Source: Chiloscyllium plagiosum
Lineage: Eukaryota
Assembly (NCBI RefSeq): GCF_004010195.1
Contig: NC_057719.1
Coordinates: 36,993,417-37,057,416, forward strand
Direction: 5' to 3'
DNA: 64,000 nt
The notes beneath the pieces were generated by a model. It was not told the DNA's origin. It did not search any database and saw only the letters and a program-made list of their open reading frames with translations. A program made the translations under genes and the position numbers. Shown in pieces: positions 1 through 64,000 of the stretch. Numbering within the stretch: position 1 is the first letter of the stretch; each line of letters starts with the position of its first letter.

Positions 1-380
1 GGGTGACCTTATAGAGGTTTACAAAATTATGAGGGGCATGGATAGGATAAATAGGCAAAGTCTTTTCCCTGGGGTCAGGGAGTCCAGAACTAGAGGACAT
101 AGGTTTAGGGTGAAAGGGGAAAGATATAAATGAGACCCAAGGGTCAACGCTTTCACGCAGAGGGTGGTGCGTGCATGGAATGAGCTGCCAGAGGATGTGG
201 TGAAGGCTGGTACAATTGCAACATTTAAGAGGCATTTGGATGGGTATATGAATAGGAAGGGTTTGGAGGGATATGAACCGGGTGCTGGTAGGTGGGACTA
301 GATTGGGTTGGAATATCTGGTCAGCATGGAGTTGGTCCGAAGGGTCTGTTTCAATGCTGTACATCTTTTTGACTTTATGA
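1..380 (+). mobile_element. CR1-clade LINE 3' end
   Basis: Encodes GDLIEVYKIMRGMDR...RTRGHRF...WNELPE, followed by a 3' UTR matching other copies in the window (e.g. reverse complement of ~54780-55160). Confidence 0.85.
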
Positions 381-1853
381 CATGTTCCTAACCACTGAAG
401 GTGTAGTTCGTGTTGCCCTCGGTGTACAGCACAATAAGGAAGAATGAACAGAAGAGGTTAGCTATTCAAAAACAGAGGAGGGAGAAAATGCTCTCAGCAA
501 GAGGACATATTTTCAGCCACAAATTCCCTAAACTCAATGAGAAAGACTCAGTTTCATGAAGGACTTGTTCATTGAGATGTGCCACCTGTTGCAGGTCACT
601 CTGCAGTCTAAATTAGGGCAAGACTAGCATAACTACTGGCTGTAACTGTGACCAGGGCTTTGAAGTTTTTCAAGCCAAGACCTGTTGAGGCTAGTGTGGG
701 CATCACCTCCAACATCTCATAATTTTTATGGCCACTGATGCTCTGCATGCAAAAGGAGGGGAATATGTTATAACTTTCTCTTTCTGGAGTCAGATGGTGA
801 GACTGCTTTGAGAAGCTGCAAACCCCTTTGAGCACTGATACATGCCACATTGGCTGCAGTCTCAAGGTTCATGGCAGAAAATTGAACTTGCTTGACTTTC
901 AGTTAAGTTTTTTCTGCAATGCCGCAGTGGAAGCTGAGGTATCAGCTATCAGATGCTACCACATGTTCAGACCCACAGTGTGGAAGTTCAGTGGGCCCAC
1001 TACTTCCATACTGAAAATGAGATACTCCAAGCTCTATGCAAGGTGTTGTCCAACTTCTCAAAGCTTCCTGCCAACATTCATCAGAGAATCCATGTGTTAT
1101 TGCATTCTCAGGTGAGTATAACTTAAACTATACTCTCCCCTACCCTAGCTTCAGACCACTTAGGTTGGTATCTCCCCATGTTCAGTTCCTCCCTCTAAGT
1201 TAACCTCTCAAGTATGTATGCTTGAATCAGTGGCTGTGAATGTGACATTTGGGAATGGTATTTCTTCCCCATACTGTCTTCCTGGTATTTCATCACTGCC
1301 TGGCCAGGTAGATTTCTAAATTTCTAGATTTCAGAAGGACAAAGATACTAAATTCTACTGACAACAAGGAATGAACATATCAGATATATATTTAAACCAT
1401 CTGCAGCTTGATTATTAGAAGTAATTGTGGGTGAGGGGGAAGTAGAATAGTACTATCATCTTCCACATATTCAGCCCTATCATTGGCTACCAGTTCAGTT
1501 ATGGCTGCTCCAATGGAGGCAACTACTATCCTCCCTCCATTGTAATTTTATTCCCTGTCTTGTTGCTGCTACTTCCGCAAATAAAAGAGGGAAATGAGTG
1601 AGTGAGTATGCCACAATACATTTAGGTAATGTAACTGGCTGGCAGTGAGTGCAAGCTATGAGATGTGGGTGTACATGGCAGCAGTACTGTGGGAGAATGA
1701 GGTGAAGCTATGAATTATCGTAGATGTGCAAAGTTATCTGGTGCAGTTGCTGGATATGGCATTTGAAGTTGCATTCATCAACCTTGGCCACTTATAAAAG
1801 GTTACTGAACTTGCTTTGATACAGTTAACTTCAGATGCTGGGAATAGACAGCT

Positions 1854-2173
1854 TACAGCCCGAAGCACTCAACATTGAGTTGTCCAATTTCAGGTAACCT
1901 CCCTCTCCGTCCCCTGACTCCCTTCCCACCCCCACCCCCTCCCCCTCCCTTCCACCCCTCCCTGCCAGCAACTGGATTCAGTCCTCCCATTCACCAACCA
2001 GGTCCCTATCCCCACCTCACCACCTTGCTCCCACCACCTCTTTTATCTGCAGCTCCCCTTACACCCACCCCCCAGTCCCCACCCCCAGAAAGGTTACACC
2101 TGAGATGTTGACTCCTCCACCTCCTGATGCTGCCTGGGCTGCTGTGTTCTTCCAATCTCTTGCTTGTCTATTT
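1854..2173 (+). mobile_element. Penelope-like element 3' terminus, decayed
   Basis: C/T-rich UTR plus the ...gatgctgcctgg...ctgtgttcttcca tail. Flanked by TSD tgggaatagacagct (1839-1853, 2174-2188). Confidence 0.7.
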
Positions 2174-2687
2174 TGGGAATAGACAGCTGACATTGACACT
2201 GTTAGTTATGTGCTCCCATTGCATTTGGGATGCTTGTCTGATCCCCTAAAGATAATGCACCTCTTTTTTTCTTTCCTCTCTCTGCATCAAGGCTTCCAAT
2301 GCTTTTCCAGGAAAAGAAGCTCTGACATGTCATGTCACTCTTGTGTTTCTCCCAGATTAAGCATATAGAACGACTTCCAGCATTTGCTCTTGTTACCTTC
2401 TCTTTAAGAGGTCCAGACTAGATTAAAACTTCTCACCACTGACTACGTACTGCCACAGTGGTTTTATAACTAAGTAGCACAAAGTTTGCCTGCTGCCTGG
2501 CTGGAAGCAATGGGTACAGGTTAATTCTGCATCGCAATTCCCACATCATTTTCTAGGCTGTTATAATTCACATGACCGCAGTGTGTGTGAAATTTACAGG
2601 TACAACATTCCCAAAACGGCTGCAATTTCCATCTCTCAAATGATGTTCACATTCATAATTCAACAAATAATTGATTACAGACTTCAC

Positions 2688-2748
2688 CTGTTGAATTCTG
2701 CAAACCAGGACCTCGTGAACTGGGTGAAGGTGAAGAGCTTGCATCCTC
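2688..2748 (-). CDS. EVL: EVH2 linker exon: EDASSSPSPSSRGPGLQNST(x)
   Basis: ttttaaccag|GAG GAT GCA...TCA ACA G|gtgaag; 61 nt, phase 0 to 1. Resembles EVL EDPSTSPSPGTRAASQPPNSS. Confidence 0.88.
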
Positions 2749-3030
2749 CTGGTTAAAATAATAACAGCAATAATTCTAATTGTTATGATTTTCCTTGTCA
2801 AAAAGAATTTTACTGTTTTTTTCTTTTTAATAACTTGTACTAATGCCGCTTAAGAGCTTTCTGTTAACTACTCTTTGTCCTTTTGTCATTTAGATCAAAC
2901 CTTTTCTTTTGAGAACATGTCAGTAATACTTTATATCTGCCTTCATATCTGCAGCATGAGTTTGTCATTTACTATTATGTAAATCTGACCTAATATGTGC
3001 TTATAAGGAAAAGAAAAGCTGATTACACAC

Positions 3031-3091
3031 ATTCTGTGTTTCCTCCTCTTTTTTGTCACTTGCTTTATCTGTTTGTTGGGCAGCTTTCCTC
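3031..3091 (-). CDS. EVL: EVH2 exon: (R)RKAAQQTDKASDKKEEETQN
   Basis: ctcccttttcag|G AGG AAA GCT...CAG AAT|gtgtgt; 61 nt, phase 2 to 0. Resembles EVL RKAASQSDKPAEKKEDESQ. Confidence 0.9.
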
Positions 3092-3699
3092 CTGAAAAGG
3101 GAGAAAAATAAACACATTTCAGTCTTATGTTGTTGTTAAAAATAATTAGGCCAGTTGCAACAGAACTTTTGCGAGTCTTTTTCCTGCTCCGAAGTGACTA
3201 ATTGTAAACTGAAATTTTTCTCACATTTTGCAAAAAAGTCTTCTACCCATTATGCTGGAGAGCATTTTAATTTGGTAAGTGAATAAGTGAAAATATTCAG
3301 CACATTTCTTTTCATTCTGCTGTGCCACTGCTTTTCAGAGTTAACTCAACCATGTTCCCTGCACATAGTCAGGCTCTGTTTAGAATCAGCTTCAATGATT
3401 TATCCGTGTTTTTTTGTAGTTGGTTCAACTCAAAGGACTGAAGAAGGCTAAAAGAAGAAACAGATGGCGTAGTGATGGTATCGAGCTCAGCCAGTTGGAC
3501 ATCATAGAACTTGAGTTCCCTCACTGGGGCTGTAAATCTAGTCCAATCAGGGAGCCTTGGCTGACAGGAGTGTCAGAGGTTCTGTTCACTCTGAGAACTG
3601 GCTCTGAGGAAGGCTAAATCAGTGTCAAGGACTCTTCACATGTAAATAAAGGGTGACTTGGTCACAGGATACCAGCCTCTGTGGAGTTTTTCTAGACAG

Positions 3700-4480
3700 G
3701 TTATATGAGTGGGCAATGATGTGGCAAATAGAGTACAAATGTGGCAAAATGTGGAATTGTCTGTTTTTGCAGGTAAATTTTTTTTAAAAATTCTAAATGG
3801 TGAGAGATTGCACAGCTCTGAGATGCAGAAGGATCTGGGTGTCCTCCTGCGGCATTTGCAAAAGGTTAACATGGAGATATGGCAAGAAATTAGGGAAGTT
3901 AATTAGAATGTTAACATTTATTGAGAGAGGAAATATACACAAAGGAGCGAGATCATGTTTCAGCTATACAGGGCACTGGTGAGACTGCATTTGGAAAACT
4001 GTGCACAGTTTTGGTCACTTTATGAAGGAAGGCTATAAATGCATTAGAGGTAGTTTGGAGAAGGTTACTAGATTATTATCTTGGATGCATGGTTGTCTTA
4101 CTTGGAAAGGTTGGACAAGCTAGGCTTGTATCCACTGGAGTTTAGAGAAGTAATAGAAATGTAAAAGATCCAGGGGGTCTTGACAGGGTGGAAGTGGGCA
4201 GAATGTTTCCTTATATTGGAAAGCCTTGACCTAGAGTTCATTATTTAAAATTCAGGGGTGGCCCCTTTAAATCAGAGATAAGGCAAACTATTTTCCATCA
4301 GACATTTGTGAATCTTTAGAATTCTCTTCCTGAAAAGGTGGTGGAAGCAGAATCTTTGAATATTTTTTACTCAATCGGGGTAGGCGGGAATAAGGATTTG
4401 AGGTTACAAGTAAATCTTATTGGATGGCAAAACAGGATTATTGGGCTGAATGGCCTACTTCTGTTCCTAATTTATATGCT
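3700..4480 (+). mobile_element. CR1-clade LINE 3' fragment, decayed
   Basis: WQM, QKDLGV and LVRLHLENCAQFWS-like remnants with frameshifts, ending in the aatggcctact...tcctaat tail. Confidence 0.8.
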
Positions 4481-5652
4481 TGAATAAAAGGGAAACTGTA
4501 CATGGGATGACCAATGACTGCAGATGTGTCCTGGCAGCTATGGTGAATGAATATCATCATATTGGTACCTTATGGAATAGTTGTGCCACTGCCAGAATTG
4601 CTCATCTCGATCCACTGGCTATGTTTCAAACTAAAATGAAAAGTCCAAATGGCTTTTGGAAATCCCAGCTGTTGCAGACAAAGGGTTTTAACAGATCTCT
4701 TAATTGTCCTTAGTTGTCAACCCACTGCTAAACAGAAGGTGATGCATTCCAGTGCTCACCCAGCCTCTCTAAAATGGTTGTGGCTCATGAACTTGGCACT
4801 GAATCAGCCAATGGTGCCAGTTTGTGGGCCTGGTCATCTCTGGTCCTGGCCTCACGATCAACTAAACATCCTGCCTTCAATGTTTGTCAATTCCATTCTG
4901 CATTATGAACGCTAGAAATTGATCAAAATTGGCCAATCACATCCCTTGCATTATCTCAGCTGTTCTTTTAGTAGAGATGTAACAATTGCTGTTCTACTTT
5001 TCTTCCGTATAATGCACCTTGCAAGAGTTTGCAAAAATTATGGTTTGTGGCTTTGTTCCCTCTTCCCAACCACATTCAACAGTCTGGCCTGCAATTTAAT
5101 GCAATTTCATTTTGAATAAGGGTCTTCACCAACGATTCATTCATCATCTTCTAAAGGCAGACTTCCAATTTCCACAATAAAATAATTGCTCTATTATCCT
5201 GTTACTGACACATCAAAATGGCTCTCTTTATCTCGAAAAAGTCTTTCTCTTCTTTACGTCATTTCCTTAAGTGTGTGCTTTAAATTCATCTTCATTCATA
5301 TTAATTGTCATCCTTAATTCCTAATTTTCCTAAACTAATCTCCTTCTTTCCTATACAAGATATTTATTCTATTTTTCATAGTTTGTTTCAAAGCAATTTT
5401 ACTTTAATCTTCCCAATTATCCTTGGAAACATAATGTTCATACATCACCTTAACTCTTAGTCTTTACCTGTACCTATACAAGCTGTGTTTAAATATCTGC
5501 TATTACTGGTGCCATTTTTTCCAACCAGTTAATTCCATCAGGTTCATCTATCATTACATGATGGACTATACAATATTTCTCTGTAATATTTGTTCTTAAA
5601 TTGTCTAGTTCATCACACATTTAGATCATGCTATCACTGGCTTAGCACATAC

Positions 5653-5786
5653 CGTTTTGCGAGCAGTTTATTCATTTCATCCATTAATCCTCCTCCTCCC
5701 CCAGCTGCTGCTGCCCCACAGCTGTTCCGATTGGTTTCATTCTTTGACACTCCCCCAGGACTGGAGCTTCCTGAACCTTCTTCAGG
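5653..5786 (-). CDS. EVL: EVH2 exon with the start of the FAB motif: [44 protein letters not shown](R)
   Basis: ttgtttgcag|CCT GAA...GCA AAA CG|gtatgt; 134 nt, phase 0 to 2. GGGLM(D/E)EMNKLLAKR is the EVL form of FAB (VASP: MNAMLARR; Mena: MSALLARR, as recalled). Confidence 0.93.
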
Positions 5787-5954
5787 CTGCAAACAAGTTT
5801 AGAGATGGAAGATTATGATTTGGAACAATCTCTGTTTGCTAAACATTTTAATATAAACTGTTCAATTTACCAAATCATATTCTTTCAAGGTACTAAGTAA
5901 TAACATCTGAAATTTTAACTTGTAATACTTCTTATGTTAATATAGATTATCATA

Positions 5955-8900
5955 ACATAGAAACATGAGTAGGCCATTCGGCTTTTGAGCCTACTTCATT
6001 ATTTACCTGCATCGGAGATAACTATCTACCTCAACATCATTTCTCCCCAGCTATATCCATATCACTGGATGTCATTAGTCTTAAAAGTCTGTTGACTTTT
6101 GATTTGAACATGCTCAATAATTAAGTTAAATCGAAGAGTGAAGAAATTTCTCCTCATCTCAGACCTAAACTCTTTGTCATGAAAGTATACCCTCTGGTTT
6201 CAAACTCAACTACCTACCTATATCCACCCTATCATGCCATTTAACAATCTTCAAGTTTCAATGAGATTATCGATCATTCTTCAAAATTCTAGAGAATAAA
6301 GACTCAGTCAACTTGATTTTGTTTAAGACAATCATGCCATCCTGTAGATTAATCTGATGAATTTCCATGCTCTATAACAGTATTTCTTTTATTAGGTAAG
6401 AAAACAGAAACTGTACACTGTACTCTAGGTCATAGAGTTAGACAGCATGGAAGCAGACCCTTCAGCCCACTCATCCTAAACTGAACTATTCCCATCTGCC
6501 TGCATTTGGCCCATGTCACTCTAAACCTTCCCATCCATGTACCTGTCCAACTGTCTTTTAAATGTTCTAATTGTACTCACCTCATTCACTTCCTCTGGCA
6601 GCTCCTTCTATACACACACCACCCTCTGTGGGAAAAAGTTGCCCCTCAGGTCTCTTTTAAATCTTTCCTCTCATAAACCTAAGCCTTCCAGTATTAGATT
6701 CCTCTACCCTGGGGAAAAGATCTTGGTTATTCACCTTACTTATGCCTCTCATGATTTTACAAGCATCTATAAGGTCACCCCTCAACCTCCTATGGTCCAG
6801 GGAAAAAGGTTCTAGCCAATCGAGCCTCTCCTTATTACTCAAACCTTTCAATATTGGTAAAATTCTTGTAAATCGTTTTGCATCCTTTCTAGTTTAATAA
6901 CATCTTTCCTATAGCAGGGCAACCAGAATTGTAAGCAGTACTCCAAATGTGGTCATATCGTTGTCTTAGACAGCTGTAACATGCCATCCCAACTCCTGCA
7001 CTCAATGCTCTGACCGATGAAGGCAAGCTGCCTAAATGCCTTCTTCACCACCCTGTCTACCTATGATACCACTTTCAAGGAACTATGCACCTGACCCCAA
7101 GATCTCTCTGTTCAGTAACACTCCCCAGAGTCCTACAATTAACTGTGTTGATCCTGCCCTGGTTTACCTTATTAAATGCAACGCCTCACATCTATCAAAA
7201 CTGAACTCAATTCGCCATTCCTTGGCCCACTAGCCCAGTTGATCAAGATCTCATTGTATTCTTAGATAACCTTCTTCACTGTCTACTCCACGACCAATTT
7301 TGGTCTCATCCTCAAACTAGCTAACCATGCCTCCTGTATTCACATGCAAAATGTTTATGTAAATAATGAGCAGAAGTGGACCCAGTACCAATCTTTGCCA
7401 CACACCACTGGTCGCAGGCCTCCAGTCTGAACAACAATCCTCTACTACCACTCTCTGTCTCCTACCGTCAAGACAATTTTGTATCCAGTTGGCTTTCCCT
7501 GGATCCCATGTGATGTAGCCTTACTAACCAATCTACCATGTGGAATCTGGTGTGTGCTTTCACAAAGACTTTAAACAACTGTGGTAAGACATCTATACTT
7601 TTGCACTCAGCTCTCTTTGCAATGAGGACCATCATAACATTTGTCTTCCGAATTGTTTGTTGCTCCTGCATTTTAGCTTTGAGTCACGCATGAATGGGGG
7701 CATCCAAGTCTCTTTAAACACGAGTACGTCCAAAGCTCTCAAATTTAAGAAATTTTCTGCCTTTTTGCTTTTTCCACCAATGTGAATAATTTGGCAATTA
7801 CATTATATTTTGTCAGCCATGTTCTAGCCCATTCACATATTCTATCCAAGTCTTGTTGGAGTATCATTGCATCCTCCATAGGACTTACATTTCCACCCAA
7901 TTAATGTCATCAGCAAAGTTGGAAATCTTCCAATTGGTCACCATATTCAAATTATTTATAAAGATTGTGAACAGCTCTGGACTTAGCACTGATCATTGTG
8001 GTTACTCCACTTGAACAGCCTACCATTCTAAGAATGAATGATTTGTTCCTACACTGTTTTCTATATATTAACCAGCTCTTAATTCATTTTAACATATTTT
8101 TCCCAGTCCCATGCACTCCTGATTTTTATTTAAAAGTCTCTTTGCGGAACTTATCAAAAGCTTCCTGAAAATCTAAATATACCAAATCCTTCAGCTGTTT
8201 TATCAATGCTACAATATCCTTAAAACTCTAATAACTTAATTTTTAAAAATCCATATTGATTCTGCCCAGTTTTAACCATTCTTTTCAAAATGTCCAGTTA
8301 TCACATCCTTTATGATAGGTTCTACCATTTTCACATTACTGACATCAAACTAACAGACCTGTAGTTTTCCATTCTCCCTCTTCTTTCTTTCTGAAATTGG
8401 GGAGTTACATTTACCACTTTCCAGTTCATAAGAACCTTTCCGTAATCTATACATCTTTGAAAGATAACCACCAATGCATCCATTATTTCTCAAGCCACCT
8501 CCTTCAGAACTCGAGGATGACACTTATCTAGACCAGAAGATTTGTCAAATATCAATTTACTCAACTTTTCAAATGGTACCTCTTTATAACACAAATTTAG
8601 TTTAGTTTCTCAATTTCACAGGTCCCTATTTTGCCTGGAGAATTCTGTATGTTTTTCCATGAGCACAAACGCAAAGTAACTGTTTATGTCCTTCACCCTG
8701 TTGCTGTCCATTAGAAATTCTCCTGCCTCAGCTGAAAGGACACAGAAGTGGTTCTAGCTCATTTGTTCCTTTTTTCCTCCCCAAAGAAATTATTACAGCC
8801 CAACTTTACGCTGCTCGCTAGTTTCTATTTATAGTCTCGTTTCTTTTTTAATGAATTTCTTGGTCCTTTTTTGCTGGGTTCTAAATTGTCTCCCAATCCT

Positions 8901-9560
8901 CAGACTTACCACTTCTCTGGCATCTTTTAAATCACTTACTTTGTTGCAATCCAACCTTTAACCTCTTTTCAATACCATGTTTGATTCACCTTTCCCTTTG
9001 GATATTTGTGACTTAGACAACTGTATGCCTGCTGTAGACCATGTAATATTTCTTAAAAACAAACCTTCGTCTATCTTTTACGGTATTTTCCCAAACCATG
9101 GTATTCAACTGTTCCCTCATATTTTCCTTGTTTCCTTTCTTCAAGTTTAAGGCCCTGGTTTTAGAATGAACTATATCATATCAAATATAATGCAATATTC
9201 TACCATACTCTGGTCACTACTTCCCAAAGGCCCTATACAACAAGGTTATTAATTTGCCTTTTCATTGCAATAACACTAAATACAAAATAGTCTAGCTTGG
9301 CCTGACTCCTCGATGTACTGCTCCAGAAACCCATCTTTTACACAATCCAGGAATTCACTCTGCACAGAATTAGTGCTGTTTTGGTCAACCCAGACTACGT
9401 GTACAATGCAGTTTGCCATAATTACTGCATTGCCCTTATTACACACATCTCTATTTTCCTGATTTAGACCATGCCCAACATTACCACAACATTTTGGTAG
9501 CCTATAAACAATGCCTACCAATGTTTACTGCTTGTGTTGTTCCTTAGCTCCACCCAAACT
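5955..9560 (-). mobile_element. Long decayed CR1 LINE (endonuclease to RT to 3' end) with a second CR1 nested at about 6430-7545
   Basis: ORF 9276..9521 (VGIVYRLP...FLDCVKDGFLEQY) is endonuclease-like. ORF 6657..6851 has LRGDLIDACKIMRG. Two separate 3' tails. Confidence 0.8.
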
Positions 9561-9901
9561 TATTCTAATCTTAATACTATCGGTTAACATCCTTGCAACA
9601 CCAAAATTGGTATCTCCTTAAATCAAGCAGTACAATTAAATTGTTCTGCTGAGTTCAGGTTCCCATCCTGTGTGAATTATGCAATCCCTCCCCTTTCCTC
9701 TGCTGACAGAAATGGACCAGTTGGAAATGTGGTGAGAACTCCAACATCTGGATTCTATCCAACATTTTCAAATGTTCACAGAGTCTTCCAGACTTCATGC
9801 AAAGCCAGTCCAAAGATTATTCTTTAACAGAAGAAAACTAATTAACTGCAAATTCATCACCTCACAATTATTTTAAGCAAACATGACCAGCTTAGATAAT
9901 T

Positions 9902-10165
9902 GGGGTCAGTTAGCTCAGTTGGCTGGATGGCTGGTTTCCAATACAGAGTGATGTCAAAGCACGGGTTTAATTCGTATGCTGGCTGAGGTTACAAACATTC
10001 AAAAGGAAAGGTGAATTAAATGTGGGTTACCATGAGGGTCTCTCCTTCTCAATCCCTCTTCTCATCTCAGGCATCGTGACCATCAGGTTAAACCACCATC
10101 ACTTAATCTCTCCGTAATGAGAGAGTAGCACTATGGTCTGGTAAGACTATGATGACTTTATCTTT
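9902..10165 (+). mobile_element. tRNA-headed SINE-like element
   Basis: A-box-like ttagctcagttgg and B-box-like gggtttaattc, followed by a SINE-like body. Confidence 0.5.
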
Positions 10166-11009
10166 ATTACAAGTGGAACATTACCAGTCTTTTTTATTGC
10201 AGCGTGATGTCACAACATTGTAATGTTTTGAGCAGAAAACTGTCATTCCAATCTCAGAACTCACTCTAATAACATCTTTCTTATAATATAGAAACCAAAA
10301 TTGAGCACAAAATGCCAGGTGTACCTTTAACAAGACTTTAATAACAGTTTCTCAGGCATACATTCAATATTTTATGTATTTATTTGCCATCTATAAACAC
10401 TACATGGGCAAGAGATTCTGTCAATTGATCCAAGTATTAATCCAGAATGCATTTAAGTATTTTTTAAACTAAGTCCTTACTGTGAAGCTAATGTGTTTAG
10501 ATGATCTAATGGCAGGAGATGGGCTAGCTTTGTGATTGATACAACTTATTGTCTATATAAATAGCCACAGGAAAACAGAATGTGGTTTATTAACCTGGAG
10601 TATATATTGTAAAAGAATTGCATTCTCTCAATTATCACATTGTATTCCAATCTGAAATAATTTACTGTGTATTATTTGCACTGCAATTCTCAATCCGAGG
10701 AAAATGTCAAATGGTGTCATAGCTGAAGTGATAAACAAGTGTAAGTTAGAGTCACTGCATACCATGTGAAAAACATACTCTCATATTAGCAGTTGAATAA
10801 TGCGCACCAATTTATAATATCAACATGCAATAAAGGTACTGAAATGGTCCCGAGGATTTTAAATGCTGATTTGGGTACAGCACTCCACAAACTACACCAC
10901 AAAAGTTATTTCCAAAGAGCATGAAGTGGCTTCAAATCCCCAATTTATCAAAAGGTGTCTCAATTGTTTGTAAACACAGAAGTATTTAAAAGAAAAGTAA
11001 GACTCCTAC

Positions 11010-11248
11010 CCGACTGGTTTTCCTCAGTTTGGCTCCAGCAAGTGCTGCTGCCAGACCTGAAGCTGAAGGTCCATCATCACCTCTAGCCCCTGGGCTTCCA
11101 CAAGCTGGCAATGGAGGGGGAGGAGGTGGCCCACCTCCAGATGCTGGTGGAGGCCCTGGTGGCGGTGGAGGTGGTGGGGGACCACCAGCAGGAGGTGGCG
11201 GGGGACACACACTTTGGGTTGGGGGTCCTCCAGGAGGCATGGAGGGAA
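11010..11248 (-). CDS. EVL: Proline-rich (profilin/SH3-binding) region plus G-actin-binding GAB motif: ...[13 protein letters not shown]...[16 protein letters not shown]
   Basis: ttttatttcag|TT CCC TCC ATG...AGT CGG|gtagga; 239 nt, phase 1 to 0. GLAAAxAGAKLRK is the Ena/VASP GAB signature. Confidence 0.95.
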
Positions 11249-12101
11249 CTGAAATAAAAGTAGAAATAAATTTAAGTACTTCAAGAAGATCATCAATTAG
11301 AAAGAAAGGTCAAAATGCTATCATGTACTGTTGAAAACAGGTTAACGTTGAAGTAAGTAAAGATGCATAAAATGTTAATGTTTCATTGCACTTTGAAATT
11401 GAAGAGAAGGCAAATTTAAAATGTATGTTATCTGGTTAGTCTTGCAGCACAAAATTGAATACCAAAAGATTAAAGGTCAAAATAAAGTGTAATAGCATTT
11501 AATTACAATATTTAATATAATTGGTGTAACTACTTTCAATTGACTAAGGGGATTACTTGAAGTACCTTTCTCTCTAAAATAAGTCATTTTAAAGGACTAG
11601 CACAATAGATTGATATAAGCCATATGTTTGCTTTATGCTTTTACCCTAAAATAATTTGATTTCTTTTCGCCTTTATCTCAAATCATAATCTGAATTAAGC
11701 AGAATACTGTAGCATTCACAGGTTAACCAGTTACAGTGGGCGAGTCTGTCAATTTTGGTAATTACAAAACAATTGTGCTTGGGTGCATTTCCATGGGATA
11801 TTACAGTAACATGTCATTAGAATCCAGATTTCAGATGCTTTATTAGGAAAATAATAGGATGAAAGCAAGTGATATGTCTACAGAATGGCATTGCAAAACT
11901 AAAAAAGATACTTTAAAATAAAACTCATCATATCTTCTCCATTAAACTAGTCCTTTACAATTTTGTATGCATCAACAGTCATTTAAGAATGAACTTTTTC
12001 TATATTCAAACCAAGCAGAGAAAGACAAAAAAAAAGCCAAGAGATGCTATCAACAAAAATCCACACACAGGTTGCATGACTTCCAGCACGACATCACTTA
12101 C

Positions 12102-12983
12102 CCGCCTGGGTAATGGCAGTTGAAGTAACTGATGTCATGGGAGATGGGGTCTTCTTGGACATTGCTGCTTCAGAGCAAGCAGCATAAAATGGAGGAGATG
12201 TAACAAAGTGTGAGGTGGTTTTGTATACCTGCTGTGCAGGGAGTGCAGATGAAGATGACAACTGTGGGTGGATTTGGCAACTGGAAGGACTACTTAAGAA
12301 TGACACTTGAGATACAGGAGTAGATGCTAAACTAAATGTGAAAGAGCCCTCTGTACTTTTTACTGGGGACTTGGAGGTCAGGTGAGTTGCTGTTTGCAAA
12401 CGATCTTCATCCTGACCATTCTGGTTTGTGGCTGATGGAGCTACCTGAACCACAGAGTCTATAGGTCTTTTAATCTTGCTATCACACACACGAATAACGG
12501 GAAGAGCAATTGGAATTATAGGCTGTGGTCCAACAGCCCTGTGGGGAGGAGAAGTGATCATCACGGGGGGAGATGGAGGTAGAGGAGAAGATGTAGTAGA
12601 TGAATCAGAGACAGATTTAGGGAGCAACGGTGGTGGGTGGGTGGGAGAAGGAGGAGGGGATAATGGGTTCAGTCTAACACGCTGACACCTGCTTCCTAGG
12701 TTTGGCTGCACAGGAGAAAATGCAGAACTTATGGAAGCAGATAATTGTGGCATTGAGGTTGGAAGAGGTGGAGATTCAGTATGTGCATTTCTCAATGTTA
12801 GCTGGCAAGGATCGTCAGCAAATACTTCTTTAGGAGAGGTTGTGGAATCAAAGGATGTAGCTCTGGCATAAGATGGAGGAGGGGCAGTACCCGAAGGTAC
12901 AATCACACTGTAGTTACTGTACTCAGGTGGAGGAGATTGGCTATGAGAAGGGGAAGGAGAAACTTTGATCTGAAGGGTAGAAA
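12102..12983 (-). CDS. EVL: Large Ser/Pro-rich, probably alternative, exon (294 codons) of the Ena/VASP-like gene
   Basis: Lies inside the 320-aa ORF 12094..13056. Long polypyrimidine tract ending tgctgcttag|TT TCT ACC; donor CAG GCG G|gtaagt. 882 nt, phase 1-1 symmetric, no stops. Confidence 0.8.
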
Positions 12984-13289
12984 CTAAGCAGCAGTGGAAA
13001 AAGAAGAAAAGAAACAGTGAGTAGAAAATACTATAAATCAAAAAGGCAAAGAGCAATTAAAATTTTAGAATATTCTATCATAATTGGAAAAACATACTGA
13101 CAGAGAGATGGGAATAATCTTTTATTTCATCTTGATACACATCAGACCTTTTGAGGTCAGTATCAAAATATCTGCCCTATGAACGTATGGCCACTTTTTA
13201 TTGTGGTAAATGCTGACATCAGAACCTTTGACAGAAATGATCATATTATCCATTTTCCCAATGAGAAGATGATTGCAATGATCTGAATG

Positions 13290-14860
13290 ACCATAAAACC
13301 AGAACATGTAAGAGTAGGAACAGGCCATTCAGCCAATCAAGTCTGCTCTGTCATTCAATGAGATCATGGTATATCTGATAATCCTCAACTCCACTTTCCT
13401 CCATTTCCCCATAACTCTTGATTCCCTTATTGGTTAAAAATCTGTCTGTCTCAGCCTTGAATATACTTAACGACCTAGCCTCAAAAGCCTTCTGTGGTAG
13501 AGATTTCCATAGATGCACTATATTCCTAGAGAAGGAATTCCTTCTCATCTTTGTTTTAAGTGAGTGATCCCTTACTGTGAGATTATGCTCTCTGGTCCTC
13601 GAACTTCCCACATGGGGAAACAACCATTCCACACCTACCCTGATGGAGGTCAAATTTGGGAGGTCAAATGCAAAAGGAAAGTATGCAGTAAATGGCAAGA
13701 TCCTTAGGAGCGTTAATATACAGAGGGATCATGAGGTGCAAATCCATTGCTACCTGAAAGTGACAACATATGTGGATAAGGTGGTAAAGAAGGCATATGA
13801 CATGCTTGCCTTCATTAGTTGGGGCATTGAGTATAAAATTTGGCAATGAAAACACAAATTGCTGAAAAATCTCAGCAGGTCTGGCAGCATCAGTGAAGAG
13901 AAATCAGAGTTAACATTTCGGGTCCAGTGACCCTATCTCAGAACCCGTTAACATTTTGTTTTCGTTTCTGATTTACAGCATCTGCAGTTCTTTCAGTTTT
14001 TATAAAAGTTGGCAAATCTTGCTGCATCTGTGTAAGACTTCAGTTAAGTCACATGTGGAGTGTTGTGTGCAGTTCTGGTTTGGAAAGATGTGGAGGGCTT
14101 GGAGAGGGTGCAAAACAGATTTTACCAAGATGTTGCCTGGGTAAGAATGTATTAGCTTTAGAGAGAGGTTGGACAGCATTGGATTATTTTCACTGGAGTT
14201 TTGATGTCTGAAGGCAACCTGATGAAGTATATAAAATGATGAAGGTATGGATTGGGTGGGTATTCAGAATCTTTGTCCCAGGATGGAAATGTAAAATACT
14301 AGGAGGAATGGGCTTAAGGTGAAAGGGACAAAGTTTAAAGGAGATGTGCGAGGCAACTTTCTACATAGGAGTTGGTAGGTGCCTGGACCACACTGCCAGG
14401 GAAGAAGCAGGGAAGAGCAACATTTAAGAGGCATTTAGACAGGCACATGAGCAGACAGAGAATAGAAGGATATAGATCATGTACAGGAAGATGGGATTAA
14501 GTTAGAATAGCACCATGGTCCGTATGGTCCTGTGCTTTTTGTTCTATGTTCTAAACTCTCTAAGAATCTTAAATGTTTCAATAAGGATGCCTCTTAGTCT
14601 TCTAAAGTCCAACAAGTTTAATGCCATTATATTTGCCTTAGATAAGGGTATACAACTGTGGTCTGCCTTACTGCATTGTATAGTTTTAGCAAGACTTCCC
14701 TATTTTATTACTCTATTTCCTTGGAAATAAAGGTTAATGTTCCATTTGCTTTTCCTATTATCTACTGAACCCTTATGCTAGCTTTTAGTACACGGACCCC
14801 AAAACTCCATGTACTGCAGCTTTCCACAGTCTTTGTCCACTTAAATAACATTCAGCTTCT
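13290..14860. mobile_element. Nested CR1 fragments: minus-strand 3' end, interrupted by a plus-strand CR1 at about 13640-14550
   Basis: ORFs 13351..13698 (-) and 13577..13849 / 13956..14144 (+) carry CR1 RT C-terminal motifs. Confidence 0.8.
13847..14000. mobile_element. Penelope-terminus mini-insertion inside a CR1
   Basis: TSD tataaaa(t/g)ttggcaa (13832-13846, 14001-14015). Decayed hammerhead on the minus strand at 13911-13941. Confidence 0.65.
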
Positions 14861-15372
14861 TGCCAAAAGTAATGGGATGGAGAATGAGGTGGAATGAGAG
14901 GCAATGAGAGGAGAAGGAGCAGAGATAATCCTAAATTTGCTTCCGCTCAGGCAATACTGAGGACTGTATAAGTCAGACTGCATCACAGCAGTATAGACAG
15001 CCAAAAGCACAGGTACATCTGTATATTCTGCAGACTTATATGACAGAAAAATAGTTTAAAAGGATATAAGTTCACAAAAATCTTCTTTTCATCTTCCACA
15101 AACACATTCACCGTGTGTTTGGGAGACCCTTAGAACACTTAGACCCTCTGTTCATGACCAGAAACAGAAGTGGAGTCTTCTAATATGGGGAGGTGATTGT
15201 GCTGCAGCTATGGCACAGTCTGGCTGACCAAGGAGCCTTCCCACTCTCATCACCTTCCACTGGCATATCAGCTTGCCCATCAGTTTGCCTGGTCACATTA
15301 TGATATTCCTTCTATGGCCATCAAGTCCTGAAGTGGAACTTGAATGGAGAGTTTATGGTTAAAAGTTAGGTG

Positions 15373-15589
15373 GAGAAAGTGAGGTCTGCAGATGCTGGAG
15401 ATCAAAGTTGAAACTTTATTGCTGGAACAGCACAGCAGGTCAGGCAGCATCCAGGGAACAGGAGATTCGACGTTTCGGGCACAGGCCCTTCTTCAGGAAT
15501 GGGCCTGAAGAAGGGCCTGTGCCCGAAACGTCGAATCTCCTGTTCCCTGGATGCTGCCTGACCTGCTGTGCTGTTCCAGCAATAAAGTT
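15373..15589. mobile_element. Fold-back Penelope-terminus mini-element with perfect 87-bp inverted arms
   Basis: Arms 15411-15497 and 15504-15590 are exact reverse complements. TSD ttaaaagttaggtg (15359-15372, 15590-15603). Sequence is homologous to the terminus of the PLE at 17965-18087. Confidence 0.9.
15465..15500 (-). ncRNA. Minimal type I hammerhead ribozyme motif (PLE-type)
   Basis: Reads AUUC-CUGAAGA-A-GGGC(CUGU)GCCC-GAAA-CG-UC^GAAU. Stem I AUUC/GAAU, stem II intact, palindromic ACGU stem III. Activity not shown. Confidence 0.7.
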
Positions 15590-16454
15590 TTAAAAGTTAG
15601 GTGTGCTATCACTATGTCACAACATATTTTCTCTTCAGCCCTGCCCGAGGGGGCTGAGAGGAGTTATGTTCATACTAATGTAATGTCTAATGTTGCCTAA
15701 TGCTATACTCCACGTTGCATGCTACCTCCCTCCCACAGTTAGCAGTCCTTTACAGTATATTTTCCTGACATCTTGATTATTCAGCTACAATAGCAAATTT
15801 GATGAATGAATCTTATGATCAAATTATGTTGATAATTTACACTCACTCAATCATCAAATTTGCTATTGTAGCTGACACACAAGTGACACACAGAACAGTC
15901 AACCATTACTGATGATGTTGACTTTTCGTGTGTGAACAGCAGATTTCCTTTAAAGGATCACATCACTTTCAACTTTATAGACTGCTATCAGGACTCAAGT
16001 GGCTACACTGGGCTCTTTTCAAACACTTTTAAATCAGACAGCCCATAGTAACAATAAAAAATACACTTGCAGACAAATACAAAGCATGATCAACCATTTG
16101 AATCATGTCAAATGATTAAAGCATCTGAATTCTTGCAGGGTTGGAATACTATTCACAAAAACCCTCTAAAAGTAGCTGAAAATTACACCTTTAAACAAGT
16201 GGTTCAATACACCACTGAGTAGTACAGGTGATTACCATTAAATATTCTTGCTTTGAATAAATAAGGTTTGGTGATAAAATGAATAAATCATTTGATGTTT
16301 GGTGAAAATATCTTTTTTTTTATTGACAAATAACTGGGTTTAAAGATTGTATTTTGTGAGGAAAGAGTCTGAAGGGTATGATCAGTGAGATTAATTTAAT
16401 ATTGCTTAAGCAAAACGTCAGCACAAGCATTATAGATTGAACAGTTACTAATTT

Positions 16455-18087
16455 GTTTCCCCGGCTCCCAATGCCTCATCTTCACCATGGACATCCAGTC
16501 CCTGCACACATTGTCTGCCATGATGAAGGTCTCCAAGTCTTCCGTTTCTTCCTCTCACACTGTCCCAACCAATATCCTTCCACCGACACCCTTATCCACC
16601 TGGCTGAACTGATCCTTATCCTTAACAACTTCTCCTTCCAATCCTCCCACTTCCTCCAAACCAAAAGGGTAGCCAAGGGCACCCACATGGGGTTCAGCTA
16701 TGCCTGCCTGTTTGTCGGATGTGTGGAACCGTCCATCTTCCGCAGTTATACCAGCACCACTACCCCATTGATGTTCCTCCGCTACATCAATGATTGTATC
16801 GGTGCCAACTCGTGCTCCCGCGAAGTTCATCAACTTTACCAATACCTTCCAACCTGATTTCAAATTCACCTTGTCCAGCTGAGAAACCTCTCTCCCCTTC
16901 CTGGACCTCTCCATTCACAATCTCTGGTGACCGACTAACCACAGGCATATACTACAAGCCCACCGACTCCCACAACTACCTAGACTACACCTCCTCCCAG
17001 CCTACCTCCTGTAAAAACTCAATCTCTTATTCCCAACTCCTCCACCGCATCAGTTCCCAAGATCACCAGTTCCACCTCAAAGTCCCAGATGGCCTCCTTC
17101 TTCCACAATTGCAACTTCCCTTCCCACACAGTTAATGATCAGGGCATCTCCTCCACTTCACGCACCACCACCCTTGAACTCCATCCCTCCCAATGCAACA
17201 AAGATAGAACCCTACGGCCCTCACCTTCCACCCCAACAACCTCTGCCTACAACCCATCATCCTCCATCACCTCCAAACGGACGCCACCACCAGAGATATA
17301 TTTCCCTCCCCACCCCTATCAGTGTTCCGAAAAGACTATTCCCTCCGCGAATCCCTCGTCAGGTCCACACCCCACACCAGCCCACACCCCACTCCTGGCA
17401 CAGTTCTCTGCCACGGCAGGACGTGCACAACCTGTGCCCACACCACTCCCCTCACCTCCATCCAAGGCCCCAAGGGATCCTTTCATATCCATCAGAAATT
17501 TACCTGTATCTCTACCAATGTCATCTACTGCATCCATTGCACCCGGTGTGGTCTCCTCTACATTGCGAATCATTTCAGAGAACATCTCTGGGACATCTGC
17601 ACCAACCAACCCCACCGCCCTGTGGCTGAACACTTCAACTCCCCCTCCCACTCCGTCAAGGACATGCAAGTCCTGGGCCTCCACCACCGCCAAACTGTTA
17701 CCACCGACGCCTGGAGGAAGAAAGCCTCATATTCCGCCTTGAGACCCTGTAAATGTGGATTTCAACAGCTTCCTCATTTCTCCTCCCCCCACATTATCCC
17801 AGTCCCAAGTCTCGAACTCGGCACCACCCTCTGGACCTGTCCATAACTTTCCTCTCTGACCTATCACCTTCGCCCTCACCTTCATTCACCTATCGCTTTC
17901 TCAGCTACCTTTCCACAAACCCAAACCCCCTCCCATTTATCTCTCAGCCCTGACCCACAAGCCTCATTCCTGATGAAGGGCTTATGCCCGATTGTCCTGC
18001 TCCTCGGATGCTGCCTGACCTGCTGTGCTTTTCCAGCACTACATTCTCGACTCTGATCTCCAGCATCTGCAGTCCTCACTTTCTCCC
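16455..18087 (+). mobile_element. Penelope-like retrotransposon, 5'-truncated and decayed (RT + GIY-YIG endonuclease + terminal repeat)
   Basis: RT motifs LILNNFSF..FLQTKRVAKGTHMG, FLRYIND and YYKPTDSHNYLDY. GIY-YIG-like NVIYCIHCTRCGLLYI...FREH...VAEHFN. Terminal repeat has ctgatgaagggcttatgccc. Confidence 0.9.
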
Positions 18088-19259
18088 TATGATAAGTTGG
18101 ACAACTTCTTACAAGCCTTCATTAATTCCACTTTGTCTCTCACTATTTCAAAAAGTATTGTATGTTTCTTTTCACTGCCAATAAATACAATATTTTAACA
18201 TTTTCATTAAAGATATGCAATAATGATCTTTGTCAGAAATCCTTTTTTCTTTATACAGTATGTTTAACTTGCAAGCTGGCTGTGCTGTTGTGGGATTTGA
18301 GCACTTGCTAAAAACGTTCACGTGACAATATTAGCATTATACTGAAAATGCCAAGAAATAGGTTCATAATCTGCCTCTACATTATCATATTGCCATATTT
18401 TCAATATTTTGTAGAATACAAAAGTGGTTCATAAAATTTATAGTGTTAACATATAATTTTCCAAATTAAAAAAACATCCATCACTTTTGAAAATGTTGAC
18501 CAACCTGTTATAAGATACATTGACAGCAAAAATTACTGGTGTGCCCTAACTCTTCATTTATGTTTTCTGACACTTATTTGCATGCCAACCAATACAAATG
18601 TCCAACACGGAAATGAGTGATAACTTCTGCTGTGATTTTGGAACATTAGGTCTTCTGTGATTATCAACATACAGCATGAACATGTACTGCTATGTGGTAA
18701 CACTGATGGTATCATAACTCTATTGTTTCAATAGTAACACAATACTGACAGTAATTTTACAAAGCTAGTCTGTATTAATGCTAACAGCTACACTGCTCAA
18801 CAGACAGCAATAATATTGGCATTTTATTGATAGTTATATCCGTTAGCTTTCGTGCCCCACCAAAGACATATCCTCAACTCTCATCTATGTACTGTCTTTC
18901 AGCAATATCATTTCAGAACACAGAGCAAGCTTCGTCATCTATGCTAATGACACTGAATTATTTGGGCTAAATCTTAGCATATTTTGGCAAAGTGTTATTT
19001 TTATTAGGTTTCAAGGAGGGTCCCTCTCTACGAGGTCTAGTGAGTATTCTTGGGGTATTGTCCCAAACACACCTCATTAACCACCTGCCACTTCCCTATG
19101 GTGCCCCTCTCACCTGAGAACTTAATTTTCTCAATGACTGCAACTGAAAGAATGGAAGCACATGCTATTGATCTCATATCCTGTGATCCCTGGCATCACC
19201 AACATCTTTAAAAGATTGTGCACCTGCTCAAGTACCATTAGTCTCTAGCTGTATTACAT

Positions 19260-19870
19260 ATTTCCTGCGGCCGTAGCAGGGAAGAGAAAATTGGTACTTC
19301 ACTTTGTGGACAGGCACCTGGAGGGCCGGATGATCAGAGGAGGGATGTTCACTTCACATAGGACAGGTAGAGGTAGCCACAACACCAGACCCCGCCAGCT
19401 TGGTTCGAGGTTGCCATCAGAGTTTGTGCAGTCTGGAGGAGTGCCCAGCAATGTAGGAAGAGGTCAACAACCTTCTGTGTTCCTCCAGGATAAGTATTGC
19501 CATCTTCACACTGCTACTGCACACTCATTCTGTCTCTCCACCCATAAGCAATCAAAGCTCATGATCCATCACTTTCACTACTATATGCAACATTTTCCCT
19601 CGCTCGGTTCTACAATCCGAAATCACCCACATCACTAAACCTACTTGGCCTCTGCACTGTCTACTCACTCAATCGCCACACCTCCCCACCTTCCCCCACC
19701 ATGTGTAATACCAGCTCTGCTGGACACTTTTGTCTCTCTTAATCCCTCTTTTTCTCTCATTCCAGGATAAACAGTGCACAGTAGGGCAGAAACAGCAAGG
19801 TCAGTTGGTGGGCTTCTCAACGTTTGGCTTCTCACTTGTTATAAGGAGATGATCTGGGCCTTAACTACCC
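19260..19870 (+). mobile_element. Decayed Myb/SANT-like gene fragment, probably from a PIF/Harbinger-type DNA transposon
   Basis: Broken frames give GKRKLVLHFVDRHLE, AWFEVAIRV and WRSAQQCRKR. A second segment after cattccag resembles HNR..ARTGGG..LT.YEE. Family assignment is from recall. Confidence 0.45.
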
Positions 19871-20233
19871 CCAACCAGCTGAATGACTGTGTCTAAGCCT
19901 CTAGACTGATACCTATTGCTGTTCTTGACTAACTGTGCCAGGAACTCCTGACTAAAAGCTGTCTCCCTGGATTTGACGAAACAGCATTCCACTTTAATTT
20001 TGAAACCACATTATTAACTTCAAGCCAAATGGTTCAAAGGGGACTGGAGGAGGATATGCCAAGAGGAGCACCAGGCATACCTAAAAGATTAGATGTCAGC
20101 CAAATGAGGCTACCAAACATGCATGCCAAACAGCAGAAACAACAAGTGATAGACAGTAGCTAAGCAATCCCATAACTACTGGATCAGATCTAACTCTGCA
20201 GTCCTGCCACATCCAGTCATGAATGGTGGTGAT

Positions 20234-20356
20234 GAAGGGCTTTTGCCCGAAACGTCGATTTTGCTGCTCGTCGGATGCTGCCTGAATTGCTGTGCTCTTC
20301 CAGCACCACTGATCCAGAATCTGGTTTCCAGCATCTGCAGTCATTGTTTTTACCTC
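20234..20356 (+). mobile_element. Single-arm Penelope-terminus insertion
   Basis: TSD aatggtggtgat (20222-20233, 20357-20368). Begins inside the hammerhead core tgatgaagggcttttgcccgaaacgtc. Confidence 0.8.
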
Positions 20357-20702
20357 AATGGTGGTGATCAATCAAACATCTAACTGGAGGGGGAGACTCT
20401 ACAAATATCCCCATGTTCAATGATGGAAACGACTAACACATCAGTGCAAAAGACAAGACTGAAGCATTCACAGTATTCTTTAGACAGAAATACCAAGTGG
20501 ATGATCCACTTCAGCCTCCTCCAGGTCTCTAGAATCTCAGACACGAGTCTTCAGCCAAACTGATATTAAGAAGTGGTTGGAGGGACTGGATACCATAAAG
20601 GCCATGGGGCCCTAACAACATTCTAGCAACAGTACTGAATTATGCTCCAGGATTTGCAGTTCCCTTAGCCAAGCTGTTCCAGCTTACCTGCAATACTGGT
20701 AT

Positions 20703-21020
20703 GCAGCACGGTGGCTCAGTGGTTAGCACTGCTGCCTCAGAGCACCCCAGATTCAATTCCAGCCTCGGGTGACTGCCTGTGTGGAGTTTGCACATTCTCC
20801 CCGTGTCTGTGTGGGTTTCCTCCAGGTGCTCCGGCTTCCTCCCACAGTCCAAAGATATGCAGGTTAGGTGAATTGGCAATGCTGAATTGCCCATAGTGTT
20901 AGGTGCATTAGTCAGGGGTAAATGTAGGGGAATGGGTCTGGGTGGGTTGGTCTTCGGAGGGTCGTTGTGGACTTATTGGGCCGAAGGGCCTGTTTCCACA
21001 CTGTAGGGAATCTAATCTAA
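20703..21020 (+). mobile_element. tRNA-derived SINE (V-SINE/HE1-like)
   Basis: Head gcacggtggctcagtggttagcactgctgcctca, body gtgtggagtttgcacattctccccgtg, CR1-like tail ending (tctaa)n. Further copies at ~36975-37285 (+), 47120-47470 (-), 52700-52990 (-) and 58935-59215 (+). Confidence 0.85.
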
Positions 21021-23916
21021 TATAACCAACAATATGAAAAATTGCCCAGGTGTGTCCTATACACAAAAGGCAAGACAAATCCAATCAGTCTACTCTTGAT
21101 CATCAGTAAAGTGATGGAAGATGTTATCAGCAGCACCTGCTCAGCAATAATCTGCTCATTCACGTCCAGATAGCGTTCCGTCAGGACCACTCAGCTCCTG
21201 ACCTCATTACAGCCTTGGTTCAAACCTGGACAAAAGAGGTGAGGTGACAATGACAGTCCTTGACATCAAGGCTGCAGTTGACAGAGTGTGGCATTAGGGA
21301 GCCTGAGCAGAACTGGAATCAATGGGAATCAGAGTGAAAACTCTCTGCTGGTCGGACCCATGTCAGCTTATAGGAAGATGGTTGTGGTTATTGGAGATCA
21401 ATAATCTCCATTCCAGGACATCTTTTCAGGAGTTCTTCAGGGCAGTGTCCTTTACCCAACCACCTTCAGCTGCTTTATCAATGGCCTTCCCTCCATCATA
21501 AGGTCAGAAGTGGAGATGTTTGCAGATGATTGTGCTATGTTCAGCATCATTCGTGACTCCTCAGATACTGAAGCAACTTATGTTAAATATGATATTTTTG
21601 CCACATTAATAACATGTAGCGACCATCTCACCACTGCCCCTTGACACTTAATGACACTTCGATTACTGAATATCCTGCTATCAATACCCTGGGGGCTACC
21701 AATGACCAGAAATTGAACTGGACCAGATGTAAATACAATGGCTACTAAAACAGATCGGAGACTAAGAATATTGCAGTGAGTAACTCACCTTCTAACTCCC
21801 CTCCACATGGTGCAGGTGCTATGTATGACACGTAGCACTATCCACCCCTTGACTGATTACTGTTGACAACCACAGCAAGCTGCCTGGCTTTGTGCCTACA
21901 TTAAGAGACAATTCAGGACACAAGTACCATGCACCTGTTAGCCACAGCTGAGGGAGCAAAACACGAAAAGGGAAAGCAGAGATGCTGGGAGTATCCAGAT
22001 TGATGCTAAATGAGTGAGCTCGAAAAAAATGCAAGCAAGCGTCTCTGTTCACAAACTGTCCTTGAATCGGCATTAAAGTACAAAAACATCCATAAGTGGA
22101 TTGGATGTGTATTGTGATGATGTAGAGAGGCTGGCATCTGTTGGATGCCAATACCCATGGATGTAGGGTATGTAGTTGCTGCTGCCCATGGAGTGTGCCC
22201 TGATTTGTTGGTATTGCATATTGAAGACGGAGATCCAGATGAGCAAGCAGCAAGCTGAAGTTTCTTGGGAATTACTCTGATTTTCAATTATGAGGTTTCT
22301 TATTTTCTATCTGGTGGGTAGTCGAATAGGAGCGTGCATATTAGCAAGGCAACACAATGTAATAATGATGATGATAATGAGTAATAATCCCCTTTAATAG
22401 GACTCTCACTGTTCACTAGTGAGAATCTTGGCTTAATGTCCAGAACTTAGATGGAAAATGCAACTTGTTGTTCCCAATGTCGAGAAAGATCTTGCTTCAC
22501 TTCTCACATAATTTTCCCACATTTCTCATGATAGCTCACATCATTCAAGGCCTGGCAGTCTCTATATTATCATCCTCTCAGATGAGCTGAGACAGGGTGA
22601 ATAGCCTATATATCAGAGGTGGAAATTGGCGGACATAGTGGTAGCATACATGTGTGATCAGAACTTCATCATGGTGTGAAACCTGGCACCAAAATTTTGA
22701 AAATTCTGATTCACTTAAAGGCTGCTTCCAACAAATAGGCAGTGGCTAGGAAACAAAGTCAGAAACGACAACGGTTTTAGCTTTCCCAATATTAGACACT
22801 GCAAATTTATGCTCATCCAGTACTGGTTGTTGGAAAACAGTGTGACAATTTTGAGACATTAATGTAGTTGAGATTGATGATAATAAGCCAGCACTGCATA
22901 TTGTCAACATAGATGGAGAAGCTTATGCTGGGTGATGTAATAGTGCTCCTAAAAGGTAGAACATAAGAGGGAGTCGAAGATTGATGCTTGGGGGCATGAG
23001 AAGTAACAGCGAGGGATATAAATATCAACACAAATGCAAATAATACTACTACCTTTGCACCAATGAGCAATGTAGCTGTTAGCATTTGCACATACTAACT
23101 TAGTAATGTTACTATCAGTATCTAGTTACTCTCAGAGCAGTGGGGTTATGTTACTGTCAGTGTTGGCACGTGGAGATGTTAGTGTTACTCCCTGTGTTAG
23201 TACACAACAGAAGAGTTTATGTTACTACATTACAGCAGAGGGCACCATTCATTTCAGCATTTGAACACTTGGTTAAAACGTACATAAGTGTCAGAAAACA
23301 TAAATAAAAGAATATCACCATCTGTGTTAGGACACACCAGTAATTATTGCTGTCAATACACCTTTTGACAAATACAGCATCTCATTATGGAGTCAAATTT
23401 TGCTTTTTGTGCTCCTTTTAGTATTAAAGGACATTTTACTGAGTTAAAGTGCTAAACAATTATAAACTATCATTGTTCCACGCCTACTGACAGCTTTAAA
23501 TACCCACAAGAATTCATTCCAATAATAGATAGCAATTTTTGTTGGTGGGGGAGGGTAAGAATATTGAAATTCAACTGCCTACTCAGGCATTGTAGCTGAA
23601 TGGGACATCTTTTCCACTCGACTTCACTGAGCTGATATGCTGCCATCTGTTTTGCATCCAAGCCATTATTGCATTTTGCCCTGGGTGGCTTAGGAATTTG
23701 ACCAGTGCACCACACAGGTATGAAGTATTTGCTTCATGCCATGTCAGACTGGTTTACGTGACTGTATATAATCTAACCTAAAACTTTAGAATATGTTATT
23801 TTTGAGGTGTGCCATTTCAACAACGTCCCTGGAAAGGTCTTTAGGGAAACTGATTTGAAGCGGTGACACTCAGGAGTGTGACAAAATGCAAATAAATGTT
23901 GCTAAGCAAGACTCAC

Positions 23917-23975
23917 CAGACATGGAAGCTCGTCGTTCTCTTTCCATTTGTTCATGGCGTTGTTCCATCAGTTGC
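23917..23975 (-). CDS. EVL: Ena/VASP-like exon: (R)QLMEQRHEQMERERRASMS, with the RRxS PKA site
   Basis: tttttttag|G CAA CTG...ATG TCT G|gtgagt; 59 nt, phase 2 to 1. ERRAS corresponds to EVL ERRTS and VASP ERRVS. No LERER repeat, which argues against ENAH. Confidence 0.9.
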
Positions 23976-24599
23976 CTAAAAAAAATTTTTTCAAAACTAT
24001 TACAGAGATGTATTATCTTGATGTTCCTGTGAATCAATTTTTTGTTAAACAAATAAACAAACTTTGACTCAATACAAAAACAACATGGGTAACATGAACC
24101 AAATATGCTTGGTAAATCTTAGCACCAAATAAATCTTTATTTACATTATTCAAGGGTTTCAAGACATACACAAAATTAATATCTTGTATTGACACTTAAA
24201 ACACACTGCTTTGAGTTTCATCAGAGAGGAAAAAGTCAACTTTTCAAATCATAACAGAAACTTTTCGGGATTATTTCAATTTTCAAAAGGAAAATAATGT
24301 TAACATGGTATAGTACTTCAAAGCTACATTCTATTTTGCCCTTCAAACTTCCCCACTTTGGGGAATACACAAATACTGCAGTGACATTTCCACTCACGTC
24401 ATCACTGCCTGGATGATAATGTGGAACTGATCACCAGCTTGTTGTAGAATCTGTGCAAATTTCAATTGATTGAAAACAATTGAATACATACCGGGTTGGT
24501 TCTAGGATGGATCAAAACCCTATTCTGAGAGATTATATTTCAAGTACTGAAGACAAAAATCAATCCACATTTCTCCTTCTTTGACCTATCTGGATCAAA

Positions 24600-27500
24600 T
24601 AAGTCACAAGCCATTTATCAATAAATAGTCCATTTAGGTACCAGTGATATAGGTAGAAAGAGGAAAGACAATCTGCTGAGGGAATATGAACAGCTAGGGA
24701 CTAGATTTAAAAGCTAAACTAAAAATGTAATAATCTCTAGATTACTACCTGAGCCATGAGCAACTAGGATTAGAGATAAATGTGTGCCTCAAAAATTAGT
24801 GTGGGAGAAATTGCTATGAATTCATGGGACATTAGTATCAGTAATGGGGAAGAAGGGGGCTGCTCCAATGAGACAGACACTGCCTGAATCTTGCTGGGTC
24901 CAAAGTCTCAGAGAATCGCCTAACTAGGGCTGTGGATTGGGGTTTAAAGGAAACAGTGAGGGGTGGGAGGTGGGTTCGGTTGTATGGGTAATTATGGAAA
25001 AAGTTAAGGCGGGGAAGGGGTCAGCAGAGTTCAAAGTTTCCAGAACAAGTAACAGGACAGAGAAAATGGAAAAATTCAGGAATCTAACTTTAGGCACAGC
25101 AGATAAGTAGACAACGATGAAAATTGGGGGTCAGTCAATGTAGGACAGAGGGTGTTGTACTTAAATGCATGCAAGGTATACAAAACAAGATAGGCACAAG
25201 TGAGAAATGGCATGACAAACAAGCTAAATGAGTTTGTAGCGCAGATTGAAATTGGCAGGTACGTGTTGTGGGTGTCACAGAGAATTAGCTACAAATGGAT
25301 CAAGAATGGGAACTAAATATCCAAGGATACATGTCCTACTGAATGGATAGGTAGATGGGCAGGGGGGGCAGGGTTGTCTTGTTTGTAAGAAATGAAATGA
25401 AGTGAGAAGGAGTTCGAAGACACAGAGTCAGTGTGCGCAGAAATCACAAAGGGAAAAACCCTTGATGGATCCTAGCTGCCATTAGGATATGGAGAAGAAA
25501 ATAAATCAGGAGATATATGAAAGACAATATTACAATAATCATGGAGGACTGGAATATGCAGGTGTACTGGGAAAGTCAGGTTGGTAGCACAGTTCAAGGA
25601 AAGAAATTTGTGGAATGCTTGTGAGATTTTTTTAAAGCAACTTATAGTACAGCTCTCAAGGGAACAGGCAATTCTGGATTTAGGTTGTGTTATGAGGCAG
25701 ACTTCATTAGTGAGCTGAAAGTGAAAGAACCTTTAGGTCAGTGACCATGACAGAATTCACTTTGCGGTTTGAAAGGGAGAAGATTGACTCAGATGTACCT
25801 GTATTACAATTGAGTAAATGTAACTACAAAGACACGAGGGAGGAGCTGGCCAGAGTTGATTGGAAGGGGAGACTATCAGGGAAGATGGTGGATCAGCAAT
25901 GGCAGGGGTTTCTGGGTTAATTTGGGAAGTACAGTAAAATTCATCTTAAAGAAGAAGAAACATATTAAGGGAGGATGAAGCAACCTGGCTTACTGGTGAA
26001 ATCAGAGACAACCAGAAAACCATGAGTAAAAAACAAGGAAGAGCCCATGAGGTGAAGTTTAGTGGGAAGCCAGAGGATCATGAAATCTTTAGAAACCAGC
26101 AAAGGATAACTAAAGAAGCAACAGGGGGCGAGAAGATGAACTATGACAGGAAACTAGCTAGTAATGTAAAAGAAGATTGAATGAGTTATTTTTCTAATAT
26201 TTAAAAGGTAAGAGGTAGGCAAGAGTGGACAATGGATCATTGGAAAATGAGGCTGGGTAAAGTAGAAATGGGGAACAAATGTCCTCAGAAATAAGGACAG
26301 GAAAATGGCTAATGTAAAACCCCTGTTTAAGAGGGAAGGGAGGCAGAAGACAGGAAACCACAGGCCAGTTAGCCTGACCTCGATCGTTGGTAAGATTTCA
26401 GAGTCCATTATTAAGGATGAGATTGCAGAGTACTTGAAAGTGCATAGTAAAATAGAATGGAGTCACCACGGCTTCATCAATGGAGGCCATGAGGCCATAC
26501 TTGACAAATCTTTCAGAATTCTTTGAGGAAATAATGAGCAAGTTAGACAAAGGAGAGCCAGTGGACGTGATCTATTTGGATTTCCAGAAGATGTTTGATG
26601 AGGCGCTGAATAGGAAGTTGCTGAATAACAGCAGAGCTCCTGGTATTAGGGGCAAGGCACTGGCATGGATAGAGGATTGGCAGAGAATAGGGACATAGGG
26701 GTCTTTTTCAGAATGGCAGCTGGCAACTAGTGGAGTTCCTGCAGAGGTCAATATTGGGACCACAACTATTCACATTATACATTAATGATCTAGACAAATG
26801 AACGAAGGGCATTGTTGCTAAGTTTGCAGGTGACAAAAAGGTAGGTGGAGGGACAGGTAGTGTTGAGGAAACAGGGAGACTGCAGAAGGACTTGACAGGC
26901 TAAGCGAGTAACTTGTTATTCACTCATGGGATGTGGGCATCACTGACTGGCACTGATTGCCAGCATTTATTGCCAATCCGTAACTACCCAAAGGGCACTT
27001 GAGAATCAACCACATTGCTGTGGCCTGGAGTCACATGTAGGTCAGACCAGGTAAGGATGTCAGTTTCCTTCCCTAAACTACATTAGTGAACCAGATGTTT
27101 TTTCCGACTGTCAACAATGTTTTTGTGGTCACTATTTGACTCTTAATTCCAGATTTTTTTTATTGAATTCAAATTCCACCATCTGCTGTGGCAGGATTTG
27201 AACCCAGGCTCCAAGAACATGACCTGAATTAATAGTCTAGCAATAATATTACTGAGCCATCACTCCCCTTTATGAGTGTGCAAAGAAGTGGTAGATGGAA
27301 TACAACGTGGAGAAGTGTGAGCATATGCACTTTGGTAGATAGAATAGAGGCATAGACTATTTCCTAAATAGGGAAAAGCTTCAGAAATCTGAAGCACAAA
27401 GGGACTTGGGAGTCCTGTTCAGGATTCTTTTAAGGTTAACATGTAGGTTCAGTTGGCAGTTAGGAAATTAAATACAATATTAGCATTCATTTCAAGAGGA

Positions 27501-28090
27501 CTAGAGCACAAAAACAGAAATGTCTGTTGTATGAGGTTCTGGTCAGACCACATTTGGAATATTATGGGCAGTTTTGGGCACTGTATCTAAGGAAGGATAT
27601 ACTAGCATTGCAGGGGACCCAGAGGAGGTTTGCAAGAATGATCCCAGTGATGAAGAGCTCATCATATGAGGATGTATTCGATGGAGTCTTGAAGAATGAG
27701 CGGGAAATCTGATTGAAACGTACAGAATACTGGGAGGCCTGGATAATGTAGATGTGGAGAAGATGTTTCCACTAGTTAAAGAAAACAGGGCCCAATGGCA
27801 CAGCTTCAGAGTACAGAGATAACCCTTTAGAACTGAGATGAGGAGGAATTTCTTCAGCCAGAGGACAATGAATCTATGGAACTCATTGCCGCAGAAGGCT
27901 GCTCAGGTCAAGCCATTGAGTTTATTTAACACAGAAATAGATAGGTTCTTGATTAATAAGGGATTAAGGGTTACGGGCAGAAGGCAGGGGAATGGGATTG
28001 AGAAACACATAAGCGATGATCGAATGGCAGAGTAGACTCGATGGGCCAAATGCCGAATTACACTCCTATATCTATTGGTCTTATGGTCTT
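24600..28090 (+). mobile_element. Long decayed CR1 LINE (ORF1 esterase-like end, endonuclease, RT, 3' UTR) with internal deletions
   Basis: HLGTSDIGRK-like ORF1 remnant near 24630. RT motifs PLFKREGRQKTGNHRPVSLTS and DVIYLDFQK. 3' tail near 28090. Confidence 0.85.
26915..27268 (-). mobile_element. Second SINE family, inserted in a CR1
   Basis: Minus-strand head gatggctcagtaatatt...gggttcaaatcc and core catctggttcactaatg..tttagggaagg. Related copies at ~31880-32110, 34620-34890 and 41070-41370. Confidence 0.7.
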
Positions 28091-29371
28091 AAAGTGTTGA
28101 TTCTAATTCTGTCTTGATCAATAGGACGAAATCCTCCTCTATCTGAAAACTCTGTACTTTGTATTAGAAATTACATCAAATGGTGATTACTTCTGCAGTC
28201 ATTTCCATAGCACAAAAGAGACAACATTTAGCACAAAATGACATTACTTACAAGACACAAGGGTGGTCCAGTTAGATAATAGAAAACTGTAAATTACTCT
28301 AGGCAGAGATTTGGTTTCTATGTTTAGTTTAAACATTGTAGAGAACTTTAATTTGCAATTAATCACCACACAACCTTGCAATATTACACAGTACACTTAT
28401 AAAAAGTTGACAATTTCCCAGCTTTCCAATACTAAATTCCACAGTTTTAAAATCAGGAAATTAACCATAAATAACATTCTAAAAACATAAATACATTCAA
28501 ATAGGAGTACAAGTATGTAATTTACCCTATTCAAGCCCCTGCACCTTTCAATAAGATTATGGCTGATCTCTTAGTTTTATGAATTCCACATCTCCAATTA
28601 CTTCTATAATCTTCCATCTTACAACAATCTATCTACCATCTTCTTAAAAAAGTGTTCAAAACCACCACCGTCACTATCTTTTGAAGGACAGAGTTCCAAA
28701 GCTGAACAATCTCCGTACCTCTGTCCTAAACAGGGAATACCTAAGTTTAAAACAGTGTCCCCTTGTTCTGCACTCACTCAAGAGAAAAGATCCTTTCTAT
28801 GTCAACCTTGTCAAGACTGTTCAGGATCTTATAACCAAGTTACTCCTTACTCTTCTAAACTGCAGTGGAAACAAGCCCAGTCTGTCCAACCCTCCTCATA
28901 AGACAACGTGCTCATTCTTATCATTAATCAAAACTGCCCTCACTGATGTGTCAAGTTTTTAATAGCAAAGTTATGATTTGTCTCAGGGTAACTGAATTAA
29001 ATGAGCAATTGAACAGCAAAATCAAACAAAGAACTATGGATGTTGAAAATCTGAAACAGAAACAGAAATTGCTGAAGAAACCAAGCAGGTTTGGCAGCAT
29101 CTGTGGGCAGAAAACAGAGTTAATGTCTCGAGATCCTGTCACTGGAATCTCTATTTTGGTTCAATTTTTTGCCACCACAGGAATCAAATTCTCAATGGGT
29201 AGGCTCATCAAATGCTGCCAATTGAGTTTCTTAAGTGGTCAATTAATGATCTCTTAAGTGCTTTTCATGCTACCACTGTAGATCATGCTGCTGAGGAGCA
29301 GGCAAGAAAAGTAATGGCCTTCCCCCTTGGTAAAATTAAGCAATCTGCCTGCTGGATTGGCCCATTCCATG

Positions 29372-29540
29372 TCAAAAAGTGTGGCTCTGGAAAAACACAG
29401 AGGGTCAGGCAGCATCTGAGGAGCAAGAGAGTCAATGTTTCGAGTGTAAGTTCTTCATCAGGAATGTCCTGATTCTCAGATGCTGCCTGACCAACTGTGC
29501 TTTTCCAGTGTCTCACTTTTTGACTCCGATCTCCAGCATC
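29372..29540. mobile_element. Older fold-back Penelope-terminus insertion
   Basis: Diverged inverted arms (ggtcaggcagcatctgag / ctcagatgctgcctgacc). Imperfect TSD tggcccatt..atg (29358-29371, 29541-29554). Confidence 0.7.
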
Positions 29541-32424
29541 TGCAGTCCTCACTTTCACCCTGGCCCATTGTATGGGTGACTATGGTCTCAGGTGGGGATG
29601 GCAAATGCTCATTGAAAGCCACACTTGCCTCCAAACCTCCAGATACCCTCCTCTCCCCATGACACCAATCCAATCCATACTTCTCCTTGGGAAAGTAACC
29701 CTCCTATTTGCTGCTTCTGGACTGTGGTGTTTCTGTGCCTCTAAAGCAGTGCTGCTGGTCACAGGAACCTCCAGCATCTGACAGACTGGCAGTTTTAAGC
29801 AGGGCAGGATATCACTGTAAAATTCACTGTAAAAGCCACTTAGGCTTAAAGTAAGTGCAAGGTAGATGCAAGATTTGGTCCACCTTCTTCAGACTGCATT
29901 TCAGGGGTGTCCACCATGTTCTGGTGCACATTTGCTGCACCTAATAAAGTTAGTTCTACCATTTGGGGTCCCATCTTATTTCTCTCTTCCTGCCCTGTTA
30001 GTGAAGGAAAGGAAGGGCTGAAACTTCTATAAATACCTTTTATGAGCCAGATAAGGTTGGTATTTGGTCTAATAATAGATATATTACTCCCAGCCTGCAC
30101 TAAAAATGCAGTGTGCATTGCAATCATTGGAATTCACCATTTGGCTCACATAAACTATCAGCTGTTTTGAAGATGTCACCAGTAATGCTGACGCTATGGG
30201 CCTAATCTTTCAGTGAATGGCAAAGTACACGCCTTTTTACAAGAGTTCAGCAAAGAACACAGCCCGACATAGTTTCTTTTGGCCATTAGTAATTCTGAGT
30301 TCAGCTTGATCATTTTAATTGCACAATACCTACACTGTCCATGCTACTGAGTGACTGTTGACATGTAGTACTAGTTTATTATTCAGAAAGTCATCAGAAT
30401 TTAAAGGAACACTCTACAGGCAGATTTGTAATCAGGATTCAGGGAACAGACATGGCAGCTAGCTCTGGGTCCCAAACCTGCACTCCAGTAATCTACAAAG
30501 TTTCAGCCAATCGACAGCCAGACAATACCTGCCACTGGAAGAGGGAGTTGTCACTCTTAACTTGGAAACATGGAGGAAGTCATTGGGAGCCATGGCTTCA
30601 AATCCCACCACAAGTAGAAGTGAGTTCATTTTATTTTAAAAGAAAAACTGTTTTATCATAATCTTGGGGGGGATTCTGGTGGGACAATACTTCCAGGGAC
30701 TGAAGAACAATGTGGGTCCAGGGAAGGAGGTCCTTCTCTTCTCTAATAAGCCTGTTCAGAAATGTTTCTACGTGCCTCAAGAGCTGAATGGACTTGAACA
30801 CAGGCCTCCTGGCTCAGAGGTAGGAACACTGCCACCACACCACAAGAGCCCTCAACAGACCTGACAGCATATACATCAGATTAATTCAAAGCCCCTAAGA
30901 CTACTCAGAGGTCTGAACTCACAATCTCATGTTTACAAGGCAGCTGCTTTAACCCACTAAGTCACAGTGATGTCTGCATTCAGTGAAGGAACAGGACCCC
31001 ATGGGTGTTTTCATTAACTCTAACTTGTCTCAATTGGCTACCTGCTGTTTGCCGATAATTTGACCCACACCAATTTTTCAAAATAACTCAAGGCCAGAAT
31101 CTTGGCTGGAAACTGATGGTAAAGCTGGCACTGCCAAATTACTGTCCTGCCCACCTCTTACCTCTTGCCATGACAAGTCCCTGCATTGGGAATAATGTTT
31201 AATACCTATTTGAAAAGGCAATGTTTGTGACACAGAACTTTGGGCTAACTGTGCATAAACACCCACATGGGAACAAGGATGCACCCAAAAGGACACTTTT
31301 AAATAAATGTCAGTCACTAAAATATGCTCAAGCATCTCCATAGAGCATACTGTGTATGTTCCTCGGTGTCAACAAATGCAACCTCATACAGCCTCCCATA
31401 GCTGACCTCTCCATCATGCAGCCATGTTCAGCAGCTTTCTAAGATGGATACGAGTCCAATAAAAGAAAATAAAGATTAGCATAATAGTGGGCTAGAAACA
31501 AAAGCAAAGTGAACATTGACATAGTTCTATTTCAGTCTTCACATTGTGTGGAGTTAACATTGGTGAGCAGAATGAAAACTTGCAAATTTTTCTATAATTA
31601 AGTATTTTGAAAATCACATTCAGAGTTGTATCTTCCTGTTGAAGATACTGACCCTGCTGTAAAAGGTAACAGATTAAAACATACAAAGGAGAAGACAATT
31701 CCCACAATATTGGGAAGTTAGAAAACATTTTTGCAGGAACTATATTAAGACAGTGGCAGCTATATCCACCTAAGATATTTTTTCAAAATGTCTTATTTGC
31801 AATATTTATACTTATACATTTCCATATTTTATTTTGATTTATGGTGGTTTTAAACTTCACGATTGACAATATGTGGTGCACAAATGGCTTAGGAGACATG
31901 GGTTCAACAACACAGTGGATGGGATTCAGTAAAGATCTGGAATGAAAAGTTAATCCAATGACCACCATATAACTATTGCTGATTTTTGTAAATAACCATC
32001 TGGTTCATTAATGCCCGTTAGGGAAGGATACGTGCTTTACTTACTTGATCTGGTAACTCCAGACCCATCATGATCAACTCTTACATGTCATCTGAAATGG
32101 CTTAGGAAGCCACTCTGTTGTATGAGACCACGACAAATTGCAAAGCACAGAGAGAAACCAGAGAGGCCACCCAGCATTGACCCAAGCATCGGAAATGAGC
32201 ATGACAAACCATGCTGTTGATCCTGCAAAGTCTTCCTCACCAACATCTGGGGACTTGTGCCAAAATGTGGAGAGTGGTCCCCAGGCTAGTCAATGTATGT
32301 ACGTTATGTTTCTGTGACTATGATGATATCCCAGCCCATTACTAGGTATCACCATACCTGGCAGCACTGTAGTATAGGTGGTGGAGGGGGGGTAGTGGTG
32401 GGGTGGTGGTGTGCTACAGTCAGA

Positions 32425-33490
32425 GTTTTGGAGTTGTACAGTACAGAAGAGGCCCTTCAGCTCATCAAATCTGCAATTACCTATCTACCCTTCCCAGCAC
32501 TTGGCCCATTGTCTTGAATGTTATGACATTTCATGTGCTCAACCAAGTGCTTTATAAAGTTGTGAGGTTTCCTACCTCAATTACCCTCCCAAGCAGTGCA
32601 TTTCAGACCCCTACCACCCCCAGGTAAAAAACATGTGTCTTAAATCCCCTCTAAAACTCGTGCCCTCCACCTTAAGATTTCGCTGCTTTGTTACTGACCC
32701 TTCAACTGAGGGGAAGAGCTGCTTCCAATCCACCCTGTCCATGCCTCTCATAATCTTATACAACTCAGTTAGGTCTCCCCTCAGCAAGGAAAACAGACCA
32801 AGTCTGTCCAGCCTCTGTTCATAGTTAAAATGCTCCACCCCAGACAACATCTTGATGAATCTCATCTGCAACCCCCTCCTTGCAATCACATCCTTCCTAT
32901 AGTGAAACAACCAGGACTGGACACAGTACTCAGACTGTGGCCCAACCAACGTTCTGTACAGCTCCAACATGACCTTCCTGCTCTTATAAACAGTGCCATA
33001 ATTGATAAAGATAAGTGTTCCATAAGCATTTATAACTACCTAACAACCTGTCATGCTGCCTTCAGGGATCAGTGGACAACGACCCCAACATTCCTCTCAT
33101 CCTCTGAGCTTCCTAGTGTCCTGCCATTCATTGAGTACTCCAATGTCTTGGTATTTCTTACACTTCACATGGCTAAGTTCAATCTACCACTGATCTGTCC
33201 ATCTGATCAAAACCAATTATATCTTCCTGTAACCTAAGACCTTCTTCCTCATTATTTACCACTGGCCAATCTTCATGTCATCTATAAGCTTACTTATCAG
33301 CCCCCACATTTTCATCTGTATTGTTTGCATAAATTACTAAACAATCAGGGACCTAGTACAGATCCCTATGGCATGCCAATAGACACCAGTCTCTGGAAAT
33401 GCAAAGACTTTTCTACCACCACCGTCTGTTTTCTCCCGCTATGCCTATATTGAATTTATTTAGCCAAGTTACCTGAGATCCTGTATGCTC
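32425..33490 (-). mobile_element. CR1-clade LINE 3' fragment
   Basis: ORF 32611..32970 reads LELYRTLVGPQSEYCVQSW...LRGDLTELYKIMRGMDRV. Confidence 0.85.
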
Positions 33491-33991
33491 CCTGTTGCCT
33501 GTCCTCAGCATTGACTCCAGACCCCATGAAGTGTTATGGCATGAGATCAAACATGGAAACATCTTGCTGATTACCTCCAACTAAGCTCATGGGTCTGTTG
33601 AATACTTTTCTCTATGAAGAACTTTCACTGGTTGGTGCAACCATGGTGGATGGCAATGGCACAGAATATATGCTGGGTGGGGATTCAATGTCAATCATCA
33701 AAAGTGCCTCAGCAGCACTAAGCACATTCTAAAGGACATAGTTGCTAGATTGGGCCTGTGGCAAATAGTGACAAAACCCAACAAGAAAAATAAAAACTTA
33801 TTTCCTCTTGTCCTCACCAAATTGGCGTAGGTGCATCTAAGTGGTACAGGCTGTGGGTTTAAAAGGTGTTAGGAAAGATTTGGTGAGTTATTACAAATTG
33901 TACATATAATGTATATGTATTGTACATAGCACACTGTGCACTAAGGGTGGAGGGAATGAATGTTTAAGTAATCAGGCTTTAGGTAATTAGT

Positions 33992-34205
33992 GCTGAAAAT
34001 GTGTTGCTGGAAAAGCGCAGCAGGTCAGGCAGCATCCAGGGAACAGGAGAATCGATGTTTCGGGCATAAGCCCTTCTTCAGGATAAGCCCTTCCTGAAGA
34101 AGGGCTTATGCCCGAAACGTCGATTCTCCTGTTCCCTGGATGCTGCGCTTTTCCAGCAACACATTTTCAGCTCTGATCTCCAGCATCTGCAGATCTCACT
34201 TTTTC
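33992..34205. mobile_element. Fold-back Penelope-terminus mini-element
   Basis: Inverted arms around 34083-34092. TSD ctttaggtaattagt (33977-33991, 34206-34220). Intact hammerhead core at 34094-34121. Confidence 0.88.
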
Positions 34206-35000
34206 CTTTAGGTAATTAGTAGCTGGGGTAATCGCTTTAGAATTCATACAATTATATTATTGGAGGTGATCATTGCCTGGCACTTAAGTGACATGAATGT
34301 TACTTCCACTTATCCTCGGCATGAATGTTGATCCAGTCTTGCTGCATGCAAGCACGGTCTGCTTCATTCCTGAACAGTTACCTGGGATAGAATACTGTGT
34401 AATCTTCAGCAAGCATCCTTACCTTTGGACTTATGATGGGAGGAGTGGCCTGCAGTGTAGATGTAGTAAGAAATAGATAGATTCTCAATCAGTAGTAGAA
34501 TCGAGGATTACAGGGAAAACACAGGAAAGTGGACCAACCATGATCCTATTGAATGATGGGGCAAGCTTGAATGGCCAAATAGCGTATTTATATTCCTATT
34601 TTGTATGGTCTTATTGTGGTTTGATACAGTTGAATGGCTTCCTGGGCTGTGGATCTGGAGTCATATGTAGGCCAGACCAGAAAAGGACAAAAGATACCTT
34701 TTCCTAGTGAACACTAATGGATCAGGTACGTTTTTGATAACGATCAATGTTAACTGTCATGGCCATCGTGGAGTTCTCAATTACAGAATTATTAATTGAA
34801 CTGAATTCCACCAGTAATGGAGAGAGGTGAACCACTTTTCTCATGGTATTAGTCTGGATTACAAGTCCAGTAACATTAACACAACATTGTCACTTCCCCC
34901 TTCCAATGGGCTTAACAATATTTAAGTGCTATTGTTAAGCACAAAATAAGCAAATTATGTGAATAATGATATTTCAGAAAGTGTCCAAAATGACTTTTAC

Positions 35001-35064
35001 CTTCTCTGTGCTTCCTGATCTTCAGGGGGTGGCCCATTCTGAACTTGACGCTGCACTGTCGGAC
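35001..35064 (-). CDS. EVL: Ena/VASP-like protein, exon after EVH1: (G)PTVQRQVQNGPPPEDQEAQR(R)
   Basis: Minus strand reads ctctag|GT CCG ACA...CAG AGA AG|gtaaaag; 64 nt, phase 1 to 2. Resembles mammalian EVL GPSSQRQVQNGPSPDEMDIQRR as recalled. Phase fits the next exon. Confidence 0.9.
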
Positions 35065-37539
35065 CTAGAGATCAGATCAAGCTGTTAATCTCTACCTTCA
35101 GTTCAACGGTTGACCATAACATCAAGTAGTCTTATAAAATGAAAATAAAACATAAACTAAGTTTGCAATTTCCATAGGCCATTTTCAAGACACCAAAGCT
35201 CAACTTTAAAAAGGGGGGAGTTTATCATAACACTAATATAATTAATATGCCTGGAAAGTCTAGAGACAAGATGGCCCGACTAATCTTAATAAGCAGGTCT
35301 CATGTAAACAAACGTTTTCAACACCTGACTAGATTCAGTACCTGCTGATGGGTGAGAATGAGAATTTGCAGGCAGGAGGCAGCAGTTGAAGATTTGTGGG
35401 AATGGGGACAGCAGCAGTGAATAAAAAGAAGGCTTACTGGGTAACCAGGGTTGTCCAACAGTACGCTGGGCCTCAGGTGCCTGAGGCTTGGGGGTAGGGG
35501 GTGCTAAAGAAATGGCAGCAAGAAAGAACTCATTGCTTATTCCCCAGGAAGTCAGATTGAAGGTTTAAGGTACTGCAGTCTTAATGGTGAAAACATCCTT
35601 AGGAAGGGACAGGTACAGAAAATCAGAATTGTGGTTTGCATAATGATGGGCATCTGTAATTAAATGTACATGAGGTATTTATTTGGCCAGTGTTGGATTT
35701 TCCCCTAGTTTAAGGTCACCAAGACAAGAAGTTCCACGTCCCTGAGAAGTGCCAGTTAATTCAAGGCCGTCAGTGCTATATTTAATTTCATGACAAGGTT
35801 CTCATGTTTTTCAGATTTGATTCCTCAAATTGATTGTGATTCTTCACAGAAAGATATTACCATTTTTACCCAGCAATTGAATTTGAAGCTGGTAGCTATT
35901 ATTGTTGTATCAGGAACTGGCCTGAAATAGTTAACTTGGAATATCTGGAATAGGTCTATCCACTGATACCTTTTATACAAATGAGTGTACAGGGAGGATC
36001 TAGTCAGGTTGGTGCAAGTTATTGTTGACCAGTTCTACAGTCTACAGCCATGTTGAATAAACCTATTTTAATACTTCCTAGCAGATAACCATGACGCTTA
36101 CTTAGTGTTAATGAAGTTAATATTGTTGTCACATTATGTTAATGAAACCTGTTGACTTACTATTATGTAATTAACTACTTTTTGTTCCTCAAGTACATGC
36201 CTCTTCTGCCAAAGACTTACTACTAGTTAATGTTTCACCACGTAATATTAGTGACCTCTGGAGACTAGTATTACAGGAAGGGTTGGTGACAGGAACTTGA
36301 CCCATAGAAGATCCTATCAGAACCTAATACATGCCGCAGGCATCTCCCTAAGAACATCGATATACACTCCACCTGTTTCAATACAACAAAATATGTGAAA
36401 GCCTTTTTCTAATTAATTTCTCAAGGCTCTGTCTTGATTAATCAGATTAAAGCTATATCATTTAAAATTTAAACAAAGCTTGGCAGTTAATTTCCAATCA
36501 ACATTAATTGAAACAGTCTTCATCGCAACACCTCTACCAATCACAGCCAACTACACAGCATGTTCCTCACTTACAGTATGAATATTGTTTCCCCTTTTTC
36601 TTGCTAATATCAATGGCAAGAAGAAAAGCTTAGATAAAACATTTTCAAAATATCCCCTGATGACTTAGTTTACATTTATCCTTCAAACAACATCATCAGA
36701 ACAAATTAACTGTCATTTACCCCATGGCTGCTGGTGGGCAGTTGCTAAATATAAATTGGGTGCCAAATTCACTTTCGTAAAAATGATAACACTTCACTCA
36801 TTACAAAAAGAATCCTTCCTTTCTTGCATAATTTAAAAATGTATTATGGACATGATGTTTGTATAGTGAAGCGCTCACATTTGCCATAAATGATAGATAC
36901 ATTTGTTTAATGGATCTGGTATTGATCAATACCTCAACAGTCCAAGAAGATGGGCACAGGAAAGCAAACAAATCTGGCCTGCACAGTAATGTTCACATCC
37001 TGCCTCATAGCTCCAAGGAACCCCGGTTCAATTCCAGGCTTGGGCAACTGTCTGTATGGAGTTTGCACATTCTGTCAGGTGTTCCGGTTTCTTCCCATAG
37101 TCCAAACATTATAAGTTAGATGGATTGGCCATGTTAAATTAACCATAGTGTTCAGGGATGTGTAGGTTAAGTGCATTAGCAGGGCTATAGGGATAGGGTA
37201 GGGGGATGGGTCTGGATTGGATGATTACCAGAGAGTTGGTGTGGACTTGTTGGGCCAAATGGCCTGTTGCCACACTGTGGTGATTCCATATTTTAAAAAA
37301 AGAATTAAAGCCACACCAACCTCTGACCATTCAGCAAATTGAACATTTATTTGCCTTTTAAGTTATGCCCAAGTTATAGTCTCATGCTATCCTTCTATTG
37401 GTAGAACAATTATTGTACCAGTTTGAAAGTTGCGTGCCTTACCATCATGCTAAATGGGATAAATATCAAAGAATGCTGGCATGAAGTAGTATGAATTATT
37501 AGAAACATAATTGTATTTGACACAATTTAACCCCAGCAA

Positions 37540-39800
37540 CTGACACATTCTCAATTCTACCACTAACATCAAGCTGAGAGAACAATTTTAGTTCGATGAA
37601 GAGTGTGGGAGGGCATGCCAGGAGCAGTACCAAACATATGTGAAAATGAAATGTTAACCTAATGAAGCTACAACAATACCTATTTTTAAGCCAAAAGCAG
37701 AAGAAATATGCAAAAATAGTTGAAGAAATCTGAAAGCCAATGGAGCAGAACTATTCTTTGGAGTCCTACTGAATATCATTATGAATGGTGCTGGACAAAG
37801 AAACAATTTATGGGGGGAGTAGCCTCCACAGATACCTCCATTCTCAATAACAGAGACACCCAGCATACTGGTGCAAAAACAAGATAGAAATATTTGTTAT
37901 TATTTTCAGCTGGAAGTGCTTAGTCGATGATATATCTCAGCTTCCTCCCAAGGTCCCCAGCATCACAAGTGGCAGTTTTCAGCCAATTTGATTCATTGCA
38001 CATGGTATTAAGAAATAGCTGAAAACAATGGATATTGCAAAGGCTGTGGGCCTGACAACATTTTGCAAAGTACTGCAAATGTTTGCGCCAGACAACCAGT
38101 ATCCCTAGCCTAGATGTTCCAGGACAGCTACAACACTGTCATCTGCTCAATTATATGGAAAATTATTCAGATGCATTCTATCCACTAAAAACAGGACAAA
38201 TCCAAGCCAACTAATTGTCATCCCAATATTCTACGCTTGTTTGACAGCAAAGTTATGGAAGGACGTGTTGACAGAGCTGTCAAGCTGCAATTACCCAGCA
38301 ATAACCTGCTCATTGATGGCAGAGCTTTTCTTCCAAATCTTCATCAGCTCCTGACCTCATTAGAGCCTTGGTCCAAACATGAACAAGAGAGCTGAACTCC
38401 AGAAGTGAGGTGAGAATGAGTGCCCTTGACATCAATGCAATATATGACCATATGTGCCATCAAGGAATGCCATCAACCCCACCAGCCCGTGGCCAAACAC
38501 TATAACTCCTCCTCCCACTCTACTGAGGACATGCAGGTCCTGGGCCTCCTCCATCACCATTCTCTTACCACCTGAAGCCTGGAGGAAGAACGCCTTATCT
38601 TCCGCCTCAGGACCCTCCAACTCCATGGTATCATTGTGGATTTCACCAGTTTCCTCATTTCCCCTCACCCCACCTAACCCCAGTTCCAACCTTCCAGCTC
38701 ATCACTGTCTTCATGACCCATCCATCTGTCCATCTTCCTTCCCACTATCCACTCTATGCTCCCCTCTGACCTACAACCTTTACCCCCACCTCCATCCACC
38801 TACTGCACTCTCAGTTACCCTCTCTTCCAGCCCTACCTCCATCCCATTTATCTCTCCACCCCAGGGGCTCCCAGCTTCATTCCTGATCAAGGACTTTTGC
38901 CCAAAACCTCGATTTTCATGCTCCTGGGATGCTGCCTGGCCTGCTGTGCTTTTCCAACACCACACTCGAGTGCCATCAAGGAACCCTGGCAAAACTTTGG
39001 TCCATGGAAATCAGGGGAAATTCCTACTCGAGTTGAAGTAAAAACAAAGGATGATGACTCAATCATTTCAACCTAGCGCATCTCTGTATGAGTTCCTCAG
39101 GGTAGTGTCCTCACCCTCAACAATCTTCAGCTGCTTCATCAATGACCTTCCCTCAATCATTAGGTCAGAAACAGAGATTTTCACTAATGATTACACATTC
39201 CTGAATTTCCTGAATCTGAACCTGGCCAATAACTAGGTTTAGGCTGAAAGGTGGCAAGTCAATTTTGCACCACACAAGTGCTAAGCAATGACCATCTTTG
39301 TATGAAAGAATCTAACAAGTACCCTCACCCCCTTGATACTCAATGTCATTATCATTGCTCACTCCACTCTCAGCAATGTGTGGGTTACCATTGACCAGAA
39401 ACAGATCTGGACCAGCCATATAAATAACGTGACCACAACAAGCTGGGACTTCTGCAGCAATTAAATTAGCTTTGACTTCAGAAAGCTTATCTGCCACTTG
39501 TGACCACAAAGCCCAAATCAGGAATGTTGGAATACTCTCCACTTGGCTCAGCACCATTAAGGACTGTTCAGACCGCTTGATTGTCACCATTTAACAGTTT
39601 CCATATTCACTGTCCAAAAGAGAGTGGCGGAATTCTGTACTACCTACAGGCTCCTTTAACAGAACTTTCCAAACACATGACCACTATCACCTAGAAGGAC
39701 TAGGGCAGTAAGTGTATTAGAAGATTTTGACAAAGCACACGCTACCGTGACTTGGAAACTTAATACCACTCCTCACTGCCTTGCATCAAATTGCTGTATG
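37540..39800 (+). mobile_element. Decayed LINE RT region with a PLE 3' fragment inserted at 38468-38969
   Basis: IFSCFINDLPSII motif. The PLE insert is flanked by TSD gtgccatcaaggaa (38454-38467, 38970-38983). Confidence 0.75.
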
Positions 39801-40851
39801 TTATATCATTTGGAGAATCTGAATGTACATTTGGCAGACTTTAATGAGGATGTAAGAGGAGAAGGACCTTGGTGTATATGTGCACAAATTATCAAACGTG
39901 GCAGAAGAAATTAAGAAGTTGTTTAAAAGGCAGACAAATTCTATAAACATACAAATTCCTGGAATCCATAAGTATGTCAAAAGTAGTAATCTCCATTGCT
40001 TGCTGCTCTCACATTTATTTTTTTTTAACCCTGACTCCATCACCACATTTCTGTGCTAAATTTCCAATGCTGGTGGTTTCAGAAGTATGCAGCACAACTT
40101 TAATCAAGCTAATTCCTGATAATGAAGGATAGTAAGGGGAAAGCCAAGATTTATCCTTCTTACCACACTAACTGTTGTATTCTGGCAAGTTCATTCATTT
40201 ACAAACACACTGAAGAATTGTTGGTCCTTTAGATAGATGGTTTAAGAGAGTTAAGTGGGTAAAGAGTTAGGGGAATGAGGTAAAAAGCTAAGGGAGTAGA
40301 GTGGCAAATGGCTGGTGTGGCAGGTAGGGAGGGTGTAAGGTGAAAAAGTGGCAAGGTGGATTGCATAGATATTGTTGATATGGCAAAAGGATATGTAAGT
40401 GGCAGGATGTGTAAGGTACAGAGTGAGTGAGTGGGTAGGAGAACTACGGCTAGTGAAGTCAGGTTGGTGCTAGGGATTCAGGTCCGATTAACTGGGGTTT
40501 GTTCAATAGAGGAGGCAGGGGAGTCAGGTCTGGGGCAGGATATTAAGTCCAGGTTGAGTGTAGTTCATAGGGTCACGGTATAGTCAAAGGGGTTAGTGTG
40601 AGTGACTTGGGGAGGGGGAAGAGTGTCAATACACAGGAGAGGGTAGGGAAGGTCATTTTATAGTTAGCCGGGTGTTAGAGTAGATTTTAATTCCTCTCTT
40701 TCCTGGCTAACAGTTCTGGTAAGGAAGACTCTGATTCAGAATTTAGGCTTTGGAGATGCTGAGTTCATTGACAGTTTAAACATCCCAAGCAATTATCACA
40801 TACTCAGTAAATTGGAATGTCTGAGATATTCCGACTAACCAAAGACTAGAA

Positions 40852-40921
40852 AATCTGGAGTGGTGGAATAGCAGTAATATCATATGAATCTGGAGTGGTG
40901 GAATAGCAGTAATATCATATG
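40852..40921 (+). repeat. Perfect 35-bp tandem duplication
   Basis: aatctggagtggtggaatagcagtaatatcatatg at 40852-40886 and 40887-40921. Confidence 0.9.
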
Positions 40922-40930
40922 ACTAGGAAT

Positions 40931-41062
40931 AAATTTGCTATAAATTCTGTGTCTTACAATTGTGTCCTCCACAACCACCTGATGAAGGAGCAGCGCTCCG
41001 AAAACTAATGTGCTTCCAATTAAACCTGTTGGACTATAACTTGGTGTTGCCTGATTTTTAAC
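40931..41062 (+). mobile_element. Penelope terminus of a different family, with a hammerhead motif
   Basis: ctgatga-a-ggagc(agc)gctcc-gaaa at 40979-41003; tail aaacctgttggactataac. Imperfect TSD atcatatgact.g.aat (40914-40930, 41063-41079). Confidence 0.75.
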
Positions 41063-42199
41063 ATCATATGACTTGTAATCAAGAACCCAGGCTATATTGA
41101 TTGGAGACATGGGTTCAAATCCAACCATGCCAGTCGATTGAAATTTGAATGCAGTGCAAAAATGTGGACTAAAATACTAACCTAATGTAACATGCGATCC
41201 CTATGGATTGTCACTTACTAACGTCCCCTAGGGAGGGAAGTTTGAAATTGTTCTTGTTCGGCCAATGTGTGACTTCAGACCATCAGTGGTGCTGTTGACT
41301 CTTAGTTACCCCCCTAGGCATTTAAGGATGGGCAATAAATGATGGTCTAGCCTATGTCTTTTGAATGAATACTTAAAAAATATAGCAAAATCTTTTCAGA
41401 GCTCTGCTTCAGCTTTAACAGGAGTATTGCCTTCAATCCTACACACAACACTTTAGGAAGAATGTGAGTAGACGTAGAATAGATCTATGAGAATGACTCC
41501 AAGAATGAGAGACTTCTCGTACATGCACAGTTTGTGGAAGCTGGGACTCATCTCTTTAAAGAAAAGAGGTTAGGAGGAGATTTGATAGAAATGTTAAATG
41601 TCAAGGTTGGGTAGATTGAGAGAAACTTGCCATTGGTAGAAAGGGTCAAGAGCCAGAGGATACTGATTTAAGGTGACTGGCAATAGAACTATAGTTAACA
41701 TGGGGAAAACCTTTTTTTTTAAACTTAGTGAGTAGTTAGGATCAGGAATGGACCTCCCAAGGGAGAATACTGTGGTGGCGTTTAAAAGGAATTAGATATT
41801 GACCTGACAATTTACAGGAAAAGGCAGGAGAGTGGGACTAGCTGACTTGCTCTTGCAGAGAGCCAGCACAGACATAACAAGTCACAAGGCCCCCTCCATA
41901 CTACAACCATTTTATGATTGATGTAGCTTAACATTACATTTCTAATCTGCTCTAGCTCTCTAGGGCACCACCTAACACTGAATGTCACACCATCCAATGC
42001 AGTGCAGTCAGTAAGAATGTTCTAAATTTCAAAAGATCCTGGAATAGCTAACATGTGTAGTCAGTATAACGATAGCTGTCTCATCTAAAGGTTACCCTTG
42101 GAGTTGGCTACAGGAGTCAATCTCATGTCAGTATTTTAGTAACTGATTTGTGTCACAGTAAACATTGAGTGTACTTTAATGCAAATCTGGAGGCAACAT

Positions 42200-43680
42200 A
42201 AGAATACATATGAATATCGAATCAGAAGCAGGAATAGGTCACTTAGTCCCTTCAAGTTATGTCATAGCTGATCTTATTATTCCGCATTCCTATCTATCTA
42301 CAATCATCTCTCATACAACTCCCCCATCTTACTGAGCAAAAACCGATCTATCTCTGCCTTAAAACAATTCAAATATTTAACTTCAATCGGTGTTTGGAGG
42401 AACAGCATGTCAAAGCCTCACAAAATGTTAAGTGAAAAGATTTCTCCTCATCTCTGTCTAAGATCGTTGAACTTAATTTTTAAAGTGCTCTTTATTTCTA
42501 GAATCTCTCATCCTTTTCCAAGTGCACCATGCCAAAACCTCTCAGGATCTATATGTTTCATTCACTCTTATTCTTCCATCTACTAAACAGAGATAAATCT
42601 AGCCTCTGCCTTTTCCTCATAAGAAAGCCCACTCATTCCAGTCTGGTAAGCCTCTTCTAAACTGCTTCCTATGCTTTACAGCCTTCCTTAAATAGGAAAC
42701 CAATGCTATACATATTAATACAAAGCTGGTCTCAACAAAGCCTTGTATAGCTGAAGCATAGCCTTCCTACTTTTGTACTCAATTCCCTTGAAATAAACAG
42801 CAACATTCTATTAACTTGCCTAATTAACTGAATTAGTACTTGAAGATATCTTTTTTACCATTCTTGCATTAGGACAGCTAAAACCTTCCCGCATCTTAGA
42901 GCTCAGCAATACCTCTCTGTTTGGATAATATGCTTCTTTAGCATTCTTTTTCCCAAAATAGGTTTCATTTTTCTTTATGTTATACTTCATTTCCCACTTG
43001 TTTAGCCCATCAATATCTCTTTGTAGTCCCCTTATTTACTTTTCACAAATTACTTTCCTATAAACCTTTGTTTCATCAGCAAACTTAGCAACCACACTTT
43101 TGGTCCCTTTATGCGAATGAGTTGCGTGCTTTAGAAACTGTTGAGGCCCCAGAACTGATCCCTGTGACACCCCACTGGTCACACCTGGCCAAACAGAAAA
43201 TGAGCTACGTATGCCTATTCTGTATCATATTAGCTAGCCAATTTTCTATCCATGCCAACATGTTACTATCACAATCAGTTTTTATTTTCTGCAATAAACC
43301 TTATTTGGTACCTTATCAAATTCCTTCTGGAATTCATTGTACAGTGCACCCCCTTGATCAACAGTATATATCACTTCTTAAAATAATTCCAATAAGTTGG
43401 TTAAACATGATTTTAATTTCAGAAAAGTGTGTTGACACTGCTTGTTTTCCTAGAACTTGCCAAGTGCCATTCCATAATATGTTAATAATAGGTTCTAACA
43501 TGTTCATTGTGACAGATATTAAACTAACTGGTCTTAAGTTTATTGCTTTCTGTCTTCCTCCCTTTTTGAATAAAGGAGTTAAATTCACTATCATCCAAGA
43601 TAATGGGACTGTTCCTGAATCAAGGGAGCTACATAAAATTAAAACCAATGCATCATCTATCTCACCAGCTAAATTGTTCC
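42200..43680 (-). mobile_element. Decayed CR1 LINE RT region
   Basis: ORF 43358..43705 reads SLDSGTVPLSW..LTPLFKKGGRQKAINLRPVSL. Confidence 0.8.
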
Positions 43681-43779
43681 ATTTTATAACTGCTACAGTT
43701 GTCATAGAACCAGTGGTGATGATTGTAGGGAGTGGTCTCTTTACATATAATTAATGCAGTATTATGGTTGTTGCAAAAA

Positions 43780-45240
43780 GGTCAGAAGTCACACGATATC
43801 AGGTTATAGACCAACAGGTTTATTCAAACTCACAAGCTTTTGGAGTGCTGCCCCTTCATCAACTGAAGTGAAGAAAAGGCATGGAATTTACAGGCAGAGA
43901 GAGATCAATGGGCACAAAGATCAAAAGGTCATATAAATGGCGTGAGTGGAGTGCCAAATAATAAGTACTGCAGATGATCAAAAGTGTCAGACGGTGTGAG
44001 GAAATTGCCAACAGCTTAAAAGTAAGTGAAGGCGATGACCTATAATCCAATTAATTGAGGGCAGAGAGATTATTACAAAAAATTAAAAATAAGGTAGTGT
44101 TCTAGACAAACCAAGTGGCTAGAGTAACATGACAGATATTATTACATGGCCCCTTTATCCTGAAGAAGGGCTTATGCCTGAAACGTCGATTCTCCTGCTC
44201 CTTGGATGCTGCCTGACCTGCTGCGCTTTTCCAGCAACACATTTTCAGCTCATTATTACATGGCGTCCATTCAAAAATGAATGGACACCACACAACAATC
44301 ACTACACAGGAATGTTACCTCACGATTGGGGAACACTTCAATACTCAAGAACATTCAGCCTCTGATCTTCAGGTAAGTGGCCTTCAAGGTGGCTTTCAAG
44401 ATGCACAACAATGCAGAAACTGATAGCCAAGTTCCGTATCCATGAAAATGGTCTCAACCGTGATCATGGGTTCATGATGCACTACATGTAACGCCACCAT
44501 ACTGTTCTATATTTGTAAATCTTCCTTACTCTCCTGTATTAACACCAACATATTGATAACTTGTTATGATGTCTGTACCTTAATCAGTTTGTACAGTTTT
44601 GGATTATTTGTTACTTTGGTTAGACCCTCGGCATGTGACTCTTGTACCTATCATACTATTCCAGTCATTTGGTTTGTCTCCAGCACCACCTCATTTTAAA
44701 TTTTTTGTAATTATCTCTCTGCCTCAATTATTTAGATTATCAGTCATCCCCTTCACTGCAGATGCTGGAAACCAGATTCTGGATTAGTGGTGCTGGAAGA
44801 GCACAGCAGTTCAGGCAGCATCCAAGGAGCTTCGAAGCTCTTTGGATGCTGCCTGAACTGCTGTGCTCTTCCAGCACCACTAATCCAGANNNNNTCGATT
44901 TCGAAGCTCCTTGGATGCTGCCTGAACTGCTGTGCTCTTCCAGCACCACTAATCCCATCCCCTTCAATTACTGTTCAGCTGTTGACACTTCCCTCACACC
45001 ATCTGATACCTTGGATCACCTGAAGTGACTTATTATTCAGCACTCCATTCGCACCATTTGTAAGATCTTTTGATCTCTGTACCCATTGATCTCGTTCTTC
45101 CTATAAATTCTGTGCCTGTGTGCTATTCTTCACTTCACCCTAAAAGCTTGTGATTTCAAATAAACCTGCTGGACTATAACCTGATATCGTGTGACTTCTG
45201 ACCTTGTCCATTCACTCCAACGCTGGCACTTCCACACCAT
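43780..45240. mobile_element. Penelope-like 3' fragment with an inverted terminal repeat, hosting two younger PLE mini-insertions
   Basis: ggtcagaagtcacacgatatcaggttatag (from 43780) is the reverse complement of ~45174-45203. The GIY-YIG C-terminus LIAKFRIHENGLNRDHGF..HY* lies near 44420-44490. Inserts at 44151-44251 (TSD attattacatggc) and 44756-44955 (TSD catccccttca). Confidence 0.8.
44890..44894. other. Assembly gap inside a palindromic insertion
   Basis: nnnnn, with the same arm sequence repeated on both sides. Confidence 0.95.
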
Positions 45241-46177
45241 GGTGGTAAAAAAAGCACAGTACTGTGGTATTAAAGTTCAAATAGAAGCAAGCTAAAACTG
45301 AGAAAACAACAGCTTGTGGCATTTCTACTCACTAAACAGACTGAATTTTCTTCCTGATTTAAATACACATTGATGTGAAAAGACTTGAACTTGTACAATA
45401 GTTATTTTAATAAACTAAATAGACAATAAATTTTTGGAACAATATTTATGTGACTAAAAACTGGTAACATGTTATAAACCATCACTCATTGATGAAACAA
45501 TTGTTGGTAAATTTCACACAAAACCCTGTTTCAGTTATTACACATGAGGCAAAGCATCAGAAAAGAGCCCAGCTTTACCTCACACTGTCCATAATTACAC
45601 TACATTTAGTTTTATAAACCTCTAGCCATGTTTGAGTGCCAAACTTTCAGAATGTCAGTGGTTGTTGTTGAATCAATTATCTGAGCAATTAAGGAAATGT
45701 GAGCATGCCAGCAATGAAATATAAAACTGTATAGAAACCAGTGATGAGTTCCTCTTCAACAATGATATGTGCAAATGGACACAAAACTTCACAACCATCA
45801 GAACTCAGTCTCAATGAGAATACAGAGGTACTCCATAGAAAGAATTTCTCAAATGACTGAACTAAAATGTTATCGTTACTGCTGGGTGCAATCTCTTTAA
45901 TTGTTGATTTTAAGTGGATACAGAGAATAGACATCAGGTATGAGGTCTATCTTTAGAAATAAATTCATTTCTGAAGGATGGCATTAGATTCCCTGAAATA
46001 TCAGTGGAACTGAGCTGTTCACTGAACACTGAATTATAAAGATCTGGTATCTCTCTGTTCCATAATTTCTTATGCACTTTAGTTCAGCAATTAAAATTTT
46101 ATGACAGCAGTTAAAACTAAATGCTCAAAATTAAGTAGTCTTTGTCATAAAACACTTTAAATTACAGTATCAGTTAC

Positions 46178-46189
46178 CTACAGAATATT
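46178..46189 (-). CDS. EVL: Candidate 12-nt microexon (xAA TAT TCT GTA G; likely EYSV) upstream of exon 35064
   Basis: Minus strand reads gtgtttttttctgcag|AATATTCTGTAG|gtaactg. Phase 1-1, no stop, pyrimidine tract with several TGC motifs upstream, in non-repeat sequence. Confidence 0.5.
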   Translation of the reverse strand, partial: NIL

Positions 46190-48398
46190 CTGCAGAAAAA
46201 AACACGGCTGCAGTGGCAGGAACAGGAACAGAAGCAATGGCAGATGTACTCCCCGCTAATCATAGTGTGACCAGGTATGCTTTTCTTACTGTTATCTCCA
46301 CTACACTTAAGATAGCCCATAGCAACTCATACTCCTCATACGTCAATGTAACTTATACCTTGCGATAGAAAATAAGTCTATGGTCCACTGTCAATAATTT
46401 AATAGAAGTTGACAAAATCCAATAGTTTAATTGGCTTAAATTAATCACGAGACACAAAACATTCAATTGGCAAAGCATGGTGGATTGTCATCTGTAGGTA
46501 AGAGCCCACAGGCACAATTTAGATACATGAAAACATTTCTAAATAACAATATTTATTATTAACTTGTAACAAAGCAGATTCCACAAGGAGAGGAGGTAAA
46601 GTTATCAAGCGACATTTATGTAAGAGCAGACATCATCAATCTTTCTGTAAAATGAGCAAGTATTCAGTGAGACAAGATGTCATGCCAGTTTAACTAAATG
46701 GAAGTCACACCACAAAGAATAAAGTTAAAATGATGTTAACAGGCACCAGGTGGCTCTTGTCTCATCAAATTCAGAAATTTCATGCTACTTCCATTAATTC
46801 AAAATACGATGAAATTGAAGCATATAAATTGTTACTCAAACCTATCCCAGCATCATTTGAAAAGCTGTATTATGGTAAGCCTACGCAAACAAATTCTTCT
46901 AACTATATGGAATTGTAGTTAATTGTACCTTTGCATTCTGAATCTTGACAAAAAAATCTAAATAATAGTTAGTATTTGCACATTCACTTCCTCGACTTAT
47001 CCACTGTTTGGAAATTGATGTCAATTTTCAATACTATGGAACAGTGTGAAAATCAGTAACACTGGGAAAGATGGGAAGTGAGGAACAGTTGTTAGTCATT
47101 GGGTAATAGAGCACTTGAGTATTCATACAACCCCTACAGTGTGGAAGCAGACCATTTGGCCCATCAAGTCCACACCGTCCCTTCGAAGAGCATCCCACCC
47201 AGATCCACCTGCCTACCTTATCACTGTAACCCTGCATTTCCCATGGCTAATCCATCTATTCTGCACATCCCTGGACACTATGGGCACTTTAGCATGGTCA
47301 ATTCACCTAATCTGCACATCTCTGGACAGTGGGAGGAAACCGGAGCACCTTAAGGAAACCCATGCAGCCATGGGGAGAATATGCAAATTACACACAGACA
47401 GTCACTTAACAGTCACCTGAGTTCCTGGCACTGTGAGGCAGCCGTGCTAACCACTGAGCCACCGTGCCACATATTTTATTGAAGCTTTTCATTTTGCACT
47501 TATTATGTCAATACATAAGAATATAATTCAGGGAAAGACCAACATGATAAAGAAGTAGCATTAAGTTTCTGAATTTATACAGCACGATAGGAGAGTGCTA
47601 ATTATTATCAGTGTTCTCTGATTGGTACAGATGTTGGTATAAAGAATATACTCATTAATGCTGATTGCTAGGAACAGCAAGGCTTTGTTTAAATTTTAAA
47701 CCAGCCAAGCTGACTCTAATTGGTCAGGGCATGGCCCTGAGAAACGAACTAGCGTCATCTATTTTGTTGAGTTGAAATAAGCATTCTGCATGTACTGCAA
47801 ATAAGCATACTGCATCTATCTGTCTGAAAATACTGTGTATTAATGTATGTAGGTTCCAGTACATGCAAGTGTGTCACACTGCAAGCCTGACAGACTTGTA
47901 AATCACAATAACACACGTGGTATTCACCAGCATTAAGCCAAACAGATATTCTGCCAATCACACAAATGAATAAGATGGTATATGAATTTCAGTGCCTGTG
48001 AAATGCCAGGGATATCGGCTGTGCATCCCAAACACTGGCAGATCATATCAAACTGCTCACAATAAGCAAGGTACTAACCGTACCCAGTAAGCCATGCTGC
48101 AAAGCCTACAATATGGTGTACATCATTGGATGTAATTCAATAATTCCACATTTACTGGATAAGCTTGAGTGTGTGAAGAATTAGGCTGACAATCAATTTA
48201 GGATTGTATGTCTAACTCACAGTATGGCTTTCTTGCATGTACTTGAAGCTGCATATCTTACTAGGAGGAAACTTGCTTCGCAAAAGGGCTATTTTAGGAT
48301 TAATTAAATATTGAATTCTGCTCCCCACTTACCTGTAAACTTTGTAAAGTGTAAGCCTGACAGAGTCTTCTACTGGGGATAAAGAACAATTTATTGAC

Positions 48399-48643
48399 TA
48401 GAGTTAAAAAATGTGGTACTGGAAAAACACAGCAGGCCAGGCATCATCCGAGGAGCAGGAGAATCGATGTTTCGGGCATAAGCCCTTCTTCAGGCATGAA
48501 GTATGGTGTCAGAGGGCTGAAGAAGGGCTTATGCCCGAAACGTCGATTCTCCTGCTCCTCGGATGCTGCCTGGCCTGCTGTGTTTTTCCAACACCACATT
48601 TTTCAACTCTGGTACTCCAGCATCTGCAGTCCTCACTTTCTCC
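48399..48643. mobile_element. Fold-back Penelope-terminus mini-element
   Basis: Near-perfect inverted arms around a ~22-nt loop. TSD caatttattgac (48387-48398, 48644-48655). Hammerhead core at 48517-48544. Confidence 0.88.
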
Positions 48644-50630
48644 CAATTTATTGACCAGAACCTCAGATTGAGAATTATCCCTTAATTAAAAAGGACCCAT
48701 ACAGAGATGTTTTCAGGTTGGCGTACTCCCTCGAATAGCAGGTATTGAAAAATCATTTTTTGCAATGGACTACCCACATTGACAACTTTGCACGATAGAA
48801 GTTTGGTGAAACATCACCTTCAATTTTTTGGATTGGGTACTCTGAGAAATTGTTTTGGAACTTTTCTAATTTCAATTTAAAATGTTGACACACCCTCTTA
48901 ACTGACAGTGAGTCAACACATCATTTCATATCTTCCACTACAAATGCTGGAGCATCACAAATTACTTTACTGAGAGACAAGATCCTTTTAAATTCAACTG
49001 GAAAACCATAGTAAGTCATCTTTGTCACACTCAATTGAACCAAGGAGCTTGACAACCACTTTCCTTTCTAATGCCAGTGGTAAATTTTATAATTTGCCTG
49101 GAGGGCAGCATTGTCAAAATTTGGCTAAAACAAACTTTAAAGGTCCCTGAAAAAGCATAAAGACCTTTGGCAATACAACTGTCCAACACCATATTGAACT
49201 AGGTTGATAAGGGAAGTAGCTTCAGTATCGTATTCTTTGGTATTCTGATATTCTCAATTATCAAGATACTTAGTGCAAATGACATGCTCCTCGTTCAGCA
49301 ATCAATTGGATGGTACACTCTTAGTAACATTTTTGCTTGATTCTTCTCACCCATGCAATGATACCACTGTCCATAAAACTAGCCACTTGCTAGCAAAACA
49401 ATTCCAAAAGATTAATAAAATTCAGATCTATAACCATGTTTTGTTTGAAAAGTATGCATTCCTTTAGTATAAACCTCTGTCTACTCCAATGAATCACTTC
49501 TAGTATATATCAGAAGATTTTCTCTACTTACTAGTTAAGGTAATAGTAGTCCAACTAACCCTCCGATTGTGATCCTGCCGTATTTGCTGTACTGGCATTG
49601 TGTGTGAAAATGTTCCTCTTTGATTTTCAACATTAACAGAATCGATTCTTTAAAAGTGGCTTTCTTTATTCTGTTCTGAGTATCTGTTATCTACAACTGC
49701 ACACAGTTGAAGCAAGGTCCGCAATGCAAGCACTAAAATTAAGAATAGACAGGGAAATCCCAGGCTAGGAAGCTTCCTTCTCTGCACACACACTTCACTC
49801 CCCACGCCACCCACAAGAAATTAGCTTAGAAAGGTTTCATTACAGCTAAGGATCATCAAGCTGCTTGGATATTTTGGAACAGCATCCTTCCAATCAGATC
49901 GTCAGTGACAGCTAAAGCTGACATCAATCCTTAGACCATATATGTATTACACCAGGCAGGCTACAGATAGTAAGAAATTGGAGAAGGGGCTTACAAGTCA
50001 GACTCAGCCTGAAAAGAATCAGCATCACATGTCACCTGTCAGGGTAAAATGCAGCAGAGTTCCAGAGGCAGGTTGTAATGCAGACAAAATGTGTGAAGAA
50101 TCATGGGGGCACTGATAGAATTTAAGTAAAGGTGTAAACAGTTAACCTCCAATTCTGCAAAACAAATCCACGATCAAAGAAACCACTTTTACTATTTTCC
50201 AGAGTGTAAAGTGTAAAATCTTTCAATGGAACATTCTGGCTTTTCTCCCAACTGTATTGGGAGTATGAAAATGTGCAGTGACCACCACCACACCAAAGTG
50301 GAAAGACCACCAGATCATACACCTATCAGGGTGACTAAGTGCTCACCCGGCAGGCTGTTCACTGGATCGATTCCTGGGACAGTGATTCCCTGCTCCAATT
50401 GATGCCAATCAATCAATCAATCAATCCATCAAGGAGTCAATCAGAAGCTGGCAGTCACTGCAAGCCACAGTGACACTTCAGAGACCGAGGCTGCTGGTGA
50501 AACAGCCACCTGGAAGTCCGGGACTAGCTAGTACAATAGGTAACTTCATGGCGGAATGGGGGGAGTCACTAGGTGGCAGATTGGGGGTCAGGGAGGTCAG
50601 AGACAGGGGTGGGGTTTGGCTTTTTATGTC

Positions 50631-51311
50631 AAGAATGTGCTGCTGGAAAAGCATAGTAGGTCAGGCAGCATCCAAGGAGCAGAAGAATTGACGTTTTGGG
50701 CATAAGCCCTTCGTCAGGAATGAGGCTTGTGAGGCAAGGGAGTAGAGAGATAAATGGGACAGGGAGGTAGGGCTGGGTGGAAGGTAGCTGAGAGTGCAAT
50801 AGGGGGATGAAGGTGGGAGTAAAGGTGATAGGTCAGAGAGGAGGGTTGAGCAGATAGATGAGCAAAAAAAAGATGGACAGGTGGGAAGGGCTATCTTGAA
50901 GAAGTTCTCCTCCTGTCTCTGCAAGGAAAGCATCTTCCAAGGATACCTAATTTGAAGAAGTTCTCCTCTCTTTGCAAGGATCTCAGCAAGTCTCTCTCTC
51001 ACTGCAACCCCCCAGGGCATCTCGTCTGCCCTGAAGCCCTTCCTACCTCTCCATCATCTTTCCCACCTATCTGTTCCACCCTCCTCTCCGACTTATCACC
51101 ATTATTCCCACCTTCATCTGCCTATTGCACTCTCAACTACCTGTCCCCCAGTCCAACCCCCTCCCATTTATCTCTCGACCCACTTTGCTGAAAGGCTTAT
51201 GCCTGAAACATCAATTCTCCTGCTCCTCAGATGCTGCCTGATGTGCTGTGCTTTTCCAGCACCACACTCTCAACTCTGATCTCCAGCATCTGCAGTCCTC
51301 ACTTTCTCCTA
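50631..51311. mobile_element. Longer fold-back Penelope 3' fragment
   Basis: Diverged inverted arms extending into the C/T-rich UTR. TSD tttggctttttatgtc (50615-50630, 51312-51327). Confidence 0.85.
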
Positions 51312-54300
51312 TTTGGCTTTTTATGTCCTACACCGCCCCCCCCACACACACACACACACTTATCTGTGCCCCAATTACCTCCCGCTATTTCCAGATTAAT
51401 CTGGTCAAGGTCCCTCCCTGATCCAACAGCCAGGCCACTCCATTTCAGGGGTCGGCTGCCACTGTTCCAACTTGTTGGAAACAGTAATCACTGCTTTAAT
51501 CTAAAGAGAAGATGGCCATTAATTGACTGCTTTAGGTTTCAATTGGCGGTGTGTTTCATTTTTAATCTTGAACCTTTGGTCCAAGTCAATGTCACAGGAA
51601 ATCAAATTAAATGGAAAATCCAAATAAGTTCCAGAGGGGTAATTCATAAGAAGATGTCAGTAGGGAATAAGTACAAGAACTGGAACTAACAGTGTACCAG
51701 CTTATTTCTTGGAGTGTTGAACATGGGGTTATATTCGTACTGAGAAGTAGACCAAGGTTAGTGATCCAACAATGGCTGACTTCACTCCTGCCTCAGCTTA
51801 ACTGGTATTGAAGACCTCATCCTTTGTAACCGGTGCACTTCACTATTCAAATTCTTTCCTTGTTGGCCTGCTGTATTCTACCTTCCATAAGCGTAACGTC
51901 ATCCAAATCTCTCCTGCTCTGCTTGTTTCATTCCTTCATTTGTTGTGTTTTGTAAAGTTTTATGATATTCCTGCAAAATGCTTTGGGATATTTTATGTTA
52001 AAGACATTGTATAAGTTGTAAAGCGGAAACATTAAACTTTGTTTCATCTGCAGTTTCTGAGTATCGAATCAATGAGAAATGTCAAATTCTAAGTAAGTGT
52101 GTCAGTTACAAAATGGAAGCAAATGGTTTCCAGAACACTTGTCTAGGACAAGCATGAATTGTCCTGTATTTACATATCATGCTCATAATGCCTCTTGTAT
52201 GATATAAAATTTCTATACAAATCATGCAAATTCAGCCAGTTCTAGCTATTATCAGTGACTAACCTGGAGACTTTAAAAGACCCTAATTCTTCTCTCCCCC
52301 AATTCCATGCATTTACCAATTAAGATCCTAGACCTGCTACTAATCTTTACTGTCATATTCCAACTTAAATCACCTCATCTACATCTTCTCTTTGAACTTA
52401 CTATTTTGTTTTCTCCTCTTCTTTGAGGTAGTTTCTCAGTTCACCTTGTAATCCTTTGTCTACACCACTACCCCCCCATTGGTTTCTCCAAGGATTACAA
52501 TATTTAAAGACCACCAGTTTCTCCCCTCCTCCATTTCCTCCTTTAAAATCTTGCCTGTTTATTTCTTTCAAAGAACCTTTATTTGTTATCAAATTAGGAC
52601 AATGGAAAAAACCTTTACCATTTCCCTTTATATTTCTTTCTCTCAGGCATTCATAAATCAGTAACAGAAATAACTTCTAGTTTTACAAGTTCTTTTTGGA
52701 TTAGATTTCCTACAGTGTGGAAACAGGCCCTTCAGCACAACAAGTCCACACCGACCCTCCGAAGAGTAACCCACCCAGACCCATTCCCCTACCCTATATA
52801 TACCCTTGACTAATGCACCTAACACTATGGACAATTTACCTTGGCCAGTTCACCTGACCTGCACATTTTTGGATTGTGGGAGGAAACTGGAGCACCCAGA
52901 AGAAACCCACACAGTCACCCGAGGCTGGAATCAAACCTGGATCCCTGGTGCTGTGAGGCAGCATTGCTAACCACTGAGCCACCATGCCATTTCCAGATGG
53001 TGACATGTGACAGGGCAGTGAGAAATGTGTTAAATAGTAGTATGTCTATATGTAACAAAAGATATGGAAGGTGGCTTTCACCTGCAGATGAATTAAGGCA
53101 GGGGGTGCAGTCAAGTGATGATATAATATCGGAAAACATGAGTCTTAGTGATGGTGTGGATGTGATTGGAGACTCGTATCTGGGTCAAATATAACAACAA
53201 GGTTGCAAACAGTCAGCTGCAGACAGTGACTGAGGAGAGGGATCAATACAGTTAGTGGCAAAGGAACAGAATCTGTGGCTCGAACCAAAGGCATTATCCT
53301 ATCATTTCCCAATATTTAATTGAAGGAAATGTCTACTCATCCAATACTGGATGCCAGATAAGCAATGGATAATTCAGAAGAGAAGTTGAGAGAACTTATG
53401 GTGAGGTAGAGCTGATTAAGTTTGCATACATGTTGAAATTGACACTGTATTCTCAGATGATGTTGCCAAAGAGATCATAAAAATATGAAGGGAACAAGAG
53501 TAGGGGAACACCAGAAATAATATTATTGCAGTTGGGGCAAAAATTAGAAGCTTTGTTAGGTTCATGTAAATTTGTCCCATTGACTTTTTCTTGCAACAAA
53601 ACTATGCTGGGAAATTAGGAACACTGCATATAATAAAATTGCACAACATAAAATTAGTTCACAGCTATGGGCAACGTCGTTAACTACAAACCCAGGTTTT
53701 CAGAACAAACTGACTCATTCAGGTAAAAGCTTCAAAGAAGGCATTAAAACCGTAAAAATGAATTTCAATAAAATATATTTCTGAAATTTTGATTTAACCC
53801 TCATTTTGAACTGGTTATAAATTTTAGTTATTAACAAATAAAATGCCAAATGAGAAAATTGTCTTGGTGAAGTGATTCAATGGTTCAAAGTGGAGGATAA
53901 TCCTTTTGTAATGTAATCCTTTTTTCATCAATCCCTGAAGAACCTAACTCTTGCTAAAAAGAAACATGACATTGAAACCTTTTGTCTTGAACTCATCAGG
54001 ACTGAGACTCAATGATGTCAAATTTAGAAAGGAAACAATAAGAAAGAATGACCAGATCAAACTAACATCCCTTTGACTGTCTAAAGCAGGCAGCATGCCA
54101 ACCATGTTCAACTAATCAGTGCTTTCAAAACATAGTGCCCAATGTCAGATATCATTCTGCTATAGGATAACAAATAACAAAGAACAATATAGCACAGGAA
54201 CAGGCCCTTCATCCCTCCAAGCCTGCGTCGACCCATTTTGTCCTTCCATACGAAAACTGACTTTACTTACAGAATCCGTATGCCTCTATTCCCTTCTTAT

Positions 54301-54773
54301 TGAGGTATTTGTCCAGGTGCTTCTTTTAAACCTGTCTTCTCTTAAACCTCCTCACCTTGCACCTTGAACCTGTGCCCCCTTGTAATTGACTCCTCCAACC
54401 AAGGAAAAAGCTTCATAATTGCCACTACATCCATGTCATTCACAACCTTATAAACTTCTATCAGGTCACCTCTCAACCTCCTGAGTTCCAGTGAAAACAA
54501 ACCAAGCCTATCAAACCTTTCATCATAGTTAAAATCTCCCATGTGAGGGAACATCCTGGTAAACCTTCTCTATACTCACTCCAAAGCATCCACATCCTTC
54601 TGGCAGTGTGGTGACCAGAACATCACAGAAGATAGCAGACAATGACACATCCCTCCCAGATCATCTCAATGCCTTCTATGCTCGCTTTGAGCAGAATTTC
54701 GGCAGAGAGGTAACACCAACTCTGCCAAGTCCTAATGAACCTATCCCAACAGTCACTGCATCAGAGGTCAGAT

Positions 54774-56068
54774 AGAGCCATAGAGATGTACAGCATGGAA
54801 ACAGACCCTTCAGTCCAACTCGTCCATGCCAACCAGATATCCCAACCCAATCTAGTCCCACTTGCCAGCACCTGGCCCATATCCCTCCAAAACCTTCCTA
54901 TTCATATAACCATCCAGGTGCATTTTAAATGTTGCAATTGTATTAGCCTCCACTACTTCTTCTGACAGCTCATTCCATACACGTACCACTCTCTGCGTGA
55001 AAATGTTGCCCCTTAGGTCTCTGTTATATCTTTCCCCTCTCACCCTAAACCTATGCCCTCTAGTTCTGAACTCCCTCACCCCAGGGAAAAGACTTTGTCT
55101 ATTTAACCTATCCATGACCCTCATGATTTTATAAACCTCTATAAGGTCACCCCTCAGCCCCAACACTCAAGGGATAACAGCTCCAGCCTGTTCAGCCTCT
55201 CCCTATAGTTCAAATCCTCCAACCCTGGCAACATCCTTGTAAATCTTTTCTGAACCCTTTCAAGTTTCACAACATCTTTCCGATAGGAAGGCGACCAGAA
55301 TTGCACGCAATATTCCAAAAGTGGCCTAACCAATGTCCTGTAAGGCTGCAACATGACCTCCCAACTCCTGTAATCAATACTGATTAATAAAGGAAAGCAT
55401 ACCAAACGCCTTCTTCACTATCCTATCTACCTGTGACTCCACTTTTAAGGAGCTATGAATCTGCACTCCAAGGTCTCTTTGTTCAGCAACACTCCCGAGG
55501 ACCTTACCATTAAATGTACAAGTCCTGCTAAGATTTATTTTCTCAAAATGCAGCATCTCACATTTCTCTAAATTAAACTCCATCTGCCACTTCTCAGCCC
55601 ATTGGCCCATCTGGTCAAGATCCCATTGTAATCTGAGATAACTTTCTTTGCTGTCCACTACACCTCCAATTTTGGTGTCACCTGCAAACTTACTAACTAT
55701 ACCTCTTATGCTCACATCCAAATCATTTATATAAATGATGAAAAGTAGTGGACCCAGCTCCGATCCTTGTGGCACTCCACTGGTCACAGGCCTCCAGTCT
55801 GTAAAACAACCCTCCACCTCCATCCTCTGTCTTCTACCTTTGAGCCAGTTCTGTATCCAAATGGCCAGTTATCCCTGTATTCCATGAGATCTAACCTTGC
55901 TCACCAGTCTCCCATGGGGAACCTTGTCGAACGCCTTACTGAAGTCCATATAGATCACTTCTACCGCTCTGCCCTCATCAATCCTCTTTGTTACTTCTTC
56001 AAAAAACTCAATCAAGTTTGTGAGACATGATTTCCCACGCATAAAGCCATGTTGACTATCCCTAATCA
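54774..56068 (-). mobile_element. Relatively young CR1 LINE 3' half
   Basis: SGVPQGSELGPLLFIIYINDL..KFAGDTK...[15 protein letters not shown]. Flanked by gtcagat on both sides (54767-54773, 56069-56075). Confidence 0.92.
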
Positions 56069-57464
56069 GTCAGATCAGTTTTCCTTCATGTGAACCCAAG
56101 CAAAGCGATGGGACCAGACGGAGTATTAGACCGTGCACTCAGAGCATGTGCAGATCAACTGATAGAAGTCTTCTTGGACATCTCCGACCTGTCCCTGCAG
56201 CAGGCCACTGTTCCTGCCTGTTTCAAGAGGGCCAACATCATCCCTGTGCCTAAGAAGCCTCATGCAGCATGTCTCAATGACTACCGACCAGTGGCCTTAA
56301 CTGTGGTAGTCATGAAATGCTTTGAAAGGCTGGTCATGGCATTAATCAACACCAGCTTCCCCACTATTCTTGACCCACTCCATTTTGCCTATTGGACCAT
56401 CAGATCCACGTCAGATGCCATATCACTTGCCCTTCACTCCTCCCTAAAACATGTTGACACCAAAAACAGCTAAGTAAGAATAATACTCATGGAATACAGT
56501 TCAACCTTCAACACTATTATCCCCTCGAGACTGATTATTAAACTTAGTGATCTTGGACTAAGCCTCACTCTCTGCAACTGGATCCTCAGTTTCCTGATCC
56601 ACAGGCCATAATCAGTGAAGACTGGAGACATTTCATCCTCACTAACTCTCAACATTGGAGCCCCCCAGGGGTATGTGCTCAACCCCCTACTGTACTCACT
56701 GTATACCCATGATTGCGTCGCCAAATATCAGACTAATGCCATTTACAAGTTCGCTGATGATCCACCATAGTCGGTCGAATCTCAGATGGCGACGAAACAG
56801 ACTACAGACGTGAGGTGGAAGATGGTATACTGAGAACAACTCAATGCTGGCAAAACCAAGGAACTCATTATTGATTTTTGGCAGGATTTTACTCATGACC
56901 CCTACACATTAACAACATAGAGGTGGAACAAGTGGAGTGTTTCAAGTTCCTGGAATGGTCATCCACAACAAGCTTTCTTGCACTCTTCATGCGGATGCAC
57001 TGGTTTCAAAGGCCCAACAATGTCTCTTCTTCCTCAGACAGCTGAAGAAATTTGGCATTACTGCGAATACCCTTGCCAACTTTTATAGGTGTGCTATCGA
57101 GAGCATTCTGCCTGGATGTATCACTACCTGGTACAGCAACTGTATCATTCAAGATCGGAGATGGTTACAGAGAGTGGTGAACTCGTCCCGGACAATCACA
57201 AAGGCCAACCTCCCATCTATAGAACCCATCTACTAGGCCTGCTGTCAAGGAAAGGCTGCCAGCATTCTCAAAGATCCATTCCACCCTGGCAATGTTTTTC
57301 TACAACCTCTACCATTGGGGAGAAGGTAGAGAAGCCTGAACACATGCATCAGCCGGTTTCAAAACAGTTCCTACCCTACTGTTGTTAGAATACTGAATGG
57401 ACTCTCAAACTCTGAGCATTTACCTGTGCCTGTGTTTTTGTTTTGCCGCTGTTTAGATAAGTAA

Positions 57465-58548
57465 ATCTCCTAACTTGACTAATCTTCTGGAATTTTTTTG
57501 AGGATGTAACTCTGAAGATGGACGAGGGAGATCCAGTTGATGTAGTGTACCTGGACTTTCATAAAGCTTTCGATAAAGTCCCACATAGGAGGTTAGTGAG
57601 CAAAATTAGGGCACATGGTATTGGGGTCAAAGTACTAACTTGGATTGAAGGTTGGTTGGCTGATAGGAAACAAAGAGTAGTGATAAACGGCTCCATTTCG
57701 GAATGGCAGGCAGTGACCAGTGAGGTACCGCAGTGATCAGTACTGGGACCGCAGCTTTTTACAATACATGTTAATGATATAGAAGATGGTACATTTAGGT
57801 AGTAATTTAGGTAAAGGGGCAGTACAAAGAGGTCTGGGTGTTCTTGTACACCAGTCAATGAAGGTAAGCATGCAGGTACAGCAGGTAGTGAAGAAGGCTA
57901 ATAGCATGCTGGCCTTCATAACAAGAGGGATTGAGAATAGAAGCAAATAGGTTCTTCTGCAGCTGTACAGGGCCCTGGTGAGACCACACCTAGAGTACTG
58001 TGTGCAGTTCTGGTCTCCAAATTTGAGGAAAGACATTCTGGCTATTGAGGGAGTGCAGCGTAGGTTCACGAGGTCAATTCCTGGAATGGCGGAATTAACT
58101 TAAACTGAAAGACTGGAGCGACTGGTCTTGTATACCCTTGAGTTTAGAAGACTGAGAGGGGATATGATTGAGACATATAAGATTATTAAAGGATTGGACA
58201 CTCTGGAGGCAGGAAACATGTTTCCGCTGATGGGTGAGTGCCGAACCAGAGGACGCAGCTTAAAAATACGGGGTTGACCATTTAGGACAGAGATGAGGAG
58301 AAACTTCTTCACCCAGAGAGTGGTGGCTGTGTGGAATGCTCTGCCCCAGAGGGCATTGGAGGCCCACTCTCTGGATTCATTTAAGAAAGAGTTGGATAGC
58401 GCTCTCAAGGATTATGGAATCAAGGGTTATGGAGATAAGGCAGGATCAGGATACTGATTATGGATGATCAGCCATGATCATATTGAATGGTGGTGCAGGC
58501 TCAAAGGGCAGAATGGCCTACTCCTGCACCTATTGTCTATTGTCTATT
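57465..58548 (+). mobile_element. CR1 LINE 3' fragment with an internal deletion
   Basis: MDEGDPVDVVYLDFHKAFDKVPHRRL motif; tail (tattgtc)n. Confidence 0.9.
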
Positions 58549-61500
58549 AAATAGTAAATAAACTATTTAACTACCTGATCTGCCTATATTGCTCACAAGA
58601 CAAAACTTTTCACTGTGCCTGGGTACATGTGACAATAAACTCAATTCAATTCAATATTGACCGAGTAATCCTGATTAATCTATGAATTACAATAGTATTC
58701 TCACACTGTGATTCATCTGAGCGTACTGGAAGCTAGACTTATTCGTATATTGGGCCCTGTTCTTGGAAGGCAAAATGATTATGTCTACGTATTACACCTT
58801 TTTCAATGAGCAAAGGACTGTGGAGACAGTCAATCCTGCTATATCTTCATTGCAGTACGAGAACAATTACAGCATACTGGTCTGATTTGAATTTAACAAT
58901 TAAATAAGATTGATGTTTAAAAGCTCCTGCATCAGTAGCACGGTAGCTCAGTGGTTTGCAGTGCTGCCTCATAATACCAGGATCCCAGGTTCAATTCCAA
59001 CCTCTGGTCACCGTCTGTGTGGAGGTTGAACATTACCCCCGTGTCTGCATGGATTTTCTCTGGTTTTCTCCCAAAGATGTGCAGGTTAGGTGGATTAGCC
59101 ATGAGAAATGCAGGGTTACAGAGATAGAGTAGTGGGGTGGGTCTGAGTGGGATGCCCTTTGAAAGGGCAGTGTGGATCCAATGGATCCAATGGCCTGTTT
59201 CCACACTGTAGCGATTCTTGGTATTTGCATGCCAAAACCAGCCCAATCAGCACCATCGTCTCATGCTGCATAAATTATTATTTCCTGACTAAATTTAATT
59301 TTTTTGCACTTTCAAAAAAAGTTTGATTTCATGTCTCTTTTTAGCAATGCATAAATATTGGCCCAGAGACTAACAAAAGAAAAAAAACTGAATGCAGAAA
59401 CTTTCAGAAAAATATGACAACAGGCAGTGAAGTAGCATGTGATATTCATGAAAATATGCAGTTACTGCATGTCGATCAATATATATTTTATGAATATCTA
59501 GTTCAGGTTTCATGTTAATATTTTAGAGGTAATACTGAGTTTTGGGATAAACATTGTTGTAAAGGCAATAAAATTAAAATGCTTCCAGAATGCCCAAAAT
59601 AAAACAGTTCAGAAGGTTAACCATCTTTGGTTAATAGAGTGAAAATAGAAGGGTTGACCAAGAAAATAGCTGGTGAGCATACTGATGTGGAGAAATTATA
59701 AATGAAAGATGATTAGATTAAAGCTTGGTTTGAGGGTAGCTCTGAGCAGGCAGAGATGAGTGGAGCTTTGGTAGGCTCTCCGGTTCTAGTTTATCTGGGT
59801 GTTTGCTCAGAGAGGTTTTTCTGTAACAGTTTGAAATGTGTGTAGTTTGAAGCTCACTTACAGAGGTTGGCCAAAATGCATGAGAATTAGGCTGAACTGC
59901 ACAGGAAGTAAGGACAATTCATAGATTGTAGAAAAATATAATAAACTATGTCACAATCAATGAATTTTTCTGAGGAACAGAAGTTGGAAGGTAGTCTAGT
60001 GGGAGAATCTACAATAGGCTTCACTGTGTATTATTGCAAAACAAAAACACAGCAGAGCAGCTTGTTAGAATTGAGATGTAACTAAATAAATAGGTTTAAG
60101 CATCAACAATCAAGAAAGGATGCATACATATTTTATCCAGGAGACTAGCTGGATCTGAGGAAAACTTTCCAGAGGACTGTGGTATAATTATGGGTGGCCA
60201 CTGTGAAGTAAATAACTTTAAGATTAATGTGTTGTATAAGAATGTATTGGATGAAGTAGGATGCAAACTGGAGTGCATAGGGTAAATAGTTATAAACTAT
60301 ATTGCTAAGTTGATAATATTTGTTTTATTTATATATACTGTTTATTTTACAAAATGAAATTCCATGGCGTAGTTCTATTTATTAAAAGGTATTCAGATTT
60401 ATTTTAAAGAGCTAATCATTCTCTACAGGATTGTAACAATATAGATATATAAAATTCCACATATATGTACATGGATATAACTATACTGAGATCATAAATT
60501 CACTGAGATTACGTGTACCTCAATGTTCAATACTCATTCATCAGAATTCTTAGTGCTGGAATAATGCAGTGAACTGAGAGTGATCTGCATGATATTTCAC
60601 TTTAAATAAATAAATGGCTGTAAACATTTACTGGATGCATTAAGTGTAATCCATCCAATATTAACACAAATGGGTAACTTAATCTGCCCATTTCCAGCAT
60701 CTGAAGCATTTTGCTTTCATTTACTCTGCCCTGTATAAAACAACCATCAATTTTTAAGGGCAAGATCTTATGTGAAGAAAATTGTGAAGTATTAAAACAA
60801 TGTTTCTTTTTATTTATCTGTATGGAACTGAAACATTCAAATCGAGGAAGCGTGTACCATGAGGATTTCAGCATTTATTTTTTGTTTCCAGCAATTCAAG
60901 TTGAACCCATTCTAGACTGATTTCCTTTCTGCTAGATTCTTGAAATTAGTCCAAACACTATTGATTCACGTTTAATGGACACAGGCTTGAAACAGAAATG
61001 TGTCTATGTACTGACATTTACTGGCACTAAAATGATAAACTCCTTTGGTGAGATCTTAAGAATGGCTCTTAAGAAAATTACTTAATATTTTGATACAGGG
61101 CTTCAAATGGTTTTTTTTAATTTTCTGGCTCCAAATTTTGCCAAGACTGACAACATCTCCGTGTGACACAAATGCTGGAGGAAATCAGAAATTACAAACC
61201 CAGCCTCCAAACCTGGCACTTCTCATTTTCACATGGCAGGATTTGGGGCAGTTTGTGCAAGTGCAGTTCCTGGAGGTAGCTAGCCATTTAAATGCTGTTG
61301 TACTCTTTGGTTTTTGGAACCCAGAGTATGGAGGGTAGAGCAGGTCTGCTCTCAGAGCATTTCTTTTAGCTAGCTCTTTGAAGACTTGGAGTATCCCTGT
61401 AGATATGGCCCCAGGCCACTGTGGGGGTGGGTGTCAGGGATCCTTTGGGACTGTTAACTCTGAAGAAGACTGCGCATAAAAAGAGAGTCAACCTCTTGGA

Positions 61501-61714
61501 GATGTCAAGATGTGTCAAGAAGTGTTGACTGTCAAGTAGTGTTTTCACAAATGACAGTGTTACTTTTTTCAAATACAGTACATCATATAGAACTTTAAGT
61601 ACGAAACAAATATACTTTTAATGTGTATGAAATCTTGAGGTTTTTAGTTAGCATTCATTCATGGAAGGGAGCAAAACTGGCTGCAACATCATTTATTGCC
61701 CATCCCTTTTTAAC

Positions 61715-64000
61715 AGCATAAAAGCATAAGAAATAGCAGCAGGAGTAAGGCAACCCGGTTACCAATTACCAACTGTGCTTCTTATATCATCAAAGAACTC
61801 TAGTAAATTTGTCAAACAAGATTTCCCTTTCACAAAAACAAGCTGACTTTGATGGTGTTAAGATTTTTGAAACATTTTGGTTTATTTTCCATAATAATGG
61901 ACTCAGGTGTTTTCCCAAAGGCTGATATTACATTAATAGGCCTATAATGTCCTGTTTTTCAGTCTCCACATTCATTTTAATTAGCCTAGTTCTGAGAAGC
62001 TCCTGTTGTTTATTTTTATATTTCTTGCCAATTTACTTACATAATATTTTTTTCCCTCTTTGTTTGATTTTTAGTCAACTCTGCTGCTTCCCAAAAAACT
62101 CCCAATCTTCTGGCGTTCAGATATACAGTCATAGAGTTATAAAGTTGTACAGCACGGAAACAGACCCTTTGGTTCAAATCGTCCATGTCGACCAGATATC
62201 CTAAATTAATCTAGTCCCATTTTGCCAGTATTTGGCTCATATCCCTCTAAATCCTTCCTATTCAATATCCATCCCGATGGCTTTGAAATGCTGTAATTGT
62301 ACCAGCCTCCACCACTTCTTCTGGCAGCTCATGCCATAAGACCATAGACATATGAGCAGAAGTTGAGCCATTCAGCCCATCGAGTCTGCTTCACCATTCA
62401 ATCATAGCAGATAAGTTTCTCAACCCATTCTCCAGCTCTCTCCCTGTAACCCTTGATCCCTTGAACCTATCTATCTCAGTCTTAAATACACACAGTGACC
62501 TGGCCTCCACAGCCTTTTGTGGCAATGAATTCCATAGATTCACCACTCTCTGGCTGAAGAGGTTTCTCTTTATCTCCGTTCTAAAAGGTCTGTGTCCTAG
62601 TCTCTCCTACCAATGGAAATATTTTCCCAATATCCATTCTGTCCAGGCCATTCAGTATTCTGTAAGTTTCAATTAGATTCACCCCTCATTCTTCTAAATT
62701 CTATTGAGTATAGACCCAGAGTCCTCAGACATTCCTCATGTGTTAAGCTTTTCATTCTTGGGAACATTTTCGTGAACCTCCTCTGAATACACTTCAGGGC
62801 CAGTACATCCTTCCTGACATATGGGGCCCAAAACTGCGCACAATAATATAAACATGGTCTGACCACAGCCTTATAGAGCCTCAGAAGTACAACCCTGCTT
62901 TTATGCTCAAGTCCGCTCAAAATAAATACCATCATTGCATTTGCCTTCCTAACTACTGACTCAACCTGCAAGTTTACCTTGACAGAATCCTGGACTAGAA
63001 CTCCCAAGTCTCTTTGCATTTCTAAATTTTCTCCCCATTTAGAAAATAGTCCATGCCTCTATTCTTCCTAGCAAAGTGCATGACCTCACACTTTCCCACT
63101 TGCCTCCTCTTTACCCACTCTCCAAACCTGTCTAAATCCTTCTGCAGCCTCCCCACCTCCTCAATGCTATCTGTCCCTCTGCCTATCTTTATATCATCTG
63201 CAAACTTAGCCAGAATTCCCTCGGTTCCTTCATCGAGATTGTTAATATATATGAGGTGAAAAGTTCTGGTCCCAACATTGAGCCTTGCTTGTCACTGGCT
63301 GCCAACTGAGAAAGTCCCTTTTATCCCCACCCTTAGATCCCTTTTAAATCTATCCTCTCTCACTTTAAACCTATGCTGTCTAGTTTTGGACACCCCCACC
63401 CCAGGGAAAAGACCTTGGCTATTCACTCTATCTATGCCCCTCATGATTTTTTAAACCTCTATAAGGTCATCCCTCAGGCTCCGGCACACCAGAGAAAATA
63501 GCCCCAGTGTATCCAGCCTCTTCCCAGCACAAACTCTCCAACCCTGGCAACATCCTTGTAAATCTTTTCTGAACCCTTTCAAGCTTCATAACATCCTTTC
63601 TATAGCTGGGCAACCAGAATTGCACTCAGTATTCCAAAAGTGGCCTAACTAATATCCTGTACAGCCGCACAAAACATCCCAACTGGTATACTCAATGCAC
63701 TAACTAATAAAGTAAAGCATACATAAGCCATCTTCAGTGTCTTATCTACCTGCAACTTCACTTTCCAGGTACTGTGAACTTGCACTCCAAGGTCTCTTTG
63801 TTCAGCAACACTCCCCAGGACCTTACCATTAAGTGTTTACGTCCTGTCTTGATTTGCTTTTCCAAAATGCGGCACCTCACATTTATCTAAATTAAACTCC
63901 ATCTGCCTATTGGTCCATCTGATCCACATCCCGTTGTAATCCAAGGTAACCTTCTTTATTGTCCACTACATCTCCAATTTTGGTATCATCTGCAAACTTA
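61715..64000 (-). mobile_element. Cluster of nested CR1 fragments
   Basis: ORF 62669..63019 reads QRDLGVLVQDS...LYKAVVRPCLYYCAQFWAPY. A CR1 3' end starting at ~62128 resumes at ~63330 after a nested copy. Confidence 0.85.

What the first reader, a model, noticed from the sequence alone, without database searches (positions are those of the whole stretch)
12102..12983. EVL-type gene carries a large cassette exon resembling the neuronal Mena+ insert of ENAH
Seen: an 882-nt open, phase 1-1 exon between the RRxS exon and the polyproline exon, so it can be skipped without a frameshift. Recalled knowledge: mouse Mena has a neuronal ~245-aa insert at this position. Its blocks PLPEYS, APPPSYAK, LGSAFHPVLP and SPLPPSPPIMISSPPGKATGPRPVLPV match, in order, PPPEYS, APPPSYAR, ISSAFSPVQP and SPLPPSPPVMITSPPHRAVGPQPIIPI here. 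The flanking exons look like EVL ([12 protein letters not shown], no LERER), and canonical mammalian EVL lacks such an insert. Inference: the exon predates the ENAH/EVL duplication and was kept in this lineage.
Basis: partly seen in the sequence, partly recalled or inferred. Interest (0 to 1): 0.75.

Follow-up and report, generated by a model that had tools for sequence, protein, structure and literature searches.

The report
Mena-like optional exon in shark EVL
A bamboo shark's EVL actin-regulator gene holds a large, skippable exon whose first half is related to the brain-enriched extra exon of its sister gene Mena; it was likely inherited from their common ancestor and is predicted to add docking sites for WW-domain proteins, but public gene models already include it.

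Summary
Confirmed. Window 12983-12102 (minus strand) is an 882-nt, stop-free, phase 1-1 exon of EVL, 100% identical to residues 165-458 of RefSeq bamboo-shark EVL isoform X2. Tree and PDB search fix the gene as EVL (57, 58). ENAH in the same genome has an 816-nt phase 1-1 exon at the same position. The first ~160 codons are homologous (0 of 1000 shuffles reach the score; profile-profile 99.5%); the rest is not. EVL models from sharks to birds carry the exon; no mammalian EVL or true VASP hit appeared. Two tandem [P/L]PxY motifs are kept in 32 of 38 EVL and 28 of 29 ENAH proteins: likely a WW-domain docking module (untested). Public contigs show a dominant exon-skipping form; no inclusion junction was seen. 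No cyclostome evidence holds up. The exon is annotated and probably equals the Xenopus Xevl-H insert (recalled); the kinship with Mena exon 6L was not found in print, and a 2010 paper says Evl lacks it. This scan noted the same exon before in a ray (e1-7910880). Moderate interest.

The parts
12102..12983 (-). EVL cassette exon, 882 nt, phase 1-1, 294 codons, 19.5% Ser, 16.4% Pro; paralog of ENAH exon 6L
12508..12939 (-). Part homologous to ENAH exon 6L (profile-profile 99.5%, E 7.9e-23, 140 columns)
12919..12930 (-). PY motif 1, PPEY (ENAH: PPEY/LPEY)
12868..12879 (-). PY motif 2, PPSY (ENAH: PPSY/PPPY)
12703..12732 (-). Block ISSAFSPVQP (ENAH LGSAFHPVLP)
12508..12588 (-). Block SPLPPSPPVMITSPPHRAVGPQPIIPI, PxxP-rich (ENAH SPLPPSPPVVISSPPAKATGPRPVLPV)
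12184..12195 (-). PY motif 3, PPFY, in the EVL-specific 3' half
35001..35064 (-). EVL exon 4 (GPTVQRQVQNGPP...)
23917..23975 (-). EVL exon 5, short (59 nt, no LERER repeat), ends with the RRAS site that aligns with the family's PKA site
11010..11248 (-). Polyproline and G-actin-binding exon
5653..5786 (-). EVH2 exon with MNKLLAKR; splice 11010-5786 seen in contigs of 3 of 3 contig runs
3031..3091 (-). EVH2 exon RKAAQQTDK...
2689..2748 (-). EVH2-linker exon EDASSSPSP... (approximate ends from tblastn)

Best explanation
This is a frame-preserving, skippable exon of shark EVL whose first ~160 codons are homologous to ENAH (Mena) exon 6L, likely inherited from the gene that duplicated into ENAH and EVL, and its inclusion would insert a predicted-disordered 294-residue linker that is predicted to dock WW-domain proteins through tandem PPxY motifs. 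Shown: exon anatomy, EVL identity, paralogous exon at the same position and phase in ENAH, homology, motif conservation, a dominant transcript form without the exon. Inferred: when included, the linker sits between the RRxS kinase site and the polyproline/EVH2 actin-elongation part, leaves EVH1 and EVH2 intact, and adds three PPxY motifs (class I WW ligands, established knowledge; NEDD4-family ligases or YAP/WWOX-type adaptors are the usual partners, recalled) plus PxxP-rich blocks for SH3 domains. Because Ena/VASP proteins tetramerise, a minor long isoform would give mixed tetramers new partners in the tissues that include it (probably neural or cardiac, by analogy with Mena 6L). ENAH later kept the 3' end as constitutive exon 6 with an internal acceptor; EVL kept an all-or-none cassette, which eroded in birds and appears lost in mammals; VASP appears to lack it. 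Odds: paralogy with 6L 0.95, real regulated inclusion 0.85, WW docking as the main role 0.55, neural enrichment 0.55.
For: Exact match to RefSeq EVL X2 and nine other Chiloscyllium models. A search of the 3.56-Gb own genome with the exon gave 3 matches at E<=1: itself, the ENAH exon (E 2.3e-7) and one chance hit (E 0.87, no ORF of this kind). ENAH exon C3:135483451-135482636, 816 nt, phase 1-1, open, between the LERER exon and the polyproline exon. Shuffle and profile tests. EVL clade 100/99 (58); best PDB match EVL EVH1 1qc6 257.6 bits against 185.2 for ENAH (57). Both N-terminal [P/L]PxY motifs in 32 of 38 EVL and 28 of 29 ENAH proteins while the exon core is only 37% identical between the shark paralogs. 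Exon start VSTL directly after the RRxS exon in 34 of 38 EVL proteins by pattern, and a variant of it in three more. No secondary structure and pLDDT 32-46 over most of residues 165-458. Skip form in 3 of 3 contig runs.
Against: No inclusion junction in 4 runs laid; exon-body contigs have depth 2.5-3.6 against 11.2-115.7 for the polyproline exon, and run X2 also has an intronic contig of depth 4.2, so unspliced RNA could explain them; the raw-read run X20 had no read on any EVL exon. No binding was tested. Motif counts come from proteins found by likeness to the exon and picked by hand, about one a species, which favours motif carriers. The classical SH3 ligand PPTPPLR of Mena 6L (PMC10340426) is not kept in this EVL (ESPPLP). 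11 of 13 differences between two Chiloscyllium species fall in the exon, 41% of the protein, so most of it is weakly constrained. The fold model is poor even for EVH1 (block means 33-73), so low pLDDT is weak evidence of disorder. No TGCATG (RBFOX) site in 300 nt upstream or in the downstream intron. No outgroup carrying the exon was found.
Confidence: 0.75

Rival explanations
1. Same origin and splicing, but the exon works mainly as a spacer and SH3-ligand array that moves the polyproline region away from the kinase site; the tyrosines are kinase targets rather than WW ligands.
For: PMC10340426 section 3.3 reads the Mena + exon as extra SH3 sites and notes that PKA phosphorylation next to the proline-rich region switches off EVL binding to Abl and neuronal Src SH3 domains. 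The longest shared block is SPLPPSPP...GP.P. Exon length stays near 250-297 residues in 24 of 24 EVL proteins cut.
Against: That PxxP block decays in frogs and reptiles while the two PY motifs stay. The Pro-Pro/Leu-Pro before each Tyr is kept as well as the Tyr.
Confidence: 0.25
2. The exon is a rarely used relic; gene models include it on thin evidence and the long protein plays little role in the shark.
For: Only low-depth exon contigs and no junction in 4 runs; fast change between two congeneric sharks; erosion in birds and absence from mammalian hits show it can be lost.
Against: Open frame, boundaries and motifs kept across all jawed-vertebrate groups sampled except mammals; 77% and 55% identity of the core to horn shark and coelacanth. 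Tissues of the runs are unknown.
Confidence: 0.1
3. The exon moved between paralogs after duplication (gene conversion or exon copying from ENAH into EVL) rather than being inherited from the ancestor.
For: No pre-duplication outgroup with the exon was found; the only cyclostome-labelled hit nests inside teleost enah; shark VASP shows no match.
Against: Paralog identity of the core (37%) is no higher than that of the EVH2 region (41%); same intron position and phase; any transfer would have to predate the shark/bony-fish split.
Confidence: 0.07
4. The likeness is convergence of Ser/Pro-rich low-complexity sequence, or the gene is ENAH itself.
For: 36% Ser+Pro; two-sequence BLASTP with composition adjustment gives only E 2e-5 between the shark paralogs.
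Against: shuffles, reversal, masking, profile-profile; orthology; a separate ENAH gene on C3.
Confidence: 0.02

Closest known systems
ENAH (Mena) exon 6L, the '+' insert of the 140-kDa brain/heart Mena isoform
   Same: Position between the RRxS exon and the polyproline exon, phase 1-1, similar size, four collinear blocks, two tandem PY motifs.
   Different: In ENAH 6L is a 5' extension of exon 6 by an upstream acceptor (PMC2898656); the EVL exon has no counterpart of short exon 6 (3' halves unrelated), starts with an EVL-only VSTLQIKV block, lacks PPTPPLR, has its third PY motif at another place, and evolves faster.
RefSeq EVL long isoforms of non-mammalian vertebrates (e.g. XP_043553360.1)
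   Same: This very exon, 100% identical, same ends.
   Different: Automatic models with no statement on kinship or function.
Xenopus Xevl-H (Wanner et al. 2005, PMID 15661649)
   Same: Recalled: a long Xenopus Evl isoform with a large insert; frog EVL models here carry the exon.
   Different: The paper is not held; only its citation was seen and no Xenopus protein was among my hits, so identity with this exon is untested.
MenaDeltav6 and exon-6-skipping frog and zebrafish enah ESTs
   Same: The canonical short EVL is the structural equivalent of ENAH with the whole of exon 6 skipped (inference; ESTs reported in PMC2898656).
   Different: In EVL skipping is the default form.

Membership tests
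EVL (Ena/VASP-like) ortholog | EVH1 + EVH2 group with EVL, not ENAH or VASP | tested here: met
   Tree of 25 rows, EVL clade 100/99 (2 of 26 chosen proteins were skipped by the cutting pattern; unrooted, no mammalian EVL row); PDB best hit EVL EVH1
EVL (Ena/VASP-like) ortholog | Short exon 5 without LERER repeat | tested here: met
   59-nt exon against a 92-codon LERER exon in the genome's ENAH
EVL (Ena/VASP-like) ortholog | Neighbours EML upstream and DEGS downstream, tail to tail (human arrangement recalled) | tested here: met
   HELP domain C10:37.35 Mb, Lipid_DES C10:36.89 Mb; VASP has like neighbours, so this marks the paralogon more than the ortholog
ENAH exon 6L paralog | Lies between the RRxS exon and the polyproline exon in phase 1-1 | tested here: met
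ENAH exon 6L paralog | Sequence homology beyond composition | tested here: met
   first ~160 codons only
ENAH exon 6L paralog | Shares its 3' end with a constitutive short exon 6 (alternative acceptor) | tested here: not met
   3' halves unrelated; main EVL transcript skips the whole exon. So it is a paralog of the + part, not an exon 6L in the strict sense
ENAH exon 6L paralog | PPTPPLR SH3 ligand | tested here: not met
   ESPPLP here, ESPPLR in horn shark and chimaera
ENAH exon 6L paralog | Brain/heart-enriched inclusion | not testable with these tools
   runs are coded, tissue unknown, no junction seen
Alternatively spliced cassette exon | Skipping form exists | tested here: met
   Contigs of X1, X2, X6 cover 11249-11010/11097 and run on for 721, 729, 616 letters that lie neither on the exon nor on the intron before it; the upstream partner lay outside the stretch laid, so the 23917 end is inferred
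Alternatively spliced cassette exon | Inclusion junctions exist | tested here: inconclusive
   only exon-body contigs of depth 2.5-3.6; RefSeq models include it
Class I WW ligand (PPxY) | Conserved [P/L]PxY in unstructured sequence | tested here: met
Class I WW ligand (PPxY) | Binds a WW domain | not tested
   no binding test run
Xenopus Xevl-H insert | Same sequence as the cloned insert | not testable with these tools
   paper not held, no Xenopus hit

The most novel reading that the evidence does not exclude
The 'neuronal Mena+' insert is an ancestral vertebrate Ena/VASP module, older than the genome duplication that separated ENAH from EVL, and its conserved core is a tandem PY motif that couples actin elongators to WW-domain ubiquitin ligases or adaptors; mammals lost it from EVL, birds are losing its tyrosines, VASP lost it early. 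This would give the little-understood 140-kDa Mena a concrete two-tyrosine test.
Probability: 0.4. Interest if true: 0.6.

Novelty: new member of a known kind. Interest (0 to 1): 0.38.

Why it matters
The literature seen here treats exon 6/6L as ENAH-only and EVL as having two isoforms (PMC2898656, PMC10340426, PMC7857432). A paralogous exon in non-mammalian EVL shifts the origin of the neuronal Mena insert back before the ENAH/EVL split, shows which residues were kept over that distance (two PY motifs, SAFxPVxP, SPLPPSPP) and so points to the residues to mutate in mammalian Mena+. It also warns that fish, frog and reptile EVL can make a long isoform that mouse-based primers and antibodies would miss. 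It is not a new system, and the exon is already in gene models.

Tried and rejected
Pfam on the exon: only a sub-threshold DOR hit (E 0.06), rejected. ESM Atlas: no usable hit. No listed holder is on record as RNA. Third own-genome match L003 (E 0.87): no related ORF. Shark VASP (C41): no match to the joint profile in 30 kb (best E 2.2), but a 522-nt run of N lies in the relevant intron, so absence is likely, not proven. 'Lampetra planeri' protein P0213 (E 4.5e-9) groups with teleost enah at 99/99 on a very short branch: taken as a mislabelled or contaminant record, not cyclostome evidence. 'VASP' of Collichthys (P0215) reads as teleost evla by its sequence (not put in the tree). Springtail P0212 is a repeat-driven hit. 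Mammalian EVL: none among 36, 31 and 33 hits, but one search covered only proteins of 719 residues or more, searches scored only about 8000 candidates, and 11 of the 31 hits were not looked up (7 of them named earlier); no mammalian genome could be searched for a remnant. A 12-nt '++'-like microexon in the part of intron 3 inside the window: none passed a simple filter. RBFOX sites: none. The order of the ENAH/EVL/VASP duplications could not be settled without a root. Print searches that found no statement of the kinship; most subscription papers are not in the library.

Full report
Observation. The stretch 12983-12102 on the minus strand is 882 nt, starts after a pyrimidine tract and AG, and ends before GTAAGT. 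It reads without a stop. In-silico joins to exon 5 (donor 23917) and to the polyproline exon (acceptor 11248) are open in the same frame with or without it. It is 100% identical to residues 165-458 of RefSeq 'ena/VASP-like protein isoform X2' of Chiloscyllium plagiosum (P0001), and all 10 members of that cluster include it (shorter skipping models would fall in another cluster).

Gene identity. The genome holds three Ena/VASP genes: on C10 (this one), C3 and C41. The EVH1 domain of this gene is closest to solved EVL (257.6 bits against 185.2 for ENAH and 152.6 for VASP). In a tree of EVH1+EVH2 from 25 rows it lies in the EVL clade at 100/99 (sturgeon EVL and Polypterus ENAH were skipped by the cutting pattern; no root; no mammalian EVL row). 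An EML gene lies upstream and a DEGS gene downstream, tail to tail, the arrangement I recall for human EVL. All three paralogs have a DEGS neighbour, as expected of genome-duplication copies.

Kinship with Mena+. Searching the whole genome with the exon gave 3 matches at E<=1; the only significant other one (E 2.3e-7) is in the C3 gene. That gene is ENAH (99% to a shark ENAH protein), and the match is an open 816-nt phase 1-1 exon between the LERER exon and the polyproline exon. It finds ENAH long isoforms from sharks to mammals (220 hits, 120 listed). Alignment shows four collinear blocks. Scores against 5 of 5 ENAH inserts beat all 1000 shuffles of three kinds (z 9.5-12.6). Profile against profile (24 EVL, 21 ENAH) gives 99.5%, E 7.9e-23 over 140 columns; the reversed control gives 0.1%. 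Against this: only the 5' half is related (3' half z -1.1, 0.15%), masking P and S leaves z 4.3, and composition-adjusted BLASTP between the shark paralogs gives just E 2e-5. [quoted passage not shown] So the EVL exon is a paralog of the + part, not of short exon 6. Shark ENAH has an in-frame internal AG 126 nt from the end that could be the short-exon acceptor (untested).

Distribution. EVL-named proteins with the exon come from sharks, a ray, chimaera, coelacanth, gar, bowfin, sturgeons, paddlefish, teleosts, frogs, salamanders, turtles, squamates and three birds. No mammalian EVL was among 36, 31 and 33 hits, with the limits listed under Tried and rejected; mouse Evl is described with 14 exons and two isoforms (PMC7857432, passages). 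Shark VASP gave no match (a run of N leaves some doubt). The only cyclostome-labelled hit groups inside teleost enah (99/99) and is discounted. Origin before the ENAH/EVL duplication is therefore an inference from paralogy, position and phase, not from an outgroup. PMC2898656 places ENAH with EVL against VASP; my tree cannot test this.

Expression. Four runs were laid on 5600-13400. The three contig runs (RNA by the tool's guess) each hold the spliced joint 11010-5786. Their contigs over the polyproline exon (depth 11.2, 115.7, 20.8) run on upstream for 721, 729 and 616 letters that lie neither on the cassette nor on the intron, which fits exon skipping (493 coding letters plus a leader; the partner exon was outside the stretch). 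The cassette is covered only by contigs of depth 2.5-3.6; one ends exactly at the exon's 5' edge, without overhang. No inclusion junction is listed, X2 also has an intronic contig of depth 4.2, and the raw-read run had no read on any EVL exon. Skipping is shown; inclusion rests on RefSeq models and conservation; tissue pattern is unknown.

Mechanism. The exon is 19.5% Ser and 16.4% Pro, has no Pfam domain, and the model gives it no secondary structure (the model is poor even for EVH1). What survives between paralogs are short motifs. Both N-terminal [P/L]PxY motifs are present in 32 of 38 EVL and 28 of 29 ENAH proteins that I picked, about one a species, from the hits; the EVL misses are a stingray, two teleosts and all three birds (ostrich lost the first, the two neognaths both). 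A third motif lies at different places in the two paralogs. PPxY/LPxY is the class I WW-domain ligand (established knowledge). I commit to: inclusion adds a flexible WW-docking (and SH3-docking) arm between the kinase site and the actin-elongation module, in a minor, probably neural or cardiac isoform. Binding and tissue are untested. The rival is a spacer/SH3 role: PMC10340426 (passages and section 3.3) points to PPTPPLR in the Mena + exon, which this EVL does not keep. PMC3751641 (passages) reports the 140-kDa Mena in brain and heart. Most of the exon is weakly constrained: 11 of 13 differences between two Chiloscyllium species fall in it.

Novelty. The exon is in public gene models. I recall that Xenopus Xevl-H has a large insert (Wanner 2005); that paper is not held and I saw only its citation in PMC5655499 (passages), so identity with this exon, and whether it noted the Mena+ likeness, are open. 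Nine searches found no paper stating the kinship or the PY reading. Verdict: real, correctly read, a new member of a known kind; interest 0.38.

Noticed in passing
P0247, P0250, P0254, P0210 (bird EVL): Bird EVL exons keep the open frame but lose PY tyrosines stepwise (ostrich the first; night parrot and owlet-nightjar both), suggesting decay in progress; unnamed P0210 is closest to these (about 80% identity).
   Followed up: partly
L002:1146-1271 (ENAH exon, minus strand): In-frame internal AG 126 nt before the donor, after a 75% pyrimidine stretch: candidate acceptor for a short exon 6 in shark ENAH.
   Followed up: no
P0213: A protein filed under Lampetra planeri on a 64-kb contig groups with teleost enah (99/99): likely contaminant or mislabelled record.
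   Followed up: yes
P0215: A Collichthys protein named 'Vasodilator-stimulated phosphoprotein' reads as teleost evla.
   Followed up: partly
G000 C10:36.89-37.35 Mb, C41:6.86-7.15 Mb, C3:135.4-136.05 Mb: EVL and VASP both have a DEGS gene downstream tail to tail and an EML gene nearby; ENAH has DEGS upstream on the same strand. If EVL and VASP are the younger sister pair, the exon would predate the first vertebrate genome duplication and VASP lost it.
   Followed up: partly
P0193, P0216, P0217 (sea turtles): Models lack internal parts of the exon after SSRTQ, hinting at internal donors or sub-exons in the 3' half.
   Followed up: no
window 12957-12983: EVL-only N-terminal block VSTLQIKV is nearly invariant from sharks to reptiles and has no ENAH counterpart; unexplained.
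   Followed up: no
window 6400-7500, 9900-10150, 13310-13400: High-copy transcribed repeats (hundreds of contigs at 90-95% identity) in the EVL introns; 16984-17850 holds LINE-like stop-free stretches.
   Followed up: no
L007:4190-5340: A 1.1-kb perfect-looking 18-nt tandem repeat in the VASP intron between the EVH1 exons gives open frames in all three plus-strand frames.
   Followed up: no
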